In this document: positions 1 through 64,000 of the stretch, piece by piece | Position numbering within the stretch: position 1 is the stretch's first letter | How the letters are laid out: each line of letters starts with the position of its first letter | NCBI RefSeq assembly: GCF_001317355.1 | Contig: NZ_LKET01000039.1 | Span: forward strand, 350,574 to 414,573 | Source: Oxobacter pfennigii | Lineage (GTDB): Bacteria > Bacillota > Clostridia > Clostridiales > Oxobacteraceae | Reading direction: 5' to 3' | Length of the DNA stretch: 64,000 nucleotides | The notes under the pieces: generated by a model | What the model was told of the DNA's origin: nothing | Database searches by the model: none | Seen by the model: only the letters and a program-made list of their open reading frames with translations | Position numbers and translations under genes: made by a program

Positions 1-743
1 CTACATTGGAAGTATTCATGCCTGACGGCAGGCAGGTTAAAGCAGCTTATGTGGGCGGTGACTGGAGAACCGACCTTGCTGTTATTAAAGTGGATTTAAA
101 GGATCTTCCCGTAGCCGAACTTGGGGATTCTTCCGCTCTCGAAGTTGGTGAGCAGGCAGTAGCAATTGGCAATCCATTAGGTATGGAATTTGCCGGTTCT
201 GTCACCGCCGGAGTTATAAGTGCCTTAAACAGAAAGGTTGAAATGGAAGATAAAACCCTGAATCTCATCCAGACGGATGCAGCCATAAATCCCGGAAACA
301 GCGGCGGCGCTCTTGTAAATTCCAAGGGGCAGGTAATAGGTATTAATACAGTTAAAATATCCGTAACCGGCGTTGAAGGACTTGGTTTTGCAATACCAAT
401 GAATGATGCCAAACCAATCATTGAACAATTAAAGATGTTCGGTTATGTAAAAGGAAGACCCTTCATAGGTATATCCGGTGAAGAAGTAACAGAAGTTATA
501 TCTAAGCAGTATGGCCTGCCGGTTGGCGTCTATGTGCTTGGGGTAACCGCCGGAAGCGGAGCACAGAGTGCCGGAATACAAAAAGGCGATATAATCGTCA
601 GCTTAGGCGGCAAGGAAGTTAAAACCATGAAGGATATTGACAACATCAAAAAGAGCTATAAAGCCGGTGATACCGTTGACGCTGTAATCGTCAGAAACAA
701 TGTAAACATGAATATAAAAATAACTTTCACAGAAGAGAAATAG
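1..743 (+). CDS. HtrA/DegP-family serine protease, C-terminal portion (5-prime end lies outside the window)
   Basis: Reading frame is open to the window edge. It carries the GNSGGAL catalytic-serine motif followed by a PDZ-like domain (GISGEEVTEV...GDIIVSLGG). Confidence 0.8.
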   Translation, partial: TLEVFMPDGRQVKAAYVGGDWRTDLAVIKVDLKDLPVAELGDSSALEVGEQAVAIGNPLGMEFAGSVTAGVISALNRKVEMEDKTLNLIQTDAAINPGNSGGALVNSKGQVIGINTVKISVTGVEGLGFAIPMNDAKPIIEQLKMFGYVKGRPFIGISGEEVTEVISKQYGLPVGVYVLGVTAGSGAQSAGIQKGDIIVSLGGKEVKTMKDIDNIKKSYKAGDTVDAVIVRNNVNMNIKITFTEEK

Positions 744-789
744 AAATTTTCCTTCACACAAGAGGGGACGCAACTCAGAATGCAGAACG

Positions 790-813
790 GGGACACAACT
801 TTAGTTGTGTCCC
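790..813. repeat. REP-like perfect palindrome GGGACACAAC-TTTA-GTTGTGTCCC, copy 1, 47 nt after the htrA stop
   Basis: 10-11 bp perfect inverted repeat. The same sequence recurs at 53183-53207 and 63973-64000. A half-site-like GGGGACGCAACT sits at 763-774. Confidence 0.7.
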
Positions 814-844
814 TCTCCTCTTTTCCCCTTTCCTTTTGTAATCA

Positions 845-1030
845 GTTACCACTTAGCACTATCATATTTAATATGATTCTATTCACTGCTACTCGACTTA
901 GAAGCTGTAAACTCGGCTTCGGGCTGCACCATAAATGTTATTGCTCAAACAATGGCGCAGCTATTCTACGCCTCGTTAACAGCTTTTCTACAGCCACTTC
1001 GCAATGTTCCTTTCATCATATCAAATATCA
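845..1030 (-). repeat. Dispersed intergenic element family A, copy in minus orientation
   Basis: The reverse complement (GATATGATGAAAGGAACATTGCGAAGTGGCTGTAGAAAAGCTGTTAACGAGGC...GAGTTTACAGCTTCTAAGT) aligns to the copies at 18895, 53738 and 58214. Confidence 0.55.
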
Positions 1031-1143
1031 TTACTTTATGAATTGTTATGCATATTTGGTAACTGATTACAAAGAAGTTTATAATCCTTGTACCACTCTT
1101 GTATAATCTTTGGCCGTATTTCATAATAGTATTAGAGTTATAA

Positions 1144-2652
<1,509 letters not shown>

Positions 2653-2730
2653 GTTTATACGATATTGATAGCGAGGAAGCGGCAAGGGAGGTATTTACTA
2701 TCAATATTGAAATGTAAGGAGGAAGATAGT

Positions 2731-3846
2731 ATGGCAGAAGAAAAAGTTTACTGGGTGGACTTTGACATCATGGAGAAGTTTATGACTGACGTATTCAAGG
2801 GAGTGGGAGTACCGTCGGAGGATGCAAAAATCTGCGCCGACATACTCATAACTTCCGATAAAAGGGGTATAGATTCTCATGGCGTCGGAAGATTAAAGCC
2901 CATATATTATGACAGAATAAGACTGGGAGTACAAAATCCCGTTACCAATTTTGAAGTGGTGAGAGAAGGGTTGACTACGGCAGTTGTAGACGGACATCAC
3001 GGAATGGGACATGTAATAGGCAAAAAAGCAATGGCAATGGCTATTGAAAAGGCAAAAAAATACGGAATGGGGATGGTGGTTGTCAGAAATTCCACTCATT
3101 ACGGTATCGCCGGCTACTATGGGATAATGGCTGCCAATGAAGATATGATAGGCATAACCGGAACTAATGCCAGGCCGTCAATTGCTCCTACCTTTGGAGT
3201 GGAAAACATGCTGGGCACAAACCCCTTAACCTTTGGTATGCCTACAGACGAGGAATTCCCTTTTGTGCTTGATTGCGCAACTTCAATTACTCAGAGAGGG
3301 AAGATTGAAGTTTACGACAGGGAAGGCAAGGAAATTCCTGCCGGATGGGTAATAGATGCCGGCGGCAATACCAGAACAGATACCCATGAGATATTAAAGG
3401 ATTTGGTTAAAGGCACGGCAGCGCTTACTCCTTTAGGCGGAATCGGGGAAAAAACAGCAGGATATAAAGGATATGGATATGCAACAGTTGTTGAAATTTT
3501 ATCCTCCGCACTTCAGGCCGGGTCGTTTTTAAAAGGGCTTACCGGCTTTGATGATAAGGGTAAGCCTACTACATACAACCTGGGGCACTTTTTTATTGCA
3601 ATTGATATAAACGCCTTTATCCAACCCGAAAATTTCAAGAAGGCAGCAGGAAATATTTTAAGAGAATTAAGAGCTTCTAAAAAAGCTCCGGGTAATGAAC
3701 GGATATATACAGCCGGTGAAAAGGAATATTTATCCTGGTTAGATAGAAAAGACAGGGGAGTTCCCATAAATGAAGCGCTTCAAAAGGATATCGCTGATTT
3801 AAAAAGGGAACTTAACCTTACATGGTATAAATTTCCCTTTGAATAA
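2731..3846 (+). CDS. Ldh_2-family (malate/L-lactate/sulfolactate-type) NAD(P)-dependent dehydrogenase
   Basis: N-terminus and internal motifs (SHGVGRL, GHHGMGHV, VVRNSTHYGIAGYY) are typical of Ldh_2/YbiC-like proteins. AGGAGG RBS precedes ATG 2731; the upstream in-frame extension from 2665 has no RBS. Confidence 0.8.
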   Translation: MAEEKVYWVDFDIMEKFMTDVFKGVGVPSEDAKICADILITSDKRGIDSHGVGRLKPIYYDRIRLGVQNPVTNFEVVREGLTTAVVDGHHGMGHVIGKKAMAMAIEKAKKYGMGMVVVRNSTHYGIAGYYGIMAANEDMIGITGTNARPSIAPTFGVENMLGTNPLTFGMPTDEEFPFVLDCATSITQRGKIEVYDREGKEIPAGWVIDAGGNTRTDTHEILKDLVKGTAALTPLGGIGEKTAGYKGYGYATVVEILSSALQAGSFLKGLTGFDDKGKPTTYNLGHFFIAIDINAFIQPENFKKAAGNILRELRASKKAPGNERIYTAGEKEYLSWLDRKDRGVPINEALQKDIADLKRELNLTWYKFPFE

Positions 3847-3957
3847 TAGGCAATAAAATAATGTATCTTTTTAAGAAGGAGTACAAATAATATTATCATG
3901 GAATTTGTTCAAGACTATAAAGAAAAAATATTACAGTGAATATTGAGAGGTGATATT

Positions 3958-4233
3958 ATGGATTTTGACAATTTTAAAACCCTCGGAGAATGGGATAAGT
4001 GGAAAGGAGCCCTGGCAAAAGCAGTAGACCTTGGCGAAGCAATAGGATTTAACGAAAACACAGTTGATAAAATGGCTTATAGAATAGGGAATTTTTTATC
4101 TTCCACAGTAGACCCTGAAAACAGGGAGGAAAGGGTTCTGCAGGAACTCTGGAAAGTAGCTGATGAAAGTGACAAAAAAGTTCTGGCAAAGCTCATTGTC
4201 AGGATGGTGGAAAAAGACAGCCGGTTACATTAA
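3958..4233 (+). CDS. small hypothetical protein (DUF3243/YmfJ-like pattern)
   Basis: 92-aa ORF with a GAGAGGTG RBS. The W..WK...DP.N.EE.VL..LW pattern resembles the Bacillus YmfJ family; this is recalled from memory, not verified. Confidence 0.5.
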   Translation: MDFDNFKTLGEWDKWKGALAKAVDLGEAIGFNENTVDKMAYRIGNFLSSTVDPENREERVLQELWKVADESDKKVLAKLIVRMVEKDSRLH

Positions 4234-4351
4234 CTACTGGCAATGCTTTATATAAGGCCTGATTAAGCATAGAAGCAATGGCTGTTATAGTAAGCGTTAA
4301 AATTATATAAAAAAGCTATGGAAATTTCTGATTAATAATATTTGAAATTAG

Positions 4352-4367
4352 ATATCACTGGTGATAA
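4352..4367. promoter_or_regulatory. near-palindrome ATATCACTGGTGATAA overlapping the padR-like translation initiation region; candidate autoregulatory operator
   Basis: 6 of 7 bp inverted arms with a 2-bp centre, directly upstream of the PadR-family gene. Confidence 0.3.
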
Positions 4368-4386
4368 TATCATAAGGGGTGATATC

Positions 4387-4836
4387 ATGAATGATAAGGA
4401 CAAAGTACCTATAAATTGGGTGGAAGAACAAAAGAAGCTAGAAGAAGAATATAAAAGAAAGCTGGCTGAACTTAAAAAACTTCGCCAAGATAATGAAATG
4501 ATAGGTAAAATACTGACAAGGGGTATACTTCCTACCCTTGTTTTAAACATTGTATTTCAGCAGCCTTCAAATGGCAATGAAATATCAACAAGGATAGGGG
4601 ATATTACCGATGGCTCATGGCAGCCGAGCACAGGAGGCATTTATCCTATACTCAAGCGATATGAGAACCAGGGACTGATTACAGGAAAGTGGGATGATCC
4701 TGATAAAAGAGTTAAAAAAATCTACACCATAACGGATAAAGGCTTAAAAGAACTCACTTATCAAAAACAGGCACTTATTAACAGTCTGAATAAAACTGTG
4801 GATGTGTTTAATAATATAATAAAGAATTTAAAATAG
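4387..4836 (+). CDS. PadR-family transcriptional regulator
   Basis: Winged-helix PadR signature (ISTRIGDITDGSWQPSTGGIYPILKRYENQGLITGKWDDPDKRVKKIYTITDKG). AAGGGGTG RBS precedes ATG 4387. Confidence 0.75.
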   Translation: MNDKDKVPINWVEEQKKLEEEYKRKLAELKKLRQDNEMIGKILTRGILPTLVLNIVFQQPSNGNEISTRIGDITDGSWQPSTGGIYPILKRYENQGLITGKWDDPDKRVKKIYTITDKGLKELTYQKQALINSLNKTVDVFNNIIKNLK

Positions 4837-4931
4837 GAGCATATAATTTATGCTCTTTAATATTGTTTTATATTATCAATAGTGATAATATAAAAATAAA
4901 CGTTATCGCTGGTGATAAGGTGGTGGTTATT

Positions 4932-5609
4932 TTGTTCAATAAGATAGTATGTATAGGTGATAGTATTACCAAAGGTAAGGTATGGAAAGAAAATGAGCGA
5001 AAGCCTTATATTACTGAAATGTCTTATCCGAGTATACTGCAAAAATTATTATGTGTTGATGTGAAAAACTATGGCATATGTGATATTACAAGCCGGCAAA
5101 TCCTTGAAAATATACCGGGTATTAGGGACTTTAACAGGGAAAGTGCTGTAATACTTGAAATTGGCGGAAACGATTGCAACCTGAACTGGAAAAATATTAA
5201 GAGAAATCCTCATGGAAGTCATGAGGCGGCAATACCTTTGGAGGGATTTAAAAATAATCTTCAAAAAATTGTTGATACTGTGAAAAACTTTGAGTGTGCC
5301 CCGCTTATTTGCACACTTCCGCCCCTTGACCCCGACAGGTATTATAATCTGCTAAAAAGAGTTTTTGGAGAGAGTATAAAGCTATGGATAGATAAAAACG
5401 GAGGAATATTTAACTGGCAGGAGAGATACAGCAATGCAGTTAAAGAAATTGCCAAAAAGACCGGTGCATATCTTATAGACATAAGGGAAGCATTCCTAAA
5501 TACAGTGGACTACAGAAAATACATAAGTATTGACGGAATACACCCTAATGAAGACGGTTACCATTTAATAGCACGGACATGCCTTGATGCATTGAAGTCT
5601 ATATTTTAA
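4932..5609 (+). CDS. SGNH/GDSL-family hydrolase
   Basis: GDS-block (CIGDSITKG), GGNDC block and the DGIHPNEDGYH catalytic His block. The start is uncertain: TTG 4932 follows AAGGTGGTGG, with alternative upstream starts at 4863-4920. Confidence 0.7.
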   Translation: MFNKIVCIGDSITKGKVWKENERKPYITEMSYPSILQKLLCVDVKNYGICDITSRQILENIPGIRDFNRESAVILEIGGNDCNLNWKNIKRNPHGSHEAAIPLEGFKNNLQKIVDTVKNFECAPLICTLPPLDPDRYYNLLKRVFGESIKLWIDKNGGIFNWQERYSNAVKEIAKKTGAYLIDIREAFLNTVDYRKYISIDGIHPNEDGYHLIARTCLDALKSIF

Positions 5610-5753
5610 TTTAACCCTTTATACTTATTTGTAAAACAGCATAATCGGATACTTTACAAATAAGTACAACCGGTTAAATTATTGCTGTGCTTATACCCGA
5701 ATGCTTACCCGAAATAATGACAAAATAATATGTAAGAAGCATATATTGGGGGC

Positions 5754-7106
5754 ATGCAGATGAAAAATGAGAGCTATTTTAGAATATTCAGAGAAGCTGT
5801 CAGGCTTCAAAAAGAAGGAAGGCTCATTGATGGAATAGAAAACATATCTATTGAAGATATGGATGAAGGCTTGCTGAGAGGATATATAGCTTCAGCCCTT
5901 GGACAGGAGCCGGAGGAAGGTATAAGCTTAACAGAACTTGCAAAAAAAGCCTTAAGAGAATATGAGATGAATAAGCCTATTTTGACTGTGACGGGTGAGT
6001 GCGAGGACGACTGCAGGGAAGCTGGAGTGCATAAATGTGTAAAGTCCTGCCCTTTTGAATCTATATTTTATGATAGAAAGGCATCAAGGATAAAGATATC
6101 CAAGGAAGATTGCACAGGGTGTTCCGAGTGTATCGATGCCTGTCATAAGAAAAAAATAATTGATAAGATACAGTACTTCCCTATAGCAAATATTATAAGG
6201 GATCATAAGGCTCCTGTATATGCAGCCATAGCTCCTGCATTTGCAGGCCAGTTCGGCGAGGGGATAACTGCCGGCAAATTAAGAACTGCCTTTAAAATGC
6301 TGGGGTTTGATGATATGGTGGAAGTAGCAATATTTGCAGATATATTGAGCATAAGAGAAGCAGTGGAATTTGACAGGCTGGTGAAGGAAGTCGGTGATTT
6401 TATGATAACCAGCTGCTGCTGCCCTATATGGATGGCTATGTTAAAAAAGCATTACAGAGCTCTGGTTGAACATGTAACTCCTTCGGTATCTCCCATGATA
6501 GCTGCAGGCCGAGTATTGAAAAAGCTTGTGTCTGAAGCAAAGGTAGTGTTTATCGGGCCCTGTGTTGCTAAGAAAGCCGAAGCAAAGGAGCCGGACGTTG
6601 CAGGAGCAATAGATTATGTCATGACCTTTGATGAATTAAATGAGGTTTTTAAAGTATCTGAAATAAATATATCCGAATTGAAGGAAGACATAAGTGACTG
6701 TTCTTCAAAGGGAGGCAGAATATATGCGCGTACGGGCGGAGTAAGCCAGTGTATTGAGGAAACCTTGGAAAAAATATCTCCAAAGCGCATGATCAAACTA
6801 AAAGCTGTCCAGGGCAATGGTGTAAAAGAATGCAAGGAACTTTTGGATAAAGCTATAAAAGGTGAAATTGATGCTAACTTTTTAGAGGGAATGGGATGTA
6901 TAGGCGGATGCGTAGGCGGACCAAAGGTAGTAATAGATAAGGAAACTGGCAGAGTTAAAGTCAATGAATACGGGGAACAAGCCGAATATAAGACCCCTGT
7001 TGACAGCCTCTGTGTATTAAAGGTCCTTGGAGGTATAGGCTTTGAAATAATTGATGAACTTAAAGAAGAAAATGAAAAAACCCGCATATTCCGCAGAAAG
7101 CTCTAG
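5754..7106 (+). CDS. [FeFe]-hydrogenase-like protein (H-cluster domain with an N-terminal ferredoxin-like region and a 90-aa extension of unknown function)
   Basis: H-cluster motifs L1 TSCCCPIW, L2 GPCVAKKAE and L3 EGMGCIGGCVGGP, plus CTGCSECIDAC and C..C..SCP 4Fe-4S motifs. Only 450 aa in total. Confidence 0.7.
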   Translation: MQMKNESYFRIFREAVRLQKEGRLIDGIENISIEDMDEGLLRGYIASALGQEPEEGISLTELAKKALREYEMNKPILTVTGECEDDCREAGVHKCVKSCPFESIFYDRKASRIKISKEDCTGCSECIDACHKKKIIDKIQYFPIANIIRDHKAPVYAAIAPAFAGQFGEGITAGKLRTAFKMLGFDDMVEVAIFADILSIREAVEFDRLVKEVGDFMITSCCCPIWMAMLKKHYRALVEHVTPSVSPMIAAGRVLKKLVSEAKVVFIGPCVAKKAEAKEPDVAGAIDYVMTFDELNEVFKVSEINISELKEDISDCSSKGGRIYARTGGVSQCIEETLEKISPKRMIKLKAVQGNGVKECKELLDKAIKGEIDANFLEGMGCIGGCVGGPKVVIDKETGRVKVNEYGEQAEYKTPVDSLCVLKVLGGIGFEIIDELKEENEKTRIFRRKL

Positions 7107-7127
7107 TTGATCAAATAATATGAAGGG

Positions 7128-7595
7128 TCAGGGTTTATGCCGGCTTATTCCATTTCCATCAGTACCGGTATCTATCTTGGTAACCTTAGGCAATTTTAAA
7201 ACAAGCAGCCCATTATTATAAGATGAAATAATTTTATCTACAGATATTTTATCAATCATAAAGGATCTGTTATATATATTTGACATGTAGCTTAAGCTCT
7301 GGGCATAATTATTTGAAAATATGTTCTGAGTTTTTTTATATGCGGACACGGTAAGTATATTTCCTTTATATTCTATACGTACATCATCTCTTTCAAAGCC
7401 CGAAAGCTTCACGAAAACTGTATAATCACAGTCCTGTTCCACCATCCAGGCATCAAAATAAAGCCTTGGGGAAGCAGGATATGAAATATTAGAAATAGCA
7501 TTTAAAAGGAGGCCGAACCCATCTAATATATCGCCTGGCGAAGTTTTATTATGCTTGCTTGCAGCTGTATGCTTATGCCGGTTATGTCTGGACAT
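7128..7595 (-). CDS. Hsp20/alpha-crystallin family small heat-shock protein
   Basis: Alpha-crystallin domain (DWMVEQDCDYTVFVKLSGFERDDVRIEYKGNILTVSA...LLVLKLPK). GAGGTGA RBS precedes the ATG at 7595. The longer ORF extending to 7898 has no support. Confidence 0.8.
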   Translation of the reverse strand: MSRHNRHKHTAASKHNKTSPGDILDGFGLLLNAISNISYPASPRLYFDAWMVEQDCDYTVFVKLSGFERDDVRIEYKGNILTVSAYKKTQNIFSNNYAQSLSYMSNIYNRSFMIDKISVDKIISSYNNGLLVLKLPKVTKIDTGTDGNGISRHKP

Positions 7596-7952
7596 TTGAA
7601 TCACCTCTGGTACCATCATATTACCAATATATGCAAAATAAATCATTTTGATAAAATTACAGAAGACTCTAAAAAATATAAGGTTGAATGAAAAGTAAGT
7701 GTAAAATGGAGAAATAACAAATACATTGGTAAATGCAGTGATACTGCAGGATTTAAGGCATTTTTCTTGTGCGTTAGGTGGGAAATTGATATAGTTGCGG
7801 TATAAAAGATAGGTTGAAAGCGAAAGAAAGGCACACCCAAAAGGCCTATTGTGGAATCTGTGTGAGACTAACTGCAACTTCGACCCCGATAATTGCATTT
7901 AACTTTTCATTTGAGGTTAAAAAATATAATTTACAGAGTTTTGGTAAAGGTA

Positions 7953-7982
7953 TTGACAAATAGTTTATAATGCTAATATAAT
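7953..7982 (+). promoter_or_regulatory. sigma-A-type promoter for the trp leader (TTGACA, about 18 nt spacer, TATAAT)
   Basis: TTGACA at 7953-7958 and TATAAT at 7977-7982, about 50 nt upstream of the T-box leader. Confidence 0.45.
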
Positions 7983-8029
7983 ATATAACAATAATAAACT
8001 AACATCAGTGATCAGGAAGAGTAGATACA

Positions 8030-8332
8030 TTAACTGAGTCCCAGCGATTCCGGGGCAGTGAAAGCCGGATACTTAAGCGTGTATTGAATGGACCTGTAAG
8101 ATGGCGTGCGAAAGTTATGGTAGCATAGCCCGGGAGTCAGCCGTTACAATGAACAGGGTATCGAGGAATCCGTACCTTAGAAGAGCGTTTTATATTTTGG
8201 TGGCATAGCGAAATTCAGCATTTCGTCCTTAATGGATGAAATGCTTTTTTAATATAAAACAAAAATGGGTGGCACCACGAGTCACTTCGTCCCATATTCA
8301 GACGAAGTGGCTCTTTTTATTTGGTCCAGATT
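8030..8332 (+). promoter_or_regulatory. T-box riboswitch leader (probably Trp-specific) with intrinsic terminator
   Basis: T-box motif AAAUGGGUGGCACCACGAG at 8271-8291. Terminator CACTTCGTC/GACGAAGTG plus a U-tract at 8293-8332. Candidate specifier GAAUGGA at about 8113. It sits upstream of trpEGDCFBA. Confidence 0.7.
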
Positions 8333-8464
8333 TTTGAACTCAGGAACACTAGTGTAACTGTAATATGTGCTTGGCTGCAAGGCAGAAGAATATTCAGAGG
8401 GTAGTACTAATGTACCGATGGTCATTTGACTGCAAAGAAGCGACAAGCGAGCTTTTAAGGAAAG

Positions 8465-8660
8465 GAGCTGTTGCATTTGAAACAACGTAAATGAGCATTG
8501 TGAGAGTTCTCTCTAAAGTTCTTGGTGACTCTGCCAAAGATATTACTTAGAATTTTAGATTGTTTGAGCGAATGAAGTTTAAAAATTCTTGTATTTTCAA
8601 GGCAGGAAACCTTAGAACTTGCGGAAGTCGAACACAGCGAATTGAGTGTTCAAAATGCAA
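8465..8660 (+). repeat. Dispersed element family B, copy 1 (inverted relative to the copy at 53228-53420)
   Basis: About 85-90 percent nucleotide identity to the reverse complement of 53228-53420. It lies between the T-box terminator and trpE. Confidence 0.55.
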
Positions 8661-8823
8661 CAGCCCCAATTTATGGCGGGGGCGGCCGTTAAAATCAGGA
8701 AGATTTTCGACCGGAAAGCTTTTTGCAATCAGATGACAGAGAAAAGGTACTAAGCCCCGGAGCAGTTCGTTTGCCTGCAGCAAACACAAAATAAATATTG
8801 AAATTTTATGGAGGTGAGTGTTT

Positions 8824-10254
8824 ATGGTAAATATCAATGAGACGGAATTTAAAGAGCTAAAGGGGCAGAAAGCTGCCTTTCCGGTGGTACTGGAGGTCAA
8901 CTGTGATGAACTGACGCCGATAAGCATTTTTTACTGCCTGGAAGGGGAAAACAAATTTCTGCTTGAAAGTGCACAAAGAGGAGTGGAATGGGGAAGGTAT
9001 TCCTTTATGGGGGCAAACCCTTACATGCATGTAAAAAGCTATGGACAGGATATAAGCATTGAAAAAGAAGGCAAGGTGGAAAATACCCAGGGTATGATAC
9101 TGGAATATATGGAGGACATAATGAAGAGCCCCTACAGGCAAAATGGAAGGGAGCTGCCCTTTACCGGAGGTGCAGTAGGATATGCCGGCTATGACATTGT
9201 GAGGCAGTATGAGAGTTTGCCGGATAAAAATGAGGATGAGATAAATATCCCCGAGGCATATTTCATGTTTTATAAAATCATCTATTGCTACGATCATTTA
9301 AGGCACACATTGTCTGCCATATATAATGTTTTCCCCCTTGATGAGGCTTCCTATGATGAAGTAACAAAACAGCTTGAAATGGCAATAGAAAAGGTCAATA
9401 TACAGGGTGAGGTCCATCATATGGCAGCAGAGAGCGAGAAAAAGGAGGTAAAATCCAATTTCACCGAAGAAGAATTCTGCTCTATCGTAAAAAAAGCAAA
9501 GGAGCACATCGTGAAGGGAGATATATTCCAGGCGGTATTATCCCAAAGGCTGACGGCAAAAAGCCATTCCCATCCCTTTGATGTATATAGAAGGTTAAGG
9601 TCAAAAAATCCTTCTCCCTATCTTTTTTATATAGACTTTACAGAATTCCAGGTGGTGGGTTCTTCACCTGAGAGTCTTGTCAGCGTAAAGGGAGACACCG
9701 TTACCACAAACCCAATAGCAGGAACCCGGCCAAGAGGCAAAACGGCTCAGGAGGATATGAAATTAAAAGAGGAACTCCTAAGGGACGAAAAGGAGAGAGC
9801 AGAGCACCTGATGCTTGTGGATTTAGGCAGGAACGACATTGGAAAGGTCAGCACTTTAGGTTCAGTCAGGCTTGATAAGTTCATGGATGTTGATTTATAT
9901 TCCCACGTCATGCATATAGTCACCAAGGTTTCAGGAGAGCTTCATGATAACATGTCCTGCTTTGATGCCCTGAAGGCCTGCCTTCCTGCCGGTACGGTAT
10001 CGGGGGCACCGAAGGTGAGAGCAATGGAGATTATAGATGACCTTGAAAACATAAGGCGGGGGCTTTACGCAGGAGCGGTAGGCTACTTCTCTTATGACGG
10101 GAATATGGATATGTGCATAGCCATCCGTACCATAATTTTCAAAGAAGATACGGCCTATCTTCAGGCAGGAGCCGGAATAGTATATGATTCGGACCCGTCA
10201 TATGAATATGTTGAGACTTTAAATAAAGTGATGATTTTAAAGGAGGCGCTGTAA
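8824..10254 (+). CDS. trpE: anthranilate synthase component I
   Basis: Full-length TrpE similarity (chorismate-binding C-terminus LMLVDLGRNDIGKVS...GAPKVRAMEII). GGAGGTGA RBS lies 9 nt before ATG 8824. Confidence 0.9.
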   Translation: MVNINETEFKELKGQKAAFPVVLEVNCDELTPISIFYCLEGENKFLLESAQRGVEWGRYSFMGANPYMHVKSYGQDISIEKEGKVENTQGMILEYMEDIMKSPYRQNGRELPFTGGAVGYAGYDIVRQYESLPDKNEDEINIPEAYFMFYKIIYCYDHLRHTLSAIYNVFPLDEASYDEVTKQLEMAIEKVNIQGEVHHMAAESEKKEVKSNFTEEEFCSIVKKAKEHIVKGDIFQAVLSQRLTAKSHSHPFDVYRRLRSKNPSPYLFYIDFTEFQVVGSSPESLVSVKGDTVTTNPIAGTRPRGKTAQEDMKLKEELLRDEKERAEHLMLVDLGRNDIGKVSTLGSVRLDKFMDVDLYSHVMHIVTKVSGELHDNMSCFDALKACLPAGTVSGAPKVRAMEIIDDLENIRRGLYAGAVGYFSYDGNMDMCIAIRTIIFKEDTAYLQAGAGIVYDSDPSYEYVETLNKVMILKEAL

Positions 10255-10842
10255 ATGCTCGTTATGATAGATAATTATGATTCCTTTACCTATAACCTCT
10301 ATCAGTATATTGGAGAGATATACAGCAATATAAAAGTCATAAGAAATGATAAAACAACCGTTGATGAAATATGGGATTTAAAGCCAAAGGGAATTGTTCT
10401 GTCTCCCGGGCCCGGAAGGCCGGAAGATGCAGGCATATGCGCAGGTGTAATAAAAGAACTTGGAAAGGAAATTCCCATACTGGGAATTTGCTTGGGACAT
10501 CAGGCCATAGGCCATGCATACGGCGGCAAGGTAGTGGGTGCAGAGGTTATAATGCACGGAAAGACTTCGATTATAAGTCACGATAGTGATGGACTGTTCA
10601 AAGGAATTTCGCAGCCGCTAAATGTCATGAGATACCACTCACTGGTTGTTGATAAAGAGGATTTCCCCGATGAGCTCAACGTAACAGCTCAAACGAAGGA
10701 CGGAGTCATAATGGGAGTGAGGCATAAGAAATACCATGTGTACGGACTGCAGTTCCATCCCGAGTCCATAATGACGGAGCAGGGAAAGGATATATTGAAG
10801 AATTTTGTGGAGGTGATAAACAATGCTTCAGCAAGCAATTAA
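10255..10842 (+). CDS. trpG: anthranilate synthase component II (glutamine amidotransferase)
   Basis: Class-I GATase motifs (GICLGHQ with catalytic Cys, HPES). Start is coupled to the trpE stop. Confidence 0.9.
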
Positions 10843-11842
10843 AAAAATCGTTATGAATGAAAATCTTACGGAAGTTGAAGCACAGGCTGCCATGGAACAA
10901 ATAATGGGAGGCAATACCACAACATCTCAGATGGGAGGCTTTTTAATAGGCCTCCGGATGAAAGGGGAAACCATCGAAGAAATAACCGGCTTTGCCAAAG
11001 CAATGCGTTGCTGTGCAAAGCGTGTGAATTTAAAATCAAATTATGCCATAGATACCTGTGGCACAGGAGGAGATAATAGCGGCACCTTCAACATTTCAAC
11101 GGCCGTAGCCATAATTGCGGCTGCTGCGGGAATTAAGGTGGCAAAGCACGGAAACAGGGCGGCTTCCAGCCTTTGCGGCAGCGCCGATGTTTTGTCAGAA
11201 CTGGGCTTTAATATAGAATTGGAGCCGGAAGAAGCCGGAAGAAGCGTGGATGAATCAGGTATGGGTTTTTTATTCGCCCCCAGATTCCATACAGCCATGA
11301 AAAACGTGGCTCCCGTCAGAAAAGAGCTGGGCACAAGGACCATATTCAATGTATTAGGTCCCCTTACAAACCCCGCCTATGTCAAAGGCCAGGTAATGGG
11401 CGTATATGATAAGAGCCTTACAAGAAAGATGGCAGAGGTGCTGATGCGTTTAGGAGTGGAGCGGGCTATGGTTGTCCATGGAGATGACGGGTTGGACGAG
11501 ATAACATCAACAGCATCAACTACTGTAAGCGAAGTGAGGAACGGAGAGGTAATTGATTACAAATTGGATCCGGCGGAATTCGGAATAAAAAGGGCATCGG
11601 GTAAAGACATAAAAGGGGGTACTGCTAAGGATAATGCCCGTATAATATTTGATGTTCTGGAAGGTAAAGTTGGGCCTAAAAGGGATATTACGGTATTAAA
11701 CAGTGCTGCCGCCCTATATGTAGGAGGTGCGGTATCAGGCATGAACGAAGGACAGAAGATGGCTGAAAACATCATCGATTCGGGGGCTGCCCTGTCAAAG
11801 CTCGAAGAATTGCTGGAATACAACAGGAGGGTGAGCCTGTGA
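10823..11842 (+). CDS. trpD: anthranilate phosphoribosyltransferase
   Basis: TrpD signature ([18 protein letters not shown]...KHGNRA). Overlaps the trpG end by 20 nt. Confidence 0.9.
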
Positions 11843-12627
11843 TTTTAGACGATATAGTGGCTAAAAAAAGAGTGAGAGTGGAGGAGAGAAAAAGGGAAAT
11901 CACATTAAACAAGCTCATAAAGCAATGTGAGAGGGCTAATGGGAACTATTTTAAAAGCGCATTACAAAAGCAAGGCATATCAATAATTGCCGAAATAAAA
12001 AAAGCTTCCCCTTCAAAAGGGGTAATCTTAAAAGACTTTGATCCCTTAAAAATTGCGGGAATTTACGGGGAGATAAATATAGATGCCATATCGGTACTAA
12101 CAGAAGAGGATTTTTTTCAAGGCAGGGATGAGTATTTGACCCTGGCAAAGGATAAGTCAAAAAAGCCGGTACTAAGAAAGGATTTTATAATTGATGAATA
12201 TCAGATTTTTGAATCCCGTACCTTAGGTGCGGATGCCATTTTATTAATTGTATCAATCCTTCAAAAGAAAACAAAAAATTTCTATAAGGCGGCATCTGCT
12301 CTAGGTCTTGATTGCCTGGTGGAGGTTCACGACCAAGATGAGCTCGATATAGCGCTGAAGGCCGGATGCGAAATTATCGGCATTAACAACAGGGATTTAA
12401 AAATCTTCAGCGTTGATTTAAAGACAACGGAAAAGCTTTTAAAGTACATTCCAAAGGGCAAGGTCATAGTATCCGAAAGCGGAATAAACAAGCCTTCGGA
12501 AATTCAACACTTACGAAGTTTGGGAGTGGATGCTGTTCTTATAGGTGAGACCTTTATGAGAAGTATCGATGATTTGAATTCCATGAAAATATTTATAAAC
12601 CAGGCAAAGGATGACTCTGATGGTTAA
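11839..12627 (+). CDS. trpC: indole-3-glycerol phosphate synthase
   Basis: IGPS motifs ([24 protein letters not shown]). GTG start overlaps the trpD stop. Confidence 0.9.
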
Positions 12628-13219
12628 GGTTAAGATATGCGGCTTGAAAAGAAGTGAGGATATAAAATATGTAAATGCTTTAAAACCTGATTATGCAGGC
12701 TTTGTATTTGCAAAAAGCAAAAGGCAGGTAACGTTAAGTGAGGCAGGAGAATTAATAGCTAATCTTAATAAGGGAATTAAAAAAGTCGGGGTCTTTGTAG
12801 ATGAGGATATAGAAAAGGTTAAGGATGCATCTTTTGCCTTAAAGCTTGATATCATACAGCTTCATGGAAATGAGCCCAATGAGTACATCAAAAAACTCAA
12901 CGGATATGAGGTATGGAAGGCAGTCAGCATAAAATCACATGAAGGCATTAAAAGGCTTAAGCAATACAATGCTGATGCCATCTTGCTGGACCAAGGAGGG
13001 GGCGGTACAGGAATTAGCTTTGATTGGGATATTATTAAAGGTATTTCAGTAAATACTCCCATAATACTTGCCGGAGGCTTAAATTCTCAGAATGTTGAGG
13101 ATGCCATAAAGACTGTAAAACCCTATGCTGTCGATGTTTCAAGCGGAGTAGAAACAGATGGCTTCAAGGACTGTTCAAAGATATATGATTTTATTAAGAA
13201 AGCGAGGAGTTTATATTGA
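12620..13219 (+). CDS. trpF: phosphoribosylanthranilate isomerase
   Basis: Starts MVKVKICGL, with C-terminal PILAGGL. ATG 12620 is preferred over the 12611 ORF start. Confidence 0.85.
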
Positions 13220-14391
13220 GCGGAAGATTCGGTAAATTCGGCGGTCAATACGTGCCTGAAACAGTAATGAATGCATTGATTGAATTGGAAGAAGAGTTTA
13301 ATAAAGCGGTAAATGATCCAAATTTCATGGAGGAATACAGGTATTATTTAAGAGAATACTGCGGCAGGCCCACATCATTGTATTATGCCGAAAACCTCAC
13401 AAAAAAGCTTAATGGAGCAAAAATTTATTTAAAGAGGGAGGATTTAAACCATACGGGAGCTCACAAAATCAACAACGTAATGGGGCAGATTCTTTTAGCC
13501 AAAAGGATGGGCAAAAAAAGAGTAGTTGCAGAAACGGGAGCCGGTCAGCACGGCGTGGCAACGGCTACGGGGGCGGCTATGTTCGGCATGGAATGTGAGG
13601 TTTTTATGGGCGAAGAGGATATAAGAAGGCAGTCACTAAATGTTTTTAAGATGAAAATTTTAGGTGCAAAGGTTACAGCTGTAACATCGGGCACAGCTAC
13701 ATTAAAGGATGCCGTAAACGAAGCGTTGCGCCACTGGGTGGCCAATATAGGGGATACATTCTATGTAATGGGCTCCGTTGTTGGCCCCCATCCTTATCCT
13801 ATAATGGTAAGGGATTTTCAAAGGGTCATAGGCGATGAAGCAAAGGAGCAGGTATTAAAAAAGGAAGGAAGACTTCCTGATTGTGTAATTGCCTGCGTAG
13901 GAGGCGGAAGCAATTCCATGGGAATATTCTATCCCTTTATAAATGATGAAACAGTTGAGCTCATAGGAGTTGAGGCGGCGGGCTTGGGGGTTGACACAGA
14001 CATGCATGCGGCTTCCATGGCAAAGGGATCTGTCGGCGTGATCCACGGCATGATGACCTATGTGCTGCAGGATGATGAAGGCCAGGTAATGCCGGTGTAT
14101 TCCATATCCGCAGGTTTAGATTATCCGGGTGTAGGTCCGGAGCACTCATACTTAAAGGATACCGGCAGGGCGAAATATGTTCCGGCGACAGATGCTGAAG
14201 CGCTTGATGCCTTTAAAGAGCTGTGCGGAACCGAAGGGATAATACCCGCCCTCGAGAGCTCCCATGCCATTGCTTATGCCATAAAGCTGGCACCGGGGCT
14301 TGACAAGGATAAAATCATAATCGTTAATCTTTCAGGCAGGGGAGATAAGGATATTAACACAATTGCGGATATTATGGGGGTGGGAATATGA
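13216..14391 (+). CDS. trpB: tryptophan synthase beta chain
   Basis: PLP motifs ([17 protein letters not shown]). TTG start follows GAGGAG. Confidence 0.9.
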
Positions 14392-15176
14392 ACAGAATAG
14401 ACCTTGCATTTAAAAAACTTGAAGCTCAAGGCAAAAAAGCACTTATACCTTATATTACAGCCGGTGACCGAGGCATTGAAACCACCGTGAAACTGGTGTA
14501 TGAAATGGAAGAGGCCGGCGCGGATATAGTTGAGCTTGGAATACCCTATTCCGACCCCTTGGCCGACGGGCCTGTAATACAGGCATCATCAGCAAGGGCT
14601 TTAAGCAAAGGCATAAAAATACCCCATATAAATGACGCAGTTAAGACCATAAGGCAAAAAAGCGGCATTCCGATTGTTTATTTGGTCTATTACAATTCTG
14701 TATTTAAATACGGAACTCAAAAATTTATACAGGATGCAGCTGATGCCGGTATAGACGGCCTTATAATTCCCGACTTGCCTCTTGAGGAAAGAGGCGAAAC
14801 TGCTGAAGTTTTAGACAGCTTTGGCATTCATTTAATTCCCCTTGTGGCGCCCACTTCTAAAGAGCGCATTAAAAAAATTACAGAAAATGCCAGGGGCTTT
14901 GTATACTGCGTATCTGTGGCAGGCGTCACCGGAGTGCGGCAGGACATTGAAACCGATATTAAAGAATACATGGAGGAAATATCAAAGCACACCTCCCTTC
15001 CCAAAGCCTTGGGCTTTGGTATATCGGGACCTTCCATGGCACAAAAGTTCAAATCCTACTGCGATGGCATAATTGTCGGCAGCGCCTATGTAAGCCGTGT
15101 CGGCCAGGCTCTGTCACCGGGAGACGCCGTAGCTTCAGTAAAGGAATTCACCGAGGAGCTCAGGAAGGTACTCTAG
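14388..15176 (+). CDS. trpA: tryptophan synthase alpha chain
   Basis: TrpA motifs ([19 protein letters not shown]). Start is coupled to the trpB stop. Confidence 0.9.
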
Positions 15177-15255
15177 CTTTTAAAACCCTTGGATTTGGTG
15201 TAAACTATGGATAGTACCAAAAGTAAAAGGAGGCATTTCATAACGATATTGTTGG

Positions 15256-15359
15256 CCTGTTGGTAAGTCGGGAGGACATTGCGTAAAGACCGTGTAATTA
15301 TCAGTTACAAAATATACAAGCACTAGGTCTTGAAATGGTTCGAGAGGCTTACCAATCAG
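15256..15359 (+). repeat. Family A short copy: stem CCTGTTGGTAAGTC ... GGCTTACCAATCAG enclosing the ACATTGCGTAAAGACCGTG core
   Basis: Copy-specific flanking inverted repeat around the conserved core. The 3-prime GCACTAGGTCTTGAA resembles the ACTAGGA ends of other copies. Confidence 0.5.
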
Positions 15360-15363
15360 ACAA

Positions 15364-16131
15364 ATGAATGAAATGCCACCTGATAGTAGGGGTGATAGAG
15401 TGGCTGAAACACAAAGGCTGGACAAATTGCTGGGCAATTTGGGTTACGGTACAAGGAAGGAAGTAAAAAAACTTATAAAGGATAAGGCCATAGAGGTAGA
15501 CGGAAAAAGGGTAGATGATCCGGGTATGCATGTGGATCCCGCTAAACAAGGAATTGAAGTTTTCGGAGAGAAAGTTAATTACAGAAAATACATCTATATA
15601 ATAATGAACAAACCCCAGGGAGTCATTTCGGCTACGGAAGATACAAGGGAAGAAACGGTTATTGACATATTGCCGGAGGAATATCTGCCTTTTAGTCCGG
15701 CACCCGTGGGAAGGCTGGATAAAGACACGGTGGGTTTGCTGCTTCTGACCAACGACGGACAGCTTGCCCACATGCTGCTGTCTCCTAAAAAACATGTCCC
15801 AAAGGTTTATTACGCAAGAATTGCCGGGAAAGTCACCCAAAATGATGTTGAGGCTTTTAAAGAGGGAGTAATTTTAGATGACGGTTACAAAACCCTTCCG
15901 GCTAAGCTTGAAATAATAGAGAGTGATGTAAATTCCATAATTGAAGTTGAAATATATGAAGGAAAATACCATCAGGTAAAGAGGATGTTCGAAGCCGTAG
16001 GCAAAAAAGTAACCTTCCTCATGCGAAAGTCCATGGGCCCCCTTAAATTGTCTGAAGACCTTAAACCAGGCCAATCCAGAGAGTTAACAAACGAAGAACT
16101 TAATGCTCTTCTCGAAAAGGATAATATATAA
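15364..16131 (+). CDS. RsuA/RluB-family rRNA pseudouridine synthase
   Basis: S4 domain (RLDKLLGNLGYGTRKEVKKLIKD) and catalytic GRLDKDTVGLLLLTNDG. The start may be GTG 15400 rather than 15364. Confidence 0.75.
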   Translation: MNEMPPDSRGDRVAETQRLDKLLGNLGYGTRKEVKKLIKDKAIEVDGKRVDDPGMHVDPAKQGIEVFGEKVNYRKYIYIIMNKPQGVISATEDTREETVIDILPEEYLPFSPAPVGRLDKDTVGLLLLTNDGQLAHMLLSPKKHVPKVYYARIAGKVTQNDVEAFKEGVILDDGYKTLPAKLEIIESDVNSIIEVEIYEGKYHQVKRMFEAVGKKVTFLMRKSMGPLKLSEDLKPGQSRELTNEELNALLEKDNI

Positions 16132-16333
16132 CATTATCCTTTTTTTCAATCCGATCAGATAATTTAACAGTCACTTTCTGTGAATTTTCTCTTTCGGCCA
16201 GTCTTTTCAGAAATTCCGCCCATACTTCTTCAAAAGGCGGTACTTCTATTTTACCATATATTTCTTGTAAAGCTTCTTTAATTAACTTGTCTAAATAATA
16301 ATCCCAATAATCAATAATCATCGTCATCATACC
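16100..16333 (-). CDS. small hypothetical protein
   Basis: 78-aa ORF with GAGATGGGG upstream. No recognisable domain. It overlaps the 3-prime end of the pseudouridine synthase gene. Confidence 0.35.
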   Translation of the reverse strand, partial: GMMTMIIDYWDYYLDKLIKEALQEIYGKIEVPPFEEVWAEFLKRLAERENSQKVTVKLSDRIEKKDNVIYYPFREEH

Positions 16334-16630
16334 CCATCTCAATTAATATACTTGCCATTTGTAAATTTTTACTCTATTATATAAGACTGTGAAAATGCGT
16401 CTGCGTTTTAAAAAAATCAAAAAAATATTTAAAAAAATTTCGACAAAAATATCTGCGTCATGAGATTGGCCCGTGACATTACTGAATATATGTATTTATT
16501 TGGTGAATAATGATATCATTAGTTATGTATGTAATGCTATTCAGCTATTGGCTTAAGATATATTTTATCTTTAATTATATAGTGTAAGCATTTTGGTTAG
16601 CTATTTTGCATTGGATAATGAAATGTAAGT

Positions 16631-16756
16631 GTGATAGTTGATAGGCATAAGAACATTGCGTAAAGATCGTGTACTTGTCAGTTGAAATAGGTGTATGCAT
16701 ATGCAAAAGTTACAGGTACTAGGTCTTGAAGCAGTCCAATGCCTTAGAACTATCAC
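16631..16756 (+). repeat. Family A short copy: stem GTGATAGTTGATAGGCAT ... ATGCCTTAGAACTATCAC enclosing the AACATTGCGTAAAGATCGTG core
   Basis: Same core as 15256-15359, with a different but again complementary flanking stem. Confidence 0.5.
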
Positions 16757-16786
16757 AGGTTAAATGACACAAACTATGGAGGAGAC

Positions 16787-17674
16787 ATGTTTGGATATAT
16801 ATTTCCCGATAAGCCGGAATTGAAAGTGAAGGAGTTCGAACTTTTCAGGGCATACTACTGCGGATTATGCAAGGCCTTAGGAGAAAACTGCGGCTTGACG
16901 GCAAGATTTGTGCTGAATTACGACAGCGCTTTTTTAGGTATGCTGCTTTCATCCTTTAATGAGGCTTCTGAAAACATAGCCTTTGAAAAATGCATAGCAA
17001 ATCCCATAAAGAAAAAGCCGGTAATAAAAGAAAGCAGCATTTTAAAATATGCTTCAGACATAAATATAATATTGGCGTATTATAAGCTGAAGGATGATTA
17101 TGAGGATGACAGATCTCCAAAAGCTCTTGCGATGATGGGAGTGTTAAAATCCGCATTTAACAAGAGTATAAAAAGAAACATGAAAAAGGGGAGCGTAATA
17201 AAGAATAAATTAGAGGAGCTTTCAAAAATAGAAAAGGCCGGCTGCAAATCCATCGATGAGGCGGCAGAGCCCTTTGCCAAGCTGACGGAAGAAATATTTG
17301 CATATAAGCCTGTATGCGATACGGAAAATAAAGAGCAGTTATTAAGATGGTTTGGGTATAATATAGGTAAATGGATATACATCATTGATGCTTATGATGA
17401 CTTGGAAAAGGATATAGCCGCTAAAAGTTTTAATCCAATACTTGGCCAGTTCTGTTATAATAATGAGAAAGCAGAAGATTTTAAAAACAGGATAAAAGAT
17501 AATGTTAATTTTACACTCACATATACATTAAGTGAAGCAGGCAAGGCCTACGAGCTTCTGGAACTCAAGAAGAATGCATCCATAATTGAAAATATAGTAT
17601 TCGGAGGCATGTATAACAAGACACTTCAAATCATTAACAAAAGGAGCTGTAAGAATAATGAAAAACCCTTATGA
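16787..17674 (+). CDS. hypothetical protein (DUF5685-like, conserved Cys pair [14 protein letters not shown])
   Basis: 295-aa ORF with an RBS, followed by a coupled J-domain gene. The family assignment is from memory. Confidence 0.55.
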
Positions 17675-18287
17675 GGTCCTGGGGATAAATCAGGGAGCAT
17701 CAGAGGATGAAATAAAGAGAGCATATAGAGAGCTTGTTAAGAAATATCATCCCGATCAATACAGGGACAACCCCTTGTCCAAGCTGGCTGAAGAAAAACT
17801 TAAAGAAATAAATGAAGCCTATGATTACCTTATAAAAAATAAAGGGACTTTCCATGAAAGCCATGATAATAATAGTACTAACGGCGGATACAGCAATACT
17901 AACAGCACTAACGGCGAATTTGCAAGAATAAGGATTCTCATAAATTCAGGAAATATAGTTGAAGCGGAAAAATTACTGGATGCTTCATCGCTTAAAAATG
18001 CCGAATGGCATTATCTTAAAGGGGTCATAAATGTAAAGAAAGGATGGTACAGTGAAGGCTATACCTACCTTCAGACGGCAGTCAGCATGGACCCCAACAA
18101 TTTTGAATACCGGGCGGCATTGAATAATTTAAACCGTTCCACCCGCACCTACACATCAAGGCCTTACAGCGGGACTCAAAGGGGCGGTTATAACGACGGG
18201 CCGGATATGTGCACTATTTGCCAGTGGCTTTACTGTGCTGATTGCTGCTGCGAGTGCATGGGCGGAGACTTCATAAACTGTTGCTAA
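17658..18287 (+). CDS. J-domain (DnaJ-like) protein with a Cys-rich C-terminal tail
   Basis: J domain ([30 protein letters not shown]) with a TPR-like middle. The C-terminus is [25 protein letters not shown]. Confidence 0.7.
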
Positions 18288-18299
18288 GGAGTTGATTTT

Positions 18300-18806
18300 A
18301 TGGTATCGGGAACCAAGAAAATTGCTTTAGGTGGAATGCTTTGCGTGTTGTGTATATTTTCCCTGTACCTTGCCGTACATTTACCCACCAACAGAATATT
18401 TTTTTATGGGTTAAGTTCGGTTTTTGCTTCAATAATAATGATAGAAGGCGGAACTAAATGGGCTTTCATCTTTTATGGCGCTACCTCCATTTTAGGCATG
18501 CTTTTAATTCCAAACAAACTGGGTGTAGTTCCCTATGGTTTGTTTTTCGGATTATATGGCATCGTGAAATATTATATCGAAGGAATAGCAAATATCATAT
18601 TGCAGCTTCTTTTAAAGGGCGGATTTTTTATCTTAGGTATGGGCGGCACGGCAATACTGTTGCAAGAGCTATTTATGACTGAAGTCACTTCCAGGCTATC
18701 AATATGGGCTCTGACTGTTATCGGCCTCGCCATATTTTATTTATATGACTATGTATACACCAGGTTTGTACACTATTATGAAACTGTGTTGAGAAAGAAA
18801 TTATAA
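18300..18806 (+). CDS. polytopic membrane protein, hypothetical
   Basis: 4-5 predicted TM helices, 11 nt downstream of the J-domain gene. Confidence 0.5.
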   Translation: MVSGTKKIALGGMLCVLCIFSLYLAVHLPTNRIFFYGLSSVFASIIMIEGGTKWAFIFYGATSILGMLLIPNKLGVVPYGLFFGLYGIVKYYIEGIANIILQLLLKGGFFILGMGGTAILLQELFMTEVTSRLSIWALTVIGLAIFYLYDYVYTRFVHYYETVLRKKL

Positions 18807-18894
18807 CTATAAAATTAAGTATTTAACTGGATGATACAGAGACAGGTCAGGAGAAGGTTTTTACATTTCAATTGATATGCATTTTGATATACAA

Positions 18895-19082
18895 GATTGA
18901 TATGATGACTAAACATTGCGAAAGGACTGTAGAAGCTGTTAATGAAGCAAGGATAGCTGCTCCGTTGTTTGGGCGTAAGTGAGTTATGGCGATAAGTTGG
19001 AGACATTCCTCAACAAAGAAGGAGTGCCCCCATTCCTTGAACAGCCGAATCTACAGATTCTAAGTACTGTAGACGTGAATGG
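18895..19082 (+). repeat. Dispersed element family A, long copy
   Basis: GATTGATATGATGACTAAACATTGCGAAAGGACTGTAGAAGCTGTTAATGAAGC ... GAGACATTCCTCAACAAAGAAGGAGTGCCCCC ... CTAAGTACTGTAG. Confidence 0.55.
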
Positions 19083-19118
19083 AGTTATATCAAACCTGCA
19101 AATAAAAGGGGTGATTAT

Positions 19119-19598
19119 ATGAAAGGTATGATGAGAAGAAAAGACAGGGAAATGCAAAGGGATGAGGCGTTGGAGTTTTTGAGGGAATGCCATGTCGGTA
19201 GGCTGGGCACGGCATCACCTGAGGGAGTTCCTTATGTGACGCCGGTGAACTATGTATTCTTTGACGAAGACATATATTTTCACTGTGCGCTTTCCGGGCA
19301 TAAGCTTGAAAATATAAAAGAAAATGAAAATGTTTGTTTTGAAGTTGACGAACTTATAAGTATAGTTGAGGATGAAAACCCATGTGAGATAAGCACTAAA
19401 TATAAAAGTGTGGTGGCCTTCGGAAAGGCAAGCATTGTGGAAGATGATGAAGTACGCCTTGAAGCCTTGAAGAAACTCGTCGATAAGTATGTATCTGAAA
19501 ATAATGTCAGCTCTAAGCTTACTATTGACAAAATGACTAAAACCCGTGTTGTAAAAATTAAACCTGAAATAATTACCGGAAAAGCATCGATAAAGTAG
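19119..19598 (+). CDS. pyridoxamine 5-prime-phosphate oxidase-family FMN-binding protein
   Basis: PNPOx split-barrel pattern (HVGRLGTASPEGVPYVTPVNYVFFDEDIYFH). Confidence 0.7.
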   Translation: MKGMMRRKDREMQRDEALEFLRECHVGRLGTASPEGVPYVTPVNYVFFDEDIYFHCALSGHKLENIKENENVCFEVDELISIVEDENPCEISTKYKSVVAFGKASIVEDDEVRLEALKKLVDKYVSENNVSSKLTIDKMTKTRVVKIKPEIITGKASIK

Positions 19599-19666
19599 AA
19601 AATTTTGATATAATTATAACAAGGGATTAATATCAAAATTACTTTATTGTGCAAGGAGTGGTTTAT

Positions 19667-20218
19667 TTGGAAAAAGTAAACAATGTAAAAAAACTGACCA
19701 GAGCCAGTATGCTGTTGTTGTTTGCACTTATAATTACTTTTACCGGGGCAAGATTCGGAGGAGCTACATTCAATTCCTTTTTTGTGGGACCGCTTATCAA
19801 TGCTGTTATACTGACAGCTGTACTGGTTACCGACATTAAGTTTGGGGTACTCGTTGCGGCTGCGACTCCCGTTTTGGCTGCTTTGACAGGACAGCTGGCC
19901 GCACCTATGGTACCATTTGCTCCTTTTGTAATGGCGGCAAATATTATATGTGCTGTCGCCTTTGGCATCTGCATAAAAATAAATGAAGCTTACGGAAAAT
20001 ATATAGGAATTGCAGCAGGCGCCATTCTCAAGACTGCCTTTTTGATGATAGCCGTAAAATATCTTATAAGCGCTTTTTCACTAAATATGCCTCAGCCGGT
20101 AATGACAAAGCTTATATCCGTTATGTCCTATCCACAATTTTTTACTGCAGTGGCAGGGGGTATCATAGCCCTGATTTTTTCACCTTTATTAAATAAAGCC
20201 AATAAGTCTGTGTTATAA
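19667..20218 (+). CDS. small polytopic membrane protein (ECF-transporter S-component-like)
   Basis: Hydrophobic 180-aa protein. AAGGAG RBS lies 8 nt before TTG 19667. Confidence 0.5.
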   Translation: MEKVNNVKKLTRASMLLLFALIITFTGARFGGATFNSFFVGPLINAVILTAVLVTDIKFGVLVAAATPVLAALTGQLAAPMVPFAPFVMAANIICAVAFGICIKINEAYGKYIGIAAGAILKTAFLMIAVKYLISAFSLNMPQPVMTKLISVMSYPQFFTAVAGGIIALIFSPLLNKANKSVL

Positions 20219-20399
20219 TACATTGTGCCGGATTAATGTGGTATAATGATTTGAAATGGCGCAGCCATTTGAAATCATTGCGATATGAATTTTACGCAGT
20301 AAAATTCATGACATGATGATTCCTAATAGCGATACCGTTAGGAATCATTTTAATTTAAGCAGGTATTATATAGAGAAATAAGGAAGAGAGGGATTTGTC

Positions 20400-21578
20400 A
20401 TGAAGTATGATTTTGATAAGGTAATCCAAAGGCAGGGCACCAGCTCACTAAAATGGGATTATGCCGGAGAGCGTTTTGGGAATAAGGACTTGCTTCCATT
20501 GTGGGTGGCAGATATGGATTTTGAATCCCCTGAGCCCGTTGTGGATGCAGTTAAAAAAAGAGCAAGTCATGGTATATACGGATACACCGGGAGATCAATG
20601 TCCTGCCATGAATCCATTATAAACTGGATGAAAAAGCGCCATGGATGGGGCATAAAAATGGATTGGCTTACATATACTCCGGGAGTTGTTCCGGCCCTCA
20701 GCATAGCAATATTGGCATTTACAAATCCGGGAGATAAAATAATCGTTCAGACTCCCGTATATTACCCTTTTTTCTCGGTAATAAAAAACAACGGTCGTCA
20801 GATTTTAGATAATGAGCTAAAATTGGTGGATGGAAAATACACTATGGATTTTGATGACCTGGAGGAAAAAATCGATTCCAGTGTAAAAATGCTCATACTT
20901 TGCAGCCCTCACAATCCCGTAGGAAGAGTGTGGAGTAAGGAAGAGCTTAAAAGATTAGCAAAAATATGTGTTGAGAAGGATATAATCATAATTTCCGATG
21001 AAATCCATTCAGATATAATATTCAAAGGCAGCAGGCATATACCGATAGCAGCGCTGTCAGAGGAAATTGCAGACAGGACCATAACCTGCATAGCTCCCAG
21101 CAAGACCTTTAATATAGCAGGATTATCCGCATCCGTTGCCATCATCTCAAATAAAGGGCTTAAAAAGAACTTTGATAATATCGTAGAAGGTTTAGGAATT
21201 GCATCCGGCAACGTTTTCGGAATTACTGCAATGGAAGCTGCCTATACCCATGGTGAGGAGTGGCTTTCGGAGCTGCTTAATTACCTGGAAGATAATATGA
21301 ATTATGTAAAAGAATATATTGATGAAAATATACCTGAAATCAAAGTTGATAAGGTCGAAGGCACTTACCTTTTATGGCTTAATTGCAAAGGCCTCAACTT
21401 AAGCCAGGATGAGCTTAAAAAATTCATGTACGGCACTGCAGGTGTAGCCCTAAACGACGGAACAACCTTCGGTAAAAGCGGTGAAGGCTATATGAGAATG
21501 AACATAGGCTGTCCCCGTGTTTATTTGGTAGAAGGTTTAAAGAGAATAGAAACGGCTGTAAGGGGTGTCAGAAAGTAA
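20400..21578 (+). CDS. MalY/PatB-type PLP-dependent C-S lyase (aminotransferase class I/II)
   Basis: N-terminal FDKVIQRQGTSSLKWD and PLP-lysine region SKTFNIAGL. 392 aa. Confidence 0.8.
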   Translation: MKYDFDKVIQRQGTSSLKWDYAGERFGNKDLLPLWVADMDFESPEPVVDAVKKRASHGIYGYTGRSMSCHESIINWMKKRHGWGIKMDWLTYTPGVVPALSIAILAFTNPGDKIIVQTPVYYPFFSVIKNNGRQILDNELKLVDGKYTMDFDDLEEKIDSSVKMLILCSPHNPVGRVWSKEELKRLAKICVEKDIIIISDEIHSDIIFKGSRHIPIAALSEEIADRTITCIAPSKTFNIAGLSASVAIISNKGLKKNFDNIVEGLGIASGNVFGITAMEAAYTHGEEWLSELLNYLEDNMNYVKEYIDENIPEIKVDKVEGTYLLWLNCKGLNLSQDELKKFMYGTAGVALNDGTTFGKSGEGYMRMNIGCPRVYLVEGLKRIETAVRGVRK

Positions 21579-21597
21579 AAATTATGGGAGTATATAG

Positions 21598-21858
21598 ATG
21601 AAGGATGAAAAGGTTATCTTACAGTTTAAAAAGGCAAGAATGTATAAAAATATAGGGTTTATTATAATGTTATTATCAATTATTCCAAGTGTAATATGGA
21701 GAACCATATTTGGATTTGTATTGACAGCAATTATAATTGGCATAGGAATTTATTTTGAACGCCTGTATAAATGCCCGGTATGTGGTTTTATATTTGACAC
21801 CAGAGTAAAATCTGATGAAATAAGGTATTGTTCCAGCTGCAGCGCAAAACTTCAATAA
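21598..21858 (+). CDS. small membrane protein with C-terminal zinc ribbon (CPVCG...CSSC)
   Basis: 86-aa ORF, 2 TM helices and a CxxC...CxxC motif. Confidence 0.4.
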   Translation: MKDEKVILQFKKARMYKNIGFIIMLLSIIPSVIWRTIFGFVLTAIIIGIGIYFERLYKCPVCGFIFDTRVKSDEIRYCSSCSAKLQ

Positions 21859-22054
21859 GTATAATACTTAATAGTTTTTATTAGAATAACTATAGAAAGT
21901 CTGCACATTATCGTGCAGGCTTTTATAAAAAATGTAAAATTATATTCATATTCTTAACAGATTAATAACTTAATGTATTTGTAACATGCAACAACTGCAA
22001 TCTAGAAGAATAGTATAATACATGAGTCTTTGATTGTATTATTGTGAGGGTTGT

Positions 22055-22630
22055 ATGGATAAGAAATCTGGATATAAAAATTTAGCGGAGAAATTTAACA
22101 TAGATTTAAGGGAATGTAAGTTCTTAGGTGAAGGCCATAACGGAATCGTGTATTTGCTTCCAGACGGCAAGATAATTAAAATTTTTAAGAAGATAAAAAA
22201 TTGCGAAAGCGAATATTCCATATTGGAGGCCGTCAGAGGCAGTAAATATTTTCCTAAAGTCTATGGTTCCATGGGAAATTACATCATAAGAGATTATGTA
22301 GGCGGAGAATGCTTGAAGGACTACATAAAAAGGAACGGCCTTGATAAAAAGGTAGCTAAGAACCTGATAAATCTAATTGAAGAGTTTAAGAAATTGAATT
22401 TTAAAAAGCTTGATATAAGATGCAAGGATATTTACGTACAAAAAGATAAGTCCCTGATGGTTATAGACCCTAAATACTCATTCACCAGAGAAAAGAGCTT
22501 TCCCAAGCACTTATCAAAAGGCTTGAGCAAACTGGGCGTGCTGGGTGATTTTTTGGAGGTTGTCAGAATTGAGAAACCTCAAGTTTATGAGGAATGGACA
22601 GGGAAACTCATAGAATCAGGAATTTTATAG
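22055..22630 (+). CDS. small protein-kinase-like fold protein
   Basis: Gly-rich loop LGEGHNGIVY and a following Lys (KIFKK). About 190 aa. ATG 22055 is preferred over TTG 22034. Confidence 0.5.
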   Translation: MDKKSGYKNLAEKFNIDLRECKFLGEGHNGIVYLLPDGKIIKIFKKIKNCESEYSILEAVRGSKYFPKVYGSMGNYIIRDYVGGECLKDYIKRNGLDKKVAKNLINLIEEFKKLNFKKLDIRCKDIYVQKDKSLMVIDPKYSFTREKSFPKHLSKGLSKLGVLGDFLEVVRIEKPQVYEEWTGKLIESGIL

Positions 22631-22734
22631 CTGAAATTATAAAAATACAATCTATACTTGTAAGAGACACCATTTAATAATATAATTATATATAGAATGG
22701 AATTGAGTTCTCATAAAAATAAATAAAATTGTCA

Positions 22735-22972
22735 GGTACATGCATGTATAATAGGGAAAGCGGTGAAAATCCGCTGCAGCCCCCGCTACTGTATACGGCG
22801 ACGAAACCTAATTCCACTGGCGTTATCGCTGGGAAGGAAGGTGGAGAAAGACCCGTTAGCCAGGAGACCTGCCTGAGATTAAAAGTCCTTCGGAGGGAAG
22901 GTAACACCTATGCTATTTTTTGGCACATGGATTTTATTACTAAGCCCTCGCTTGAAGTGAGGGCTTTTAATT
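22735..22972 (+). promoter_or_regulatory. cobalamin (AdoCbl) riboswitch with intrinsic terminator
   Basis: GGTGAAAATCCGCTGCAGCCCCCGCTACTGTA ... GTTAGCCAGGAGACCTGCC conserved blocks. Terminator AAGCCCTCGCTTGAAGTGAGGGCTTTT at 22942-22968. Confidence 0.8.
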
Positions 22973-23157
22973 GCATAAAATTATACATATATCCCTGACA
23001 TTAAAGTGCCAGGGATTGTTTTTTGCATAAGTTTTGGAAACTTCTCTGACTGCTTGAATGAAGACAGGGACACTTTTAAAGGATGTCCCAACTAAGAATA
23101 TCCTAAAAGAAGAAGAGTGCATATAAAATCATAAAAAAGTAAAAAAGGAGAGGTAAT

Positions 23158-23526
23158 ATGAAAGGAATAGTGGTAATAGGACATGGAAGCAGATCAAAAG
23201 AGGCCTGCGATATTTTTTTTAAGACTGTGGGCGCAATAAGAGCAAAAATGGGTACGGAGGTTGAAGGATGTTTTATGGAAATATCCGAGCCTGATATACC
23301 TACTATAATAAGAGGCTTTTATGAAAAAGGAATTAAGGACATAACTGTATTGCCTTATTTTCTTTACAACGGAATACATATCAAAGAAGATGTGCCTCAA
23401 ATTTTGAATGAATTAAAAAAAGAGCTTGATGGCTTAACAATATCCATGGCGGAGCCTATCGGTTTCCACGATCTTCTTGTGGATATACTCATAGACCGGG
23501 CAGAAGGAATAACAAGCTTAGTATAG
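23158..23526 (+). CDS. cbiX: sirohydrochlorin cobaltochelatase, short form
   Basis: CbiX-small fold (IVVIGHGSRSKEA...VLPYFLYNGIHIKEDVP). 122 aa. Confidence 0.75.
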   Translation: MKGIVVIGHGSRSKEACDIFFKTVGAIRAKMGTEVEGCFMEISEPDIPTIIRGFYEKGIKDITVLPYFLYNGIHIKEDVPQILNELKKELDGLTISMAEPIGFHDLLVDILIDRAEGITSLV

Positions 23527-23552
23527 TAATGGTTTATAAATTCTCGCATTTT

Positions 23553-23613
23553 GCCAGCTTGATATGATGAAATGAACATTGCGGAGCTGTGAATGAAATC
23601 ATATCAAGCTGGC
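23553..23613 (+). repeat. Family A minimal copy: 16-bp stem GCCAGCTTGATATGAT/ATCATATCAAGCTGGC enclosing the AACATTGCGGAGCTGTG core
   Basis: Perfect 16-bp inverted repeat around the family core. It lies between cbiX and hemA. Confidence 0.5.
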
Positions 23614-23641
23614 ATGGCGGTGAACGTTGGAGATGATTGAT

Positions 23642-24835
23642 ATGATTCAGCTTATTGGAGTTAATGATGAGGATGTGTGTATACGCGAAAAACTTTCGAT
23701 AATACCGAAGCATCTGGAGGATGCATTGAAAAAAGCTGCCGAGCTGTGCGGGGAGGCGGCCATAATAAGTACCTGCAACAGGACCGAAGTGTATTTTAAT
23801 TCTACGAGAACTGGGGACGGCATCATAGAATGCATTTTTAACTGTTTAGGCTGGGATAAGGAATTGATAAAGTACACTATCTACAAATGCGGAGATGAGG
23901 CAGTGCGTCATTTGATAGAAGTAACCTGCGGAGTGCATTCAAGGATATTGGGAGAAGAGCAGATATTAGGCCAGGTAAAGGACGCCTATGATTTGGCACT
24001 TAAAAATAAAACCATAAAAGGGGAACTTGACAGGCTTTTTCATACTGCAATAACCTGCGGCAAGGAATTTCGCCATAAATCAGAGCTTGATAAAATTCCG
24101 GTATCATCAGCTTCCATGGTAATACGCGAGGCAAGGAAAAGAAGCTTAAAAAGATTCATGGTCTTAGGCTATGGCGAAGTAGGAAGTTTGGCCTGTAAAT
24201 ATATTTTAGAAGAACCCTTTGATGTTTTATACATAGCCGTCAGAGATACAAGTGTTGTGGATATTAAGGATAGAAGAGTAAAAGTCATCCCTTTTAGAGA
24301 AAGAAAAGAATATTATCCAGATGTGGAATGCATAATATCCTGTACTTCGGCTCCTCATACAGTAATAAATTCAAATGAGCTTCCAAACAGAAAGCTCATG
24401 ATATTTGATATGGCGGTTCCTAGGGATGTGGATTGGGATGTCAACGGTATTAACGGTAACGAAGTTTACGATATAGATATGATAAGCGCATTGTTTGATG
24501 AGAGTCTTGAAAAGAGAAGGAAAATCCTTGAAAATTTCAGACATCTTATTGAGAAGCACATACAGGAATTTGAAAAATGGCAGAATTTAAAAAAGCTTTC
24601 ACCCTATATAAAAAGGATGAAGGAAAACGGAGAACAGATTTATAAACAAAGAAGCACTGCCTTTAGGAATAAAAGGCATACAAAAGATAATGAGAACCTT
24701 GCAGACATTCTTATAAAAAGTACGGCAGATGTATATGTAAACAGGGCTATAGAAGTGCTGAAGGAAGAATATTTAGAAGGCAGGGGAGAAGAATGCCTCA
24801 AGATAATAGAAAAGATATTTCTGATAAAATGCTAG
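23642..24835 (+). CDS. hemA: glutamyl-tRNA reductase
   Basis: HemA N-terminus (IQLIGVN...STCNRTEVY). About 400 aa. Confidence 0.85.
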   Translation: MIQLIGVNDEDVCIREKLSIIPKHLEDALKKAAELCGEAAIISTCNRTEVYFNSTRTGDGIIECIFNCLGWDKELIKYTIYKCGDEAVRHLIEVTCGVHSRILGEEQILGQVKDAYDLALKNKTIKGELDRLFHTAITCGKEFRHKSELDKIPVSSASMVIREARKRSLKRFMVLGYGEVGSLACKYILEEPFDVLYIAVRDTSVVDIKDRRVKVIPFRERKEYYPDVECIISCTSAPHTVINSNELPNRKLMIFDMAVPRDVDWDVNGINGNEVYDIDMISALFDESLEKRRKILENFRHLIEKHIQEFEKWQNLKKLSPYIKRMKENGEQIYKQRSTAFRNKRHTKDNENLADILIKSTADVYVNRAIEVLKEEYLEGRGEECLKIIEKIFLIKC

Positions 24836-24840
24836 AATTC

Positions 24841-25452
24841 ATGATGGTTTCTCTCATATCTCACAAGGTGAATATTCTTATCGTAGGCGCAGGGCGGGCA
24901 GGGCTTATTAAGGCAAAGGCATTTTTAAACAACGGATGCAGAGTTTTCGTATTGTCAAAAGAATTCAGCCCTGAATTTTTTCAAGTTGAAAATGATGACA
25001 GGCTCATCTTGATTAAAGATGAATATAAAAAGGAAATTATTTTGGATAAGCATATAGTCGCAATTGCAACGGATGATTATGAATTGAATGAAAAAGTAAA
25101 AGCGGATTGCGAGAGCCTTTGTAAGATATATCTGAACTGCCGTGATTTCAGAGAAGGGATGCTTACAATTCCGACTCAAAGGAAAACGGAAAACCTTCAC
25201 TTTGCTCTCCATACAAGGAAGGGAAGCCCAAAGACCTCGGTTTTTTTGGCTGAAAAAATGAAATGTAAGATGGAGGAATATGAAGCTTTTGTTTTATTTG
25301 CTTCCTCATTGCGTCAAAAGCTAAAAGGAAGAGAGCATTTTGAAGAAATCATGAATTTTGTAAACACGGATTTTTTTTATCAAGCTTATAAAAAGGGCAA
25401 TGGGATTATTTTATTAAAAATGTATTATGGTGGTGGCGAATTTGAATTTTAA
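24841..25452 (+). CDS. sirC: precorrin-2 dehydrogenase / sirohydrochlorin ferrochelatase (SirC/CysG N-domain-like)
   Basis: Rossmann [12 protein letters not shown]. The start is uncertain (24829-24844). Confidence 0.65.
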
Positions 25453-26314
25453 AATTGCAACAAGGCGCAGTAAACTGGCACAGGTACAAGCCGATATGGT
25501 AGGTAGCATGTTAAAGAGCAAATATAATGCGGAATATGAAAAGATACTTATTGAGACAACAGGAGATAAGATTTTGGATAAGCCCTTGGAGGATATAGGC
25601 GGAAAGGGCCTTTTTATAAAGGATATTGAAATATCCATGATGGAAGGCAACGGAGATCTGGCTGTCCATAGCATGAAGGATGTGCCCTATGATTTGCCGG
25701 AAGGCTTTGAAATTGTTGCGGTGCCTCAAAGGGAGGATGCACGGGATGTCTTCGTATCTTTATCAGGAGTGGACTTTAATTTACTGCCAAAGGGTGCTAA
25801 GGTGGGCACCAGCAGTAACAGGCGAACAAGCCAGATAAAGCAATTAAGGCCGGATATAGAGATTGTTCCAATAAGGGGCAATGTACAAACCCGCATTGAA
25901 AAAATAAAAAGGGATAACCTTGATGGGATGATTCTGGCAGCCGCAGGCTTAAAGAGACTTGACTTAGAATCCATAATAATGAATTATTTTGATCCTAATG
26001 ATTTTGTACCGGCAGTTGGACAGGGTGCCTTAGGTATAGAAGCAAAGTGCGACAGCCCCTATATGGAATACTTCAAAGGCCTTAATCATTACGAGAGCCG
26101 CATATGCGTTGAAGCTGAGAGGAGTTTCATGAGAAAGCTGAATGGAGATTGCCACACCATAGTTGGTGCTTATGCAACCTTGGAGGGAAGTTACATGCAC
26201 ATAGTTGGTATATTCAATGTGGAGGGTAAGCTTGTGAAAAAAGATATAGAAGGCAAGAGTGAAAATTACATGGAGCTTGGATTAAAGCTTGCAGAAAAAA
26301 TAATGGAAGTTTAG
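25427..26314 (+). CDS. hemC: hydroxymethylbilane synthase (porphobilinogen deaminase)
   Basis: [13 protein letters not shown]-terminus and cofactor region [11 protein letters not shown]. Confidence 0.85.
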
Positions 26315-26324
26315 GGGTGGTTAT

Positions 26325-27809
26325 ATGGGAAAAGTTTATCTTCTAGGTGCAGGTCCAGGAGATGAGGGGCTTATAAGCGTAAAAGCCGTCAAGGCTTTAG
26401 AAAAATGTACGGCCGTAATGTACGACAGGCTGGCCGGAAATTTCACCCTCTCATATTTAAATAAGGATTGTAAGGTATTTTATTGCGGCAAGGAGCCAGG
26501 CAGCCATTACAAAACCCAGGATGAAATAAACGATATGCTGGTAGCCCTTGCAAAGGAAGGACATATTGTTGGAAGGATAAAGGGCGGAGACCCTTATGTT
26601 TTTGGCCGGGGAAGCGAAGAAGCTCTGAGGCTTTATAACGAAGGTATTGATTTTGAAGTAATTCCCGGAATAACCTCGGCAATATCCGTTTTAAACTATG
26701 CCGGAATACCAGCTACCCACAGAAAAATAGCACAAAGCTTTCATGTATTTACAGGAAAGAGCGCTAAAGTATTAAATATAAACTGGAATGCGGCGGCAAA
26801 TTTAAAGGGTACACTTATATTTTTAATGGGATTAGAGAGTATTGATGAAATTATAAGTAATTTGATAAGCAACGGGATGAGCAAGGATACACCCTGTGCC
26901 GTAATAAGAGAAGGCACAACCTCCAAGCAGAAAAAAGTGACGGGGACGGTTTCAGATATAAGTGAAAAGGTGAAAAAAGCAGGCTTTAAATCTCCCTGTA
27001 TAATTGTAATGGGGGAAGTAGTGGGCTTTAATGAAAAGCTCAATTGGTTCGAAAAAAAGCCATTGTCCGGCTTAAATATTTGCGTAACACGTTCAAAGGA
27101 ACAGGCAGTTAAAACTAGAGAACGATTATATGATCTGGGAGCTGAAGTTACAGAGATTAATTCTATTGAAGTTGTGGATACATCCTGGAATTTACAGAGC
27201 TATATTGATAAACTGGAAGAGTATGATTACATAGTATTCACAAGCGTAAACGGTGTAAGCACATTCTTTGAAAGACTAAAAAAATTGGAAGTTGATATAA
27301 GAAAAATAAAGGCCTCCTTTGCAGCCATTGGTCCTGCGACAGCAGAGGCTATAGTGGACAGAGGGATAATCCCTTTGATTGTGGCTGAGGAATTTGTGGC
27401 CGAAGCCTTGTTTGAAAAAATGAAGGAATATATTAAAAGAGGAGATAGGATACTTCTGCCTCGTTCCAAGGCGTCCAGGTCATATTTGCATGATGCATTA
27501 AAGGAATACGGATGTATTGTGGATGAAGCTCATATATATGATATTATTGAAGGTAATAAGCCTGTTGAAGAGACTTTTGAGCGGGTAGATATAGTATTAT
27601 TCACCAGTCCCTCAACGGTAAAAAACATGATATCCATGGTAGGATTGGATGATATAAAGAAAAAGACCTGCATAGCAATAGGCCCCATAACATCAGCGGA
27701 GCTTGAGAAAAATGGCATCAATCATCATGTTTGCAAGGAGTATACCATCGATGGGGTTATAGATAAAATACTTGAGCTAAAGGAGGTAGTTAAATGTTTG
27801 CAAGGATAA
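26325..27809 (+). CDS. cobA/hemD: bifunctional uroporphyrinogen-III C-methyltransferase / uroporphyrinogen-III synthase
   Basis: N-terminal SUMT ([28 protein letters not shown]) and C-terminal HemD-like half. 494 aa. Confidence 0.85.
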
Positions 27810-28771
27810 GAAGGTTGAGGGGGAATAGAGCAATAAGGGAAATGGTGAGGGAAACCATACTTCACCCTTGGGACTTCATATTTCCTGTATTTGTAATGGA
27901 AGGGACAAACATTAAGGAAGAAATTGAAGCCATGCCGGGAAATTATCATTACACATTGGACAGGCTCCATGAAGTCATGGAAGAGGTGGTAAATTCAGGA
28001 GTGAAAGGTGTGCTTCTCTTTGGACTGCCCGGTCAAAAGGATGAAATTGCATCGTCAGCCTTTGATGGTAACGGAATTGTGCAAAGAGCCATAAAAAAGA
28101 TAAAGGAAATAGCTCCGGAATTATATGTCATTACGGATGTTTGCATGTGCCAGTACACCAGTCACGGCCACTGCGGAATACTTAAGGGTGATGAAGTTGA
28201 TAATGATTTGACGCTGCCTTATATTGCAAGGATTGCATTATCCCACGCACAGGCAGGTGCGGACATGGTGGCTCCGTCGGATATGATGGACGGAAGAATA
28301 AGTGCCATAAGAGAGGCCTTGGATGAAAACGGATTTTCAAACATACCGATAATGTCATACAGCATGAAGTATTCATCGGCATTTTACGGGCCCTTCAGGG
28401 AAGCAGCACATTCGGCGCCCAGCTTTGGAGACAGAAAGACTTATCAGATGGATCCTGCTAATGCAAGGCAGGCTATGATGGAAGCCGAGGCTGATATAGA
28501 TGAAGGGGCGGATATACTGATGGTAAAGCCGGCCTTATCTTACCTTGATATAATAAGGATGTCTAAGGACAGGTTCGATGTGCCCATAGCAGCCTACAAT
28601 GTAAGCGGCGAGTTTTCCATGATAAAGGCAGCGGCAAAAATGGGATGGATTAACGAAAGAGAAGTAGTTTTAGAAATGCTGACGTCCATAAAAAGGGCGG
28701 GAGCGGATATTATAATCACCTATTCTGCACTGGATGCCTGTAAATGGCTAAAGGAGGAAAACCATGAATAA
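27794..28771 (+). CDS. hemB: porphobilinogen synthase (delta-aminolevulinate dehydratase)
   Basis: Metal-binding [12 protein letters not shown] and active-site region VKPALSYLD. Confidence 0.9.
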
Positions 28772-30050
28772 TCTTGAGATTATAAAGGAGTCCCAAAAAT
28801 ATATGCCGGGAGGAGTTAACAGTCCGGTAAGGGCTTTTAAGGATGTAACTATAAACCCGGCGGTTATTAAAAGGGGACAGGGCGCCTATGTGTTCGATGA
28901 AGAGGGCAATCAATATACCGATTATGTATGTGCCTGGGGACCTATGATTTTGGGCCATTGCGACGAGGATATTGTGGCAGCTATAAAGGATACGAGTGAA
29001 AATGCCATCGCCTTTGGAGCGCCTACATATTTGGAATTAAAGCTAGCCGAGCATATGTGCAGCACCTTGGATGGCGTGGATATGCTAAGGATGGTCAACT
29101 CGGGCACAGAAGCCACCATGAGTGCTATTAAACTGGCAAGAGGCTATACGGGAAGAGACAGGATTATAAAATTTGCAGGGTGCTATCATGGTCATTTTGA
29201 CGGATTTTTGGTCAGTGCAGGCTCAGGGGTTATGACTGAAGGCATTCCGGGAAGCGCAGGAGTTCCTGAGCTAAGTATAAAGAACACTTTGATAGCTTCA
29301 TATAATGATATAGAAAGCGTCAAATTGCTGTTCGAAAATTACAGTGATGAAATTGCGGCTATTATTATTGAGCCGGTAGCCGGGAATATGGGTGTAGTGG
29401 CGGCAGATAAGGAATTTTTATCAGGTGTAAGGGATCTTTGCGATAAATACGGGAGCCTTTTGATATTTGACGAGGTAATGTCGGGATTCAGGGTGGCATA
29501 TAAAGGAGCTATGAGTTTATACGGCATTAAGCCTGATTTAGTCACCTTTGCTAAAATAATGGGCGGCGGTCTTCCCTGCGGTGCATATGGCGGCAGAAGA
29601 GACATAATGGAGAAACTATCCCCTCTTGGGCCGGTGTATCAGGCAGGCACCATGTCAGGAAACCCAATCGTCATGGCGGCAGGATATGCAACTTTGACCA
29701 AGCTATATAACAACCTTGATTATTATAGTCACCTGGAAAGTTTGGGTGCAAGGCTGGAGACGGGCATAAGAGAAGCGGCAGCAGAAATGGGACTTCCTGT
29801 GGTAATCAACCGTGTTGGGGCAATGATGACAATATTTTTTACCGAGCTTAATGAAGTTAAAAATTATGAGGATGCCAAGACCTGTGATACAAAACTTTAT
29901 GCCAAATACTTTGAGCACATGTTCAAAAACGGCATCAACATACCACCCTCCCAATTCGAAGCCTTGTTTATATCAGTAAAACACACTGGAGAGGACATCG
30001 ACTACTTCATCAAAACCTTCAAAAAGCTGGGGGACAGTTCATTCCGTTGA
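28764..30050 (+). CDS. hemL: glutamate-1-semialdehyde 2,1-aminomutase
   Basis: Class-III aminotransferase with the HemL N-terminus. 428 aa. Confidence 0.9.
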
Positions 30051-30162
30051 TTCTTTTTCACAAGTTCATAAGGGGACGGTTCAACCTGTTATATCATATA
30101 GTATAATAATGCCACTTTTGGTTAAACTAACAATACAATAGTAACTAAAGGTGGTGTTTTCT

Positions 30163-31077
30163 ATGCCAAGATGTGCCAGAGAAAAAAGTTTGGACAGCGT
30201 ATATCACGTAATGGTCCGCAGTATTGCCGAAATTAATTTGTTTACAGACCACGCTGACAAAGACGTATATATGAGGCTTTTAAAAAGATATAAGGATATT
30301 TATCTGTTTAAGGTTTATGGCTTTTGTCTCATGGAAACTCACGGACATATAATAATCGACGTACAGGGTGCTGACATATCAAGGATAATGCACGGAGTGA
30401 ATCAAAGCTATGCCTGGTATTACAACCATAGGCACAAACGTCATGGTCACTTGTTTCAGGACAGGTTCAAAAGCAAAATCGTATCAGATGACAGGTACCT
30501 TATAACTTTATCAGCATACATACATAATAATACTCAAGATATTGAAGGTTACGAAAACCAGGTAGAAAAATATGAATACTCAAGCTTAGGAATATATTTA
30601 GGCAGCATGGAAAATAAATATGGCCTGGTGGACAAAGAGTTTATATTAAGCCAGATAAGCTATAATACTGCTATTGCAAAGAAGCAGTACCTTGAATTGG
30701 TATATAGAGATAACCCGGATATAATTCCCGATGATGCAGAGTTTAAAAATGAAAAGGCACAATACAGATCCGAGAGAAAAGTAATCGTAAGAAGCTTCAG
30801 ACCGGATGAAGTGGTGAGCTTTGTTGAAAACTATATAAAGCAGTATAATACAAACATCAGTATAAAGTATACCAAGAAAAATATTGAGGCTAAGGCATTA
30901 TCAGTATTGCTTTTACGAGGGATATGTGATATGAAGCAGAAGGATATATGTGCCTTTATGGGAAACATAACCCAGTCTCACTCGGCAAAGCTGTGTGCCA
31001 GGGGTATAGATTTGTTGCAGCGGAAAAAGGAGTATATGAATATAGCCAAGGATTTCATACGAAGAAAAGCCGGATAA
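30163..31077 (+). CDS. RAYT/IS200-like HUH Y1 transposase-domain protein with a DnaA-C-like HTH C-terminus (probably domesticated)
   Basis: N-terminus MPRCAREKSLDSVYHVMVR, HuH motif METHGHIIID and catalytic Tyr block SAYIHNN. The C-terminal 70 aa resemble DnaA domain IV. AAAGGTGGTG RBS. Confidence 0.7.
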   Translation: MPRCAREKSLDSVYHVMVRSIAEINLFTDHADKDVYMRLLKRYKDIYLFKVYGFCLMETHGHIIIDVQGADISRIMHGVNQSYAWYYNHRHKRHGHLFQDRFKSKIVSDDRYLITLSAYIHNNTQDIEGYENQVEKYEYSSLGIYLGSMENKYGLVDKEFILSQISYNTAIAKKQYLELVYRDNPDIIPDDAEFKNEKAQYRSERKVIVRSFRPDEVVSFVENYIKQYNTNISIKYTKKNIEAKALSVLLLRGICDMKQKDICAFMGNITQSHSAKLCARGIDLLQRKKEYMNIAKDFIRRKAG

Positions 31078-31240
31078 CCTTGAAAGTATAGTATTTTAAG
31101 TATAATTTGGAGAAAAAGTTATTATATCTTTATAATTTTTTTAAAATGGTACAAGCCTTTAAAATTGCTTGTTTTGCAGTAGATTTTATATTTTTAAGTA
31201 CAGAAGCATCAAAAATATCCAGAAAAACCAGAAAAACCAT

Positions 31241-31297
31241 AGGGACGGTTCATGCCAAACTGTTGTTCTAAAACTCAAATTATGATGAACCGTCCCT
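31241..31297. repeat. 13-bp-stem hairpin AGGGACGGTTCAT...ATGAACCGTCCCT between convergent RAYT-like and floT genes (REP-like / bidirectional terminator)
   Basis: Perfect 13-bp inverted repeat. It shares the GGGACGGTTCA motif with 30073-30083 and with the 33571-33745 array. Confidence 0.6.
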
Positions 31298-31306
31298 AAG
31301 CCTTTA

Positions 31307-32695
31307 CTACCCTTCAGTTCCTATGGAATCCTCGGGGATTTCTTTTTTTGTCCCTGTAAGATAGTTTGGAAGCTCCAACCCCGCCATTTTGAAGACATCT
31401 TCATACGGAGGAATGGATTTCAGCATTCCCGACAGAAAATTAGCTGTGGATGGAGTGCCGCTGCCCCCCGACATGGAATCCCATACGGTGATCTTATCAA
31501 TCTTGATGTTCTTGATGGCTTCCACCTGAATTTTTGCAAGCTGTTCCATCTTATCAGCGATCATAAGGGCAACCGCATTCTTTGGATCGTTTCCTGCTGC
31601 CGCCACTATCTTTTCAAAACCCTCTGCCTGTTTGCTCAGTACTTCCATTACTCCTGTTGCTTCTGCCTGCATTTTAAACAAAATGGCGTCGGCTTCACCC
31701 TTTGCCCGGCGGCGGAGGGTTTCGGCCTGGGCTTCGGCATCTATTTCGGCTTTTTGTTTTTCAATTTCGGCGTGGATTATGACGTCTGCCGTCTTTGTGG
31801 CCCTTTCCCTTTCGGCACGGGCCATTTCCGCACTTTGCTCTGCGGAATATGCTTCTTCCAGGGCCTTTGCAGACTGTACCTTCTCAGCTGCAACCGCTCT
31901 CCTGTTGGCTTCAGCTTCCTTTTCCCTTTTTTCTGCCTCGGAATTTGCAATGGTTATCCTGGCCAGGTTTTCACCCTCAACAGCTTTGGAGTTTGCCTCC
32001 GATACCTGTATTCTCTGGTCCATTTGGGCATTTGCCTCACCTATGGAACCGTCGCGGTCTTTTTCAGCAACGCTCTTTTTGGCATCGTTAATAGCCTTGG
32101 ATGCGGCTTCTTTACCCAGGGCTTCAATATAACCGGATTCATCCTTTATGTCTGTAACGTTAACGTTTATAAGCTTTAAACCAATCTTTTTAAGTTCAGC
32201 CTCCACGTTTTTGGATACATTGGCTAAAAATTTATCTCTGTCTGAATTTATTTCCTCAATATCCATGGTGGCAATTACAAGCCTTAGCTGGCCAAATATA
32301 ATATCCTTTGCCAGTTCCTGTATATCCTTAAGCTGCAGCCCCAAGATTCTTTCCGCCGCATTTGGCATAACCTCGGGTTCCGTGGAAATACCTACGGTAA
32401 ATCTGGAAGGTACATCCACCCTTATGTTCTGTTTGCTCAATGCCTTGGTCAAATTTACTTCGATCGAAATCGGAGTCAAATCTAAAAATTCATAATTCTG
32501 TATAACAGGCCATACAAAGGCAGCTCCTCCATGGATGCATTTTGCAGACCTTGCCGTGCCGTCTCCGCTTCTTCCTATCTTACCATAAACAACGAGTACC
32601 TTATCGGACGGACATCTTTTAAATCTTAAAAACAGCATAATAACGGTTGATAGTATTGCCACTGCTATGACAGTGTATAAAATTATCTCATACAT
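31307..32695 (-). CDS. floT: flotillin-like SPFH/band-7 protein
   Basis: N-terminal TM, SPFH domain and a long Ala/Glu-rich flotillin repeat region. 462 aa. Confidence 0.85.
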   Translation of the reverse strand: MYEIILYTVIAVAILSTVIMLFLRFKRCPSDKVLVVYGKIGRSGDGTARSAKCIHGGAAFVWPVIQNYEFLDLTPISIEVNLTKALSKQNIRVDVPSRFTVGISTEPEVMPNAAERILGLQLKDIQELAKDIIFGQLRLVIATMDIEEINSDRDKFLANVSKNVEAELKKIGLKLINVNVTDIKDESGYIEALGKEAASKAINDAKKSVAEKDRDGSIGEANAQMDQRIQVSEANSKAVEGENLARITIANSEAEKREKEAEANRRAVAAEKVQSAKALEEAYSAEQSAEMARAERERATKTADVIIHAEIEKQKAEIDAEAQAETLRRRAKGEADAILFKMQAEATGVMEVLSKQAEGFEKIVAAAGNDPKNAVALMIADKMEQLAKIQVEAIKNIKIDKITVWDSMSGGSGTPSTANFLSGMLKSIPPYEDVFKMAGLELPNYLTGTKKEIPEDSIGTEG

Positions 32696-32713
32696 AAACT
32701 GACCCCCTTTTAA

Positions 32714-33349
32714 TTAATCGATATGATCTTCAACCAAATTTTCAACCAATAAAATTTGATTGTCGATTACGCCTATAACCTTAACTCTTTCTCCAGTAGG
32801 AATAGTTTTCCCATTGGTCATTGCATCTAATTCCCGGGATGTACCCTGCACTATCACCGTAACCTTTCCCACGCCATCCTTTGCCCCTGGAATGGTGAGA
32901 TACACTTCTCCCTTTGCATTTATTGCATTTTTAAGGTCCATTCCGCCGTATTCCGTCAAATTGGCGATGAAATAAAACAGGCTGCTTATAATCAGGCTGA
33001 CTATAAAACCTGCGCCACAGGAAAGCAGGACTTCAAGTATTTTATTCATATTAAATTTGTCAAGTACAATGCCGGTCCATGAAAATACGGTAAAGAAAAC
33101 AATGAAATTTCGCATGGTGAGAAGTCTAAAGGGAGAAGAGACATCATCGAAGGTATAGTCCTGGAAGCCGTCTGAATCCAGATATTCATGGATATCTCCC
33201 AAATTCTCATTTGAATCGCCAAAATCTCCGTGGTCACCAAGTCCTAAAAATGGCAGGAGGGTTTGAATTATAAAGAGAGTAGTAAAAGGAATCCCTATAT
33301 ACCAATATACTCTTTGATCACCCGGTATACTATTCCACCATTCAACCAT
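32714..33349 (-). CDS. nfeD: NfeD-like membrane protein (flotillin partner, YuaF-like)
   Basis: Membrane N-terminus plus C-terminal OB-fold (GERVKVIGVIDNQILLVE). Lies upstream of and coupled to floT. Confidence 0.75.
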   Translation of the reverse strand: MVEWWNSIPGDQRVYWYIGIPFTTLFIIQTLLPFLGLGDHGDFGDSNENLGDIHEYLDSDGFQDYTFDDVSSPFRLLTMRNFIVFFTVFSWTGIVLDKFNMNKILEVLLSCGAGFIVSLIISSLFYFIANLTEYGGMDLKNAINAKGEVYLTIPGAKDGVGKVTVIVQGTSRELDAMTNGKTIPTGERVKVIGVIDNQILLVENLVEDHID

Positions 33350-33570
33350 AATATCCCCCCTTAAAAGAAGCAGCTAATTTATTATGCTAAGAAAGCGAAC
33401 ATATTTATTATGATAGAAGGTATTAAAGAAAATGATCTTAAATATGGTTTTGTGCAGGCCCCTATTTAATTATAATCATAAAAGGTGAGTCCAGTCCACA
33501 AAATCAGCACAATTTAAAAGCAGATTTGCCCACGTCTACTTGATATAAATATTTTAAAGAGAAAGTAGGA

Positions 33571-33745
33571 TGAGCCGTCCCGTATTTTGTCAAAGAAAAA
33601 ATAGAATGAACCGTCCCTGTTGTTATGAACCGTATTTTGTCAAAGAAAAAATAGAATGAACCGTCCCTGTTGTTATGAACCGTCCCTGTTGTTACTGCTG
33701 TTGTTAAAAGAAAAAGTGGAGTGAACCGTCCCCTATTGTTATAAT
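33571..33745. repeat. tandem direct repeats (about 50-bp unit x 2.5, then a degenerate copy) containing 5 copies of the (A/G)TGAACCGTCCC / ATGAACCGT motif
   Basis: Unit GAACCGTATTTTGTCAAAGAAAAAATAGAATGAACCGTCCCTGTTGTTAT repeated. It lies in the divergent intergenic region of nfeD-floT and the NUDIX gene. Confidence 0.7.
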
Positions 33746-33766
33746 AGTGTAGAAGGGGGGAAGGGA

Positions 33767-34429
33767 ATGGACAAAAAAGGGCTGGATGATATGATAAAGA
33801 ATCTTACTGAAATTCCGGGCATACTGGATAAAGAGCTGTACCATAATTCCGTTGTATTGATACCTTTGGTTTTTATAGGTGGGGAATATCATCTATTATT
33901 TCAGATGAGAAATTTTAATATAAGACAGGGCGGCGAGGTGTCCTTTCCGGGGGGAATGTACGACCCGACAGAGGATGAAAGCCTTGAAGCAACAGCTATA
34001 CGCGAAACCTATGAGGAGATGGGCATTCCCAAGGATAAGATAAAGATAATTGGACGCCTTGATACAATGGTTGCTCCTATGGGCATTACCATTGATTCTT
34101 TTGTGAGTCTAGTGGACATAGGGGGCACTGATGAATTAATAATCAACAAAAATGAGGTGGAGTACGCATTTACCGTTCCTGTATCCCATTTTGAAAACAG
34201 CCAGCCGGAGAAATATAATACCCGCGTTATGATAGAATCTTCCTACATGGATGAGGAAGGCAGAAAAGTGACTCTTCTTCCGGCAGAAGAATTAGGCCTG
34301 CCGGAGCTTTACTACAAGTCCTGGGGCAGAAGAAATTACGAAATCCTCATATATAGATACAAAAATGAAATGATATGGGGAATGACCGCAAGGCTTGTAT
34401 ATGAAGTTGTAAAAAAGCTGAAGCGATAG
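33767..34429 (+). CDS. NUDIX hydrolase
   Basis: Nudix box GGMYDPTEDESLEATAIRETYEEMGI. Confidence 0.75.
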   Translation: MDKKGLDDMIKNLTEIPGILDKELYHNSVVLIPLVFIGGEYHLLFQMRNFNIRQGGEVSFPGGMYDPTEDESLEATAIRETYEEMGIPKDKIKIIGRLDTMVAPMGITIDSFVSLVDIGGTDELIINKNEVEYAFTVPVSHFENSQPEKYNTRVMIESSYMDEEGRKVTLLPAEELGLPELYYKSWGRRNYEILIYRYKNEMIWGMTARLVYEVVKKLKR

Positions 34430-34477
34430 TCTAGCAAAGGGAAAAAATATATGCTATAATAATATTCGAACTGAATA

Positions 34478-34690
34478 GCCAATGAATCTTCAGGGCAGGG
34501 TGAGCAATTGAATACTTACGTATTATTTTGCATTTCCCGACCGGCGGTACAGCCCGCGAGCTTTTAATTAAGCAGATCCGGTTTAATTCCGGAGCCGACA
34601 GTAAAGTCTGGATGAAAGAAGGTTGTGTTTACCTTGTATTTTTCTCCTGAAGTTCTTCAGGAGCTTTTTATTTTTCAGGATTTTTTTCTT
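34478..34690 (+). promoter_or_regulatory. FMN riboswitch (RFN element) with intrinsic terminator
   Basis: CTTCAGGGCAGGGTGA...TTCCCGACCGGCGGTA...AGCCCGCGAGC...CCGGAGCCGACAGTAAAGTCTGGATG conserved blocks. Terminator CTCCTGAAGTTCTTCAGGAG plus a U-tract. Confidence 0.8.
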
Positions 34691-34744
34691 ATGACCCACC
34701 GAAGATTAGGGCTAGACAGTAATATTTATTCTGGAGGGTTTATT

Positions 34745-35332
34745 ATGAGAGATCAAAGACTTAATAAGCTGGTAAAAATTTCTGTTTTATCGGCAGCAGC
34801 ATTTATACTTATGCTGATTGAATTTCCGCTTCCCTTTTTCCCCGAATTTTTAAAGGTGGATATAAGCGATTTTCCCGCACTTTTAGGAAGCTTCGCCTTA
34901 GGGCCTTTAGCCGGCGTTATAATCGAAGCAGTAAAGAACATACTTCATGTTCTTCTTAAGAATACTACTGCAGGCATAGGTGAAATTGCAAACTTCGTCG
35001 TAGGTGCTGCCTTTGTATTTGCCGCAGGCATGGTGTATAAGATTAAAAAGGACAGAGCTCACGCATTATACGGACTGATAGCAGGTGTTGTTGCTATGGC
35101 GGCGGTAGCTGCCGTGTGCAATTTGTTTATATTCCTGCCCTTATACGAAAAAGTCTTAGGCTTTCCCATTCCGGCAATAGTTGACGCCGGTGCCAAAATC
35201 AATCCTGCAATAAAAGATTTAAACACCTTTGTCGCATTGAGTATAGTGCCCTTTAATATCTTAAAAGGCATCATAGTTGCACTTCTCGGATTTTTATCAT
35301 ACAAGAGCTTATCCCCCATCCTTCATAGGTAA
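34745..35332 (+). CDS. ribU: ECF-type riboflavin transporter S component
   Basis: RibU/FmnP-like membrane protein. GGAGGG RBS precedes the ATG at 34745; the upstream ORF extension is not supported. Confidence 0.7.
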   Translation: MRDQRLNKLVKISVLSAAAFILMLIEFPLPFFPEFLKVDISDFPALLGSFALGPLAGVIIEAVKNILHVLLKNTTAGIGEIANFVVGAAFVFAAGMVYKIKKDRAHALYGLIAGVVAMAAVAAVCNLFIFLPLYEKVLGFPIPAIVDAGAKINPAIKDLNTFVALSIVPFNILKGIIVALLGFLSYKSLSPILHR

Positions 35333-35587
35333 AGCAAGCCGTCGGCCAAACCGACGGTTATTTCTTGCCCATTTTTACCACTACATATATAATTAGAATG
35401 GAAATTTGGATAAAATATAAGCTGTGGACACTCCTCGGATTAGAAACTAGTATTGCTGATAAGAGCGTAACCTGCACGAGGAGTGTTCTCTAACAGCTTA
35501 CAATTTCATCTGGCATATGCAGATATCTGATTACAAGGAAGCGGCAAGCTTTTTGTAATCAAATACCTTCGAAAGGGTAGTGATAAT

Positions 35588-36061
35588 ATGTTGTTTGAAT
35601 CATATAGCCCCAATGATACCGAAAAAGTTGGGGAATACTTGGGCTCTATAGCCAATAAAGGCTATGTAATCTGCCTGACAGGCGATTTAGGCGCTGGAAA
35701 AACTAAATTCGTCAAAGGCCTTGCAAAGGGGCTTAATATAGATGATTATATAACAAGCCCCACCTTTACTATCGTAAACGAATATAATGGAAGGCTTCCC
35801 TTGTATCATTTCGATGTATACAGAATAAACGACACCGACGAAATGCATGAAATAGGTTTCGATGAATACATATATGGCCAAGGCGTCAGCGTTATAGAAT
35901 GGGCTAATATAATAGAAGAAATTTTGCCAAAGGAAAACATATGGGTAGACATATCAAAAGATATGGAAGTAGGCGAAGACTATCGAAAAATCCAAATCAA
36001 AGTCAACGGCGAGAAATACCAGGGACTTATATGGGAGATGATTGAAAAATGCGAGTTCTAG
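35588..36061 (+). CDS. tsaE: tRNA threonylcarbamoyladenosine biosynthesis ATPase TsaE
   Basis: P-loop GDLGAGKT with the YjeE-family pattern. Confidence 0.85.
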   Translation: MLFESYSPNDTEKVGEYLGSIANKGYVICLTGDLGAGKTKFVKGLAKGLNIDDYITSPTFTIVNEYNGRLPLYHFDVYRINDTDEMHEIGFDEYIYGQGVSVIEWANIIEEILPKENIWVDISKDMEVGEDYRKIQIKVNGEKYQGLIWEMIEKCEF

Positions 36062-36756
36062 CCATAGATACCTCATCCATGGTGGCATCCGTCGCGGTAG
36101 CCGACGAAAATAAACTCATAGGAGAGATAACCTACAATTACAAAAAACAGCATTCCACCATAATAATGCCCATGATAGACGATTTATTAAAATCTATCGA
36201 ATTGGACATAAAAGATATGGATGCAATTGCCTGTGCCTCAGGTCCCGGCTCCTTTACGGGATTGAGAATCGGCGCTGCAACGGTAAAGGGATTATGCCAG
36301 GGTGCAAATAAGCCATTGATCGCCATACCTACTCTCGATGCTCTTGTGTACAATCTTCCCCACTCAAAGGGAATAATATGCCCTATAATGGATGCCCTAA
36401 GGGATAACGTATACACCTGTATCTACAAATGGGAAGGTGATGAATTTAAAAAATTAAGTGACTATATGGCCATACATATGGATGAGCTTTTTTCGATGCT
36501 TAAAGAATACCATGAAAAAATAATATTTTTAGGTGACGGTATCTTTGTGCACAAAGAAAAAATACAACTGGAATTAAGGGAAAAGCCAGTATTTGCTCCC
36601 CCTCACCTTAATATGCAAAAAGCATCCTCCATTGCAGCCCTTGCATTAAAGCGGCTTAATAATAACGATACCGATGATTATATAACTTTTGCCCCCTTTT
36701 ATTTAAGACAATCCCAGGCCGAAAGGGAATATGACAAAGCCAGCAGAGGAGAATAA
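36049..36756 (+). CDS. tsaB: tRNA threonylcarbamoyladenosine biosynthesis protein TsaB
   Basis: YeaZ-like N-terminus MRVLAIDTSS. Confidence 0.85.
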   Translation: MRVLAIDTSSMVASVAVADENKLIGEITYNYKKQHSTIIMPMIDDLLKSIELDIKDMDAIACASGPGSFTGLRIGAATVKGLCQGANKPLIAIPTLDALVYNLPHSKGIICPIMDALRDNVYTCIYKWEGDEFKKLSDYMAIHMDELFSMLKEYHEKIIFLGDGIFVHKEKIQLELREKPVFAPPHLNMQKASSIAALALKRLNNNDTDDYITFAPFYLRQSQAEREYDKASRGE

Positions 36757-36760
36757 AGTC

Positions 36761-37210
36761 ATGGGGGATATAAAATTATGCAGAATGGATATAGATGACA
36801 TACCGGAGATTATGGTGATAGAAAACCTCTCCTTTGCCGTACCCTGGTCGGCTGAATCCTTCATAACTGAAGTGCAAAACAACAGAGCCGCAAGATATGT
36901 AGTGGCAAAGGACACGGATAAAGTAATAGGCTACGGAGGCATGTGGATTATATTGGATGAAAGCCACATAACCAACATAGCAGTACACCCCGATTACAGG
37001 GGTAAAGGAATAGGAAACCTTATCTTAAAGGCAATGATTGAAATGGCAAAACAAGAAAATATCATAGCCATGACATTGGAGGTTAGAAGGACAAATTACA
37101 TAGCCCAAAGGCTTTATGAAAAATACGGCTTTGTATCCGTCGGCATTCGCCCTAAATACTACGAAGACAACAATGAGGACGCCATCATCATGTGGAAAAA
37201 CAATGTGTAA
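36761..37210 (+). CDS. rimI: ribosomal-protein-alanine N-acetyltransferase (GNAT)
   Basis: GNAT motifs (VHPDYRGKGIG). GAGGAG RBS lies 9 nt before the ATG. Confidence 0.8.
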   Translation: MGDIKLCRMDIDDIPEIMVIENLSFAVPWSAESFITEVQNNRAARYVVAKDTDKVIGYGGMWIILDESHITNIAVHPDYRGKGIGNLILKAMIEMAKQENIIAMTLEVRRTNYIAQRLYEKYGFVSVGIRPKYYEDNNEDAIIMWKNNV

Positions 37211-37276
37211 ATTTTTTCAGACATATTCAGAATACTGACGTATATAACAATAGAAGAGTTTGAAAGAAGTGGTGAT

Positions 37277-37834
37277 ATGATAGATGAGGAGGCTTTGCTG
37301 ATTTCCAGGGCACAGGAAGGCGACCTGGACGCCTTCAGCGAACTTATAACAAAACATAAAAAGCTCATATATAACCTGTGCCTTAGGATGCTTTATGACA
37401 GAGGCGAAGCCGAGGATGCCACCCAGGAGGCCTTCATGAAAATATACAGAGGCTTGAAATCTTATAACGGCACAAGCAAATTCTCCACCTGGGCTGTAAA
37501 AATTGCATCCAACATCTGCATAGATATTATAAGAAAGAGGAAAATCACAACACTGCCTATAGAGGATTACGAGCTGAAGGATGACACATCTCCGGAAAAA
37601 AGCTATATAAAATCCGAGTCATACCGGGAAATAGAGCAGGCCATAGAGGCACTTCCTGAAAAATATAAAATAATGATAGTATATTACCACTTTATGAACC
37701 TATCATATGAAGAGATATCAAAAATATTAAAGGAACCAATGACCATAGTTAAAAACAGGCTTTACAGAGCCAGGCTCATGTTAAAGGAAAATCTTAAAGA
37801 AAAGGGGGGCTACAATGGACTGCAGAGCGGCTGA
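37277..37834 (+). CDS. ECF-type RNA polymerase sigma-70 factor
   Basis: Region 2 (FSELITKHKKLIYNLCLRM...DATQEAFMKIY) and region 4 (NLSYEEISKIL). Confidence 0.8.
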   Translation: MIDEEALLISRAQEGDLDAFSELITKHKKLIYNLCLRMLYDRGEAEDATQEAFMKIYRGLKSYNGTSKFSTWAVKIASNICIDIIRKRKITTLPIEDYELKDDTSPEKSYIKSESYREIEQAIEALPEKYKIMIVYYHFMNLSYEEISKILKEPMTIVKNRLYRARLMLKENLKEKGGYNGLQSG

Positions 37835-38384
37835 TAATCTTATGATGAAATATCTGGATGGGGACATTACGCAAAAAGAATATGAAATGCTTAATATGCA
37901 TCTTTCATCCTGTGAGAGCTGCAAAATGGAATTTGAGATTCTTCGCAGTGCCTTTTTTAGCATTGACAATATCAAGATGGAAGAGGCCCCCGAAAACCTT
38001 GAAAGGCTTGTAGTATCAAAGATAAGAAGTGAGAAGCCTGTCAGGGCTAAAAATTCATGGCTTCCCATTGCTGTTAGCTTTCTTGCAGTCATCATGGGAT
38101 GGATAAACATTATACTTGTTTTCAGGTTTACACCGGCGGCAAGCATAATTTCAGACAGCTTCAGTCATCTCAACTTCTTGTTCAATGAGCTCTTTGATTT
38201 ATCCTTAAGCCTGTGGAAAACCATATTTACAGGGTCATTAAAGCTTTTAGCCATGGGGAGAGCCCTTGACATAGCAAGGGGAGTCATCCTGGAAACCTAC
38301 GGCATGGCAATAGCCCTTATGATTTTGATGTCAGCAGTGGTATTGAGGTTATACGGTAATATATACAGAGCCTTTAAACATTAG
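37815..38384 (+). CDS. anti-sigma factor (zf-HC2 N-terminus, single TM)
   Basis: N-terminal C..H...C..C zinc-finger pattern (LSSCESCKMEF). Overlaps the sigma gene end. Confidence 0.65.
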   Translation: MDCRAADNLMMKYLDGDITQKEYEMLNMHLSSCESCKMEFEILRSAFFSIDNIKMEEAPENLERLVVSKIRSEKPVRAKNSWLPIAVSFLAVIMGWINIILVFRFTPAASIISDSFSHLNFLFNELFDLSLSLWKTIFTGSLKLLAMGRALDIARGVILETYGMAIALMILMSAVVLRLYGNIYRAFKH

Positions 38385-38543
38385 TCCGGGATATTCCTCT
38401 GACTCACAAGATAAAAATAAGCTGGGGCATACCTTCGGCTTCCCACAGATTTATTTCCTAAAAGAGAAGGTGTGTACCCTAATCTTGACTAAGAGGAGTG
38501 TCCTTCTAACATTATTTCTAACATTATTTATGGAGGTAATATT

Positions 38544-39524
38544 ATGCGATATGCGAAAAAATTATTATTTGCTGCAGTCATGTTTATTTTGATTTCTTTA
38601 TCCTTTGAAGGATACGTATATGCAAACTCGGCGGGCGACAGACAAGGCGGAATTGTCAAGCTGTCGGGCGATATATATGTAAATGAAGGCAGCAGCATCT
38701 TAGGCGATGCGGTAACACTCAGAGGGGATATTTACGTAAACGGTTCTGTAACGGGAAACGCAGTCACGCTATTCGGAGATATCATAGTTAACGGCACAGT
38801 AATGGGAGATGCAGTAACCGTATCAGGAAAAATAACAGTAGGTGATAAGGGCAGAGTTCTTGGAAATACTGTAGAAGCTATTGACGGCAGCGTAAGTCAA
38901 AGGCTGCCGGGAAGCTACAGGTATGATTTCAATATGCCGGGGAGAAACAGAACATTCTGGGGAAGATTTACAGGGTCTTTATTATCCTTCTCCGGTTATC
39001 TTGTATTGTTCTTGTTCTCAGCTTTGGTTTACCTCATAATGCCTAAAAAAATTCACGAAATGGCGCAATCCATAGAGCAGGACATGGGAAGAAAGGCGGG
39101 CTTGGGAGTATTGACTTTAATAGGCTCTCCTCTGATTATGATAATACTCTCCATATTGCTTGCAATTACCATCCTAGGGATTGTTGTAATACCCTTTGCC
39201 TGGATCGCATATGCCATTGCAATGCTAGTAGGCATGGTGCCGGTATATCTGTACCTTGGAAGGAAAATATCATTAGCCGTTACAAGCAGGCAGTATGAAT
39301 CCTACGGAGCTATTGCAGCAGGTTTGCTCATATTATGGCTTATTAAAGTGGCATCATCCTTCGGAGGCGTATATACAGGCTGGATTAATGTCATAATAAA
39401 TATGGCACTGTATGTTATAGGCATAGGCACGCTGTTTGATTATATAATCACTCACAGAAAGAGGAAGCCGCCAAAATACATTCCACCCGACGGGCAGGGA
39501 GCGGGGCCTGCACCTGTCGAATAG
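38544..39524 (+). CDS. membrane protein with N-terminal secreted beta-helix (bactofilin/DUF-like GD.V.L.GDI.VNG) repeats
   Basis: Signal peptide, 5 tandem GDAVT...GDI.VNG repeats and a C-terminal polytopic TM region. Confidence 0.55.
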   Translation: MRYAKKLLFAAVMFILISLSFEGYVYANSAGDRQGGIVKLSGDIYVNEGSSILGDAVTLRGDIYVNGSVTGNAVTLFGDIIVNGTVMGDAVTVSGKITVGDKGRVLGNTVEAIDGSVSQRLPGSYRYDFNMPGRNRTFWGRFTGSLLSFSGYLVLFLFSALVYLIMPKKIHEMAQSIEQDMGRKAGLGVLTLIGSPLIMIILSILLAITILGIVVIPFAWIAYAIAMLVGMVPVYLYLGRKISLAVTSRQYESYGAIAAGLLILWLIKVASSFGGVYTGWINVIINMALYVIGIGTLFDYIITHRKRKPPKYIPPDGQGAGPAPVE

Positions 39525-39577
39525 TATTAATTTCTATTGCAAAAGAAATAGATTTGTGCTATATTAGTTATTGTCAC

Positions 39578-39653
39578 AGGGGCATGGCTCAATTGGTAGA
39601 GTAGTGGTCTCCAAAACCATTGGTTGTGGGTTCGAGTCCTACTGCCCCTGCCA
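39578..39653 (+). tRNA. trnW: tRNA-Trp (CCA anticodon)
   Basis: AGGGGCATGGCTCAATTGGTAGAGTAGTGGTCTCCAAAACCATTGGTTGTGGGTTCGAGTCCTACTGCCCCTGCCA. Canonical cloverleaf, anticodon loop CUCCAAA. Confidence 0.9.
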
Positions 39654-40516
39654 GAAAAAGCCAGTAAAAAAGATTTATGGCCGAAAAGCCAGAGTCTGCG
39701 CGGTCTGATGAGGGCTTCTACACAAGAAAGTAGAAGCCCTCATTTCTTTAATTTATCAGCTCTCCTGCTTCACTCTGACAGGAGTTGAACGCGCAAGCAG
39801 TCAAAACCAGAATTGACCATGGAAAACGGCAAACAACACGTAAATTAAGTGGCGCCCTTTTTGAAACGGCAGAAATGCCCTTTGAAAAGTGGTGCCCTTT
39901 TTATATAAAAGCCGGAAACCCTTGATATCACAATAGCGCCCTTATTTGAAGCCATAGAATCCCCCATTTTCAGCCGAGGTTAGAAATAAGATCCCGGCTT
40001 TTTTTGCTCCCAAAATTCATCAGAACCGATGCGGTTCTAACTCTTTTCATTCTTCGCATCTTCCTTTATCCTATAGAATTTTGGCGCCGCGGTTTGGCTG
40101 GTATTTGGGTAGCCTTGCGTCAACATTACCACAGGCGGGATGGCAAACTGGGGAGATTGCTGACATTGACCATTTCCTGCTCACTTGACTATAGAATTTT
40201 ATCAAGATTAACAACGCTTGTAAATCCGCAAGCCTGAGGCTGCTGACGAGAAAAAACGTCAAACTGTCGTTTCTTATAGTATTTGCCGCGCAGAATCCGC
40301 GTAAAATTAAAACCCGATATTTGGTGAAAGCTGTTCTTGCATTCGGCGAATAGTTGAAGTATGCTATTATCATTCGATATAAAAGAACAAATTAAACAAA
40401 AATGTAATACATAATTTTCTACAACCCCATCTCTTCGCCTGCTTAGTGCTCTTGGATCGATATTCCTTATACATTTAATATATATGATATATATTTTTTA
40501 AGGAGGATACTGAGCC

Positions 40517-42070
40517 ATGATGATTACCTTGAACATGATCTATGAAAAACTGAAGTCAGACTGTCGATGCGAAAAAAACAGGAGTACTCTCTCCGACAAC
40601 CCGCTCCAAGCTCCTCTCCTCTACACTAACGGACCCCTTTCCCTAGGGTGCGTGTATGTGGCGGACGCTGCCGAGCTTAAAGGGGAGGAACTGGACGGCA
40701 TGGCGGTTGTCTGCGTGGGGACGCCCGCCTTTGATTACCTCCGAGTCTCCTTTGACCTGATTATTGTAGAGAATACTTATGATCTGAAGGCGCTCTTCAA
40801 CCGCATACAGACCATTTTCCTCTCTTTGCTCTACTGGGACGCCCAGCTCAAACATATATCCCGGGATTCCATGGATATGCAGAAGCTGTTGGAGGAGAGT
40901 CGCAGGGAACTGGACTATTCCTTTGTTTTTTTGAACAATTTCTTGAAACCCATCGCTATTTGCGCCGATTCAAGTCTGGACGGCGTACCGGACAAAGTGC
41001 AGAGCGAGCTCGTTGCATCCGTTCTCCAGAACGATGCCGTGGAGGATGTGAGCAAGGCCCCCAACGCCCGCAGATTTGTTACCGCCCACAACAAGAGGGG
41101 ACTCTATTACAACATTTACTATAACAGCGATTACCGGGGAAAGCTGCTGGCCTTATGCGACAGCTGCAGAGAGATCACCCGGGCAGACGAGTGCCTTTTT
41201 GAAAATATATGCCGTCATGCGGAAAAGATGTACGAGCTTTTTTCCAGCTCCTCAATGCGTATGCCCGGCTATGTGATGATGCAGCGGGTGATTCACGCCG
41301 TGCTGAGCGACAACTGCCAGTACGGCAACGCCGAGGTGTCTGAGGCCCTGAAATTTGCCAGATGGGGTGTAAACGACAGCTATGTGGTCTGCTTTATACC
41401 CTTCGGTGAGAACGGCAGCATACCCGTGCGGGCGGAGTATATCGTAACGCTGCTGGAGAACCGCTGGAGCGTCGCCCAGGGCGGCTATGCCTCCGGCATC
41501 GTGCTGGAGGACGGAATCGCGTGGATTGTAAACATCTCCCTGTCCGCGGAAGGGTATTTCGACGAGTTCCTGCCCGAATTCATCGACCTGGTGCGGGGCT
41601 TTAGCTTCCAGGCGGGCATGAGCGCGACGTGCCACGACTTTTTCTCCCTCCGCGCCTATCTTAAGCAGGCCGCCACCGCCATCAGGATCGGCTCCCGGAT
41701 GGAACCCGGCGCGGTCTTCTACAGCTTTAAGAAATACGCGCTGGAACATATGCTCGACAGTGCCGTAGGCACCTTTAATGCGGAGGACGTGATCCATCCC
41801 AGCCTCATCACGCTGATGAACTACGACCGTGAGCACAACACGGAATTTTGCAAGACACTTCGAGTGTTCATTAAGTACAGTTACAACGTGCTTCAGGCCA
41901 GCAGCGAGCTTTTTATCCACCGCTCCACCTTCTCGGTGCGAATCAAGCGCATCGAGTCTCTCTGCCGGATCGATCTGGACGACGAGCGCACCCGGCTGCA
42001 TATCCTCCTTTCCTTTTATATTCAGGAAAAGCTGGGCTGCATTCGGCAGCAATGCGGGGGCGACAGATAG
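40517..42070 (+). CDS. PucR/CdaR-family transcriptional regulator (GC-rich, foreign codon usage)
   Basis: C-terminal PucR HTH (TLRVFIKYSYNVLQASSELFIHRSTFSVRIKRIESL). GC content is far above the window average. Confidence 0.7.
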   Translation: MMITLNMIYEKLKSDCRCEKNRSTLSDNPLQAPLLYTNGPLSLGCVYVADAAELKGEELDGMAVVCVGTPAFDYLRVSFDLIIVENTYDLKALFNRIQTIFLSLLYWDAQLKHISRDSMDMQKLLEESRRELDYSFVFLNNFLKPIAICADSSLDGVPDKVQSELVASVLQNDAVEDVSKAPNARRFVTAHNKRGLYYNIYYNSDYRGKLLALCDSCREITRADECLFENICRHAEKMYELFSSSSMRMPGYVMMQRVIHAVLSDNCQYGNAEVSEALKFARWGVNDSYVVCFIPFGENGSIPVRAEYIVTLLENRWSVAQGGYASGIVLEDGIAWIVNISLSAEGYFDEFLPEFIDLVRGFSFQAGMSATCHDFFSLRAYLKQAATAIRIGSRMEPGAVFYSFKKYALEHMLDSAVGTFNAEDVIHPSLITLMNYDREHNTEFCKTLRVFIKYSYNVLQASSELFIHRSTFSVRIKRIESLCRIDLDDERTRLHILLSFYIQEKLGCIRQQCGGDR

Positions 42071-42182
42071 TTAAGCCTTTATCTGCGCTTATGTATCGTC
42101 CGCATCTTATCCCGTTTTCGCAGGTGCCCTGATCTTTGGAAGGGCGCCGGCACCTGACTGAGGTCTCTTCAGTCATACGCTT

Positions 42183-42232
42183 CCCCCTGTGAGAGACGGC
42201 AGGACATGCCGCCGCCATAGGGGGCGTTTTTT
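42183..42232 (+). terminator. intrinsic terminator after the PucR-like gene
   Basis: CCCCCTGTGAGAGACGGCAGGACATGCCGCCGCCATAGGGGGCG followed by T7. Confidence 0.5.
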
Positions 42233-42589
42233 TACATTTTCTTATTTGTTATTTGGATTTTAGAATTAAATTTCAGTCTAATCATGGTTTTACAGAAAAA
42301 AATAAGTCTGAAACTCTATATACACAACATTTTGATGAAAAGCGGCGTAACACTTCATTCACAATTCGGATTGTTTTTTAAAAAAATTCCAGTTATTATT
42401 GTTAGTTAGTGGTACTTTGTAACAGCATTATTCTTTATCCTAATGGCCTAATGAGAAAAGGAGGAGAAAGTTTAAATCACCTATAACCTTAAGAAACTAA
42501 GGAGTATCGGCGAGTTTCTGAACACAACAGTGCCCTTCACTCACCACATCTACTACTACAATATCTATTAAAATATTCATGATTTTGGG

Positions 42590-43010
42590 CATATCCAAAC
42601 ACTTCATTTTTCATATTTACTAAATGAATATCCCATCACGGTGCCGGAAAATTTCTAAGCGGTTGTAAACAGTGGCAAGCATCTGTGGATACCACCGCCA
42701 ATGATATCGTAAACATCGAATTCCGGGTTAGTACTGATCACATTCCGGAGCATAAGTCTGCGACCTTGGTCCCGCGAAGCCTAGCGAGATAAAAGGGCAT
42801 TTCAGAGCTGTTCGGCCTTTAGCAGGTGTATTCCCTAACGGTTGGCGGTTCTATGGTCAAGTTCGGCATGCCACCATCGACGATGCAAAGAAGTGGTATA
42901 AAAAGATCCGCTTCCCGGACATCGAAGCCATTAACCGGGATTTTATGGCAAAGCTCAAGGCCCTTTTAGGAATGAAACCCGCATTTTAAGATGCTGCTCC
43001 CAGAAAGGCC
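42590..43010 (+). pseudogene. frameshifted remnant of a transposase-like gene
   Basis: Two adjacent frames read ...DTTANDIVNIEFRVSTDHIPEHKSATLVPRSLAR and ...EIKGHFRAVRPLAGVFPNGWRFYGQVRHATIDDAKKWYKKIRFPDIEAINRDFMAKLKALLGMKPAF with no start or RBS. Family not identified. Confidence 0.3.
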
Positions 43011-43206
43011 TGTTCTGGCGTCTGATTTTCTTCATGCACTTTAGCGGACCAGCCATGGCCTATCTATCATGGCAAACACTCACCGTCTCCATCAAACTCA
43101 TTTAAGGCTCTTTACCGTCAGAGCCCTATGGTCGTATGTGCCTTTAATATCCGCCGTTACAGAGGAAAACACTATACTCAAATATTAGATTTTAGGAGGA
43201 TGTAAC

Positions 43207-44631
43207 ATGAATGAAGCACCAAAACTGACGAACCTGCATATTAATACTTATGCGCTGTCCAACAGTTTAAACTCAATGGCCTTCACTGTACCCATGACGT
43301 TTCTGACCTTATTTATGACAGACTACTTAAGAATTAGCCCCGTGGCTATCGGCACCGGTATGCTTATCGCCAAAACTGTTGACTTCTTAGTCGGACTCAT
43401 TGCGGGCATTTTTATTGAGCAGAGCAACATGAAGAAAGGCAAATATCTCTCGTGGATACGTCTTTTAACCATCACACTTTTCTTTGGTAACATTGTTCAG
43501 ATGATAGACACATCTTCTTTTATCAGCAATGCCACCGTACGTTTGGCTATCGTCATGATATTCTATATGATGTTCCACTGCTCCATGAACTTCTATGCCA
43601 CCTCCCGTGCGGCAATGATTCCTAAGATGGCCGGACACAACATGGAGGACCGTAAAAAGATTACCGCCCGTCAGGGCCAGTTTGCAGCCGCAACTGCCAT
43701 TATAACCTCGGCTGTGACCCTTCCCGCTGTTCAGCTTGTTCAGAATATCACCGGCTCAGCATCCCTTGGCTACTTCATAGTTGCTGCTGTATTTTCTGTC
43801 GCCTTCGCCACTGTCAACTTAATCTTTGTCAAGATAGCAGCTCCCTTTGATCCACCCCAGGCGTCCGTTGCTTCTGTGCGCAAGCCTCCAACTGTCGGAC
43901 AGATGGTTACTTCCGTTGTCACCAATAAGCAGATGCTTGTTCTTTTCTTCGGCTTCACTGCCTTCACCATCGGCACACAGCTTTACGCCGGCATCACCGC
44001 TTATTATTTCCGTGTGACCGGTACCTTTGCTTTCATGACCGTGGCAATGACCGCCCGCTCAATATGTGCCCTTCTTGCCAGCCTAGTTGCTCCGGCTCTC
44101 GGCCGCAAGATTGGAAAGAAAGGTTCTCTGATTTTCGGATGGTTCATTTATGCCTTAAGCACCATCTCGATTTGGGCCTTTGGTATTAATTCTGATGGCA
44201 GCGCAAACCTGGTTGTTATGACCGTCGCCATGTGCCTATGCCAGGGTGCAATGTACATCTATACCGTATTCACTGCCAACTACTACCTTGACTGCGGAGA
44301 GTACGGCTACTATGATACCGGCATTGACAACCGTACCATGGCTCTTACCGTCATGAACTGGCCCACTAAAATAGGCTTTGCATTGGGCGGCTCCCTTGTA
44401 GGATACTGTTTAGCATGGTCCGGCTATATTGCCCCCACCGCAACTACTGCAGCTACCTTCACCTACATGAACCGCTTCACGATGTCAATCGGATTAATAC
44501 CCGGTATATGTATGTTAATCGGTGCCACTATCATTCTGGTCGCCTACAAGCTGACTGACACTCAGGCTGCCGAATACGCAAAGCTCAACGCTGAACGTGA
44601 GGCTGGTGCTGCTGCCAAAGCCGCTAATTAA
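43207..44631 (+). CDS. GPH-family (glycoside-pentoside-hexuronide) cation symporter, MFS superfamily
   Basis: 12-TM MelB/XynP-like protein, GC-rich. Confidence 0.75.
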   Translation: MNEAPKLTNLHINTYALSNSLNSMAFTVPMTFLTLFMTDYLRISPVAIGTGMLIAKTVDFLVGLIAGIFIEQSNMKKGKYLSWIRLLTITLFFGNIVQMIDTSSFISNATVRLAIVMIFYMMFHCSMNFYATSRAAMIPKMAGHNMEDRKKITARQGQFAAATAIITSAVTLPAVQLVQNITGSASLGYFIVAAVFSVAFATVNLIFVKIAAPFDPPQASVASVRKPPTVGQMVTSVVTNKQMLVLFFGFTAFTIGTQLYAGITAYYFRVTGTFAFMTVAMTARSICALLASLVAPALGRKIGKKGSLIFGWFIYALSTISIWAFGINSDGSANLVVMTVAMCLCQGAMYIYTVFTANYYLDCGEYGYYDTGIDNRTMALTVMNWPTKIGFALGGSLVGYCLAWSGYIAPTATTAATFTYMNRFTMSIGLIPGICMLIGATIILVAYKLTDTQAAEYAKLNAEREAGAAAKAAN

Positions 44632-45471
44632 GTTTAGCATAGACAATTTTAAATATAATAAAATACCCATCAGTGCTATCCCTGCCGGTACAGCGACAGG
44701 GCAATTAGGCATCGGCTCTCTCACGGGACGCATGTCCGGTGCCATAGCCATCAGAGTGATGGACAATTCCATGTGTTTCTTATAGAGAAGGATTCGGAGC
44801 AATCTAAAAGACAATTATACGAGGATGCCGATTATCACAGGCATCCTCCTTTTGCATGTATTTAAACAGCCTGACCTTGATTCTAACCCGAAATTATTGC
44901 CGCAGCTCAAAGGAGTGGGCCTGATATGGATAAACTTGATTTCCGTATAAACTGCCATAGCTATGCCGGTCGGTGCGACACTATCCGCTCCGACTCCGCA
45001 ACCGCATAAATCTGGTTTGCAGAGTCGGAAAGAAAACCCGGTATTCCGAAGTTTTTGAGCGCAAAGGAGAGTGGCATGTCTTGCCGCTTACTTTTTTGCC
45101 TAACCTGTCCTCGCCTCGTTTATTATGAATGGCAGCAGTCGCAGTAAGAATTCGGCCCCAGCTTCAGCAATTTGATACTTCGTATGGCTTTCATTTAAAA
45201 ACGTAAAAACGCGTTGAAAAGCCGGCGGTATGGGCATGAACGCAGCAATACGCCGGTGCAAATAAAAGTTCAGGCAAATAATCTGGAGGTAACAAGGTCC
45301 CTGGAATACGCTAACAGTCTATGATTGATATTGCAGGAGGGGATCTTATATATTTTTGCATCAGACATGGCATATATGCAGGAAAAACAAAATAAACATC
45401 GAAATAATAATGTGAAAATTCACAGACCATTACAATCTTTCCTATATAATATCAATTTGCGGAGGTAGGTC

Positions 45472-45762
45472 ATGGAAAATAAAGTACTGGATAATGAACA
45501 GCTGGAGATAAAGAATCACATGGAAACTGTGGTGACACAAATGTTTGAAAATATGCTAAAAAGGCTTGACATTTGCAAATGTGAAATGTGCAGAAAAGAC
45601 ATAATCGCATATGCCTTGAATCATCTTCCGCCAAGGTATGCAGTAACTCAAAAGGGGGAGCTCTACTATAGGCTTGCGGAATTTACCCAGCAGTTCGAAA
45701 TTGATGTGCAGGTTATTCTTGCCGAAGCAGTGCAGGTAATTTCTCAAAACCCCAGACATTAA
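45472..45762 (+). CDS. comFB: ComFB-family small protein
   Basis: About 95 aa with CKCEMCRKDIIAYALNHLPPRY, the ComFB Cys cluster and NxLPP motif. Confidence 0.65.
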   Translation: MENKVLDNEQLEIKNHMETVVTQMFENMLKRLDICKCEMCRKDIIAYALNHLPPRYAVTQKGELYYRLAEFTQQFEIDVQVILAEAVQVISQNPRH

Positions 45763-45765
45763 GAG

Positions 45766-45800
45766 AACCGCCGATTTTACCGGCGGTTCTATATTTTCTA
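45766..45800. terminator. bidirectional hairpin between comFB and the M23 peptidase gene
   Basis: GAACCGCCGATTTTACCGGCGGTTC followed by T-rich sequence. Confidence 0.5.
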
Positions 45801-46853
45801 TTTAACTGTATAAGGATCAATGGCTTTTCCTTTATATCTCACTTCAAAGTGGCAGTGGTTTCCGGTAGACCTTCCGGTGCTGCCCATATAAGCTATTATA
45901 TCGCCCCGCTCCACTCTTTGTCCCACTTTTACATTCAGCTTTGAGTTATGGCCGTATAGGCTCTCGTAGCCGTTTCCATGGTTTATTTTTACTAAGATTC
46001 CGTAGCTTCCGTCCCTGCCTGCTATAGTCACAACGCCGTCGGCGGAGGCTCTTATGGCTGTCCCTCTTGAATTTGCTATATCTATACCGTCGTGGAACTC
46101 GTAATTCTTACCGAAGGGATTCTTTCTGTATCCAAAAGTGGAGGTAATCTTTCCTGATACCGGAAGCACTGAAGGCTTGGCTCTCATTTCCTTAAGCTTT
46201 TTTTCGGCCTCTGCTATTACTCTATCTAATTCTTTTATTTCATCATCCACTCTGGTTGCCATTTCATCTATTGTATCGCTTATTTGATCTATACCCTGAA
46301 GGTTGTCCACTAAAACTTCCTCTTCACCCGGGTAAAGGATTCCTCCTCCCCCCATGCCCCTACTGGCTATTTTAAAGGAGGTTAATTCTTCAGAATCATC
46401 TTTATCATCGGCGTTTGACTGGGTGTCTTCACCCTTGGCCTCTATGATATCCCTTAATCTGGTCTCCAAGTCCTGTATAACCTTGATTTTTTCTTTCATT
46501 TCATCTTCGCTGGCCTTGTACTCGCTCAACTGTTTTTCGCTGTAATCCTTCATGGCCTGAAGGGAATCATACTCGGCTTTTTTGCTTTCCAGCCTGGCGC
46601 TCAGCATATGATAAGAAAAGGCGAAGACACATACTATGGAAAACATTATGAAGTTCAATATGACGAAAGAAGATACCAGCCTTCTGGAAAACTTCAATGA
46701 TTTTACATTTTTAATGGGTGTATGGGGAACCACCATGATGGTGAAAAATTCTTTTCTGTTAAACCATCGTTTAAAAGTGTTCTTTATGGATTCCCATATG
46801 TAACTAAAAAATTGTCCGACTCTGCTCATAATCCTATGAAAGAATAAGTTCAT
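45798..46853 (-). CDS. M23-family (LytM/EnvC-like) peptidase with N-terminal TM and coiled coil
   Basis: M23 motifs (HDGIDIA, GSTGRSTGNHCHFE). ATG 46853 carries an RBS, whereas the 46886 ORF start does not. Confidence 0.8.
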   Translation of the reverse strand: MNLFFHRIMSRVGQFFSYIWESIKNTFKRWFNRKEFFTIMVVPHTPIKNVKSLKFSRRLVSSFVILNFIMFSIVCVFAFSYHMLSARLESKKAEYDSLQAMKDYSEKQLSEYKASEDEMKEKIKVIQDLETRLRDIIEAKGEDTQSNADDKDDSEELTSFKIASRGMGGGGILYPGEEEVLVDNLQGIDQISDTIDEMATRVDDEIKELDRVIAEAEKKLKEMRAKPSVLPVSGKITSTFGYRKNPFGKNYEFHDGIDIANSRGTAIRASADGVVTIAGRDGSYGILVKINHGNGYESLYGHNSKLNVKVGQRVERGDIIAYMGSTGRSTGNHCHFEVRYKGKAIDPYTVK

Positions 46854-47146
46854 TCTATCACCTACTCCTAAGGTTAATGGCACCATCCATATAGAACCAA
46901 CTAAAGATATTACATTTAATATACTGCTTTAAAATCCATTTGTGTTTAAGCTGCAACCTTACTTGTATAATAATGTAAAACTTAATTGAAAAAATATATT
47001 ATATGTTTGCACCATTAATATAATACCACAAATTCAGGCAAGACTGAATAAATTTTTCACTTTTTCATAAATTAATTTGTAATGCCGTAAATGCATTAAA
47101 TGTAATATAATATGGGTAGTCTATATAAAAAGCGGGGGAAAGGCTC

Positions 47147-47509
47147 ATGTTTTTCATAGGAATTTTCGGCATTCAAAATAAAGTAAAAGAATTAAAGGAA
47201 TTCACTGATGTCTGCTGTTCCTGCGGCAAATACTCCAGGATGAAATTGCTTTATGAATATAATTGCTTTCATATTTTTTTCTTGCCCTTGTTTAAATGGG
47301 GGAGAAAATATTTTCTTGAAGCCAGATGCTGCAGAAGGGTCTTTGAGGTGCCTGACAATTACATAGACGAACTTTTAGAGGCTGATACTGTGGATTTTAG
47401 CAGGCTCACAGAAATTAACATGCCATACACATTATGTCCAAACTGCAGAAATTACGTGGATTCAGGATATAAATTCTGTCCCAACTGCGGCAGCAAACTG
47501 AAGCTTTAA
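47147..47509 (+). CDS. zinc-ribbon-containing hypothetical protein
   Basis: CCSCGK...CPNCRNY...CPNCGSK ribbons. GGGGGAAAGG RBS. Confidence 0.45.
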   Translation: MFFIGIFGIQNKVKELKEFTDVCCSCGKYSRMKLLYEYNCFHIFFLPLFKWGRKYFLEARCCRRVFEVPDNYIDELLEADTVDFSRLTEINMPYTLCPNCRNYVDSGYKFCPNCGSKLKL

Positions 47510-47617
47510 AACTTGTAAATAAATTATTAAACAAGTATTGATTTTTAATGTCAGTTATTATAGAATAATAACAGCAATAGCAAAGGTGAACGTTTTTAAT
47601 AAAACTGAATATAAAGT

Positions 47618-47790
47618 TCGCCCGTATATACCCGGTAATATGGTCCGGGTGTTTCTACCAGACTGCCGCAAATTGTCTGACTATGGGTGTTTGTAAGCAT
47701 AATGCATAAAATGTTCAGATTTATTTCGTGTTGCTACATACAATATTTGCTTGTAAACTCCCTTATTTTTCATAAGGGAGTTTTATCTTT
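47618..47790 (+). promoter_or_regulatory. purine riboswitch, guanine-specific (C at the specificity position), with intrinsic terminator
   Basis: CCCGUAUAUACCCGGUAAUAUGGUCCGGGUGUUUCUACCAGACUGCCGCAAAUUGUCUGACUAUGGG. Terminator AAACTCCCTTA...TAAGGGAGTTTT at 47755-47790. Confidence 0.8.
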
Positions 47791-47822
47791 TAAAGATAAA
47801 ACAATGTAGAAGGAGACGAACA

Positions 47823-48392
47823 ATGGACTTGCTAAAAGAAAGAATAGTTAAGGAAGGCAGGGTAATTGGCAGCAGCATACTCAAGGTGGATGGCTTTTTA
47901 AATCATCAGATAGACATCCAGCTTTTAAATGAAATAGGCAGGGAATTCAAAAACAGGTTTTCCGATATAAAGGTTGACAAAATACTTACCATAGAATCTT
48001 CAGGAATTGGCCTTGCATGCATTACGGCTCAATACTTTAATGTTCCGGTGGTATTTGCTAAAAAAGCTCTGTCACTTAATCTTGACAAGGATGTATATGT
48101 TGCCGATGTTTTCTCCTATACTAAAAATACAGGATACAACGTATTTGTATCCGCCAAGTATTTAAGCAAAGGCGAAAACGTTCTTATAATCGACGATTTC
48201 TTAGCTAATGGACAAGCGGCTTTAGGCCTTATAAATATCATAGAACAGGCAGGGGCTACTGCCGTGGGAGTAGGAATAGTGATAGAAAAAGGCTTTCAGC
48301 AGGGAAGAAACCACATAGTGGAAAAGGGAATAAGGCTGGAATCCCTGGCTATAATAAAATCCATGGAGGACAACAAGGTTATATTTGAATAA
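47823..48392 (+). CDS. xpt: xanthine phosphoribosyltransferase
   Basis: Strong similarity to the B. subtilis Xpt N-terminus ([12 protein letters not shown]...TIESSGI). 189 aa. Confidence 0.9.
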
Positions 48393-48476
48393 AACTGCGG
48401 GTTTATAAAGCTTAAATAAACTTTGCCTGCAGTTTGAATATAAGTTAAAAGGCTAAATGATGAAGGAGGAAAAAAC

Positions 48477-49598
48477 ATGAAAAAAATAACCGGTATAGTG
48501 TTAAGCCTGGTCCTTTTATTATCTGTTTTATTGACAGGATGCGGCGGTTCACAGCAGGGAGGAACACCTACGGCAACTCCAACACCCACAGAACAGGCAG
48601 CAGAGCCATTGGTGGTAGGGTTCATCTACATAGGACCTGTTAATGACGGTGGATGGACAGAGGCTCACAACAACGGAAGACTTGAAATGGAAACAGCATT
48701 AGGCGACAAAGTTAAAACTCTCATAATGGAAAACGTTCCTGAAAGCGCTGATGTTGAAAAAGCAATGCGTGATATGATAGACCAGGGAGCAAAGGTTATA
48801 TTCGCAACAAGTTTTGGATACCAGGATTATGTTGCAAAGGTTGCAAAAGAGTTTCCTGATGTAACTTTCCTTCACTGCTCAGGCAGCATTGATCTTCCAA
48901 ATGTAGGAACATATTTCGGCAAAATGTATGAAGCAAGATACCTCTCAGGTATAGTTGCAGGTATGAAGACAGAAACTAATAAAATAGGATATGTTGCAGC
49001 AATGCCCATACCCGAAGTTATAAGAATGATAAACGCATTTACTCTTGGCGTACAGTCAGTTAACAAGGATGCAACCGTTGAAGTTACCTGGACAAATACA
49101 TGGTATGATCCGGCTAAAGAAAAGGAAGCTGCAAAAGCGCTTCTTGACAAGGGCTGCGACGTACTTGCACAGCACCAGGATTCAACAGCCACACAGATAG
49201 CTGCTTCAGAAGCAGGAAAATTCTCAATTGGATATGACTTGGATCATCCGGAAAAAGTAAGCGGATACATGACAGCGCCAATCTGGCATTGGGGAAGCTA
49301 CTATATTAAGACTATAAATGAAGTACTTGGCGGAACCTGGAAACCCGGGAGCTATTGGGGACCGATGAGCGATGGCATAGTTGAATTGGCACCGTTGACT
49401 TCCTATGCACCGGAAGGCGCACAGGCTAAGATTGATGAAGCTAAGAAAGCCATAAACGACAGCTCATTAAAGATATTCAAAGGACCGTTAAAGGACAACA
49501 CAGGTATTGAAAGAGTTAAAGAAGGCCAGGTTATGACTGATGACGAAGTTTGGAGCATGGACTGGTTCGTTGAAGGAGTAATAGGTAAGACCAACTAA
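48477..49598 (+). CDS. BMP-family (PnrA/NupN-like) nucleoside-binding ABC transporter lipoprotein
   Basis: Lipobox LTGC, BMP-family fold. Confidence 0.85.
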   Translation: MKKITGIVLSLVLLLSVLLTGCGGSQQGGTPTATPTPTEQAAEPLVVGFIYIGPVNDGGWTEAHNNGRLEMETALGDKVKTLIMENVPESADVEKAMRDMIDQGAKVIFATSFGYQDYVAKVAKEFPDVTFLHCSGSIDLPNVGTYFGKMYEARYLSGIVAGMKTETNKIGYVAAMPIPEVIRMINAFTLGVQSVNKDATVEVTWTNTWYDPAKEKEAAKALLDKGCDVLAQHQDSTATQIAASEAGKFSIGYDLDHPEKVSGYMTAPIWHWGSYYIKTINEVLGGTWKPGSYWGPMSDGIVELAPLTSYAPEGAQAKIDEAKKAINDSSLKIFKGPLKDNTGIERVKEGQVMTDDEVWSMDWFVEGVIGKTN

Positions 49599-49622
49599 TA
49601 CTTAAGAAGGATTGTGGTGAGC

Positions 49623-51143
49623 ATGGATAAACTGAAGGAAGCAATAAGGATGGATAACATATCCAAATCATTCGGGAAGGTGCTGGCCAACAAGAACATC
49701 AATTTTGAAGCCCGAAGCGGCGAAATCCATGCTTTGCTGGGAGAAAACGGAGCAGGAAAAAGTACACTTATGAACATGCTATCAGGGATTTACACCCCTG
49801 ATAGCGGTTCTATTTTTATTTATGGGAAAGAAGTTTCTTTTCATTCTCCCAAAGATTCCATCCGTGCAGGCATAGGAATGATACATCAGCATTTCAAGCT
49901 CATTGATGTTTTGACGGCAAGGGAAAGCATTATCCTGGGGGAAAAGGGCAGCTTTCTTTTAAACCCCAAGGCAGAATATGCAAAGATAAAGGAAGTTTGT
50001 GATACCTTCGGACTGGATATCGACCTGGATAAAAAGATATATGATATGTCCGTCGGTGAAAAGCAAAACGTTGAAATCATAAAGGTTCTCTATAGGGGAG
50101 CCAAGATACTTATAATGGATGAGCCTACGGCAGTTCTTACTCCCCAGGAAATTGAAAAGCTCTTTAAAATAATGGGCAACATGAAGGAGCAAGGCTGCAC
50201 CATAATAATAATAACCCACAAAATGAACGAGGTTATGGCGGTGGCCGACAGGGTAACGGTTTTAAGGAGCGGTGAGACTGTGGGTACTGTTGTTAAAAAT
50301 GAGACCAATCCCAAAGCCTTGACGGAGATGATGGTGGGACGTCCCATGGATTTATCCGTTAAAAGGCTGGAAACAAACATGGGAAAAATCATACTTAAAG
50401 TAAATAACCTGAGTGTATATGGCGAAGATAAGGTAAGGGCGCTTACAAACGTGTCCTTTAATATAGCCGAGGGAGAAATCCTCGGTGTTGCCGGAGTTGC
50501 AGGCAGCGGACAAAAAGAGCTGTGCGAAACAATAGCCGGCCTCTATCCTATTGAATCGGGAGAAATATATTACAAGGATCAAAATATCGTAGGCAAAAGT
50601 CCAAGGGATATTATAAACATGGGTATCAGCATGAGCTTTATTCCCGAAGACAGGTTGGGAATGGGCCTGGTGGCTTCCATGGACATGGTGGATAACCTGA
50701 TACTCAAGGATTATCAGAATAAAAAAGGATTTTTGATAGACAGAAAACCGCCGGCAAAAAAAGCTGGGGAGATAATCGATAAGCTGGGTATTCAGACACC
50801 GGGAATTAATTTCCCCGTAAAAAAACTGTCGGGGGGAAACATCCAAAAAGTGCTCTTGGGCAGGGAACTGGAATCCGATCCCAAGCTTTTAATAACGGCA
50901 TACCCGGTGAGGGGCTTGGATGTGGGAGCAACCTATACAATATACAACCTTTTAAATGATGAAAAGAAAAAGGGCGTAGCCATTTTATATATAGGTGAGG
51001 ACCTGGACGTACTGTTGGAATTATGCGACAGGATAATGGTACTATGTGACGGAAAAGTAACGGGCATAGTGGATGCAAGGACAGCAACCAAGGAAGAAAT
51101 CGGCCTTATGATGGCCGGAGAAATGGAGGGAGCTACTTTATGA
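49623..51143 (+). CDS. ABC transporter ATP-binding protein with duplicated ATPase domains (NupO-like)
   Basis: Two Walker A motifs (GENGAGKST, GVAGSGQ) and two LSGG signatures. Confidence 0.85.
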   Translation: MDKLKEAIRMDNISKSFGKVLANKNINFEARSGEIHALLGENGAGKSTLMNMLSGIYTPDSGSIFIYGKEVSFHSPKDSIRAGIGMIHQHFKLIDVLTARESIILGEKGSFLLNPKAEYAKIKEVCDTFGLDIDLDKKIYDMSVGEKQNVEIIKVLYRGAKILIMDEPTAVLTPQEIEKLFKIMGNMKEQGCTIIIITHKMNEVMAVADRVTVLRSGETVGTVVKNETNPKALTEMMVGRPMDLSVKRLETNMGKIILKVNNLSVYGEDKVRALTNVSFNIAEGEILGVAGVAGSGQKELCETIAGLYPIESGEIYYKDQNIVGKSPRDIINMGISMSFIPEDRLGMGLVASMDMVDNLILKDYQNKKGFLIDRKPPAKKAGEIIDKLGIQTPGINFPVKKLSGGNIQKVLLGRELESDPKLLITAYPVRGLDVGATYTIYNLLNDEKKKGVAILYIGEDLDVLLELCDRIMVLCDGKVTGIVDARTATKEEIGLMMAGEMEGATL

Positions 51144-52237
51144 TAAGATTCGTAAAGAGAGCAGAAATATCAAAATTAAAAAGCACCTTAATACGCTTGT
51201 CAGCCATAATCCTCGCCCTCCTTTTATTTGCAATCTTTATATATTTAATATCGAAGGAAAATCCTTTTGAGGTATACGCATCCATGCTGAAAGGGGCATT
51301 TGGTTCAAGATACAGGTTCAATGAAGTGGTTATAAAGGCAGTTCCCCTTATAATTTCATCCTTAGGGATTGCCATAGCTTTTAAAATGAAGTTCTGGAAT
51401 ATAGGCGCCGAAGGGCAGATAATGATGGGAGCCTTTGCAGCAAGCTTTATAGCCCTTAAATTCCCTGGACTGCCCCAGATAGTAATGCTGACTGCAATGG
51501 TTATAGCAGGCGTATTGATGGGGGGGATATGGGCTCTCATTCCGGCATTCTTCAAGGCCCAGTGGAGAACCAACGAGACTATAGTTACATTGATGCTGAA
51601 TTATGTGGCATTGAAATTTGTGACCTACCTTCAATACGGACCATGGAAGGATCCAAAGGCGACGGGCTTTCCGAAAATACCTAATTTTGTGGATGCAGCC
51701 ATCCTTCCTAAAGTCTTAGGTATTCACATAGGGTGGATAATTGCTATAGTGCTGGCAATTGTCATGTATATAGTTATGACTCACAGCAAATTGGGCTATG
51801 AGGTTTCCGTAATAGGTGAAAGTGAAAGAACCGCACAATATGCAGGTATAGATATAAAAAAGACTATAATAACAGCCGTTTTAATAAGCGGAGGCTTGTG
51901 CGGCCTTACAGGAATGATTCAGGCATCGGCTGTAAGCAACACCTTAAATATTGAAGTTTCGGGGGGGCTGGGCTTCACAGCTATTATAACAACCTGGCTG
52001 TCCGGTCTTTCAGCGCCATTTATAGTTGTAGCTTCTTTTCTTTTTGCAGCGCTTTTACAGGGCGGGTCATACATTCAGACAGCCTTTAACATCCCCGCCT
52101 CCATAGCACTTATGCTGCAGGGAATTATACTGTTTTTCGTTTTAGGCAGCGAGTTTTTTATAAACTTCATGCCGGTTACTCAAAAGCAGCTTAATACTAT
52201 GATAAAATTACAAGCTTCAGGCAAGGAGGGGAAATAA
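51140..52237 (+). CDS. ABC transporter permease (NupP-like)
   Basis: Polytopic, coupled to the ATPase gene. Confidence 0.8.
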   Translation: MIRFVKRAEISKLKSTLIRLSAIILALLLFAIFIYLISKENPFEVYASMLKGAFGSRYRFNEVVIKAVPLIISSLGIAIAFKMKFWNIGAEGQIMMGAFAASFIALKFPGLPQIVMLTAMVIAGVLMGGIWALIPAFFKAQWRTNETIVTLMLNYVALKFVTYLQYGPWKDPKATGFPKIPNFVDAAILPKVLGIHIGWIIAIVLAIVMYIVMTHSKLGYEVSVIGESERTAQYAGIDIKKTIITAVLISGGLCGLTGMIQASAVSNTLNIEVSGGLGFTAIITTWLSGLSAPFIVVASFLFAALLQGGSYIQTAFNIPASIALMLQGIILFFVLGSEFFINFMPVTQKQLNTMIKLQASGKEGK

Positions 52238-52238
52238 C

Positions 52239-53174
52239 ATGGATTATATAGCATCCTTTTTTGCCGCAGCAATTGTGGCAGGCACTCCTCTTTTATTTGC
52301 TACCTTAGGTGAGATAATAACCGAAAAAGCAGGCCTTACTAACTTAGGTGTTGAAGGTATGATGCTCATGGGAGCCGTAGGCGGCTTTCAGGCCGGGCTT
52401 TTAACCCAGAACCCGGTTATCGCAATTTTATCAGGAGCCCTTGGCGGAATGATAGGAGCATTGATATTTGCATTTTTGACCATAGAGCTTCGCGTAAACC
52501 AGATTGTTTGCGGACTGGCGCTCAGTATATTCGGTGAGGGCTTTGCAAGCTACATGGGTAAAATTCTGGGGGGGAAAATGGTACCTCAGGCCCTTAAGGC
52601 ATATTTCATGCCCTATAAAATACCACTTTTAGGTGATATCCCATTCCTGGGAAGAATTTTCTTCAGCCAGGATCCTTACATCTATTTAGGATATATAATA
52701 GCAATACTATTAGGGCTATATCTTTACAAAACCCGGCCCGGCTTAACTTTGCGCTCCATCGGCGAAAACCCCGGAGCAGCCGACGCCGCGGGAATTAATA
52801 TATCAAGATATAAATACATTCACACACTTTTAGGCGGTGCCTTATCAGGGTTAGGCGGTGCTTACCTCTCCTTGGTATACGTTCCTGCATGGCAGGAAGG
52901 CATAACGGCAGGAAGAGGCTGGATAGCCGTAGCCCTGGTTATATTTGCAACCTGGAACCCTTACAAAGCAATTTTAGGCTCTTACCTTTTCGGCGGCTTA
53001 GACATCATAGGCTTCAGATTGCAGGGCACAAAATTTGCAGTATCCCAGTACCTTATCGATATGCTTCCCTACATGGTAACCATATCCGTACTGGTTTTCG
53101 TTTCACTGAAAAAATCAAAGGACAACTCCCCTCCCGCGGCCTTGGGAACCCCTTACTTCCGCGAAGAGAGGTAA
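52239..53174 (+). CDS. ABC transporter permease (NupQ-like)
   Basis: Polytopic, coupled to the upstream permease. Confidence 0.8.
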   Translation: MDYIASFFAAAIVAGTPLLFATLGEIITEKAGLTNLGVEGMMLMGAVGGFQAGLLTQNPVIAILSGALGGMIGALIFAFLTIELRVNQIVCGLALSIFGEGFASYMGKILGGKMVPQALKAYFMPYKIPLLGDIPFLGRIFFSQDPYIYLGYIIAILLGLYLYKTRPGLTLRSIGENPGAADAAGINISRYKYIHTLLGGALSGLGGAYLSLVYVPAWQEGITAGRGWIAVALVIFATWNPYKAILGSYLFGGLDIIGFRLQGTKFAVSQYLIDMLPYMVTISVLVFVSLKKSKDNSPPAALGTPYFREER

Positions 53175-53182
53175 CAAATTTG

Positions 53183-53207
53183 GGGATACAACTTTAGTTG
53201 TGTCTCC
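53183..53207. repeat. REP-like hairpin copy 2 (GGGGATACAACTTTAGTTGTGTCTCC), 9 nt after the permease stop
   Basis: Same palindrome as 790-813. Its two substitutions keep pairing as G-U wobbles only in the + strand transcript. Confidence 0.65.
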
Positions 53208-53227
53208 TTACACTTTTACGCTGAATT

Positions 53228-53420
53228 TTGAACACCCCTCTCGTTGTGTTCCAGTTCTGAAAGTTCTAAGGCTCCCTGCCTTGAAAATGCAAGAATTTTT
53301 AAACTTCCTTCCGCTCAGACAATCTAAAATTCTAAGCAATATCTTTGGCAGCGTCGCCAAGAACTTTCAAAGAACTCTCACAATGCTATGGCGTTGTTCA
53401 AAATTCAGCGTCCTAAAATG
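53228..53420 (-). repeat. Dispersed element family B, copy 2 (inverted relative to 8465-8660)
   Basis: The reverse complement aligns to 8465-8660 at about 85-90 percent identity. Confidence 0.55.
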
Positions 53421-53737
53421 TACATCTACAGCCTCTGACTATATTAACAGCAGTCAGGGGCTATTTACGTTGTATTCCTTTCCATATACAAGTTTGCTAC
53501 TTTGGATATAATTGAATATAATAAATACTGATATCATTTCAAGCTTTTGACTGTATTAATTGCCATCTAAACGGAATTGTGTAGAATCTATATAGAACAA
53601 GCAAATGAAAATTGCTATGATATCAGTAAAGACGGAGTTATAGCGGAATGTTCATGTGGCTGTTAACCTCTATACTTGGGTTAGAGTGTAAATGATGTTT
53701 GTTTATAAATAAAAGAATCTTTAAAGTTGAGATGGCG

Positions 53738-54068
53738 TGATATGATGAATGGACATTGCGAAAGGACTGTAGAAGCTGTTAACGAAGCGGAGGAAAGCTG
53801 GAGTCATTATATGAGTGATAGAGATGTTTATAAGAAAGATTAAAATAATCTGACTTTATAATTTATGTAACTTCTGCCTTCATTTGCAAAGCTGGAAATA
53901 ACAAAGCTGGAAATAATAGCGTAAAGGCCGTGTTTCTGTTAGCGAAGTACATGAAGCATAAGTCATTGTCTGAGCGATAGCGTATAAATTGAGGACATTC
54001 CTCAATAAAAAGAGGAGTGTCCCCTAACCTTAAACATACGAGTTTTACAGACACTAGGAATTAGAGCG
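53738..54068 (+). repeat. Dispersed element family A, long mosaic copy
   Basis: GTGATATGATGAATGGACATTGCGAAAGGACTGTAGAAGCTGTTAACGAAGC ... ATAAGTCATTGTCTGAGCGATAGCG ... GAGGACATTCCTCAATAAAAAGAGGAGTGTCCCC ... GAGTTTTACAGACACTAGGA. It shares 5-prime and 3-prime blocks with 18895 and 58214. Confidence 0.55.
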
Positions 54069-54116
54069 TAATTGACGGCTTAAAAATGAAAACAGAGGGG
54101 TAAGGAGAGAACTAAA

Positions 54117-55139
54117 ATGGAGAGGAAAGATTATGTTGTATTGGGGATAGAGTCAAGCTGCGACGAGACCTCGGCGGCAGTTGTTAAGGGCGGCAGAGAG
54201 CTCCTTTCAAATATAATATCGACACAGATAGAGCTGCATAAAAAGTTCGGAGGAGTAGTGCCGGAGGTAGCGTCAAGGAAACATGTGGAGCTTATAAATG
54301 TGGTTATACAGGAAGCCTTGGATAAAGCGGGAGTGACCCTTAATGATGTGGATATTATAGGAGCGACTTACGGGCCTGGACTGGTAGGAGCCCTTTTGGT
54401 AGGGCTTTCGACGGCAAAGGCACTAAGCTTTGCTGCAAAGAAAAAATTTGTAGGCGTAAACCACATAGAGGGCCATATATGTGCTAATTTTCTGGCACAT
54501 AAAGAGCTGGAGCCTCCTTTTGTGTGTCTGGTGGTGTCAGGAGGCCATACCAATATAGTTTACATCGAAGATTACGGAAAATTTGAAATAATGGGAAGAA
54601 CCAGAGATGACGCTGCAGGAGAAGCCTATGATAAAATTGCCAGGGCATTGGGACTGGGCTATCCGGGAGGTCCGGTAATTGATAAACTGGCGCTTCAGGG
54701 CAACAAGGATGCCGTTAACTTCCCCAGAATAAACCTTGATAAAAGCCTTGATTTCAGCTTCAGCGGATTAAAGACCTCTGTTTTAAATTATATAAATAAG
54801 CTTAATATGGTAGGCACAAAGATAATAGTTGAGGATGTTGCCGCAGCCTTTCAAGAGGCGGTGGTGGACGTTCTTGTGGATAAGACAATAAATGCCGCCA
54901 TTTTGAAAAAAAGCAAAATAATTGGAATTGCCGGCGGAGTTGCGTCAAATTCAAGACTGAGAGAAAAATTCATGGAGAAGGCTAAGATACACGATATACA
55001 AATATTTTTTCCACCTCCCATATTGTGCACCGATAATGCAGCTATGATCGCTTCGGCAGCATATTACGAATATGTAAACGGAAGGGAATCGGATATGAGT
55101 CTTAACGCAAACCCTTCATTAAGGCTGGGTCAGCGGTAA
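54117..55139 (+). CDS. tsaD: tRNA N6-adenosine threonylcarbamoyltransferase
   Basis: Kae1/TsaD N-terminus ([16 protein letters not shown]) and metal-binding H..H. Confidence 0.9.
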
Positions 55140-55237
55140 GGCATATTTTGTATATGCAATTAGTGTATAATCTATAATTTTGTATTATGTAAACAGATTA
55201 TGAGTAAATTTTAAAGAATGGTTGTTAAAAACTCAAT

Positions 55238-55319
55238 TGTGGATAGTGTGAAAATAGTCATAAAATTAGAAAGTTCTAGTGTGGATATCTGTGGATAACT
55301 GTGTGGATAATGTGGATGG
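55238..55319 (-). promoter_or_regulatory. cluster of five DnaA boxes (TTATCCACA on the minus strand)
   Basis: TGTGGATAG at 55238, TGTGGATAT at 55280, TGTGGATAA at 55290, TGTGGATAA at 55302 and TGTGGATGG at 55311, all in one orientation within 82 bp. Confidence 0.6.
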
Positions 55320-55417
55320 ACTGCATTAACATAACAAAAAAAATTTATTTACGACATATTTTATGTGTACCAAAGTATACTGAGAAATTATGCATATGCA
55401 TTAAAAAGAGGTAAAAA

Positions 55418-56755
55418 ATGAAAACCGCACCTTATGATTATATACTTAAAACCATTGATAATACTAATATCTTGCCTGTAACCTCCAAATGCATCACCGG
55501 GTGTATATTCTGCAGTCATAAGAATAATCCTGCGGATATTGTTACATTTTGTATGCCAAATTTGTCGTCAAACCAAATTAAGGATTTATGTGAGTTTTTA
55601 GATAAGAATAAAAGGATCGTAATAGGTGAATCAGCCAGCAGAATAATAGAGGGAGAACCTTTCTTAAGGGAGGATTTATTAGATATACTTTACTATATAA
55701 GAAATAAATTCAAAAACACCCCCATAGTAATAACTACAAGCGGTAACCAGCTGACAAAAGAAAAAATAAGAAAATTAAAGGAATTTGAGCCTATAGAAAT
55801 CAATTTATCTTTAAACAGCTCAACAAAAATCGGCAGAGAACTTCTTTTTAAAGGAAAGCACCATGAAAATGCTGTCATAGCACCAAAGCATTTAAGTGAT
55901 GCAGGTGTAGCTTTTAACGGCAGCCTGGTAGCAATGCCTGACATAGCGGGCTATGAGGATATAGAAGAGACTGTTTCCTTTTTAAGCGAAAGCGGAGCAC
56001 AGACTGTAAGGGTATATGTTCCCGGCTTTTCAAAGTTTAGTGAGTATGATGCGGATTTCTTTGAAATAAGAGAACGCTTAAATATTATAGCAGACAGGGT
56101 CCATGAAAAGTACAGGGTACCTATACTTGTGGAACCCCCGGAAATAAATAATCTTACTCCTGCCATAGCCGGTGTTATTAGAAATTCCCCTGCCCAAATC
56201 TGTGGCATGGAAAAAGGGGACATAGTATTAAAAGTAAATGACTATAAGCCTCAGTCCAGAGTGGATGCCTATAACCGCATATATAAAGATCAAAATCCCA
56301 AAGTAACCATAAAAAGAAAAAATTGTGAATTTAAAGCTACAATAATAAAGGAAGGTGACGCATCGGCAGGCGCAGTATTTTATTACGACCTTCACCCCGA
56401 TACCATAAGAAGCATTGATAAATCCATAAAAAGATGCAATGCTAAAAAACCCGTTATTATAACGTCCCGCCTGGCCTATAAGGCTATTGAATCAGGCATA
56501 AAGAATATGTCCATGTTCGGTGACGGTCATATTAATATTTTGGCTGTGGATAATAAGTACTTCGGCGGCACTATAATGTGCGCAGGGCTTCTAACGGTGG
56601 ATGACATAATTGATAAACTATCAGCTTCCAAAGAAGAGTATGATTTAATAATTCTCCCGGCCGCTCCATTTGATTTGAGTGGCTATGACCTTACAGGCCA
56701 TAACTTTGAAGAAATACAGGATAAGCTAAATATTAGAGCAATAATAGCCGAATAG
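55418..56755 (+). CDS. radical SAM protein with internal PDZ domain (DUF512-type)
   Basis: CITGCIFC (CX3CX2C) at residues 25-32 and a PDZ-like GMEKGDIVLKVNDY segment. 445 aa. Confidence 0.7.
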   Translation: MKTAPYDYILKTIDNTNILPVTSKCITGCIFCSHKNNPADIVTFCMPNLSSNQIKDLCEFLDKNKRIVIGESASRIIEGEPFLREDLLDILYYIRNKFKNTPIVITTSGNQLTKEKIRKLKEFEPIEINLSLNSSTKIGRELLFKGKHHENAVIAPKHLSDAGVAFNGSLVAMPDIAGYEDIEETVSFLSESGAQTVRVYVPGFSKFSEYDADFFEIRERLNIIADRVHEKYRVPILVEPPEINNLTPAIAGVIRNSPAQICGMEKGDIVLKVNDYKPQSRVDAYNRIYKDQNPKVTIKRKNCEFKATIIKEGDASAGAVFYYDLHPDTIRSIDKSIKRCNAKKPVIITSRLAYKAIESGIKNMSMFGDGHINILAVDNKYFGGTIMCAGLLTVDDIIDKLSASKEEYDLIILPAAPFDLSGYDLTGHNFEEIQDKLNIRAIIAE

Positions 56756-56901
56756 CACTAAAAAGCCATTTTACGGCAATTTGTAAATTTATAAACATAA
56801 AAATTTTTATTTTTATAAATTTTTTTATTTAATTATGGAGGAAATAGTAAATTTTTGAAGAATATTACCATAATTATAAAAATTTACAAGGGGAATATGT
56901 C

Positions 56902-58149
56902 ATGGACTTCAATGATGAAAACTCGGCAATAATGTTTGAATTATTAAGCAACATTTTATTTTATCCGGCACCCATTGGAAAGTCAGATGAGATATATACT
57001 ATGCTTTTAAGGCAATTCATAACCGCCTTCAAAGGCGAAATGGGTTTCATGCATTTGTTCAAAAACAGCAGCCTTAAGCTGGACGAGGACCTTATAACAT
57101 ACTACAATGTTCCCCGGGATTACATGGATATATTGATTCGCAACAAGGATAAGGTTTCTATAGAATTGGACAAAGTATTTTCACAGGGTAAATGCTATCT
57201 TTTAGATGAGAACGGTGGAAGTCAATATGAATTAAATGCCATGAGGAAGAAATATAAAATTGTATATTCCGTTACTGTGCCCATGTGGCTGGAAGATAAA
57301 CTGACAGGGATAGTATATATTGCCTCAACAAAGAAAAATTTTGCCTTTGAAGACCGCATAGATTTCATGAAGGATTGCTGCAACAGGGCAGCAGCCGTTC
57401 TTAAAATACGCGCTGAATTTTTTTCCATTTATGACAGCCTTCTTCATGTGGAAAAAATGAATGCCTTAAACGTATTGACCGGCGGTATCGCCCATGAGTT
57501 TAACAATGTGCTGACTCCTATCCTGGGATTTTCACAGATGCTTATTAAAAAGCTGGATGATCCCAATTTAAAAATATATGCCCAAATGATAGAACAAAGT
57601 GCCAGGGACGGGGCTATGATTGTCAAAAGGGTAAATGAATTCACTAGAAAAGAGGCGGCTGGAGAAAAAGAACCCTGTGATATAAACGATTTGATATTAA
57701 AGAGCATTTACATGGTTCATCCCCAGTGGAAGGAAGAAGAATTGACTGCAGGTAAAAAGGTTTCGATATACACCGAATTAAAGGCCAGCGGGTATGTATA
57801 CTGCAACTGCTGTGAAATCAGGGATGTAATAACCAATCTTCTCATAAACGCCTTCGATGCTATTGAAACCACAGGCAAAATAACAGTAAAAAGCTGGGAT
57901 GAGGACGACAACGTATGCTTTGTTATAGAGGACGACGGCATAGGCATGAGCGATGAAGTCTTGGAAAAAATATTCACGCCTTTTTTCACTACTAAAACCA
58001 AGAGAGGCACCGGTCTTGGCCTATCTATCGCCCACAACATAATCGCCGGCTATTTCGGCACTATCAACGCTTACAGCATCCCCGGCTACGGCACCCAAAT
58101 GGTCGTCAAACTCCCCCTTTATAATCCACCGGCACATGATGCAACCTAG
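56902..58149 (+). CDS. cytoplasmic sensor histidine kinase with N-terminal GAF-like domain
   Basis: HisKA H-box (GIAHEFNNVLTPILG) and HATPase_c G-boxes (EDDGIGM, GTGLGLSIA). No TM helices and no adjacent response regulator. Confidence 0.75.
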   Translation: MDFNDENSAIMFELLSNILFYPAPIGKSDEIYTMLLRQFITAFKGEMGFMHLFKNSSLKLDEDLITYYNVPRDYMDILIRNKDKVSIELDKVFSQGKCYLLDENGGSQYELNAMRKKYKIVYSVTVPMWLEDKLTGIVYIASTKKNFAFEDRIDFMKDCCNRAAAVLKIRAEFFSIYDSLLHVEKMNALNVLTGGIAHEFNNVLTPILGFSQMLIKKLDDPNLKIYAQMIEQSARDGAMIVKRVNEFTRKEAAGEKEPCDINDLILKSIYMVHPQWKEEELTAGKKVSIYTELKASGYVYCNCCEIRDVITNLLINAFDAIETTGKITVKSWDEDDNVCFVIEDDGIGMSDEVLEKIFTPFFTTKTKRGTGLGLSIAHNIIAGYFGTINAYSIPGYGTQMVVKLPLYNPPAHDAT

Positions 58150-58213
58150 ACTGCTTAGAAAAAATAAGCTTATCAAACTTAGGGGATTAAGTACAAACTA
58201 ATGTACCAGCAGA

Positions 58214-58437
58214 TATGATGAACAAAACATTGCGCAGTGACTGCAGAGGCTGTTAACGAGGTAATTTTGCATAGTCTATTAGTAACGAAGACTAGTAGAT
58301 GTGATAGTAAGCCAAAAGAGATAGCGGAATGTCCGTGTGCCTGTTAACGAAGGACAGGCAACATAAGTCATTGTTTGAGCGATAGCGAGTTATGACTTAT
58401 GTCCTGGCCGAGTTTTACAGACACTAGGACATGCAGC
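58214..58437 (+). repeat. Dispersed element family A, long copy
   Basis: AGATATGATGAACAAAACATTGCGCAGTGACTGCAGAGGCTGTTAACGAGG ... ATAGCGGAATGTCCGTGTGCCTGTTAAC ... ATAAGTCATTGTTTGAGCGATAGCG ... GAGTTTTACAGACACTAGGA. Confidence 0.55.
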
Positions 58438-58466
58438 GTTCTGAAGGTTTACTATCAATCGCATTG

Positions 58467-60395
58467 TTAAACTAAAGTTTCCCACTGCTCGTATAGGGAA
58501 GAGAGCTTAGATTCTAAATTTTTAAGTTCATCGTTAATCTCCTGGCACTTCACCGGATCCGAGTAAATGGTATCCAGACAGAGGAACTCGTGGAGCTCGG
58601 CAATGCGAGCTTCGCAAGAAGAGATATCCTCTTCAATGGACTTTATGATTTCTTTCTCTTTTTTCTCCCTTTGAGCCTGCTCCTTTAATTTGCGTTTTTC
58701 TTCCTTCATGGCGGTCTTGGTCATGCCGGGCAAAATTTGGGGCTGCTCAATAAACCTGGTGGGCCTGCCTTTTTTCTCAAGATAATATGAGTAGTTTCCA
58801 GGGTATTCCGTCGTGCCTGCCAAGCCTTCAAGATAAACAATGCGGTTTACCACCTTGTTTAAAAAATACCTGTCATGAGAAATTGTGAGTATGGTTCCGT
58901 CATAATTTAAAAGAGCATTCTCCAAGGCTTCCTTCGATATTATATCAAGATGATTTGTAGGTTCATCCAGCAGAAGAAAATTTGCCTGGGACAGCATGAG
59001 CTTAACTAAAGCCACACGGCTTTTTTCTCCTCCGCTAAGCGTGCTTATGCTCTTAAAAGCATCCTCTCCCGGGAAGAGAAAGGCGCCTAAAATTGTGCGA
59101 AGCTTTGTTTGTGTCAGGTCTGGATATGTATCCCATACCTCATCAATAACTGTTTTATTTACATCCAAATCCGACTGTTCCTGATCGTAATATCCTATCT
59201 TAACGTTGCGCCCTAAGTTAATATGGCCGGAATCGGGATTTAAAGCTCCCATAATCATCTTAAACAGCGTAGTCTTTCCCGTTCCGTTAGGGCCGATTAG
59301 CGCCACCCTTTCACCCTTTTTAAGATAAAGGTCTAAATTATTAAAAAGGGTTCTTGTTCCGAAGGATTTGGAGAGATTTTCGGCATCCAATACGTCATTG
59401 CCGCTTTTTATCCTTACCTCAAAGCTCATTTTTGCTGCTTCGGGATCGTTATCCGGCCGGTCAATGCGCTCGATTTTCTCCAATGCCTTTTCACGGCTTT
59501 CAGCCTGCTTGATGCTTTTTTCCCTGTTGTAGGACCTGAAGCGTTCAATTATAGCTTCCTGTCTTGCAATTTCCTTTTGCTGAAGATTATACTGCTTGTA
59601 GAGGTTCTCTTTTCTTACTTCTCTTTCCCGCACATAATATGAATAATTGCCGTTGTATTCATCCAGCCTGTTGTTGCCAAGCTCATAGGTTTTGTTGGTC
59701 ACAATATCAAGAAAGAACCTGTCGTGGGAAATAATAAAAAGGCACCCTCTGTAAGCCTTTAAAAAATCCTCCAGCCATTCCACCGCATCTAAATCCAAAT
59801 GGTTTGTAGGTTCATCAAGCAAGAGAATATCCGGTTTTGTAAGCAGAAGCTTTCCTAAGGCAACTCTGGTTTTTTGACCTCCGCTTAAAATATTTATCCC
59901 TTTATCAAAATCCTCGGCTGTAAAGCCCAGCCCTATAAGCACACCTTTGGAGAAGCTTCCGTAACCATAGCCGTCACGGCGGGTGAATTCATCCTGAAGG
60001 TTTGAGTATTCCGTCATAAGCCTTTCATGATATTCAGTGTCTGCCATGTTCTTTTCGTCGGCTATCATAATTTCAAGCTCTCTTAGACGGGCTTCCATCT
60101 TGACTAAATCATCATACACAGTTAAAACTTCCTCAATGACCGTCCTTGAGGAATCAAGGGACATGTTCTGAGGGAGATATCCAAGAGATATATCTTTAGC
60201 GGTATATTTATCGCCTGAATCGGCAATAATTTCACCGATTATTATTTTAAACAATGTTGATTTTCCGGCGCCGTTTACGCCTACAAGTCCTATTTTATCT
60301 CCTTCCTGCATACTGAAGGAGATATTTTCCAGTATGGTATTTGTACCATAAGCTTTGCAGATATTATTACAAGAGAGGACAATCAAAAATATCAC
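58467..60395 (-). CDS. ABC-F family ATPase (YdiF/Uup-like translation factor, no TM domains)
   Basis: Two ABC cassettes (GVNGAGKST, GPNGTGKTT), an inter-domain linker and a C-terminal coiled coil. 642 aa. Confidence 0.85.
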   Translation of the reverse strand: MIFLIVLSCNNICKAYGTNTILENISFSMQEGDKIGLVGVNGAGKSTLFKIIIGEIIADSGDKYTAKDISLGYLPQNMSLDSSRTVIEEVLTVYDDLVKMEARLRELEIMIADEKNMADTEYHERLMTEYSNLQDEFTRRDGYGYGSFSKGVLIGLGFTAEDFDKGINILSGGQKTRVALGKLLLTKPDILLLDEPTNHLDLDAVEWLEDFLKAYRGCLFIISHDRFFLDIVTNKTYELGNNRLDEYNGNYSYYVREREVRKENLYKQYNLQQKEIARQEAIIERFRSYNREKSIKQAESREKALEKIERIDRPDNDPEAAKMSFEVRIKSGNDVLDAENLSKSFGTRTLFNNLDLYLKKGERVALIGPNGTGKTTLFKMIMGALNPDSGHINLGRNVKIGYYDQEQSDLDVNKTVIDEVWDTYPDLTQTKLRTILGAFLFPGEDAFKSISTLSGGEKSRVALVKLMLSQANFLLLDEPTNHLDIISKEALENALLNYDGTILTISHDRYFLNKVVNRIVYLEGLAGTTEYPGNYSYYLEKKGRPTRFIEQPQILPGMTKTAMKEEKRKLKEQAQREKKEKEIIKSIEEDISSCEARIAELHEFLCLDTIYSDPVKCQEINDELKNLESKLSSLYEQWETLV

Positions 60396-60667
60396 CTCCG
60401 ATAGATATTATAACAAAAATTTAGCTTTTCTAAGGCTCTTTTAACATGTATAATAATTCTATCAAATAATAAATGTAAAATAAATATTTAAAATTATTCT
60501 TAAAAAATGATAAATTAATACTAAAGAGGTCGAAATTTTTGTATTGTAGTGTATAATAATTATTAGTGTATAATATTTATGATGAATGAATCGGAGATTC
60601 ATTTCCTCATGAAATTTTCTATGAGGATTTCATGATATGTAAATAATCCTTAATATATAGGAGGTGG

Positions 60668-61354
60668 ATGAAATTGGGCGATAAAAGACAAATATCCATG
60701 GCAGTAGTCAGGAGGCTCCCCAAGTATCACAGATATTTACTTGAACTTATAAGAAACGATGTGGACAGAATATCATCTAAGGAATTAAGCGACAGAATAG
60801 GTTTCACAGCATCTCAAATAAGGCAGGACCTTAATAATTTCGGAGACTTTGGCCAGCAGGGATATGGTTATAATGTTAAGGACCTTTACAATGAAATAAG
60901 CAATATTTTGGGGCTCCATGCAAACTACAACATGGTTATAGCCGGTGCCGGAAATTTAGGTCAGGCAATTGCCGGTTATTCAAATTTTGAGAAAGAGGGG
61001 TTCAGGGTTAAGGCTTTATTTGACATAAATCCGAAGCTTATTGGACTCAGTATAAGGGATATAGAGATATTTGACATAGATAATCTCAGAAATTATCTTC
61101 ATGACAACAAAGTAGACATAGGTATAATATGTACTCCCCGTGTTCAGGCTCAGAAAGTAGCCGATGTAATGGTTAAAAACGGCATCACTGCCATTTGGAA
61201 CTTTGCCCCTACTGACCTTGATGTACCCAGAGGTGTAATAGTTGAGAACGTACATCTGTTAGACAGCCTTCTTACTCTCACATACAGAGTAAATGAACCT
61301 AAATTGCTTGATTACATTAATAAGGACCCTGAAGAAATAGTAGAAGAAGAGTAA
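60668..61354 (+). CDS. rex: redox-sensing transcriptional repressor Rex
   Basis: Rex N-terminal wHTH (VVRRLPKYHRYL) and Rossmann GAGNLG. The start may be TTG 60674. Confidence 0.85.
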   Translation: MKLGDKRQISMAVVRRLPKYHRYLLELIRNDVDRISSKELSDRIGFTASQIRQDLNNFGDFGQQGYGYNVKDLYNEISNILGLHANYNMVIAGAGNLGQAIAGYSNFEKEGFRVKALFDINPKLIGLSIRDIEIFDIDNLRNYLHDNKVDIGIICTPRVQAQKVADVMVKNGITAIWNFAPTDLDVPRGVIVENVHLLDSLLTLTYRVNEPKLLDYINKDPEEIVEEE

Positions 61355-61374
61355 TGTTTTTAAATTAATAAAAG

Positions 61375-61400
61375 AAGGACTCCGGTTGAGGAGTCCTTTT
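61375..61400 (+). terminator. intrinsic terminator after rex
   Basis: AAGGACTCCGGTTGAGGAGTCCTTTT. Confidence 0.5.
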
Positions 61401-61422
61401 CGTCAGGTCGGAGGTAAGCGCT

Positions 61423-62241
61423 TTGAAGGTTTACGGACTCATAGGAAGAAGCGGAAGCGGAAAAAGCCACAGGGCACAGCAAGTATCCAAAGAATACAAT
61501 ATTGAATATATAATCGATGACGGCCTTTTGATAAACGGCAACAAGGTTATAGCCGGCAAATCGGCAAAAAAAGAAAGCACAAAATTAGGCGCTGTTAAAA
61601 GAGCTGTGTTTAATGATAAGGAACACATGGAAATCATGAAAAAGGCTCTTTTGGAATACAGCCCTGAAAAAGTCCTTATATTAGGAACCTCGGACAGCAT
61701 GGTGGAGAGAATTGCACAAAAACTGGGACTTCCTGAAATAACCCAAAAAATATATATAGAAGATATAGCAACCCAGAGGGAAATTGATATTGCGACCAGA
61801 ATAAGAAAAGAGCAGGGAAAGCATGTCATTCCCGTGCCTACCTTTGCCATAAAAAAGGATTTTTCCGGATATTTTATAGATTCCATAAAAGGCTTAACCA
61901 AAAAAGACAGGGAAACATCCGACGATATGGAAAAGACTGTTGTTCGGCCTACCTTCAGCTATCTTGGCAAATACACCATAGCAAACAGTGTGATAAAATC
62001 CATGGTATCCTGTGGAGCTATGAAAATTCCCGGTGTTCACAAAGTACTTAAAGTAACTGTTGAAAATACCAATGATGAGCTTATCATTTCCATGGACATA
62101 TCTATAGACTACGGAACAATACTTCCACAAATAGCCGCAAGGGTTAAAGAAAGCGTCAAAAATGATATTGAATATATGACTGCCTTTAATATTTCCGAGA
62201 TAAACATATATATAAAATCAATCAATATTGAGACAACTTAA
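61423..62241 (+). CDS. P-loop NTPase domain fused to an Asp23/Gls24-like domain, hypothetical
   Basis: Walker A GRSGSGKS at residues 8-15. The C-terminal 110 aa show the Asp23-like alternating hydrophobic pattern (YGTILPQIAARVKESVKNDIEYMTAFNISEINIYIKSI). TTG start follows GGAGGT. Confidence 0.55.
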   Translation: MKVYGLIGRSGSGKSHRAQQVSKEYNIEYIIDDGLLINGNKVIAGKSAKKESTKLGAVKRAVFNDKEHMEIMKKALLEYSPEKVLILGTSDSMVERIAQKLGLPEITQKIYIEDIATQREIDIATRIRKEQGKHVIPVPTFAIKKDFSGYFIDSIKGLTKKDRETSDDMEKTVVRPTFSYLGKYTIANSVIKSMVSCGAMKIPGVHKVLKVTVENTNDELIISMDISIDYGTILPQIAARVKESVKNDIEYMTAFNISEINIYIKSINIETT

Positions 62242-62255
62242 GAATTTACCAACCA

Positions 62256-62282
62256 AAGACCGATGACCGGTCTTTTTTTATT
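62256..62282 (+). terminator. intrinsic terminator
   Basis: AAGACCGATGACCGGTCTTTTTTT. Confidence 0.5.
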
Positions 62283-62350
62283 TCAAATAAACGAATATTT
62301 AAAGCCTGCGGCTTGTATTATTTTATAGAAATAATTTTGGAGGATGAGCC

Positions 62351-63301
62351 ATGAAAAAAATTAATTCCAGGGTTCCTATAGCAGTACTCATATCAGTAAT
62401 GTTAATATTTTTAAATATTTCCATAATAAGATACGTGAGAGAAATTACAGGAAATAATATAAAAAGTGTAATGGGCGGTACAATAATCAAGGAAGGATTA
62501 TTCGGGCTTGAAGTTTTTGATGGGGCCGACAGTAAAAAGGAAGATGATTACATACAGAGATTCTTTCGGCCGTCAAAGGAAAAAGTAATGGATAAAAAGT
62601 ATTTTTTTAACAAGGAAGGGGCTGAGCTGCCTAAAGTATTTCAGGCATCCAATGATGTAGTCAGGGCATATTTTGATATTATAAGCGATGCAGCCAATAT
62701 GGGAAGCAAAAAAGGAGGCATGGGAAGCATAGGATACGGCACCGCACCTTATCCCGAAGCCTATAAGCTTTTGTCCGAGGATAAAAAGAAAGCCATGACT
62801 TATGAAAGCTTCCTTAAATCCTTTGAAAGTATAGGTCATATCAATCTTTTAAAAATGGCCGAAGGCCCTTCGGTAAAATCAGAAAACAGCATAAGCCCGC
62901 GGTATTTTGTGGAGATTGAGACAATAGAAGGCTCCGACACATTGGGCAAAACCTATTTTGCCTATTATTACGGTTATATAACGCTTAATCAAGACGGCAA
63001 TAACGGCTGGAGGATACATTCCATAGAGCTTATCCCTGAGGATTTCTTATCCCATGCATATCACGGGTGGCATCATGATGCCAATTCTATCGTTAAATTT
63101 ATCTATGGAGATAAGCTTAATATAGTTGACAAAGTCCTTAATATGGAAAATGACGGATATTTCAGCAACATAATTGCAAAGGGCAAGGACGGAAAGCAGT
63201 ACAGGTTCACCTTTATTAGAATCACTAACGGAGCGGATATACCCTTCCGCCAGTTTGTAATGGATGAAGGTAAGTGGAAGGATGTAGAAATTAATTTTTA
63301 A
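62351..63301 (+). CDS. membrane-anchored hypothetical protein
   Basis: N-terminal signal anchor, 316 aa, no recognised domain. An RBS is present. Confidence 0.5.
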   Translation: MKKINSRVPIAVLISVMLIFLNISIIRYVREITGNNIKSVMGGTIIKEGLFGLEVFDGADSKKEDDYIQRFFRPSKEKVMDKKYFFNKEGAELPKVFQASNDVVRAYFDIISDAANMGSKKGGMGSIGYGTAPYPEAYKLLSEDKKKAMTYESFLKSFESIGHINLLKMAEGPSVKSENSISPRYFVEIETIEGSDTLGKTYFAYYYGYITLNQDGNNGWRIHSIELIPEDFLSHAYHGWHHDANSIVKFIYGDKLNIVDKVLNMENDGYFSNIIAKGKDGKQYRFTFIRITNGADIPFRQFVMDEGKWKDVEINF

Positions 63302-63415
63302 ATTTTAATGAAATTTTTTAAAAAAGGTATTGATTTTTTATTCACTATCTATTAAAATAAAAACATCGAACGGATAATTATTATTAATAAAGAAAATATA
63401 TTTGGAGGTATAATT

Positions 63416-63922
63416 ATGAAAAAGTGGAAATGCGGAGTTTGTGGTTATGTTCATACAGGAGCAGCTGCCCCTGATAAATGTCCGGTATGCGGAGTACCCG
63501 GATCAAAATTTGCTGAAATTACAGGTGAAGAGGGTAAATCCTTAAAAGACTATGTAAACGCCCAGATTGAAGGTGAAACCTGGGAAGTAACACATTACTT
63601 AGCAGCAGCCCTTTTGGCCGATAAATTGGGATATGCAAATGTAGCAGAAACTTTCAGGACCATAGCAATGGAAGAAGCATACCATGGAGCAAATTACCTT
63701 TACAGAAGCGGTGAAATCGGAAAGACCAAGGAAGATCTTAAGGAATTCGTGGCCAAAATGATTGAAGCGGAAAAAGGTGCTCATAAGATGAAGACAGAAG
63801 GGTTCTCCCTTGCGTTGTCAGAAGGGCAGGACGAATTGGCAGCATTCTTCAAAATCTCAGCAGAAGATGAAGCAAGACATGCAAGCATGTGGTCCTGGGC
63901 ATATAAAGAACTGGAAAAATAA
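63416..63922 (+). CDS. reverse rubrerythrin (N-terminal rubredoxin-like, C-terminal diiron ferritin-like domain)
   Basis: CGVCGY...CPVCG rubredoxin motif at the N-terminus, then E..H diiron ligands. Confidence 0.85.
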   Translation: MKKWKCGVCGYVHTGAAAPDKCPVCGVPGSKFAEITGEEGKSLKDYVNAQIEGETWEVTHYLAAALLADKLGYANVAETFRTIAMEEAYHGANYLYRSGEIGKTKEDLKEFVAKMIEAEKGAHKMKTEGFSLALSEGQDELAAFFKISAEDEARHASMWSWAYKELEK

Positions 63923-63972
63923 AATATAAAAATAGTGTTTGTTCATCTATACTCTCTCCTTAACTTATAAAC

Positions 63973-64000
63973 CGGGACACAACTTTAGTTGTGTCCCGGT
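63973..64000. repeat. REP-like hairpin copy 3 (CCGGGACACAACTTTAGTTGTGTCCCGG), 50 nt after the rubrerythrin stop, at the window edge
   Basis: 12-bp perfect stem, same core as 790-813. Confidence 0.65.

What the first reader, a model, noticed from the sequence alone, without database searches (positions are those of the whole stretch)
790..813. Perfect palindrome GGGACACAACTTTAGTTGTGTCCC reused three times immediately downstream of stop codons
The copies are at 790-813 after htrA, 53183-53207 after the permease and 63973-64000 after rubrerythrin. All three sit 9-50 nt after a + strand stop codon and none has the usual U-tract.

Copy 2 carries two substitutions (GGGATACAAC/GTTGTGTCTC) that destroy DNA-level palindromy but keep RNA pairing via G-U wobbles on the + strand transcript. 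That argues for selection on an RNA hairpin, as a terminator or mRNA 3-prime stabiliser.

A half-site-like GGGGACGCAACT lies just upstream of copy 1 (763-774). The core also resembles the GAGTGTCCCC block inside family-A elements, hinting at a shared origin. This is REP-like behaviour, and a RAYT-like gene is present in the same window.
Basis: partly seen in the sequence, partly recalled or inferred. Interest (0 to 1): 0.6.

Follow-up and report, generated by a model that had tools for sequence, protein, structure and literature searches.

The report
Repeated terminator-like hairpin after stop codons
A 24-base stem-loop recurs, almost letter for letter, just after the ends of unrelated housekeeping genes in Oxobacter pfennigii and one other clostridial lineage; it most likely acts as a transcript-end hairpin, and no link to the transposase-like gene nearby was found.

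Summary
GGGACACAAC-TTTA-GTTGTGTCCC occurs at 790-813, 53183-53206 and 63974-63997, with none expected by chance. Each copy lies 8-51 nt after a + strand stop codon. It is a 10-13 bp hairpin with an asymmetric loop, not a true palindrome.

The window is Oxobacter pfennigii. Public scans found the same hairpin in only one other lineage, a 31% GC Clostridiaceae MAG with 7 sites. Six of those sites have a readable upstream gene, and all six hairpins lie 0-32 nt after its same-strand stop.

All stem changes are G-U wobbles or compensatory on the sense strand. An extra flanking base pair covaries. Close relatives carry ordinary, unrelated terminators at the two orthologous positions checked.

The best reading is a small dispersed palindromic repeat that forms a terminator or 3'-protective hairpin on the mRNA.

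The RAYT link is not supported. The RAYT-like gene (30151-31077) fits the described TIRYT class. Its own repeat, GGGGACRGTTCAY, flanks it here and in four homologous loci. It shares only the GGGGAC head (GGGGACA in relatives) with the hairpin.

Copy number in the source genome could not be measured. How the hairpin spreads, and why its sequence is so strictly conserved, remain unexplained.

The parts
789..814 (+). Hairpin copy 1. The core is 790-813, GGGACACAAC-TTTA-GTTGTGTCCC. A G-U 11th pair joins 789 and 814. It starts 46 nt after the htrA-like stop (741-743).
   Evidence: -18.3 kcal/mol, z -4.7
815..838 (+). T/C-rich tail of copy 1 (CTCCTCTTTTCCCCTTTCCTTTTG). It could serve as an imperfect U-tract. 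It is also the reverse complement of the RBS-like 3' end of a family A element lying on the - strand.
763..774 (+). 5'-arm-like half-site GGGGACGCAACT, ending 15 nt upstream of copy 1. It could pair with the 3' arm as an alternative.
53182..53207 (+). Hairpin copy 2. The core is 53183-53206, GGGATACAAC-TTTA-GTTGTGTCTC. It has two C->T changes, giving U-G and G-U pairs on the + strand only. It starts 8 nt after the permease stop.
   Evidence: + strand -15.7, - strand -7.8 kcal/mol
53208..53222 (+). Tail of copy 2 (TTACACTTTTACGCT). It resembles the tail TTCATWTTAR conserved in the other lineage.
63971..64000 (+). Hairpin copy 3. The core is 63974-63997, and flanking ACC/GGT extend the stem to 13 bp. 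The core starts 51 nt after the rubrerythrin stop. The tail is cut off by the end of the window.
   Evidence: -23.8 kcal/mol
30151..31077 (+). Context, not shown to be linked to the hairpin: a RAYT-like (TIRYT-type) Y1 transposase gene. It has an HGH motif, YIHNN, and a C-terminal tail read by eye as DnaA-C/HTH-like (PF08299 is precomputed for some homologs).
   Evidence: PMC6006769, PMC3733652
30072..30084 (+). Context: GGGGACGGTTCAA, the upstream copy of the transposase gene's own flanking motif. Further copies are at 30031 (+), 31242 (+), 31296 (-) and five on the - strand at 33581-33732.

Best explanation
The hairpin is a member of a small family of dispersed extragenic palindromic repeats. 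The conserved unit is a 24-nt stem-loop followed by a loosely conserved T-rich tail of about 12 nt.

It sits at the 3' ends of unrelated housekeeping genes. It acts on the sense transcript as a stable stem-loop of 10-13 bp (-16 to -24 kcal/mol). There it most likely serves as the hairpin of a possibly factor-assisted intrinsic terminator, as a block to 3'-exonucleases, or both.

Shown: recurrence, position, orientation, strand-specific pairing, and occupation of the terminator slot.

Inferred: that transcripts actually end or are stabilised there, and that the copies arose by DNA-level copying rather than by convergence. The copying mechanism is unknown.
For: 1. Three copies in 64 kb against 0 expected. 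The covariance model finds no diverged copies, so the family is sharply defined.

2. Scans of 185,579 species genomes and 241 million metagenome records find the TTTA-loop hairpin as a repeat in only one other lineage. That lineage is Clostridiaceae MAG SMAG_U7854 and matching contigs, at 31% GC against 40.5% for the window. It has 7 distinct sites.

3. At 9 of 9 sites with a readable upstream gene, the TTTA strand is the sense strand of that gene and the hairpin starts 0-51 nt after its stop. The genes are htrA, an ABC permease and rubrerythrin in the window. In the other lineage they are ftsZ, lysS, fba, a mannose-6-P isomerase, glnN-type GS and a 141-aa ORF.

4. Stem variation is 3 C->T changes giving G-U or U-G on the sense strand, plus one G-C to A-U double change. 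No change is disruptive, although the scan pattern admitted every transition at the five outer pairs.

5. The base pair just outside the conserved 24-mer pairs in 8 of 10 copies, using 5 different pair types. About 37% would be expected by chance, so p is roughly 0.008 by my binomial estimate.

6. At the orthologous positions after the permease and rubrerythrin genes, relatives at 79-84% amino-acid identity carry unrelated hairpins with T-rich tails. Three look like standard terminators and the L082 one is a longer palindrome. The repeat therefore occupies the terminator slot.

7. Copy 1 is the top-ranked + strand terminator-like site in its 20 kb.

8. At site S3 the hairpin follows the orientation of its gene, although most neighbouring genes and the local GC skew point the other way. 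This favours transcription over replication as the reference frame.
Against: - No transcript data exist.
- Copy 2 and, by my count of the printed tails, about half of the copies in the other lineage fail a simple U-tract rule (for copy 2; sequences).
- A generic terminator does not need 24 invariant bases, including the loop. The tail has diverged by about 30% while the hairpin has barely changed. That points to sequence-specific recognition or very recent copying, and this explanation does not account for it.
- G-T pairs are also tolerated in single-stranded DNA hairpins. In the window the + strand is both the sense strand and the lagging-strand template. The strand asymmetry therefore does not by itself separate RNA from ssDNA.
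- Only 10 sites are known.
Confidence: 0.5

Rival explanations
1. It is a DNA-level element: a head-to-head dimer of a short terminal-inverted-repeat motif (GGGGACACAAC, 4 nt, GTTGTGTCCCC). It is recognised as a single-stranded DNA hairpin and copied by a TIRYT or RAYT-type Y1 (HUH) transposase. Any terminator effect would be a by-product, as proposed for REP and TIR repeat families.
For: - A TIRYT-type gene lies in the window, and O. pfennigii has a second paralog, P0123.
- Published TIRs of TIRYT genes share the head GGGGWSAS and occur as singles, dimers or clusters (PMC3733652; PMC6006769). Copy 1 reads GGGGACAC, which fits that consensus.
- The gene's own downstream repeat pair, GGGACGGTTCAT-31 nt-ATGAACCGTCCC (31242-31297), has the same outward GGGAC...GTCCC geometry as the hairpin.
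- Extra arm-like pieces lie beside several copies: 765-774 in the window, and a partial tandem copy at L066 632-649.
- Hairpins with the same foot occur in relatives, one of them about 60 nt from a TIR cluster.
- Near-identity of all 24 nt across two genera is easier to explain by copying than by selection for a terminator.
Against: - The motif flanking this TIRYT family is GGGGACRGTTCAY in 5 of 5 loci from at least four organisms. It shares only GGGGAC, or GGGGACA in relatives, with the hairpin arm.
- The outermost G of GGGG is not conserved. Only 3 of 10 copies have it.
- No TIRYT gene or GGGGACRGTTCA motif was seen in the roughly 160 kb of loci held from the other lineage, which overlap one another.
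- TIRYT homologs are widespread in Clostridia (746 hits), yet the hairpin repeat was found in only two lineages.
- There is no GTAG or CGTC tag and there are no inverted doublets.
Confidence: 0.25
2. It is a sequence-specific RNA (or DNA) binding site for a dedicated protein shared by the two lineages. The hairpin's primary sequence, not only its shape, would then be under purifying selection. An example would be a factor that controls 3'-end formation or decay of a small regulon.
For: - The loop and 8 of the 10 core stem pairs (8 of 11 counted) are invariant in 9 aligned copies from two genomes of very different GC content. The adjacent spacer dinucleotide and both flanks vary freely.
- Copy number is low in the other lineage, at 7 sites.
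- Orientation is fixed relative to the gene.
Against: - The upstream genes have no evident common function.
- No candidate binding protein was identified.
- Nothing matches in Rfam.
Confidence: 0.15
3. It is a double-stranded DNA operator: a 10-4-10 palindrome bound by a dimeric regulator.
For: It is a near-perfect inverted repeat of a length suitable for a dimeric helix-turn-helix protein.
Against: - The asymmetric loop has the same orientation relative to the upstream gene at all 9 sites where that gene can be read.
- Copy 2 breaks DNA symmetry at two positions but keeps pairing on one strand.
- The sites lie at gene ends, several of them between convergent genes, not at promoters.
- The flanking pair covaries.
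Confidence: 0.04

Closest known systems
Intrinsic (Rho-independent) transcription terminators
   Same: A G+C-containing stem of 10-13 bp with a 4-nt loop, directly after a stop codon on the sense strand. A T-rich stretch follows. Relatives have ordinary terminators in the same slot.
   Different: The same 24 nt are reused at many unrelated genes and in two genera. The T-tract is interrupted or displaced. Copy 2 and about half of the copies in the other lineage fail a simple U-tract rule.
REP / REPIN elements with RAYT transposases (E. coli, Pseudomonas; Nunvar 2010 PMC2817692; Bertels 2017 PMC5581495)
   Same: A short extragenic palindrome dispersed at 3' ends of genes, with G-T pairs on one strand. 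A Y1 transposase-like gene is present in the genome.
   Different: There is no GTAG or CGTC tag and there are no inverted doublets. The hairpin does not flank the Y1 gene. Only 5-7 copies were found in the one lineage where it could be counted, against more than 100 for typical REPs.
TIRtrons / TIRYT-associated TIR repeat families (Di Nocera 2013 PMC3733652; subclass 2.1 of Quentin 2018 PMC6006769)
   Same: The window's Y1 gene fits this class: about 305 aa, with a tail read as DnaA-C/HTH-like and flanking inverted repeats that start GGGGAC. The hairpin arm of copy 1 (GGGGACAC) fits the published head consensus GGGGWSAS. TIR repeats are reported as singles, dimers and clusters.
   Different: The TIR of this gene family is GGGGACRGTTCAY, not GGGACACAAC. 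The hairpin was not found next to any TIRYT gene.
Uptake-sequence pairs that form terminators (Neisseria DUS, Haemophilus USS; from general knowledge)
   Same: A fixed 10-mer occurs as an inverted pair that makes a terminator hairpin after genes and is shared between related species.
   Different: Single half-sites are not over-represented across the window. Apart from the three hairpins there are only 3 one-mismatch hits, 2 of them next to a hairpin. Density is far below one per kb.

Membership tests
Intrinsic terminator | Stable stem-loop (5-14 bp, loop 3-8 nt) on the sense transcript downstream of the stop codon | tested here: met
   stems of 10-13 bp, -15.7 to -23.8 kcal/mol, 8-51 nt after the stops
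Intrinsic terminator | U-tract immediately 3' of the stem | tested here: inconclusive
   Copy 1 passes the scan. Copy 2 fails it, with TTTT at +8 to +11. The tail of copy 3 lies outside the window. The tail consensus in the other lineage is nnTTCATWTTAR.
Intrinsic terminator | Transcript 3' ends map to the tract after the stem | not testable with these tools
   No RNA data are available.
REP / REPIN-RAYT | Conserved GTAG or CGTC tetranucleotide at one end of the palindrome | tested here: not met
   The 5' flanks are variable (GAACG, ATTTG, AAACC, AATTT ...) and no tag is present. The feature is as defined in PMC3733652.
REP / REPIN-RAYT | Copies of the repeat flank the RAYT gene | tested here: not met
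   The gene at 30151-31077 is flanked by GGGGACGGTTCA(A/T), not by the hairpin.
REP / REPIN-RAYT | High copy number (typically >100 per genome), often as inverted doublets or BIMEs | tested here: inconclusive
   There are 3 copies per 64 kb in the window, but the rest of the O. pfennigii genome could not be retrieved. The other lineage has only 5 (MAG) to 7 sites. None of the 10 sites is a doublet.
TIRtron / TIRYT TIR repeats | A TIRYT gene (Y1_Tnp with extra C-terminal HTH) in the genome | tested here: met
   Y1_Tnp E=1.8e-13. The match to REP_Tyr_transpos is below its cutoff. Length is 304-308 aa. PF08299 (Bac_DnaA_C) is precomputed for some homologs. The class is described in PMC6006769.
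TIRtron / TIRYT TIR repeats | The repeat has the sequence of the TIRs that flank the TIRYT gene | tested here: not met
   The TIR is GGGGACRGTTCAY in the window and in L084, L086, L093 and L094. The hairpin arm is GGGACACAAC.
TIRtron / TIRYT TIR repeats | Head motif GGGGWSAS | tested here: inconclusive
   Copy 1 (GGGGACAC) fits. Copy 2 and S6 read GGGGATAC. The other copies lack the first G.

The most novel reading that the evidence does not exclude
The hairpin, the hairpin module of family A, and the TIRs of the TIRYT gene all start with GGGGAC. They could be three substrates of one domesticated Y1 (TIRYT) system. That system would install ready-made terminator hairpins at gene ends and keep them uniform, a transposase-derived mechanism that writes 3'-end signals. 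This would explain the letter-perfect conservation across two genera.
Probability: 0.12. Interest if true: 0.7.

Novelty: new member of a known kind. Interest (0 to 1): 0.38.

Why it matters
If the reading is right, the hairpin marks operon ends in O. pfennigii, an acetogen of biotechnological interest. It is also a compact, portable candidate terminator for clostridial genetic tools.

The more interesting open point is why 24 bases, loop included, stay identical at unrelated genes in two genera. That implies either an unknown copying mechanism for very short palindromes in Firmicutes or a sequence-specific binding factor.

The survey also assigns a clear cognate repeat, GGGGACRGTTCAY, to the widespread clostridial TIRYT family. 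A published phylogenomic survey reported finding no REP-like sequences near genes of that class (PMC6006769, section 20).

Tried and rejected
- Rfam, at gathering and permissive thresholds: nothing at the hairpin or at repeat families A and B.
- Phage and plasmid collections (blastn) and IMG/VR: no match, or two non-palindromic coding-sequence hits.
- Retrieving more of the O. pfennigii genome for a genome-wide count: exact look-ups of four of its proteins returned nothing, and the genome scan did not return the window's own copies.
- Covariance-model search for diverged copies in the window, the other lineage and relatives: nothing beyond the known copies, except a weak related hairpin in L089.
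- DNA-uptake-sequence idea: rejected, because half-sites are not spread through the window.
- SECIS or recoding idea: rejected, because the stops are TAG, TAA and TAA and the distances are variable.
- dsDNA operator: rejected on loop orientation and on the asymmetry of copy 2.
- Excess of arm-like 7-mers beside the hairpins: 4 of 10 sites against about 0.4 expected (my estimate from the background rate). The one beside copy 2 turned out to be part of the conserved family B sequence, so the excess is weaker than it first looked.
- Other hairpins returned by the genome scan (other loops, other taxa) are single-copy per genome and were treated as unrelated hairpins.

Full report
**What is there**

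The 24-mer GGGACACAACTTTAGTTGTGTCCC occurs at 790-813 and 63974-63997. A two-substitution variant, GGGATACAACTTTAGTTGTGTCTC, occurs at 53183-53206. No match is expected by chance.

It is a 10-bp inverted repeat around the loop TTTA, which is not self-complementary. The element therefore has a direction, and all three copies point the same way. Flanking bases extend the stems to 11, 11 and 13 bp. Predicted RNA stabilities are -18.3, -15.7 and -23.8 kcal/mol, with z-scores of -4.5 to -7.7.

The upstream genes are an HtrA-like protease (6..743), the last permease of a Bmp-type ABC transporter (52239..53174) and a rubrerythrin (63416..63922). The gaps to the hairpin are 46, 8 and 51 nt.

Both substitutions in copy 2 are C->T and give U-G and G-U pairs on the + strand. 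The - strand RNA folds no better than shuffled sequence. A covariance model built from the copies finds no diverged members elsewhere in the window.

**Where else it occurs**

The window is Oxobacter pfennigii: its permease, Y1 protein and rubrerythrin match that species at 100%. More of that genome could not be retrieved.

I scanned one genome per species (185,579 species) with a pattern that left the loop free and allowed R/Y at two pairs. It returned 61 loci. Only one genome carries the TTTA-loop hairpin repeatedly: the MAG 'Clostridiaceae bacterium SMAG_U7854', with 5 loci at 31% GC against 40.5% for the window.

It recovered that organism in three samples, giving 7 distinct sites, plus a few unrelated hairpins. 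Phage, plasmid and viral collections gave nothing relevant. Apart from the hairpin, the two lineages share no DNA.

**Anatomy across the 10 sites**

- *Position and orientation.* In the second lineage the hairpin lies 0-32 nt after the stop of ftsZ, lysS, a class II aldolase, a mannose-6-phosphate isomerase, a type III glutamine synthetase and a 141-aa ORF. It is always on the sense strand. The seventh site is at a contig end, so its upstream gene cannot be read.
- *Conservation.* The loop and 8 of the 11 pairs counted never vary.
- *Variation.* The changes seen are C->T at position 5 (twice, once in each genome) and C->T at position 23. One copy, GAGACACAAC...GTTGTGTCTC, has a compensatory G-C to A-U change. 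All keep pairing on the sense strand.
- *Flanking pair.* The pair just outside the conserved 24-mer pairs in 8 of 10 copies, with five different pair types. About 37% would pair by chance.
- *Tail.* A variable dinucleotide follows the stem, then a loosely conserved T-rich tail: TTCATWTTAR in the second lineage, TCCTCTTTTC and TACACTTTTA in the window.

**Function**

Relatives of O. pfennigii have the same gene order, with 79-84% identical proteins. At the same position after the permease and rubrerythrin genes they carry unrelated hairpins with T-rich tails. L080, L089 and L091 look like standard terminators, and L082 has a longer palindrome. The repeat therefore sits in the terminator slot.

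Copy 1 is the best + strand terminator-like site in its 20 kb. Copy 2 fails the U-tract rule.

The + strand of the window is both the sense strand and the lagging-strand template (GC skew +0.11). The strand asymmetry alone therefore cannot separate an RNA hairpin from a single-stranded DNA hairpin. At site S3 the hairpin follows its gene although the neighbouring genes and the local skew point the other way. That is weak evidence, from one site, for transcription as the frame of reference.

My best explanation, at about 0.5, is a dispersed palindromic repeat that works as a terminator or 3'-protective hairpin on the mRNA. Two things stay unexplained: how the hairpin spreads, and why the primary sequence is so much better conserved than its tail.

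**The RAYT question**

The RAYT-like gene is 30151..31077. It matches Y1_Tnp at E=1.8e-13 and NCBIfam REP_Tyr_transpos below its cutoff. It has HGH and YIHNN motifs and, by eye, a DnaA-C-like tail.

It fits the class described as TIRYT, or subclass 2.1. The terminal inverted repeats of that class share the head GGGGWSAS (PMC3733652; PMC6006769, section 20). The family is widespread in Clostridia, with 746 hits and about 50% identity between genera.

In the window the gene is flanked by GGGGACGGTTCA(A/T) at 30072, 31242 (+) and 31296 (-). A near-copy lies at 30031, and five more lie at 33581-33732. Four homologous loci from other organisms are flanked by clusters of the same motif, GGGGAC(A/G)GTTCAY, direct upstream and inverted downstream.

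This motif, not the TTTA hairpin, is therefore the gene's cognate repeat. The hairpin also lacks a GTAG or CGTC tag, forms no doublets, and is low-copy where it could be counted. Membership in REP/RAYT fails on the features that could be tested.

**What keeps a DNA-level reading alive (about 0.25)**

- Copy 1 reads GGGGACAC, which fits GGGGWSAS.
- The gene's downstream repeat pair has the same outward GGGAC...GTCCC geometry as the hairpin.
- The hairpin module of repeat family A (53990-54023 and about 19000-19032) shares the ...GTGTCCCC end plus tail.
- A relative has a stand-alone hairpin of that type directly after a stop codon (L089).
- Another hairpin, GGGGACACACC...GGTGTGTCC, lies about 60 nt from a TIR cluster (L094).
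- One site in the second lineage carries a partial tandem duplication of the hairpin.

These are leads, not tests.

**Verdict**

The feature is real and non-random. The REP/RAYT link is not supported.

It is a new sequence family of a known kind: dispersed extragenic palindromes at gene ends. Interest is moderate. The unusual aspect is letter-perfect conservation across two genera with no identified agent.

Noticed in passing
window 30031-30084, 31242-31297, 33570-33732; also L084 5700-5930 and 7110-7125, L086 5913 and 7143-7175, L093 2789-2880 and 4075-4117, L094 243-480, 2785-2840 and 5030-5126: The 12-13 nt motif GGGGACRGTTCAY flanks the TIRYT-type Y1 transposase gene in O. pfennigii and in 4 of 4 homologous loci from other Clostridia. 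It occurs as clusters of direct copies upstream and inverted copies downstream. In the window a separate array of five copies sits just upstream of a NUDIX gene (33767). A published survey found no REP-like sequences near genes of this subclass, so this conserved cognate repeat may be worth its own look.
   Followed up: partly
window 18885-19118 (+), 53713-54116 (+), 58200-58466 (+), 814-1050 (-): Repeat 'family A' is modular. It has a conserved 5' block, GATATGATGA-N5-ACATTGCG-AAGGACTGTAGAAGCTGTTAACGAAGC, and a conserved 3' block, CCGAGTTTTACAG..CTAAG, with variable inserts between them. Two copies run straight into the RBS and start codon of real genes (Pyridox_ox 19119, tsaD 54117). Two copies are orphans. 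There is no Rfam match. It could be a leader or regulatory RNA, or a mobile element; this is unresolved.
   Followed up: partly
window 53218-53412 (+) and 8472-8670 (-): Repeat 'family B' has a core that is 85% identical over 189 nt. The inverted repeats of about 17-20 nt that bracket it differ between the two copies (ACGCTGAATTTT... against GGGGCTGTTGCATTT...) but stay complementary within each copy. Either the element inserts into the loops of pre-existing hairpins, or it is a structured RNA with a covarying closing stem.
   Followed up: partly
window 8298-8817: About 520 nt separate the T-box leader (7999-8297) from the start of the anthranilate synthase gene (8818). Part of the gap is filled by the family B copy in reverse orientation.
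   Followed up: no
L066 588-670 (the same site as L008 and L079): In the second lineage, the hairpin after the aldolase gene is followed by a partial second copy (CAACTTTAGTTGTGTCCC), and a neighbouring 27-nt segment is duplicated. This looks like slippage or rearrangement at the repeat.
   Followed up: partly
L089 about 5004-4950 (- strand); L094 5186-5235: Relatives of O. pfennigii carry hairpins with the same foot but different tops. One is GGGGATACTCCTC...AGGAGTGTCCCC followed by TTACCATTAAT, directly after a stop codon. The other is GGGGACACACCTCC...GGAAGGTGTGTCC followed by TTTTCATG, about 60 nt from a TIR cluster. Together they suggest a wider hairpin superfamily with a conserved foot.
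   Followed up: partly
window 23067-23089: An imperfect hairpin, GGGACACTTTTAAAGGATGTCCC, has the same GGGACA foot. It lies between the cobalamin riboswitch (22717-22890) and cbiX (23158) and may be part of the riboswitch expression platform.
   Followed up: no
window 7999-8297, 22717-22890, 34482-34627, 47602-47703, 39578-39650: Standard RNA elements are present: a T-box leader, cobalamin, FMN and purine riboswitches, and one tRNA.
   Followed up: no
P0123 (O. pfennigii, on a 3,042-bp contig): A second TIRYT paralog, 60% identical, sits on a very short contig of the draft genome. This hints that its flanks are repeats that break the assembly.
   Followed up: no

Follow-up and report, generated by a model that had tools for sequence, protein, structure and literature searches.

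The intergenic DNA of Oxobacter pfennigii contains a family of non-coding, modular repeats, nine units of which were identified with a covariance model in seven intergenic regions of the window (the whole stretch of 64 kb analysed here). Each unit forms a rod of stacked helices that folds on one particular strand, and differences between copies in the paired segments are compensated, such that complementarity is kept where sequence is not. This is a repeat family and not a new riboswitch. We consider it somewhat more probable than all other readings together that the units are a lineage-specific structured repeat family comparable to ERIC, BOX and bcr1, and the family is apparently private to this species, judging from the searches for relatives described below.

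Inspection of the sequence shows that all seven loci listed in an earlier note on this DNA are present at the places it gave, and a BLAST self-search together with the covariance model, the latter run with filters off, recovers every one of them within the 64-kb window. The next-best model match (22180-22249, E=0.11) lies within a coding region, and the model finds nothing else credible in the window. A strict core pattern gives four matches at two mismatches or fewer, compared to 0.00 expected from shuffled sequences. The long plus-strand copies exist as listed but are not single; the covariance model resolves both into tandem pairs of units. Units are 55-200 nt in length with a GC content of 35-45% (40.5% for the window, which had been put by eye at about 35-40%), and identity between copies is 75-90%. 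All units contain a near-invariant core composed of A-CAUUGCG, (U)AAAG, a UA bulge and CUGU/ACAG. The units and their principal parts are as follows.

864-1026, minus strand: A1, core unit (835-1073 with its outer layer); 137.6 bits, fold z=-8.21
1028-1015 / 877-864, minus strand: closing stem H1 of A1
835-851 / 1057-1073: outer inverted repeat of A1, a perfect 17 bp
15256-15359 (model 15258-15359), plus strand: S1, the copy originally flagged; 69.7 bits, E=1.4e-14, RNA fold z=-3.06
15256-15269 / 15346-15359, plus strand: closing stem H1 of S1, 13 bp with one U.G pair and one bulged U
15276-15283, plus strand: core of S1, ACATTGCG
15228-15241 / 15368-15381, plus strand: outer inverted repeat of S1, AGGAGGCATTTCAT / ATGAAATGCCACCT, 14 nt and 93% complementary
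16631-16756 (model 16635-16756), plus strand: S2; 95.3 bits, z=-5.16
16631-16648 / 16739-16756, plus strand: closing stem H1 of S2, 15 bp plus a 3x3 internal loop
18897-19093 (model 18895-19097), plus strand: A2; 133.1 bits
18897-18906 / 19084-19093, plus strand: closing stem H1 of A2, 10 bp, two of them G.U
23552-23614 (model 23557-23611), plus strand: A5, internally deleted; 27.3 bits, E=3.7e-4, z=-6.77
53640-53667, plus strand: B3, a B-type fragment lacking the 3' half (ATAGCGGAATGTTCATGTGGCTGTTAAC), 89% identical to 58321-58348
53735-53887, plus strand: A3, first of a tandem pair; 43.1 bits, E=4.9e-8
53896-54090, plus strand: B1, second of the pair; 114.1 bits
58208-58298, plus strand: A4, decayed 5' unit of a tandem pair; 25.4 bits, E=1.1e-3
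58299-58462, plus strand: B2, second of the pair; 128.0 bits, -51.0 kcal/mol

The outer inverted-repeat layers around S1 and A1 do not appear in the earlier note; the 3' arm of the layer around S1 stops 19 nt ahead of the GTG start of an rsuA-like gene at 15400. When the units are compared to invertible promoter switches (invertons), the perfect 17-bp repeats are seen to flank A1, the sole copy in the opposite orientation, the arms of A5 are only 29 nt apart, and the other arms include wobble pairs and bulges; no recombinase gene is present among the 40 window ORFs scanned.

The covariance model also reveals decay and modularity of a kind typical of repeats, including tandem pairs, decayed units, one unit with an internal deletion and one of which only half remains. 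All that A5 retains of a unit is H1a with CATTGCG at the 5' end and GTGAATG with H1b at the 3' end, and the perfect 17-bp stem of A5 combines an arm pair common to five units (TTGATATGAT/ATCATATCAA) with a copy-specific 7-bp extension. The 5' half of A3 is 89% identical to A2 and its 3' half has decayed, and in A4 only five of the ten H1 positions are still paired. An extra hairpin block (GGAGACATTCCTC...GGAGTGCCCCC in A2) is present in both A2 and B1 and missing from their closest relatives, A1 and B2. The internal and 3' blocks said to be shared by the long copies are all confirmed, with GAGTTTTACAGACACTAGGA identical at 21 of 21 positions at 54039 and 58409, and the ATAAGTCATTGTYTGAGCGATAGCG block 84% identical over 67 nt (within 53916-53982 and 58321-58387). 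The family is non-coding, as proposed earlier; no ORF is common to the units, reading frames shift between copies, and S1 and A5 have no ORF of at least 20 amino acids. The lack of a shared ORF and the frameshifts between copies rule out a small protein.

The outermost element of the rod is the closing stem H1, which is often extended by a further copy-specific outer stem. Next comes H2, in which either GCAGUG or GUGAAUG is the partner of CAUUGCG, and then an internal loop rich in A, H3, the UA bulge, H4 and H5; the tip is variable and can contain extra hairpins or be deleted. What we take to be a likeness of H2, the A-rich loop and H3 to P4-J4/5-P5 of group I introns was considered and rejected, as an Rfam search of the whole window gives no match to Intron_gpI (RF00028) at E<=10, and the units are simple rods of 55-200 nt with a different helix order and no counterpart of P7/P3/P8.

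The closing stem varies in sequence between copies and keeps its complementarity. The three inverted repeats quoted in the earlier note occur as written, and the arms of the 15256 copy, TTGGTAAGTC/GGCTTACCAA, are diverged homologues of TTGATATGAT/ATCATATCAA in which all four differences are compensated. Automatic alignment (MAFFT, RNAalifold) of units from this one 64-kb window, in which nine were available, yields 15 pairs, six of them with compensatory changes. An alignment made by hand has 90.8% of its pair cells paired, compared to 74.8 +/- 2.2% in shuffles (0 of 500 as high) and to 29-41% after sliding the partners, and 17 of 30 pairs are changed on both sides where 6.6 +/- 1.9 are expected; these covariation figures are inflated, as the hand alignment was fitted to the structure and the outer H1 columns were aligned by position rather than homology. 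Both alignments support the proposal that the copies are dispersed members of one family, in which the core is conserved and the flanking stems change in sequence and stay complementary.

Most of the compensatory differences distinguish sub-families and not single copies, which speaks for an element that moves as DNA. The units could be non-autonomous MITE or foldback derivatives whose arms are terminal inverted repeats (TIRs) bound by a transposase, with the RNA fold a by-product; sub-families A, B and S would descend from related parents with different ends, and both arms would thus have changed together. The arms are indeed inverted repeats, TTGATATGAT being common to five units, the deletion derivatives and the tandem and decayed units are typical of transposon debris, and the family is confined to one lineage. 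The distribution of conservation is nonetheless the reverse of that in a classical TIR-type MITE, with the terminal arms least conserved (pairwise identity 0.49-0.55, and 0.17 in the outer part) and the interior most conserved (0.87 in H2a, 1.00 in the UA bulge and 0.78-0.92 in H5). The arms are complementary and differ between sub-families. Complementarity also extends past the shared sequence into copy-specific DNA, by 7, 9, 14 and 17 bp. No direct target-site duplication is seen at the flanks of any unit when these are read directly, and the flanks of several units are themselves inverted repeats. The window contains no transposase with matching ends, and the family is not a fragment of any IS visible there. 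Together with the strand preference described next, these observations make a transposase-bound DNA element an unlikely explanation.

G.U pairs outnumber A.C mismatches in the units by 10 to 2 (p=0.019), and in each of the 12 units and composite loci tested, RNA folding energy is lower for the sense strand. A1, on the minus strand of the window, has folding energies of -60.6 kcal/mol for the sense and -39.7 kcal/mol for the antisense strand, and runs against a background that slightly favors the plus strand. Because G.U pairs are in excess over A.C mismatches and the sense strand always folds better, the strand data point to a fold formed on one strand, most likely of RNA, and argue against a mobile element acting at the level of DNA.

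A fold on one strand that tolerates G.T pairs and bulges is also compatible with single-stranded DNA hairpins recognized, for example on the lagging-strand template, by an HUH/Y1 enzyme such as the RAYT-like protein encoded at 30151-31077, in the manner of REP/BIME elements, IS200/IS605 ends or integron attC sites. This protein has a Y1_Tnp match (E=1.8e-13), and at six of the seven loci the folding strand is the plus strand of the window; provided that genes and replication run in the same direction here, this would be the template of the lagging strand. Co-transcription explains the orientation equally well, however, and the hairpins flanking the RAYT-like gene belong to a different family, GGGACGGTTCAT/ATGAACCGTCCC (31230-31308, recurring at 33544-33744), which is the likelier partner; BLAST shows no similarity between the ATGAACCGTCCC-type hairpins and the nine-unit family. 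Nor do the units have the paired subterminal hairpins of the IS200/IS605 type or, by eye, the R''/R' cores of attC sites, and no constant terminal tetranucleotide (a GTAG/CGTC tag) is seen in them. Recognition as single-stranded DNA is thus a very improbable origin for the family. The earlier description as a candidate structured RNA or REP-BIME-like family stands insofar as it is a structured repeat family; REP-BIME-like holds only as a loose analogy, and in its strict sense does not apply, as the units are multi-helix rods of 55-200 nt and 40% GC, compared to REPs of 20-40 nt that are usually GC-rich, and the RAYT-like gene has flanking hairpins of another family.

The genes downstream of five loci are rsuA-like, DUF5685, PNPOx-like, hemA and tsaD (the DUF5685 assignment proposed earlier is correct, as are those of DUF3243 and the T-box elsewhere in the window), and no functional theme was found among the neighboring genes. 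These five of the seven loci all stop 26-41 nt short of a same-strand start codon, and this is so also where the spacer measures 655 or 942 nt; S2 ends 30 nt before the DUF5685 start (16787), A2 26 nt before the PNPOx-like start (19119) and B1 ~27 nt before the tsaD start (54117), while A5 sits between cbiX and hemA. Passive hitch-hiking would predict a looser spacing than this, which hints at function or at a preference in insertion. The remaining two loci are upstream of no gene. A1 has the htrA-like terminator on one side and the glpK promoter region on the other and is antisense to both neighboring genes, and the A4-B2 pair lies between convergent genes, with no gene downstream of B2 on its strand.

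The 3' arm at hemA (23596-23606) can pair without mismatch over 11 nt with the region of the start codon (23636-23646), with a duplex energy of -15.9 kcal/mol compared to -8.8 +/- 2.4 kcal/mol in shuffles. The corresponding pairing at the other four loci is no better than in shuffles, and sequestration of the start codon, significant at one of five loci, was rejected as a general property. An internal promoter was likewise rejected as a general feature; at A1 the arm TGATATGAT was flagged for its likeness to an extended -10 box, but the motif is missing from the S-type arms, and the arm and its partner covary.

The placement before start codons bears on whether the units are a new functional RNA class, either a cis-acting 5'-leader module or a family of small RNA genes, in which a trans-acting protein, RNA or ligand reads ACAUUGCG, the AAAG loop and the UA bulge while the closing stems vary freely. 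Conserved loops within covarying stems are the classic pattern of such RNAs, and the strand-specific fold, the spacing at five loci and the complementarity at hemA are in keeping with it. The downstream genes have no common theme, however, two loci have no downstream gene on their strand, no terminator follows the copies, and the ribosome-binding site could be sequestered at only one of five loci. Half, decayed and tandem units also count against it, nothing similar was found in the other genomes searched, and the 75-90% identity between copies indicates recent amplification rather than ancient conservation. A functional RNA class is thus improbable, and the same observations (functionally unrelated neighbors, two loci upstream of no gene, truncated, internally deleted and tandem units, and no relatives found outside this genome) speak against the riboswitch-like or regulatory sRNA class that had been raised earlier. 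A dedicated sensor role is unlikely.

A core that is invariant and single-stranded suggests that something binds it specifically, and this family shares the tip loop AUUGUYUGAGCG with a second repeat family. We give a low probability, but not a negligible one, to a further pair of readings, in which the units are either an amplified cis-acting RNA module of a new kind or a mobile element inserting into hairpin loops near gene starts. Such a module may have a partner that reads ACAUUGCG, the A-rich loop, the UA bulge and the tip loop, and would be placed just upstream of ribosome-binding sites; insertion targeted to hairpin loops would account for the nested, copy-specific outer stems.

The family matches none in Rfam, in keeping with the earlier note, which could place the core in no known riboswitch or sRNA class; no copy has an Rfam match at the gathering score, and covariance searches with Rfam 15 at E<=10, of 15200-19150 and of the whole window, give no match on any copy. 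The four riboswitches and leaders and the one tRNA of the window are all recovered, which shows that the search worked. Pattern scans demanding 18-23 exact bases found only five chance matches in unrelated taxa for the S-type core among 185,579 species-representative genomes, only three chance matches, apparently in coding DNA, for the A-type 5' end in JGI metagenomes, and none in IMG/VR viral contigs. The rsuA loci of the nearest relatives (50 kb, BLAST and covariance model) contain no unit; these loci are not syntenic, and matches with a reported value have ~75% amino-acid identity. BLAST against plasmids and phages gave no match, and nothing was found in the literature on Oxobacter repeats or this motif.

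In the account that we favor, a lineage-specific structured repeat, the units would have been amplified within the lineage by transposition or recombination leaving no target-site duplication, and would now ride in the transcripts of neighboring genes, mostly in 5' leaders or intercistronic spacers just upstream of ribosome-binding sites. Mobility is an inference here, since no copy has flanking target-site duplications and neither an autonomous partner nor an empty site was seen. The RNA hairpin would be kept intact by selection or by hairpin-templated repair. By analogy with ERIC, BOX, Correia and bcr1, the likeliest effect would be that of a stable stem-loop altering mRNA processing or stability. 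A1 is the best-folded copy, and since it is antisense to its neighbors and upstream of the predicted glpK promoter, co-transcription cannot explain its preserved fold.

The nine-unit family and the repeat termed family-B in the earlier note (84% identity over 189 nt, estimated by eye at about 85-90%) make up ~15% of the intergenic DNA of the window. If this density holds genome-wide, housekeeping gene leaders would contain several hundred copies in this acetogen, which is of interest to biotechnology, and these copies could influence mRNA stability, operon polarity and genome rearrangement. Comparative screens could take the family for a riboswitch; it could also be of use as a marker for strain typing, and provides a compact natural data set on whether compensatory changes arise from selection on RNA or from hairpin-templated repair. 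It opens no new field, given that stem-loop repeats specific to one species are already known as a common feature, with 92 families in 40 genomes (PMC2267715).

Riboswitches and the leaders in Rfam resemble the Oxobacter units in that a closing stem which varies and covaries surrounds a conserved core, mostly within a 5' leader and on the same strand as the gene. Unlike them, the Oxobacter family has no Rfam match, coherent gene set or general expression platform and no conservation found outside one species, and it includes decayed and tandem copies and some without a downstream gene. BOX elements of Streptococcus pneumoniae and BIMEs of E. coli are similar in being modular mosaics of a few blocks with tandem and partial copies, but BIMEs are composed of GC-rich REP palindromes of 20-40 nt tied to RAYT transposases, and BOX of boxA, boxB and boxC, whereas the Oxobacter modules are different, larger and nested in one another's hairpins. 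ERIC sequences are imperfect intergenic palindromes of ~127 bp in the Enterobacteriaceae, and Wilson and Sharp (2006) reportedly described size variants arising by internal deletions and insertions with a conserved RNA fold. ERIC-type sequences possess TIRs together with a 5'-TA-3' motif at the flank and duplications of the target, whereas the Oxobacter termini are the least conserved part and show no TA or duplication; the two are from different taxa and have no sequence similarity. ERIC (IRU) is co-transcribed with neighboring genes and affects mRNA processing (PMC3184786). The bcr1 repeat of the Bacillus cereus group, a transcribed element in which compensatory changes preserve the RNA fold (PMC3184786), resembles the Oxobacter family in being Firmicute-specific, ~155 bp in length, intergenic, lineage-restricted and variable between copies in structural stability. 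It differs in having flanking 5-bp direct repeats and insertion polymorphism between strains, where the Oxobacter units have no direct repeats, and in forming a cruciform of two independent stem-loops rather than one rod with a variable tip, and the two have no sequence similarity. In a small sample, and with an alignment partly fitted by hand, the Oxobacter units share with ERIC, BOX and bcr1 a multi-copy, intergenic and non-coding character and a common fold with compensatory changes.

The window has a GC content of 40.5% and carries nearly all of its genes on the plus strand; the protein encoded at 15400-16131 is 100% identical to the NCBI Oxobacter pfennigii pseudouridine synthase. Rfam matches in the window comprise cobalamin, FMN and purine riboswitches, a T-box leader and tRNA; the repeat-family elements have no match, whether at the gathering score or with the threshold relaxed to E<=10, in keeping with the earlier note, which had found no known RNA class for the core. 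All seven loci listed there are found in place and are connected by self-BLAST of the window, and the strict core pattern gives four matches at <=2 mismatches versus 0.00 expected. A covariance model built from six units and run unfiltered on both window strands recovers nine units, the next match (E = 0.11) lying inside coding sequence. The long loci at 53738-54068 and 58214-58437, previously described as single copies, are therefore tandem unit pairs. The units share no open reading frame, the frames shifting between copies, and two have none of at least 20 aa.

Repeat units recovered by the covariance model, with a half unit from sequence repeat comparison, and their neighboring genes
864-1026, minus strand: unit A1, between htrA-like and glpK
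15258-15359, plus strand: unit S1, between trpA and the rsuA-like gene
16635-16756, plus strand: unit S2, between the rsuA-like gene and DUF5685
18895-19097, plus strand: unit A2, between hypothetical and PNPOx-like genes
23557-23611, plus strand: unit A5, between cbiX and hemA
53640-53667, plus strand: isolated half unit (B3)
53735-53887, plus strand: unit A3, paired with B1 between an ABC permease gene and tsaD
53896-54090, plus strand: unit B1
58208-58298, plus strand: unit A4, paired with B2 between a histidine kinase gene and a convergent ABC-F gene
58299-58462, plus strand: unit B2

Three mutually alignable sub-types can be distinguished: A (at 845 on the minus strand, 18895, 53735, 58208 and, internally deleted, 23553), B (53896 and 58299) and S (15256 and 16631). 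From the outside inwards the unit fold begins with the closing stem H1 and a joiner rich in purines, followed by H2, in which CAUUGCG, identical in all copies, is matched with GCAGUG or GUGAAUG in two registers depending on the copy; H2 shows no covariation because its 5' side is invariant. There follow an A-rich internal loop with (U)AAAG facing UUGAA or GAGUA, H3 (GNCY/RGNC), a UA bulge that never varies, H4 (GUGU/RYAC in B and S; in A, UAGAA/UUCUA with the register shifted), H5 (CUGU/ACAG) and a variable tip. The tip hairpin of full-length units has a copy-specific stem (GCUGCGCC/GGUGCAGC in A1, CAUAAGUC/GACUUAUG in B2) and a conserved loop, AUUGUYUGAGCGAUAGCG. An extra hairpin block of ~47 nt (GAGGACAUUCCUC...GAGGAGUGYCCCC) is present in A2 and B1 and absent from their nearest relatives A1 and B2, and modules have thus been exchanged or inserted independently. 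Of five copies folded as single sequences, four are much more stable than their shuffles, with z = -8.2 (A1), -6.8 (A5), -5.2 (S2) and -3.1 (S1), and A2 gives just -1.3.

RNAalifold on a MAFFT alignment predicts part of H2 together with H3, H4 and H5, with six of 15 pairs showing double-sided changes. In a hand alignment of just eight rows (N for gaps), made because MAFFT misaligns H1, fitted by us to the tested structure and with the outer H1 columns matched by position rather than homology, 90.8% of cells in 30 named pairs are paired, versus 74.8 +/- 2.2% after shuffling (0/500 reach the observed value) and 28.6-41.5% with partners slid by 1-3 columns; double-sided changes occur in 17 of the 30 pairs, versus 6.6 +/- 1.9 (0/500) and 0-3 respectively. 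These figures, which are no calibrated probability, establish that pairing is maintained, as had been proposed for flanking stems that stay complementary despite sequence change.

Non-Watson-Crick cells in the named helices are more often G.U than A.C (10 versus 2; binomial p = 0.019), and RNA minimum free energy, which is independent of alignment, is better for the sense than the antisense strand in 12/12 units and composite loci. Random window segments favor the plus strand by just 2-4 kcal/mol (SD 5-9); A1, on the minus strand, is the clearest case (-60.6 versus -39.7 kcal/mol). Pairwise identity is lowest in the terminal arms (0.49-0.55; 0.17 in the outer part) and highest in the interior (H2a 0.87, UA bulge 1.00, H5 0.78-0.92). 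Together, the G.U bias, strand energies and conservation pattern favor a fold selected on one strand, for which RNA is the simplest explanation and same-strand single-stranded DNA the alternative; a single-stranded-DNA element handled by an HUH enzyme we regard as very improbable. A foldback or MITE element acting solely at the level of DNA is unlikely, as least-conserved termini are the opposite of transposase-bound inverted repeats and there is no target-site duplication; these same two features speak against a classical MITE.

The three flanking stems quoted in the earlier note are correct in sequence, but they are not mutually unrelated, as their 5' arms are diverged homologues (TTGATATGAT in A, TTGGTAAGTC in S1, TTGATAGGCA in S2). 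All four differences between the S1 and A arms are compensated on the 3' arm (ATCATATCAA to GGCTTACCAA), as three Watson-Crick pairs and one U.G. Arm complementarity extends past the shared sequence into copy-specific DNA, by 7 bp at 23552 (A5; giving 17 perfect bp), by 9 bp at 16631 (S2) and by 4 bp in A1, which has a separate perfect 17-bp pair (835-851/1057-1073); S1, the copy originally flagged, is surrounded by a 14-nt pair, 93% complementary (15228-15241/15368-15381). Every unit is therefore nested in a larger palindrome of its own, which could reflect insertion into hairpin loops.

Arm motifs also occur in multiples. Directly upstream of A2 and running into it, 18872-18906 holds three in tandem (TTGATATGC, TTGATATAC, TTGATATGA), spaced 12-13 nt apart, and similar doublets are seen at A1 (TGATAT-TTGATATGA) and S2 (TGATAG-TTGATAG). 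The spacer upstream of tsaE has two hairpins (35428-35486 and 35521-35568): GGACACTCCTCG...CGAGGAGTGTTC, with arms resembling the A2/B1 extra block and an interior that includes GAGCGTAA, and CTGATTACAA/TTGTAATCAA, with arms resembling the outer arms surrounding A1. The nine model-detected units may not exhaust the module repertoire.

The neighboring genes are housekeeping genes without a common theme. As first noticed, most copies lie just upstream of plus strand genes: five loci end 26-41 nt 5' of a start codon (rsuA-like 41, DUF5685 30, PNPOx-like 26, hemA 28, tsaD ~27 nt), even in spacers of 655 or 942 nt, with a chance of <1e-3 by a rough uniform-placement estimate on this small sample. 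For the other two loci, no gene follows on the strand of the element. The copies were found to have neither accompanying terminators nor convincing promoters; the A-type arm TGATATGAT resembles an extended -10 box (flagged at A1), and a general role as internal promoter is rejected since the motif is missing from S-type arms. At hemA only, the A5 3' arm AATCATATCAA (23596-23606) can form 11 perfect bp with TTGATATGATT (23636-23646), at -15.9 kcal/mol versus -8.8 +/- 2.4 for shuffles; at the other four loci such pairing with the start region is no better than shuffles. TTGATATGATT, 22 nt downstream of A5, repeats the arm motif exactly for a third time and overlaps the hemA start codon (23641); within the window the exact arm 10-mer is restricted to family arms and this region. 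The A5 3' arm could therefore have two alternative partners, its own 5' arm and the hemA start-codon region.

Searches elsewhere returned little. The 18-base S-type core has five matches among species-representative genomes, all in unrelated phyla, at about the chance number and none from Oxobacter; a 21-base A-type pattern has three in metagenomes, apparently in coding DNA and without likeness outside the pattern; a pattern scan of a viral collection gives zero, and the best unit has no BLAST match in plasmids or phages. Related genomes, where counting copies had been proposed, have no unit by BLAST or covariance model across 50 kb of rsuA loci from the closest relatives (~75% amino-acid identity, where a value is reported). 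Within the limits of exact-pattern scans, the family appears confined to the Oxobacter lineage.

The window contains other repeats. A second, rod-shaped family, called family B in the earlier note (8472-8659, plus; 53222-53407, minus; 84% identity over 189 nt), has long-range inverted arms in each copy, an outer stem in which a C-G pair is replaced by A-U in compensatory fashion, a sense strand that folds better than the antisense, and a tip loop with AUUGUYUGAGCG, a 12-mer also in the main family's tip hairpin; of the two copies, one is located between the T-box leader and trpE. Three near-identical hairpins, GGGGACACAACTTTAGTTGTGTCCC (786-813, 53179-53206, 63970-63997), each just 3' of the stop codon of a plus strand gene, are a repeated family of terminator-like hairpins; the first was flagged by a terminator scan, the first two have a common pyrimidine-rich tail, and the third is at the window end. 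The spacers 42071-43206 (1136 nt) and 44632-45471 (840 nt) have no Rfam match, repeat-family member or convincing ORF.

A RAYT-like IS200-type Y1 transposase of 308 aa is encoded at 30151-31077 (Pfam Y1_Tnp E = 1.8e-13), followed by a GGGACGGTTCAT/ATGAACCGTCCC hairpin (31230-31308, 31266-31297) whose motif is found again, clustered in tandem, at 33544-33744. The cognate REPs of the RAYT-like protein are more likely to be these palindromes, which contain CGTC (cf. PMC3733652). The proposal of a structured, REP/BIME-like family thus stands as to a structured repeat family and fails as to REP/BIME in the strict sense, by size, composition and the different hairpin flanking the RAYT-like gene. A riboswitch-like class, or another conserved regulatory RNA class, is not borne out: there is no coherent regulon or general expression platform, some copies have no downstream gene, units are found decayed, halved or in tandem, inter-copy identity is 75-90%, and the pattern scans, BLAST and covariance-model searches above showed no relatives elsewhere.

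From the observed family, fold, compensation and strand bias we lean, on balance, towards repeats that were amplified within the Oxobacter lineage, would be carried in the transcripts of neighboring genes, and maintain a rod-shaped RNA fold that likely affects how mRNA is processed or how stable it is. A truly new kind of functional RNA module, recognized by a trans-acting factor, is unlikely. Four facts sit less easily with the preferred reading: the tight placement 5' of ribosome-binding sites, the nesting in copy-specific palindromes, the strong fold of A1 though antisense to both neighbors and upstream of a predicted glpK promoter, and the tip-loop sequence common to the second repeat family. 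We therefore keep a small place for an amplified cis-acting RNA module with a trans-acting partner, or for a mobile element targeting hairpin loops near gene starts.

With a riboswitch, a classical MITE and strict REP/BIME set aside, what is left is a well-populated category, that of modular intergenic repeats which are structured and specific to one species, and to it the Oxobacter family probably adds another member. A survey of 40 genomes described 92 families of stem-loop repeats, mostly intergenic and with a predicted common fold (PMC2267715); in the Bacillus cereus group, the transcribed repeat bcr1 preserves its RNA fold by compensatory changes, and the processing of mRNA is altered by ERIC elements (PMC3184786).

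What the first reader, a model, noticed from the sequence alone, without database searches (positions are those of the whole stretch)
30163..31077. Single-copy RAYT/IS200-like Y1 HUH protein fused to a DnaA-C-like HTH, flanked by GGGACGGTTCA motifs
A 304-aa protein has the HuH (HGHIIID) and catalytic Tyr (YIHNN) blocks of IS200/RAYT Y1 transposases, plus a C-terminal domain resembling DnaA domain IV. It has no IS ends and no TnpB, and there is only one copy in 64 kb, so it looks domesticated rather than an active IS.

The motif GGGACGGTTCA occurs 100 nt upstream (30073-30083). It occurs as a perfect 13-bp-stem hairpin 165 nt downstream (31241-31297). It occurs five more times in a tandem array 2.3 kb away (33571-33745).

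RAYTs are known to bind and cleave their cognate REP hairpins. This locus may therefore be a RAYT-REP pair with a REP unit different from the GGGACACAAC palindrome, or the protein may use the hairpins as regulatory sites.
Basis: partly seen in the sequence, partly recalled or inferred. Interest (0 to 1): 0.75.

Follow-up and report, generated by a model that had tools for sequence, protein, structure and literature searches.

The report
Clostridial RAYT-like transposase with inverted-repeat ends
This is an intact copy of a known but never experimentally studied kind of bacterial transposase gene (a RAYT-like "TIRYT"), and the repeated GGGACGGTTCA motif is its own inverted-repeat ends plus extra end copies left nearby, so it is a clean example rather than a new kind of system.

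Summary
Window 30163-31077 (Oxobacter pfennigii) encodes a 304-aa protein with a Y1 HuH nuclease core. Its best structural match is the E. coli REP-associated transposase 4ER8. The C-terminal domain is a DnaA-domain-IV-like HTH. All nine GGGACGGTTCA-type sites in 64 kb lie within 3.7 kb of the gene.

The claim of "no IS ends" is wrong, because the motif is the end. In 50 of 69 homologous clostridial loci the gene is bracketed by inverted GGGAC[G/A]GTT[A/C]A repeats, about 110 nt upstream and 236 nt downstream. In Fervidicella, at least seven gene copies were found, and in the six with readable flanks homology starts at GGGAC or stops at GTCCC. In many relatives the same core is a dispersed, extragenic repeat, about 40-fold over-represented. 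It often forms perfect palindromes or tandem arrays like the one at 33571-33732.

This matches the published TIRYT/TIRtron class, also described as RAYT Group 1 or Y1 subclass 2.1. That class is known only from computation. The locus is therefore a new member of a known kind.

Some lineages inherit the gene vertically at a fixed site, and others multiply it. Whether the O. pfennigii copy still moves is unknown. The cleavage mechanism is inferred, not shown.

The parts
30030..30041 (+). Extra left-end-type copy, GGGGACAGTTCA. It matches the published TIRYT motif GGGGWSAS 8/8 and overlaps the last codons of hemL.
   Evidence: (one-mismatch hit at 30031-30041) and the sequence. The HemL region conserved with solved structures ends before these codons.
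30072..30083 (+). Left terminal inverted repeat, GGGGACGGTTCA (core GGGACGGTT). It lies 90 nt upstream of the ATG.
   Evidence: It is the best inverted-repeat partner of the downstream flank. The position matches the family median of -111.
30080..30107 (+). Promoter-like TTCAAC, 16 nt, TATAAT. The first hexamer lies inside the left repeat.
   Evidence: Read from the sequence. This arrangement is not conserved across the family (14% against 5% in controls), so it is tentative.
30108..30158 (+). Predicted 5' leader RNA hairpin that pairs the Shine-Dalgarno sequence AAAGGTGG (30147-30154).
   Evidence: paired probability 0.975 against 0.675 in shuffles, with 0 of 30 shuffles reaching the observed value. 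Similar hairpins occur in the Fervidicella copies, and 15 of 48 loci are significant. The transcription start is not known.
30163..31077 (+). Y1-HTH gene, 304 aa. The RAYT-like HuH/Tyr nuclease spans about residues 1-165 (HuH at nt 30340-30348, Tyr at nt 30517-30519). The DnaA-domain-IV-like HTH spans about residues 205-304 (nt 30775-31074).
31148..31156 (+). Conserved box GGTACAAGC (family consensus TG[G/T]ACAAGC), 72 nt after the stop codon. Function unknown.
   Evidence: ACAAGC is present in the 250 nt after the stop in 43 of 71 loci, against 3-8% of control windows.
31240..31297 (.). Right-end hairpin. An internal + copy (31240-31253) pairs with the right terminal inverted repeat (31284-31297; the element ends at GTCCC, 31296). 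The stem is 14 bp and the loop 30 nt.
   Evidence: (I2). The right end at +219 matches the family median of +236.
33571..33733 (-). Tandem array of solo right-end copies. There are four exact copies, one with one mismatch and one truncated, at spacings of 36, 50, 19 and 46 nt. It includes a perfect 50-bp duplication. The outermost copy forms a perfect 13-nt inverted repeat with the left end (30071-30083 / 33722-33734).
   Evidence: D1-D3, I15. The array units are 66-75% identical to the true right end at 31266-31297 (D2). Similar arrays occur in relatives.

Best explanation
**What it is**
The locus is a resident copy of a clostridial TIRYT/TIRtron-type element. It is a RAYT-like single-tyrosine HuH nuclease gene with a C-terminal DnaA-domain-IV-like HTH. 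The gene is bounded by terminal inverted repeats 5'-GGGACGGTTCA ... TGAACCGTCCC-3' at 30073-31296, giving a unit of 1224 bp.

**What the other motif copies are**
They are satellites of the same ends.
- A second left-type copy lies in the hemL tail.
- An internal copy turns the right end into a hairpin.
- An array of solo right ends lies 2.3 kb downstream, beyond an SPFH/flotillin-like gene and a small membrane-protein gene.

**What is shown across the family**
- The ends are exactly GGGAC and GTCCC.
- The whole unit has multiplied in some genomes.
- The end sequence also exists as gene-less extragenic palindromes and tandem arrays that co-vary with the local gene's ends.

**What is inferred**
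- In single-stranded DNA, a left and a right end pair into a stem. This happens readily in the short palindromes and as a panhandle in the full element.
- The HTH binds the double-stranded 9-bp GGGACRGTT core of that stem, or of duplex ends.
- The Y1 domain cuts at the foot of the stem, 5' of GGGAC and 3' of GTCCC, and rejoins the strands, as in IS608/RAYT-type peel-and-paste.
- Expression is probably kept low by a leader hairpin that hides the ribosome-binding site.

Whether the O. pfennigii copy still moves, or only maintains its repeats, cannot be told from the sequence.
For: **Protein**
- Y1_Tnp matches at E=1.8e-13.
- The top PDB fold match is 4er8_A, the RAYT-REP hairpin complex (TM 0.73 over 161 columns), ahead of the IS608 and ISDra2 TnpA structures.
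- DnaA domain IV (1j1v) matches at TM 0.80.
- 10 of 20 homologs hit Bac_DnaA_C.
- The HuH and Tyr residues are invariant.

**Ends**
- The motif is confined to the gene's neighbourhood.
- The best inverted repeat found de novo between the two flanks is a GGGAC[G/A]GTT-type (GGGACGGTT-like) repeat in most loci.
- 50 of 69 usable loci have a GGGAC..GTCCC repeat pair matching at 11 or more of 16 positions. The swapped-orientation control gives 2 of 69, and shuffles give 1 of 1380.
- Orientation is polar. Upstream there are 87 + and 14 - copies; downstream there are 68 - and 9 +.

**Mobility**
- Fervidicella copies are 85-92% identical, with boundaries exactly at GGGAC and GTCCC in different contexts.
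- Several genomes hold 2 or more loci.

**Satellites**
- The core occurs 245 times in 1.12 Mb outside the elements, against a mean of 6.5 for permuted motifs.
- Density stays at about 0.2 per kb out to 10 kb, and copies match their own locus's ends.
- Only 18% of copies lie inside ORFs that cover 80% of the sequence.
- 46-bp perfect palindromes occur in C. ganghwense and C. thermopalmarium.
- Hairpin-oriented pairs outnumber the opposite arrangement 44 to 6.
- The window hairpin is stable as ssDNA.

**Leader hairpin:**

**Literature**
- TIRYT/TIRtron with the GGGGWSAS repeats: PMC3733652.
- Subclass 2.1.2 with Bac_DnaA_C-like C-termini: PMC6006769.
- RAYT Group 1 present in Clostridia and the most IS-like RAYT group: PMC5581495.
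Against: - No biochemical data exist for any TIRYT. Strand choice, cleavage sites and the role of the HTH are inferred.
- In the 64-kb window the motif is not dispersed: there are no copies outside 30031-33732. In O. pfennigii itself the REP-like side is therefore not shown.
- The genome-wide count could not be made, because the genome scan did not return this genome.
- No target-site duplication or common target sequence was seen.
- 19 of 69 loci lack a recognisable GGGAC repeat pair.
- The protein scores below NCBI's RAYT equivalog cut-off, 42.8 against 80 bits.
- An alignment profile found no PDB sequence match at E<=1.
- Placement among bona fide TIRYT sequences rests on architecture and repeat motif, not on a phylogeny.
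Confidence: 0.75

Rival explanations
1. It is a fully domesticated RAYT-REP system. The gene no longer moves. It is a vertically inherited host gene that makes or maintains REP-like hairpins for a host purpose such as transcript ends or genome structure.
For: - Two relatives keep the gene at a syntenic site inside a type IV pilus cluster. The gene is 82% identical between them, and its neighbours are 81% and 76% identical.
- The catalytic residues are invariant.
- No close relatives are found on plasmids or phages.
- Dispersed extragenic palindromes exist in relatives.
- RAYTs in general behave this way (PMC5581495).
Against: - The whole gene unit has multiplied, with exact repeat boundaries, in Fervidicella. 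Several other genomes hold 2-4 copies.
- O. pfennigii has two divergent paralogs.
- Genomic positions differ between species.
- No dispersed copies are seen in this 64-kb window.
Confidence: 0.3
2. The protein is a transposase-derived transcription factor. The HTH binds the GGGACGGTTCA sites as operators. These would control its own promoter and the neighbouring NUDIX and flotillin-like genes.
For: - The left copy overlaps a -35-like hexamer placed 16 nt before a perfect TATAAT.
- The array sits directly upstream of the NUDIX gene.
- The HTH is of a duplex-DNA-binding type.
Against: - The repeat-to-promoter arrangement is not conserved in the family (14% against 5% in controls).
- Neighbouring genes differ between loci.
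- The nuclease residues are invariant.
- Copies are dispersed, palindromic and mark the borders of multiplied units.
Confidence: 0.08
3. It is an ordinary IS200/IS605 insertion sequence.
For: Pfam Y1_Tnp matches, and NCBI names the protein 'transposase IS200 like'.
Against: - The protein is 304 aa with an extra HTH, whereas the solved IS200/IS608/ISDra2 TnpA chains matched are about 125-152 residues.
- The fold is closer to RAYT 4ER8 than to the IS608 or ISDra2 TnpA structures.
- The ends are inverted repeats. From my own knowledge of IS200/IS605, that family has subterminal hairpins on the same strand instead.
- No tnpB lies next to the gene.
Confidence: 0.03
4. The hairpin and the iteron-like arrays form an origin for rolling-circle replication. 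The HuH protein would then be a replication initiator, like plasmid or CRESS-virus Rep, rather than a transposase.
For: - Direct-repeat arrays with a 19-50 nt period lie next to a hairpin.
- A HuH nuclease is combined with a duplex-binding domain.
Against: - The fold matches Y1 transposases, not Rep proteins.
- No helicase or other replicon genes are nearby.
- The units are chromosomal and about 1.2 kb, with inverted ends.
- No plasmid or phage relatives were found.
Confidence: 0.04

Closest known systems
TIRtron / TIRYT (Di Nocera et al. 2013, PMC3733652), equal to Y1 subclass 2.1.2 (Quentin et al. 2018, PMC6006769), and probably RAYT Group 1 (Bertels et al. 2017, PMC5581495)
   Same: - It has a RAYT-like Y1 core plus a C-terminal Bac_DnaA_C-like HTH.
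- The gene is flanked at fixed distances by inverted repeats carrying GGGGWSAS. Here that is GGGGACGG (7/8) at the left end and GGGGACAG (8/8) in the hemL-tail copy.
- In some genomes the repeats form moderately abundant families, as dimers or clusters.
- It behaves more like an IS than classical RAYTs do.
   Different: - The described examples are mostly Proteobacteria, Acidobacteria and Planctomycetes. This is a clostridial clade with a longer conserved end, GGGAC[G/A]GTT[A/C]A[C/T]AA.
- Quentin et al. found no REP-like sequences near subclass 2.1 genes. Here the ends also occur as extragenic palindromes and arrays.
- Other features seen here: 2-7 end copies per side, a conserved TG[G/T]ACAAGC box, and a leader hairpin over the ribosome-binding site. 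The passages of these papers that I read do not mention them.
- Membership rests on architecture and repeat motif, not on a tree.
E. coli TnpA_REP (RAYT) with REP/BIME sequences (PDB 4ER8; PMC3479197, PMC3333891)
   Same: - It is the best structural match to the N-terminal 160 residues.
- The nuclease gene is flanked by inverted copies of its cognate hairpin-forming repeat, and that repeat is extragenic and dispersed.
   Different: - E. coli RAYT is 165 aa with no HTH.
- Its REPs carry a GTAG tetranucleotide at the foot, whereas these carry GGGAC.
- The protein scores below the NCBIfam RAYT equivalog cut-off.
- Here the gene-containing unit itself has multiplied in some genomes.
IS200/IS605 TnpA (IS608, ISDra2)
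   Same: - It shares the Y1 HuH fold.
- No target-site duplication was seen at the ends examined here; from my own knowledge, IS200/IS605 elements make none either.
- From my own knowledge of IS200, the leader hairpin over the ribosome-binding site recalls the translational control of that element. This is a recollection, not a test.
   Different: - From my own knowledge, IS200/IS605 ends carry dissimilar subterminal hairpins on one strand and no inverted repeats.
- Its TnpA is small (the solved TnpA chains are about 125-152 residues) and, from my own knowledge, dimeric, and it is often accompanied by TnpB.
REPIN-RAYT systems of Pseudomonas (Bertels and Rainey; PMC5581495, PMC8049555)
   Same: - Two inverted repeat units form a long hairpin as the likely mobile non-autonomous unit.
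- The cognate single-copy gene is flanked by those units.
- Some lineages inherit it vertically.
   Different: It belongs to a different RAYT group, has a different repeat sequence, and in Clostridia has frequent tandem direct arrays and multi-copy genes.

Membership tests
TIRYT / TIRtron (Y1 subclass 2.1.2, RAYT Group 1) | RAYT-like Y1 HuH nuclease core with HuH and catalytic Tyr | tested here: met
   Pfam Y1_Tnp at E=1.8e-13. The top fold match is 4er8_A. H60/H62/Y119 are invariant.
TIRYT / TIRtron (Y1 subclass 2.1.2, RAYT Group 1) | C-terminal HTH extension of the Bac_DnaA_C, HTH_23 or HTH_28 type | tested here: met
   10 of 20 homologs hit PF08299, best E=5.8e-7. The model matches DnaA domain IV, 1j1v at TM 0.80. 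The window protein alone gives no Pfam hit.
TIRYT / TIRtron (Y1 subclass 2.1.2, RAYT Group 1) | Gene flanked by terminal inverted repeats at similar distances | tested here: met
   In the window the repeats lie at 30073 (+) and 31296 (-). 50 of 69 loci have such a pair, against 2 of 69 in the swapped control and 1 of 1380 in shuffles. Median positions are -111 and +236.
TIRYT / TIRtron (Y1 subclass 2.1.2, RAYT Group 1) | Repeats carry the GGGGWSAS motif | tested here: met
   GGGGACAG at 30030-30037 matches 8/8, and GGGGACGG at 30072-30079 matches 7/8. In the family logo the sixth base of the GGGAC[G/A]GTT core (the consensus A of GGGGWSAS) is G in 38 and A in 13 left ends, and the base before GGGAC is G in 24 and A in 22.
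TIRYT / TIRtron (Y1 subclass 2.1.2, RAYT Group 1) | Clusters phylogenetically with described TIRYT / subclass 2.1 proteins | not tested
The supplements of PMC6006769 held as text list no Clostridium entries.
Canonical RAYT/REP (E. coli TnpA_REP type) | Meets the curated RAYT model (NCBIfam NF047646, equivalog) | tested here: not met
   42.8 bits against a cut-off of 80.
Canonical RAYT/REP (E. coli TnpA_REP type) | Cognate repeat is a high-copy, dispersed, extragenic palindrome in the same genome | tested here: inconclusive
   In the window there are no copies outside 30031-33732 in 64 kb, and the whole genome was not available. In relatives there are 245 copies in 1.12 Mb against 6.5 expected. 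These are extragenic, and some form perfect palindromes.
Canonical RAYT/REP (E. coli TnpA_REP type) | GTAG (or CGTC) tetranucleotide tag at the hairpin foot | tested here: not met
   The foot is GGGAC/GTCCC. CGTC is present only when the variable base is G, which holds for 38 of 51 ends.
IS200/IS605 | Small (about 130-150 aa) TnpA; subterminal hairpins on one strand at both ends; no inverted repeats | tested here: not met
   The protein is 304 aa with an HTH. The ends are inverted repeats. No tnpB is adjacent.
DnaA replication initiator | AAA+ domain III followed by domain IV; binds TTATCCACA boxes | tested here: not met
   Only a domain-IV-like fold is present. The repeat core GGGACGGTT is unlike the DnaA box (sequence; PMC6006769 makes the same point).

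The most novel reading that the evidence does not exclude
The clostridial clade may work in a hybrid way not described for any Y1 element.
- Each end would be an array of 9-bp GGGACRGTT boxes read as duplex DNA by the DnaA-domain-IV-like HTH, as in the multi-site ends of Tn7 or Mu.
- The Y1 domain would cut at the GGGAC/GTCCC feet of stems formed by paired ends.
- On this reading, distal end arrays that face the gene can bracket host genes. Here that is the flotillin-like gene and a membrane-protein gene; in L084 it is a DinB_2 gene. Such genes could become mobilisable cargo.
- The gene-less palindromes would be the first REPIN-like replicators documented for Clostridia and for subclass 2.1, where published searches found none.
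Probability: 0.2. Interest if true: 0.6.

Novelty: new member of a known kind. Interest (0 to 1): 0.35.

Why it matters
TIRYT / RAYT Group 1 proteins are widespread, but none has been studied at the bench. It is not known what the DnaA-like domain does, which DNA form is recognised, or how the flanking repeats spread.

This clostridial clade gives an unusually clear set of predictions:
- the termini are exact (GGGAC ... GTCCC);
- there is a conserved 9-bp core;
- gene-less palindromes and tandem end arrays co-vary with the gene's own ends;
- vertically inherited and multiplying lineages both exist.

That makes the binding and cleavage assays straightforward to design. It also tempers the published statement that subclass 2.1 genes have no REP-like sequences nearby.

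For annotating this window the result is ordinary. The gene is a known type of transposase-like gene, and the repeats belong to it.

Tried and rejected
1. **Left repeat as the gene's -35 across the family.** This was rejected: 14% of left ends have a good -10 at the right spacing, against 5% in offset controls. It may still hold in the window.
2. **Link between the window's other palindrome and this family or its paralog.**
   - The other palindrome is GGGACACAAC-TTTA-GTTGTGTCCC, and it shares the GGGAC feet.
   - A metagenome scan found 71 loci carrying it. None had a Y1-HTH homolog, and the GGGACRGTT core occurred only twice in 430 kb.
   - The paralog's contig could not be fetched.
   - No support was found.
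3. **Known RNA family or terminator.** Rfam gave nothing relevant, and the terminator scan does not pick up the hairpin.
4. **Defence system.** There were no PADLOC hits for the Y1-HTH gene, the flotillin-like gene or the membrane-protein gene, and only two marginal hits (E about 0.002-0.007) for the NUDIX protein.
5. **Plasmid or phage carriage.** Only distant matches to the N-terminal domain were found.
6. **Profile search of PDB sequences.** There were no hits at E<=1. The fold search was needed instead.
7. **Literature search by motif sequence.** It returned only unrelated primers.
8. **Target-site duplication or common target.** None was seen at the Fervidicella ends or in the family logo beyond a weak T-[A/G] | GGGAC symmetry.
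9. **Genome-wide motif census in O. pfennigii.** This was not possible. The single genome scan went to homolog loci and did not return this genome.
Full report
**Source and observation**

The window comes from Oxobacter pfennigii. The protein is 100% identical to an NCBI entry named 'transposase IS200 like protein'. The ORF at 30163-31077 is present. The mechanical ORF list starts it at GTG 30151. ATG 30163 gives the MPR... N-terminus shared by all homologs, and a Shine-Dalgarno sequence lies 7 nt upstream.

GGGACGGTTCA occurs 9 times in 64 kb with at most one mismatch, against 0.5 expected, and no shuffle reaches 9. All copies lie between 30031 and 33732.

- The hairpin has a 14-bp stem (31240-31253 / 31284-31297). 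It is stable as single-stranded DNA at -14.9 and -16.4 kcal/mol, z = -5.3 and -6.0.
- The array has four exact copies, one copy with one mismatch and one truncated copy. It includes a perfect 50-bp duplication and has no structure of its own.
It sits in the last codons of hemL, beyond the part of HemL that is conserved with solved structures.

**The protein**

- Pfam Y1_Tnp matches residues 13-123 at E=1.8e-13.
- The only NCBIfam hit is the RAYT equivalog, at 42.8 bits against a cut-off of 80.
- In a 20-sequence alignment, H60, H62 (HuH) and Y119 are invariant.
- The window protein has no Pfam hit for the C-terminus, but 10 of 20 homologs hit Bac_DnaA_C, best E=5.8e-7.
- An AlphaFold model was built from that alignment (pLDDT 83.4). 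Its best PDB match is 4er8_A, the E. coli REP-associated transposase bound to a REP hairpin (TM 0.73 over 161 columns). The IS608 and ISDra2 transposases rank below it.
- The C-terminal helices of the model match DnaA domain IV: 1j1v at TM 0.80 and rmsd 2.4, and 3pvp at TM 0.75.
- A sequence profile alone found nothing in the PDB.

**The motif is the element's end**

A genome scan with the alignment returned 80 clostridial loci. More loci came from exact-protein look-ups.

- The best inverted repeat found de novo between the upstream and downstream flanks is a GGGAC[G/A]GTT-type repeat in most loci.
- With a fixed criterion (GGGAC upstream, GTCCC downstream, at least 11 of 16 positions matching), 50 of 69 usable loci qualify. 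The swapped-orientation control gives 2 of 69, and shuffled flanks give 1 of 1380.
- The consensus is [G/A]GGGAC[G>A]GTT[A/C]A[C/T]AA. The median positions are -111 from the start and +236 from the stop, and the median unit length is 1256 bp.
- The window fits this pattern at -90 and +219, giving 1224 bp.
- Near the gene, copies are strongly polar: 87 + and 14 - upstream, and 68 - and 9 + downstream. Two to seven copies per side are common.

**Mobility**

In Fervidicella metallireducens at least seven copies exist, several at contig ends. They are 85-92% identical at the DNA level. Their similarity starts exactly at GGGAC and stops exactly at GTCCC, in unrelated surroundings. No target duplication is seen. 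The bounded unit has therefore multiplied as a whole.

**Satellite copies**

- Outside the units (more than 700 nt from the gene), the 9-bp core occurs 245 times in 1.12 Mb. Composition-matched permuted motifs give a mean of 6.5 and a maximum of 21.
- Density stays at about 0.2 per kb out to 10 kb.
- Copies match the ends of their own locus better than those of other loci: 5.68 against 3.89 of 7 variable positions.
- Only 18% of copies lie within ORFs of 150 aa or more, although such ORFs cover 80% of the flanks.
- Adjacent pairs are hairpin-oriented (44) or tandem (82), and rarely the opposite inverted arrangement (6).
- C. ganghwense and C. thermopalmarium carry perfect 46-bp palindromes made of a left plus a right end.
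- The closest relatives of the window protein (55-59% identity) have arrays with a period of about 20 nt (2-5 copies spaced roughly 20-50 nt) on the upstream side and 1-7 copies on the downstream side.
- Polarity towards the gene persists for several kb: 89 + and 49 - upstream against 40 + and 70 - downstream, p = 1.3e-5.

The window's distal right-end array fits a family pattern. In L084 a DinB_2 gene lies between the gene and its right-end array. In the 82%-identical syntenic L087 the array follows the gene directly.

**Inheritance**

L084 and L087 keep the gene at the same place inside a type IV pilus cluster. The gene is 82% identical between them, and its neighbours are 81% and 76% identical. 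This shows vertical inheritance under ordinary constraint in that lineage. Other species have the gene elsewhere. Many genomes hold several copies. O. pfennigii has a 60%-identical paralog. No close full-length relatives are found on plasmids or phages.

**Other anatomy**

- A box, TG[G/T]ACAAGC, lies about 80 nt after the stop in 43 of 71 loci, against 3-8% of control windows. The window copy is at 31148-31156. Its function is unknown.
- The window's 5' leader is predicted to pair the Shine-Dalgarno sequence (probability 0.975, with 0 of 30 shuffles reaching it). The Fervidicella copies do the same, and 15 of 48 loci are significant.
- The window has TTCAAC, 16 nt, then TATAAT, with the first hexamer inside the left repeat. 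This arrangement is not conserved in the family.

**Mechanism**

Shown:
- the exact termini;
- the inverted orientation of the ends;
- multiplication of the whole unit;
- cognate, extragenic palindromes and arrays;
- the two protein domains.

Inferred:
- paired ends form a stem in single-stranded DNA;
- the HTH binds the duplex 9-bp core;
- the Y1 domain cuts and rejoins at the foot of the stem, by analogy with IS608 and E. coli RAYT.

**Comparison with the literature**

- Di Nocera et al. (PMC3733652) defined TIRtrons and TIRYTs: RAYT-like genes flanked by inverted repeats that share GGGGWSAS, sometimes with repeat families arranged in dimers or clusters.
- Quentin et al. (PMC6006769) placed most TIRYTs in Y1 subclass 2.1. 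Subgroup 2.1.2 carries Bac_DnaA_C-like C-termini. They reported no REP-like sequences near these genes.
- Bertels et al. (PMC5581495) noted that RAYT Group 1 occurs in Clostridia and is the most IS-like RAYT group.
- The window's repeats read GGGGACGG and GGGGACAG, which fit GGGGWSAS.

The locus is therefore a new member of a known, computationally defined kind. Placement by phylogeny was not tested.

**Dead ends**

These are listed under Tried and rejected. In particular, the second palindrome family in the window (GGGACACAAC...) could not be tied to this gene family.

**Verdict**

Novelty is low to moderate. The main value is as a clean model for testing how TIRYT-type nucleases and their repeats work.

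Noticed in passing
window 790-813, 63974-63997 (perfect); 53183-53206 (degenerate); partial copy at 764-775: A second palindrome family, GGGACACAAC-TTTA-GTTGTGTCCC, shares the GGGAC/GTCCC feet. A metagenome scan found 71 loci with this palindrome. Five have the identical centre, in contigs of 31-33% GC. No Y1-HTH gene and almost no GGGACRGTT cores occur near them. Its nature is unknown.
   Followed up: partly
window 30030-30050: The last six codons of hemL (GDSSFR) lie beyond the region conserved with solved HemL structures. They are encoded by a left-end-type motif copy. An end copy may have replaced the original 3' end of hemL.
   Followed up: partly
window 31148-31156; relatives about 50-190 nt after the stop codon: A conserved box, TG[G/T]ACAAGC, lies inside the element in 43 of 71 loci, against 3-8% of control windows. 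Its TGGACAA core is 6/7 identical to the reverse complement of a DnaA box (TGGATAA). Its function is untested.
   Followed up: partly
window 30108-30158: The predicted leader RNA hairpin pairs the Shine-Dalgarno sequence of the Y1-HTH gene. The same is seen in the Fervidicella copies, and 15 of 48 loci are significant.
   Followed up: partly
window 33580-33629 and 33630-33679: A perfect 50-bp tandem duplication lies inside the right-end array, which suggests recent change (D1).
   Followed up: no
window 30071-30083 and 33722-33734; L084 9785-12137: The outermost array copy forms a perfect 13-nt inverted repeat with the left end. Together they bracket the Y1-HTH gene, an SPFH/flotillin-like gene (31307-32695) and a 211-aa membrane-protein gene (32714-33349). 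In L084 a DinB_2 gene lies likewise between the gene and its only right-end array, whereas the syntenic L087 lacks it.
   Followed up: partly
loci L004-L087, 1-10 kb from the gene: End copies keep facing the gene well beyond the element: 89 + and 49 - upstream against 40 + and 70 - downstream, p = 1.3e-5. This is unexplained.
   Followed up: partly
L006 9799-9999 and about 12161 onward: One Fervidicella locus has a 99-nt tandem duplication of the left end and a second full element 2.2 kb downstream.
   Followed up: partly
Genome-contig scan: The scan returned 80 relatives but not the O. pfennigii locus itself. Copy number and motif census in that genome therefore rest only on the protein search.
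   Followed up: no

What the first reader, a model, noticed from the sequence alone, without database searches (positions are those of the whole stretch)
33571..33745. Tandem 50-bp repeats carrying phased ATGAACCGT direct repeats in the divergent nfeD-floT / NUDIX control region
The unit is GAACCGTATTTTGTCAAAGAAAAAATAGAATGAACCGTCCCTGTTGTTAT, repeated about 2.5 times and followed by GTGAACCGTCCCCTATTGTTATAAT.

ATGAACCGT half-sites recur at 11-bp and about 39-bp spacings, which is helical phasing typical of response-regulator or repressor arrays. The last copy overlaps a TATAAT that could serve the NUDIX gene. On the other strand the array sits upstream of the nfeD-floT operon.

The array shares its core with the hairpin at 31241-31297, so the flotillin operon is bracketed by the same motif. 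It is not a CRISPR array, as it has no unique spacers.
Basis: seen in the sequence. Interest (0 to 1): 0.65.

Follow-up and report, generated by a model that had tools for sequence, protein, structure and literature searches.

The report
Stacked end-repeats of a transposon insertion
The tandem array is a stack of copies of the 11-12 bp end sequence of a neighbouring transposon-like gene, sitting at the right edge of a 3.7 kb piece of DNA inserted between two genes that are adjacent in relatives; there is no sign that it is a dedicated regulatory array for the flotillin operon.

Summary
The repeats are real: a perfect 50-bp duplication and a perfect 19-bp duplication carry five full copies and one truncated copy of TGAACCGTCCC. 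The stated 11/39-bp phasing is wrong; spacings are 36, 19, 31, 19 and 46 bp.

All nine copies in the 64 kb window (Oxobacter pfennigii) lie within 30030-33733, around a 304-aa gene (30163-31077). Its predicted fold is a RAYT-like HUH/Y1 nuclease plus a DnaA-domain-IV-like helix-turn-helix. This is the TIRYT/"TIRtron" kind (TnpA-Y1 subclass 2.1).

In most of the 83 homologous loci inspected, the same core flanks the gene as inverted repeats. Paralogous copies stop being similar exactly at it, so it is the element terminus. Same-orientation clusters recur in other species.

Relatives have hemL directly followed by the NUDIX gene, with no core. Window 30030-33733 is therefore a lineage-specific insertion (Y1 gene plus nfeD-floT). 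It is bounded by inverted core copies, and the right one is the last unit of the array.

The array is best read as reiterated right-end repeats, recently expanded by slippage and presumably bound by the Y1 protein. Its last copy abuts an extended -10 that probably now drives NUDIX. It is a new member of a known kind, of modest interest.

The parts
30030..30041 (+). Outermost left copy of the terminal repeat, GGGGACAGTTCA (core with 1 mismatch). It is the left edge of the lineage-specific insertion and encodes the extra HemL C-terminal residues GDSS of the GDSSFR extension.
   Evidence: HemL of two relatives ends 6 aa earlier, and colinearity with L088/L090 stops at about 30026. The sequence fits the published TIRYT motif GGGGWSAS exactly.
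30072..30083 (+). Left terminal inverted repeat (GGGGACGGTTCA) of the minimal Y1 element, 80 bp upstream of the gene start. A weak -35 (TTCAAC, 30080-30085) overlaps it, followed after 16 nt by TATAAT (30102-30107).
   Evidence: The same position (55-130 bp upstream) and orientation are seen in 56 of 80 homologous loci. The promoter was read by eye and was not listed by the scan.
30163..31077 (+). Gene for a 304-aa Y1/HUH nuclease with a C-terminal DnaA-domain-IV-like helix-turn-helix (TIRYT; TnpA-Y1 subclass 2.1).
   Evidence: Pfam Y1_Tnp, E = 1.8e-13. HUH histidines H60/H62 and Y119 are invariant in 29 homologues. 13 of 29 homologues hit Bac_DnaA_C. AF2 model pLDDT 81.8. Foldseek: 4er8_A TnpA-REP, E = 3.9e-5, TM 0.73; 1j1v_A DnaA domain IV, TM 0.79.
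31240..31298 (.). Inverted pair of cores: an internal copy at 31242-31252 and the right terminal repeat at 31286-31296. It forms a 14-bp-stem hairpin with a 29-nt loop. It lies 10 bp after the floT stop and is followed on the minus strand by T-runs, so it is a possible terminator for floT.
   Evidence: pair I2; z = -4.9 and -6.0. The distance of the right repeat from the Y1 stop (+209) is in the family range.
31307..33349 (-). nfeD-like gene (32714-33349) and flotillin/SPFH gene (31307-32695), lying inside the inserted segment.
   Evidence: Pfam Band_7. Absent from all 80 genome loci L001-L080 when tested by tblastn. In a relative it lies on another contig with its own terminator and no cores.
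33571..33581 (+). Array copy 1 (TGAGCCGTCCC, 1 mismatch).
33607..33617 (+). Array copy 2 (TGAACCGTCCC).
33625..33633 (+). Truncated copy (ATGAACCGT). It marks the junction of the 50-bp duplication, at a CCGT microhomology.
33657..33667 (+). Array copy 3, identical to copy 2 (50-bp duplication).
33676..33686 (+). Array copy 4 (19-bp duplication of ATGAACCGTCCCTGTTGTT).
   Evidence: family D3.
33722..33733 (+). Array copy 5 (TGAACCGTCCCC), the right edge of the 3.7 kb insertion and inverted relative to 30030-30041.
   Evidence: Colinearity with relatives resumes at the NUDIX gene.
33737..33745 (+). Extended -10 element TGTTATAAT, 6 nt beyond the last copy and 21 nt before the NUDIX ATG. It is the probable junction promoter for NUDIX.
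   Evidence: Sequence. No acceptable -35, so it is not listed by the scan. Inference only.
33767..34429 (+). NUDIX (CoA-pyrophosphatase-like) gene. In relatives it follows hemL directly.

Best explanation
The array is a stack of five full copies and one truncated copy, all in the same orientation, of the 11-12 bp terminal repeat (core GGGAC[G/A]GTTCA) of a TIRYT-type element. That element is the adjacent gene for a RAYT-like HUH/Y1 nuclease fused to a DnaA-domain-IV-like DNA-binding domain. The copies have the polarity of the element's right end.

The array lies at the right edge of a 3.7 kb segment (30030-33733) holding the Y1 gene and nfeD-floT. That segment is inserted between hemL and the NUDIX gene, which are adjacent in relatives.

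Shown here:
- The core is the terminus of the mobile unit in other genomes.
- It flanks homologous genes as inverted repeats across Firmicutes.
- Same-orientation clusters recur in other species.
- The two edges of the O. pfennigii-specific segment coincide with inverted core copies.
- Two perfect internal duplications (50 bp and 19 bp) are recent.

Inferred:
- The Y1 protein binds each core, probably in duplex DNA through its helix-turn-helix. In this clade the copies are not hairpins.
- The copies can serve as alternative or reiterated ends.
- The perfect repeats arose by slipped-strand or unequal exchange at a CCGT microhomology.
- NUDIX, cut off from the hem operon, is now transcribed from the extended -10 just outside the last copy. 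Protein bound to that copy would then incidentally repress it.

It remains open whether the 3.7 kb moved as one composite unit (I lean to this, about 0.45) or was assembled in place around a minimal 1.2 kb element (about 0.35).
For: - Motif statistics and clustering around the Y1 gene.
- Protein identity: Pfam, conserved HUH and Tyr, AF2 model and Foldseek hits to TnpA-REP (4er8) and DnaA domain IV (1j1v).
- Among the 80 genome loci the core lies 55-130 bp upstream of the gene in 56 and inverted 16-300 bp downstream in 45, down to 30% protein identity.
- C. lundense paralogues are 86% identical over 1271 bp that begins and ends exactly at the cores.
- Fervidicella multi-copy elements are likewise delimited by a variant core.
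- Distal copies number 190 against 18.8 expected, and 134 of 187 are intergenic.
- Same-orientation clusters of 3-5 copies occur in L015, L047, L049, L053, L055, L062, L071 and L084.
- Local copies keep the polarity of the nearer end out to about 3 kb.
- L084, from the nearest clade, shows three upstream copies, the Y1 gene, a neighbouring gene, then four inverted copies, the same layout as here.
- Relatives have hemL followed directly by NUDIX with no cores. Colinearity breaks at about 30026 and resumes at about 33800.
- The array has no single-strand structure, z = -0.5.
- The kind is described in the literature: TIRtrons/TIRYT with single, dimeric or grouped TIR repeats (PMC3733652) and subclass 2.1 with a Bac_DnaA_C-like C-terminus (PMC6006769).
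Against: - No binding or cleavage data exist for any member of this subclass.
- Only 64 kb of the O. pfennigii genome could be read, so the genome-wide copy number and other arrays are unknown.
- Only one genome of the species was available, so copy-number variation and an empty site in a conspecific strain could not be checked.
- The relatives used for the empty-site argument are 59-74% identical at protein level, so the insertion edges are defined only to within about 20 bp on the right.
- The Pfam Bac_DnaA_C model does not reach threshold on the O. pfennigii protein itself.
- The NUDIX promoter is read by eye and has no good -35.
Confidence: 0.78

Rival explanations
1. One reading: a dedicated operator array. 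A response regulator or repressor binds phased direct repeats and controls the divergent nfeD-floT and NUDIX promoters.
For: The array lies between a predicted nfeD promoter (33498..33469) and the NUDIX start. The last copy sits between the -35 and -10 positions of a possible NUDIX promoter. Cores are better conserved than the spacers between the outer and inner units.
Against: - Spacings of 36, 19, 31, 19 and 46 bp are not phased.
- The motif is the terminus of a mobile element in many genera.
- Relatives with the same genes lack the array, and even lack the intergenic region.
- A relative's nfeD-floT has no cores, though only 99 bp upstream of nfeD was available there.
- Family-wide, distal copies are depleted in divergent (5'-5') spacers: 15 observed against about 30 expected.
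- No regulator gene is adjacent other than the Y1 gene.
Confidence: 0.07
2. An inert relic. A single solo end was left near the element and amplified purely by replication slippage. The Y1 protein no longer acts on it, and its position at the insertion edge has no mechanistic meaning.
For: Two of the duplications are perfect and have a microhomology junction. There is no secondary structure. Within the 64 kb window there are no copies outside the 3.7 kb segment, so the family looks quiescent here.
Against: - The outer units (33544-33593 and 33695-33744) are only 64% identical to the 50-bp unit yet keep the core at 10/11 and 11/11. The array therefore predates the recent duplications, and the cores are better kept than the spacers.
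- Clusters with unrelated spacers at about 20 bp pitch occur in other species.
- Copy polarity follows the nearer end.
- The catalytic residues of the Y1 protein are intact.
Confidence: 0.12
3. A REP/BIME-type or other structured element, such as a transcription terminator, an RNA element or CRISPR.
For: It is extragenic, repeated and associated with a RAYT-like gene. The related pair at 31240-31298 does form a hairpin.
Against: - Array units are not palindromic, and the array fold has z = -0.5.
- All copies have one orientation.
- There are no Rfam matches in 29000-36000 except the FMN riboswitch.
- The intervening sequences are themselves repeated, so they are not unique spacers, and no cas gene was seen among the ORFs of 29.5-36.5 kb.
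Confidence: 0.03

Closest known systems
TIRtrons / TIRYT (TIR-associated tyrosine transposases; Di Nocera, De Gregorio and Rocco 2013, PMC3733652)
   Same: A RAYT-like Y1 gene is flanked by short terminal inverted repeats instead of REP hairpins. The repeats share a G-rich motif: GGGGACAG at 30030 fits GGGGWSAS, and GGGGACGG fits 7 of 8 positions. The paper reports extra TIR copies as singles, dimers or grouped clusters.
   Different: - The text of that paper does not mention Firmicutes.
- Here the conserved core is longer (10-11 nt, GGGAC[G/A]GTTC) and is kept across several orders of Firmicutes.
- The array is strictly one-orientation and sits at the edge of a larger insertion that also carries a host-type operon.
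TnpA-Y1 subclass 2.1 (2.1.2) of Quentin, Siguier, Chandler and Fichant 2018 (PMC6006769)
   Same: Long Y1 proteins with a C-terminal Bac_DnaA_C-like or helix-turn-helix extension. The paper says they probably correspond to the TIRYTs.
   Different: That study reports finding no REP-like sequences near subclass 2.1 genes. Here, distal copies are about 10-fold enriched, clusters occur, and in the more distant members the core is the loop of a hairpin with covarying stems.
REP/BIME elements and RAYT (E. coli TnpA-REP, PDB 4ER8); REPINs
   Same: Best structural match of the N-terminal domain. Both are extragenic short repeats cognate to a single-copy Y1 gene that they flank. Clusters and inverted doublets occur in both.
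   Different: Units here are not palindromes and carry no GTAG tag. The copies in the array have one orientation rather than alternating. The protein carries an extra duplex-DNA-binding-type domain.
Transposon ends with several transposase-binding sites in direct order (Tn7 TnsB sites, Mu L1-L3/R1-R3); resemblance from general knowledge only
   Same: Several same-orientation copies of the end motif are stacked at an element's end, with opposite polarity at the two ends (window; L084, L055, L078).
   Different: Those are DDE transposons with defined site numbers. Nothing is known of the biochemistry here, and part of this array consists of very recent perfect duplications.
IS200/IS605 (IS608, ISDra2 TnpA)
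   Same: The HUH/Y1 fold. No target duplication is evident at the Fervidicella copies.
   Different: IS200/IS605 have subterminal hairpins and no terminal inverted repeats. Their TnpA is about 130-150 aa without a helix-turn-helix domain.

Membership tests
TIRtron / TIRYT | Gene encodes a RAYT-like Y1 transposase with the HUH motif and catalytic tyrosine | tested here: met
   Pfam Y1_Tnp E = 1.8e-13. H60, H62 and Y119 invariant. Foldseek best hit 4er8_A.
TIRtron / TIRYT | Gene flanked by terminal inverted repeats rather than REP hairpins | tested here: met
   30072-30083 against 31286-31296/7, 12 bp. Flanks do not pair around single copies. The same arrangement is seen in most homologous loci.
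TIRtron / TIRYT | TIRs carry the motif GGGGWSAS | tested here: met
   GGGGACAG at 30030-30037 fits exactly. GGGGACGG at 30072 and the reverse complement of 33726-33733 fit 7 of 8 positions. The A variant (GGGACAGTTC) is common in relatives.
TIRtron / TIRYT | The repeats delimit the mobile unit | tested here: met
   Shown in other genomes, not in O. pfennigii itself. C. lundense paralogues align exactly from core to core, as do Fervidicella copies. In the window, the edges of the lineage-specific segment coincide with cores.
TIRtron / TIRYT | Further TIR copies dispersed in the same genome (single, dimeric, grouped) | tested here: inconclusive
   A grouped cluster and a dimer are present locally, but there are no copies in the other 60 kb of the window.
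TnpA-Y1 subclass 2.1.2 | C-terminal Bac_DnaA_C-like helix-turn-helix domain | tested here: met
   13 of 29 homologues hit PF08299 (best E = 5.8e-7). The model's C-terminus matches DnaA domain IV, 1j1v_A (TM 0.79, rmsd 2.5 A over 94 columns) and 3pvp. The O. pfennigii protein alone is below the Pfam threshold.
REP / BIME | Units are 20-40 bp imperfect palindromes with a GTAG (or CGTC) tag, usually in alternating orientation | tested here: not met
   No stem around array copies. Array fold z = -0.5. All copies have one orientation.
Response-regulator / repressor operator array | Direct-repeat half-sites at a fixed, helically phased spacing, conserved upstream of the regulated genes in relatives | tested here: not met
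   Spacings are 36, 19, 31, 19 and 46 bp. No periodicity family-wide. The array is absent upstream of NUDIX in relatives.
CRISPR array | Repeats of 24-48 bp separated by unique spacers, usually with cas genes | tested here: not met
   The core is 11 bp, the spacers are themselves repeated, and no cas gene was seen among the ORFs of 29.5-36.5 kb.
DnaA-box cluster | Several TTATCCACA boxes | tested here: not met
   No box with at most 1 mismatch lies between 27526 and 35405. A real cluster lies elsewhere, at 55238-55310.

The most novel reading that the evidence does not exclude
TIRYT-type Y1 elements of Firmicutes recognise a 10-11 nt core that has stayed almost unchanged across orders, presumably through their DnaA-domain-IV-like domain. 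They build stacks of this core at their ends and can use outer copies as alternative ends. In that way they move neighbouring host operons as cargo: here nfeD-floT, in L084 a DinB-like gene. The displaced downstream gene then acquires a junction promoter next to a site the element's protein may bind. This would be a first case of gene capture, and possibly incidental gene control, by this uncharacterised and very widespread transposase subclass.
Probability: 0.3. Interest if true: 0.6.

Novelty: new member of a known kind. Interest (0 to 1): 0.35.

Why it matters
On its own the array is an ordinary by-product of a mobile element, and it should not be annotated as a regulatory region of the flotillin operon.

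The case has two wider uses.

First, it gives a clean natural example, with an empty site in relatives, of a TIRYT/subclass 2.1 element. The 2018 survey (PMC6006769) ranks subclass 2.1 as the second-largest Y1 subclass, and the papers I found report no binding or cleavage data for it. The exact ends are defined, the core motif is strongly conserved and testable, and there is a candidate cargo operon.

Second, it shows how such an insertion rewires transcription. NUDIX is separated from the hem operon, HemL gains six residues encoded by the end repeat, and floT ends at a hairpin made of two inverted cores instead of its own terminator.

Tried and rejected
- Exact-protein look-ups of the window's NfeD, NUDIX and Y1 proteins and of the O. 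pfennigii paralogue P0003 found nothing. No second copy of this genome region, no other strain and no paralogue locus could therefore be read.
- The PDB sequence search with the family profile found nothing at E <= 1. The fold search was needed instead.
- A literature search for the core sequence itself returned only unrelated primer matches. Later RAYT/HUH literature added nothing on this subclass.
- Synteny of homologous Y1 loci with hemL, floT, nfeD, NUDIX, ribU, tsaE or tsaB: none in 80 loci. This rejects the idea that the Y1 gene is a fixed neighbour or regulator of flotillin genes.
- Helical phasing of same-orientation copies: not significant.
- A hairpin around single copies is absent in the window and in the close clade. 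It is present only in distant members.
- The 24-nt spacer block GTATTTTGTCAAAGAAAAAATAGA occurs nowhere else in the window.
- The perfect TTGACA inside each 50-bp unit on the minus strand has no -10 at the proper distance, so I did not read it as a promoter.
- FloT similarity (75-88% across Clostridia) is too uniform to say whether nfeD-floT was acquired horizontally.
- GC content of the insert (0.397) does not differ from its surroundings (0.40-0.41).
- I did not run the metagenome DNA scan, because the genome loci already answered the question.

Full report
OBSERVATION

The region 33571-33745 reads: ATGAGCCGTCCC, a 24-nt block X, ATGAACCGTCCC, TGTTGTT, the truncated ATGAACC, X again, ATGAACCGTCCC, TGTTGTT, ATGAACCGTCCC, TGTTGTT, a 28-nt spacer, then TGAACCGTCCCC followed by TATTGTTATAAT.

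Tandem Repeats Finder reports a 50-bp period (33580-33683, 2.1 copies, 100% match) and a nested 19-bp period (33656-33694, 2.1 copies, 100% match). Two outer units are 64% identical to the 50-bp unit but keep the core. The junction of the 50-bp duplication falls at a CCGT microhomology and leaves a truncated copy at 33625-33633.

The 11-mer TGAACCGTCCC (at most 1 mismatch) occurs 9 times in the window against 0.46 expected. All nine lie between 30031 and 33732.

The real start-to-start distances are 36, 19, 31, 19 and 46 bp.

The array has no single-strand structure, z = -0.5. Rfam finds only an FMN riboswitch further downstream.

WHAT THE MOTIF BELONGS TO

The window is from Oxobacter pfennigii (100% protein matches). 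The other four motif copies surround a 304-aa gene at 30163-31077:
- two copies upstream in one orientation (30030-30041 degenerate, 30072-30083);
- an inverted pair downstream (31242-31252 and 31286-31296) that folds into a 14-bp stem, z = -4.9 and -6.0.

The protein has a Y1_Tnp domain. The HUH histidines and the catalytic tyrosine are invariant in 29 homologues, and 13 of those 29 also match Bac_DnaA_C.

An AlphaFold model (pLDDT 81.8) matches E. coli TnpA-REP/RAYT best in its N-terminal half (4er8_A, E = 3.9e-5, TM 0.73). Its C-terminal part matches DnaA domain IV (1j1v_A, TM 0.79, rmsd 2.5 A).

This is the architecture that Quentin et al. 2018 call TnpA-Y1 subclass 2.1 and equate with the TIRYT/"TIRtron" elements of Di Nocera et al. 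2013. Those are Y1 genes flanked by terminal inverted repeats sharing GGGGWSAS, with extra repeat copies found singly, as dimers or grouped. GGGGACAG at 30030 fits that motif exactly, and GGGGACGG fits 7 of 8 positions.

COMPARATIVE EVIDENCE

I fetched 80 genome loci encoding homologues at 30-59% identity, from Clostridiaceae to Peptococcaceae, Sporomusa, Syntrophomonas and Paenisporosarcina. I added three loci of the nearest clade.

- Position and orientation. GGGACGGTTC (at most 1 mismatch) lies 55-130 bp upstream of the gene in 56 of the 80 loci and, inverted, 16-300 bp downstream in 45.
- Mobile-unit boundaries. In C. lundense two paralogous copies are 86% identical over 1271 bp. That stretch begins exactly at the upstream core and ends exactly at the downstream one. 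In Fervidicella metallireducens at least six copies stop being similar exactly at a variant core, GGGACATATAAG...ATATGTCCC. The core is therefore the terminus of a mobile unit.
- No conserved neighbours. None of the 80 loci has hemL, floT, nfeD, NUDIX, ribU, tsaE or tsaB nearby. A relative that is syntenic with window 54-60 kb carries its Y1 gene next to tsaD instead.
- Dispersed copies. More than 600 bp from the gene, the core is 10-fold enriched (190 against 18.8 expected in 981 kb). It is mostly intergenic (134 of 187 copies against 15% of the sequence), with no preference for divergent promoter spacers (15 observed against about 30 expected).
- Clusters. Same-orientation clusters of 3-5 copies with 19-60 bp spacing occur in L015, L047, L049, L053, L055, L062, L071 and L084. 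No helical periodicity is detectable.
- Polarity. Copies near a gene keep the polarity of the nearer end out to about 3 kb. Upstream the ratio is 55:12 and 16:3; downstream it is 40:5 and 17:10; beyond 3 kb downstream it is balanced at 20:22.
- Closest parallel. L084, from the clade closest to O. pfennigii, has three upstream copies at 20-bp pitch, the Y1 gene, a DinB_2 gene, then four inverted copies. This is the layout seen in the window.

THE INSERTION

The closest NUDIX homologues (59-61% identity) lie on contigs where the whole hem operon is colinear with window 23.6-30.0 kb (HemL 73-74% identical). In these contigs hemL is followed by NUDIX after 15 bp (L088, L089), or after one unrelated 309-aa gene (L090, L091). 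No core copy is present.

Colinearity with the window stops at about 30026 and resumes at about 33800. O. pfennigii HemL carries six extra C-terminal residues (GDSSFR), whose first four codons lie in the degenerate core copy at 30030-30041.

Window 30030-33733 (3704 bp) is therefore a lineage-specific insertion. Its two edges are inverted copies of the terminal repeat: GGGGACAGTTCA on the left and TGAACCGTCCCC on the right. The right one is the last unit of the array.

A contig from the same sample as L090 carries nfeD-floT (75% nucleotide identity over 1.8 kb). It has an ordinary intrinsic terminator and no cores. In the window, floT ends 10 bp before the hairpin made of two inverted cores.

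MECHANISM

Shown:
- The array consists of copies of the element terminus, in right-end polarity, at the right edge of the insertion.
- Part of the array is old (diverged spacers, conserved cores) and part is very recent (perfect 50-bp and 19-bp duplications).

Inferred:
- The Y1 protein binds each core. Because single copies in this clade are not hairpins and the protein carries a DnaA-IV-like domain, binding to duplex DNA through the helix-turn-helix is the likeliest mode. The HUH domain would then act on nearby single-stranded DNA.
- The stacked copies are reiterated or alternative ends.
- The perfect duplications arose by slippage or unequal exchange.
- NUDIX lost its hem-operon transcription and now probably uses the extended -10, TGTTATAAT (33737-33745), which starts 4 nt after the last copy (its TATAAT hexamer is 6 nt beyond it). 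Occupancy of that copy would overlap the RNA polymerase site.

I cannot decide whether the 3.7 kb moved as one composite unit using the outer copies, or whether a minimal 1.2 kb element (30072-31296) came first and the rest accreted. The precedent in L084 and the coincidence of both edges with cores make me lean to the former.

RIVALS

A host operator array is not supported, for three reasons: the spacings are not phased, the array is absent in relatives, and the motif is a transposon end. A purely inert slippage product is possible for the recent duplications. It does not explain the conserved cores in diverged units, the recurrent clusters elsewhere, or the polarity rule. REP/BIME, CRISPR, RNA-element and DnaA-box readings each fail a defining test; see the membership table.

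VERDICT

Its meaning is different from the one proposed: it is a grouped terminal-repeat cluster of a TIRYT-type element at the edge of an insertion. It is a new member of a known but biochemically unstudied kind, of modest interest. The interest would rise if cargo capture or incidental control of NUDIX were demonstrated.

Noticed in passing
window 55238-55310: Cluster of five DnaA boxes (TTATCCACA with at most 1 mismatch, all on the minus strand, about 10-12 bp apart). It lies between tsaD (54117-55139) and a radical-SAM/PDZ/DUF512 gene (55418-56755). No dnaA gene is adjacent.
   Followed up: partly
window 30027-30050: HemL carries a 6-residue C-terminal extension (GDSSFR) that two relatives lack. 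Its first four codons (GDSS) lie in the outermost left copy of the transposon end repeat, so the insertion replaced the original stop codon.
   Followed up: yes
L055-L080 (for example L060 about 9925, L076, L078): In distant family members the core GGGACGGTTC is the loop of a hairpin. The stems differ between species but stay complementary: 55-81% paired in one register against 17-56% in shifted registers, over 95 copies. A -35-like TTGACT/TTGAAT directly abuts the core, with a -10-like hexamer about 17 nt further. The 2018 survey reported no REP-like sequences for this subclass.
   Followed up: partly
L002, L003, L004, L011, L012, L043, L046 (Fervidicella metallireducens): At least six copies of the Y1 gene, several at contig ends, with variant termini GGGACATATAAG...ATATGTCCC. 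This looks like an actively transposing, IS-like member of the family.
   Followed up: partly
L084 9785-12126: Three upstream cores at 20-bp pitch, the Y1 gene, a DinB_2-family gene, then four inverted cores. This is a possible second case of a passenger gene enclosed by stacked ends.
   Followed up: partly
window 31219-31306: floT has no ordinary terminator. Ten bp after its stop comes the 14-bp hairpin built from two inverted end repeats, followed on the minus strand by two T-runs (the CCAGAAAAA x2.3 repeat). A relative's floT has a canonical intrinsic terminator instead.
   Followed up: partly
window 34482-34627: FMN riboswitch (106 bits) in front of an ECF-transporter S component (RibU-like, 34625-35332), just downstream of the NUDIX gene.
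   Followed up: no
window 33582-33655, minus strand: Each 50-bp unit contains a perfect TTGACA on the strand facing nfeD, but no -10 at the right distance. It is probably coincidental.
   Followed up: partly
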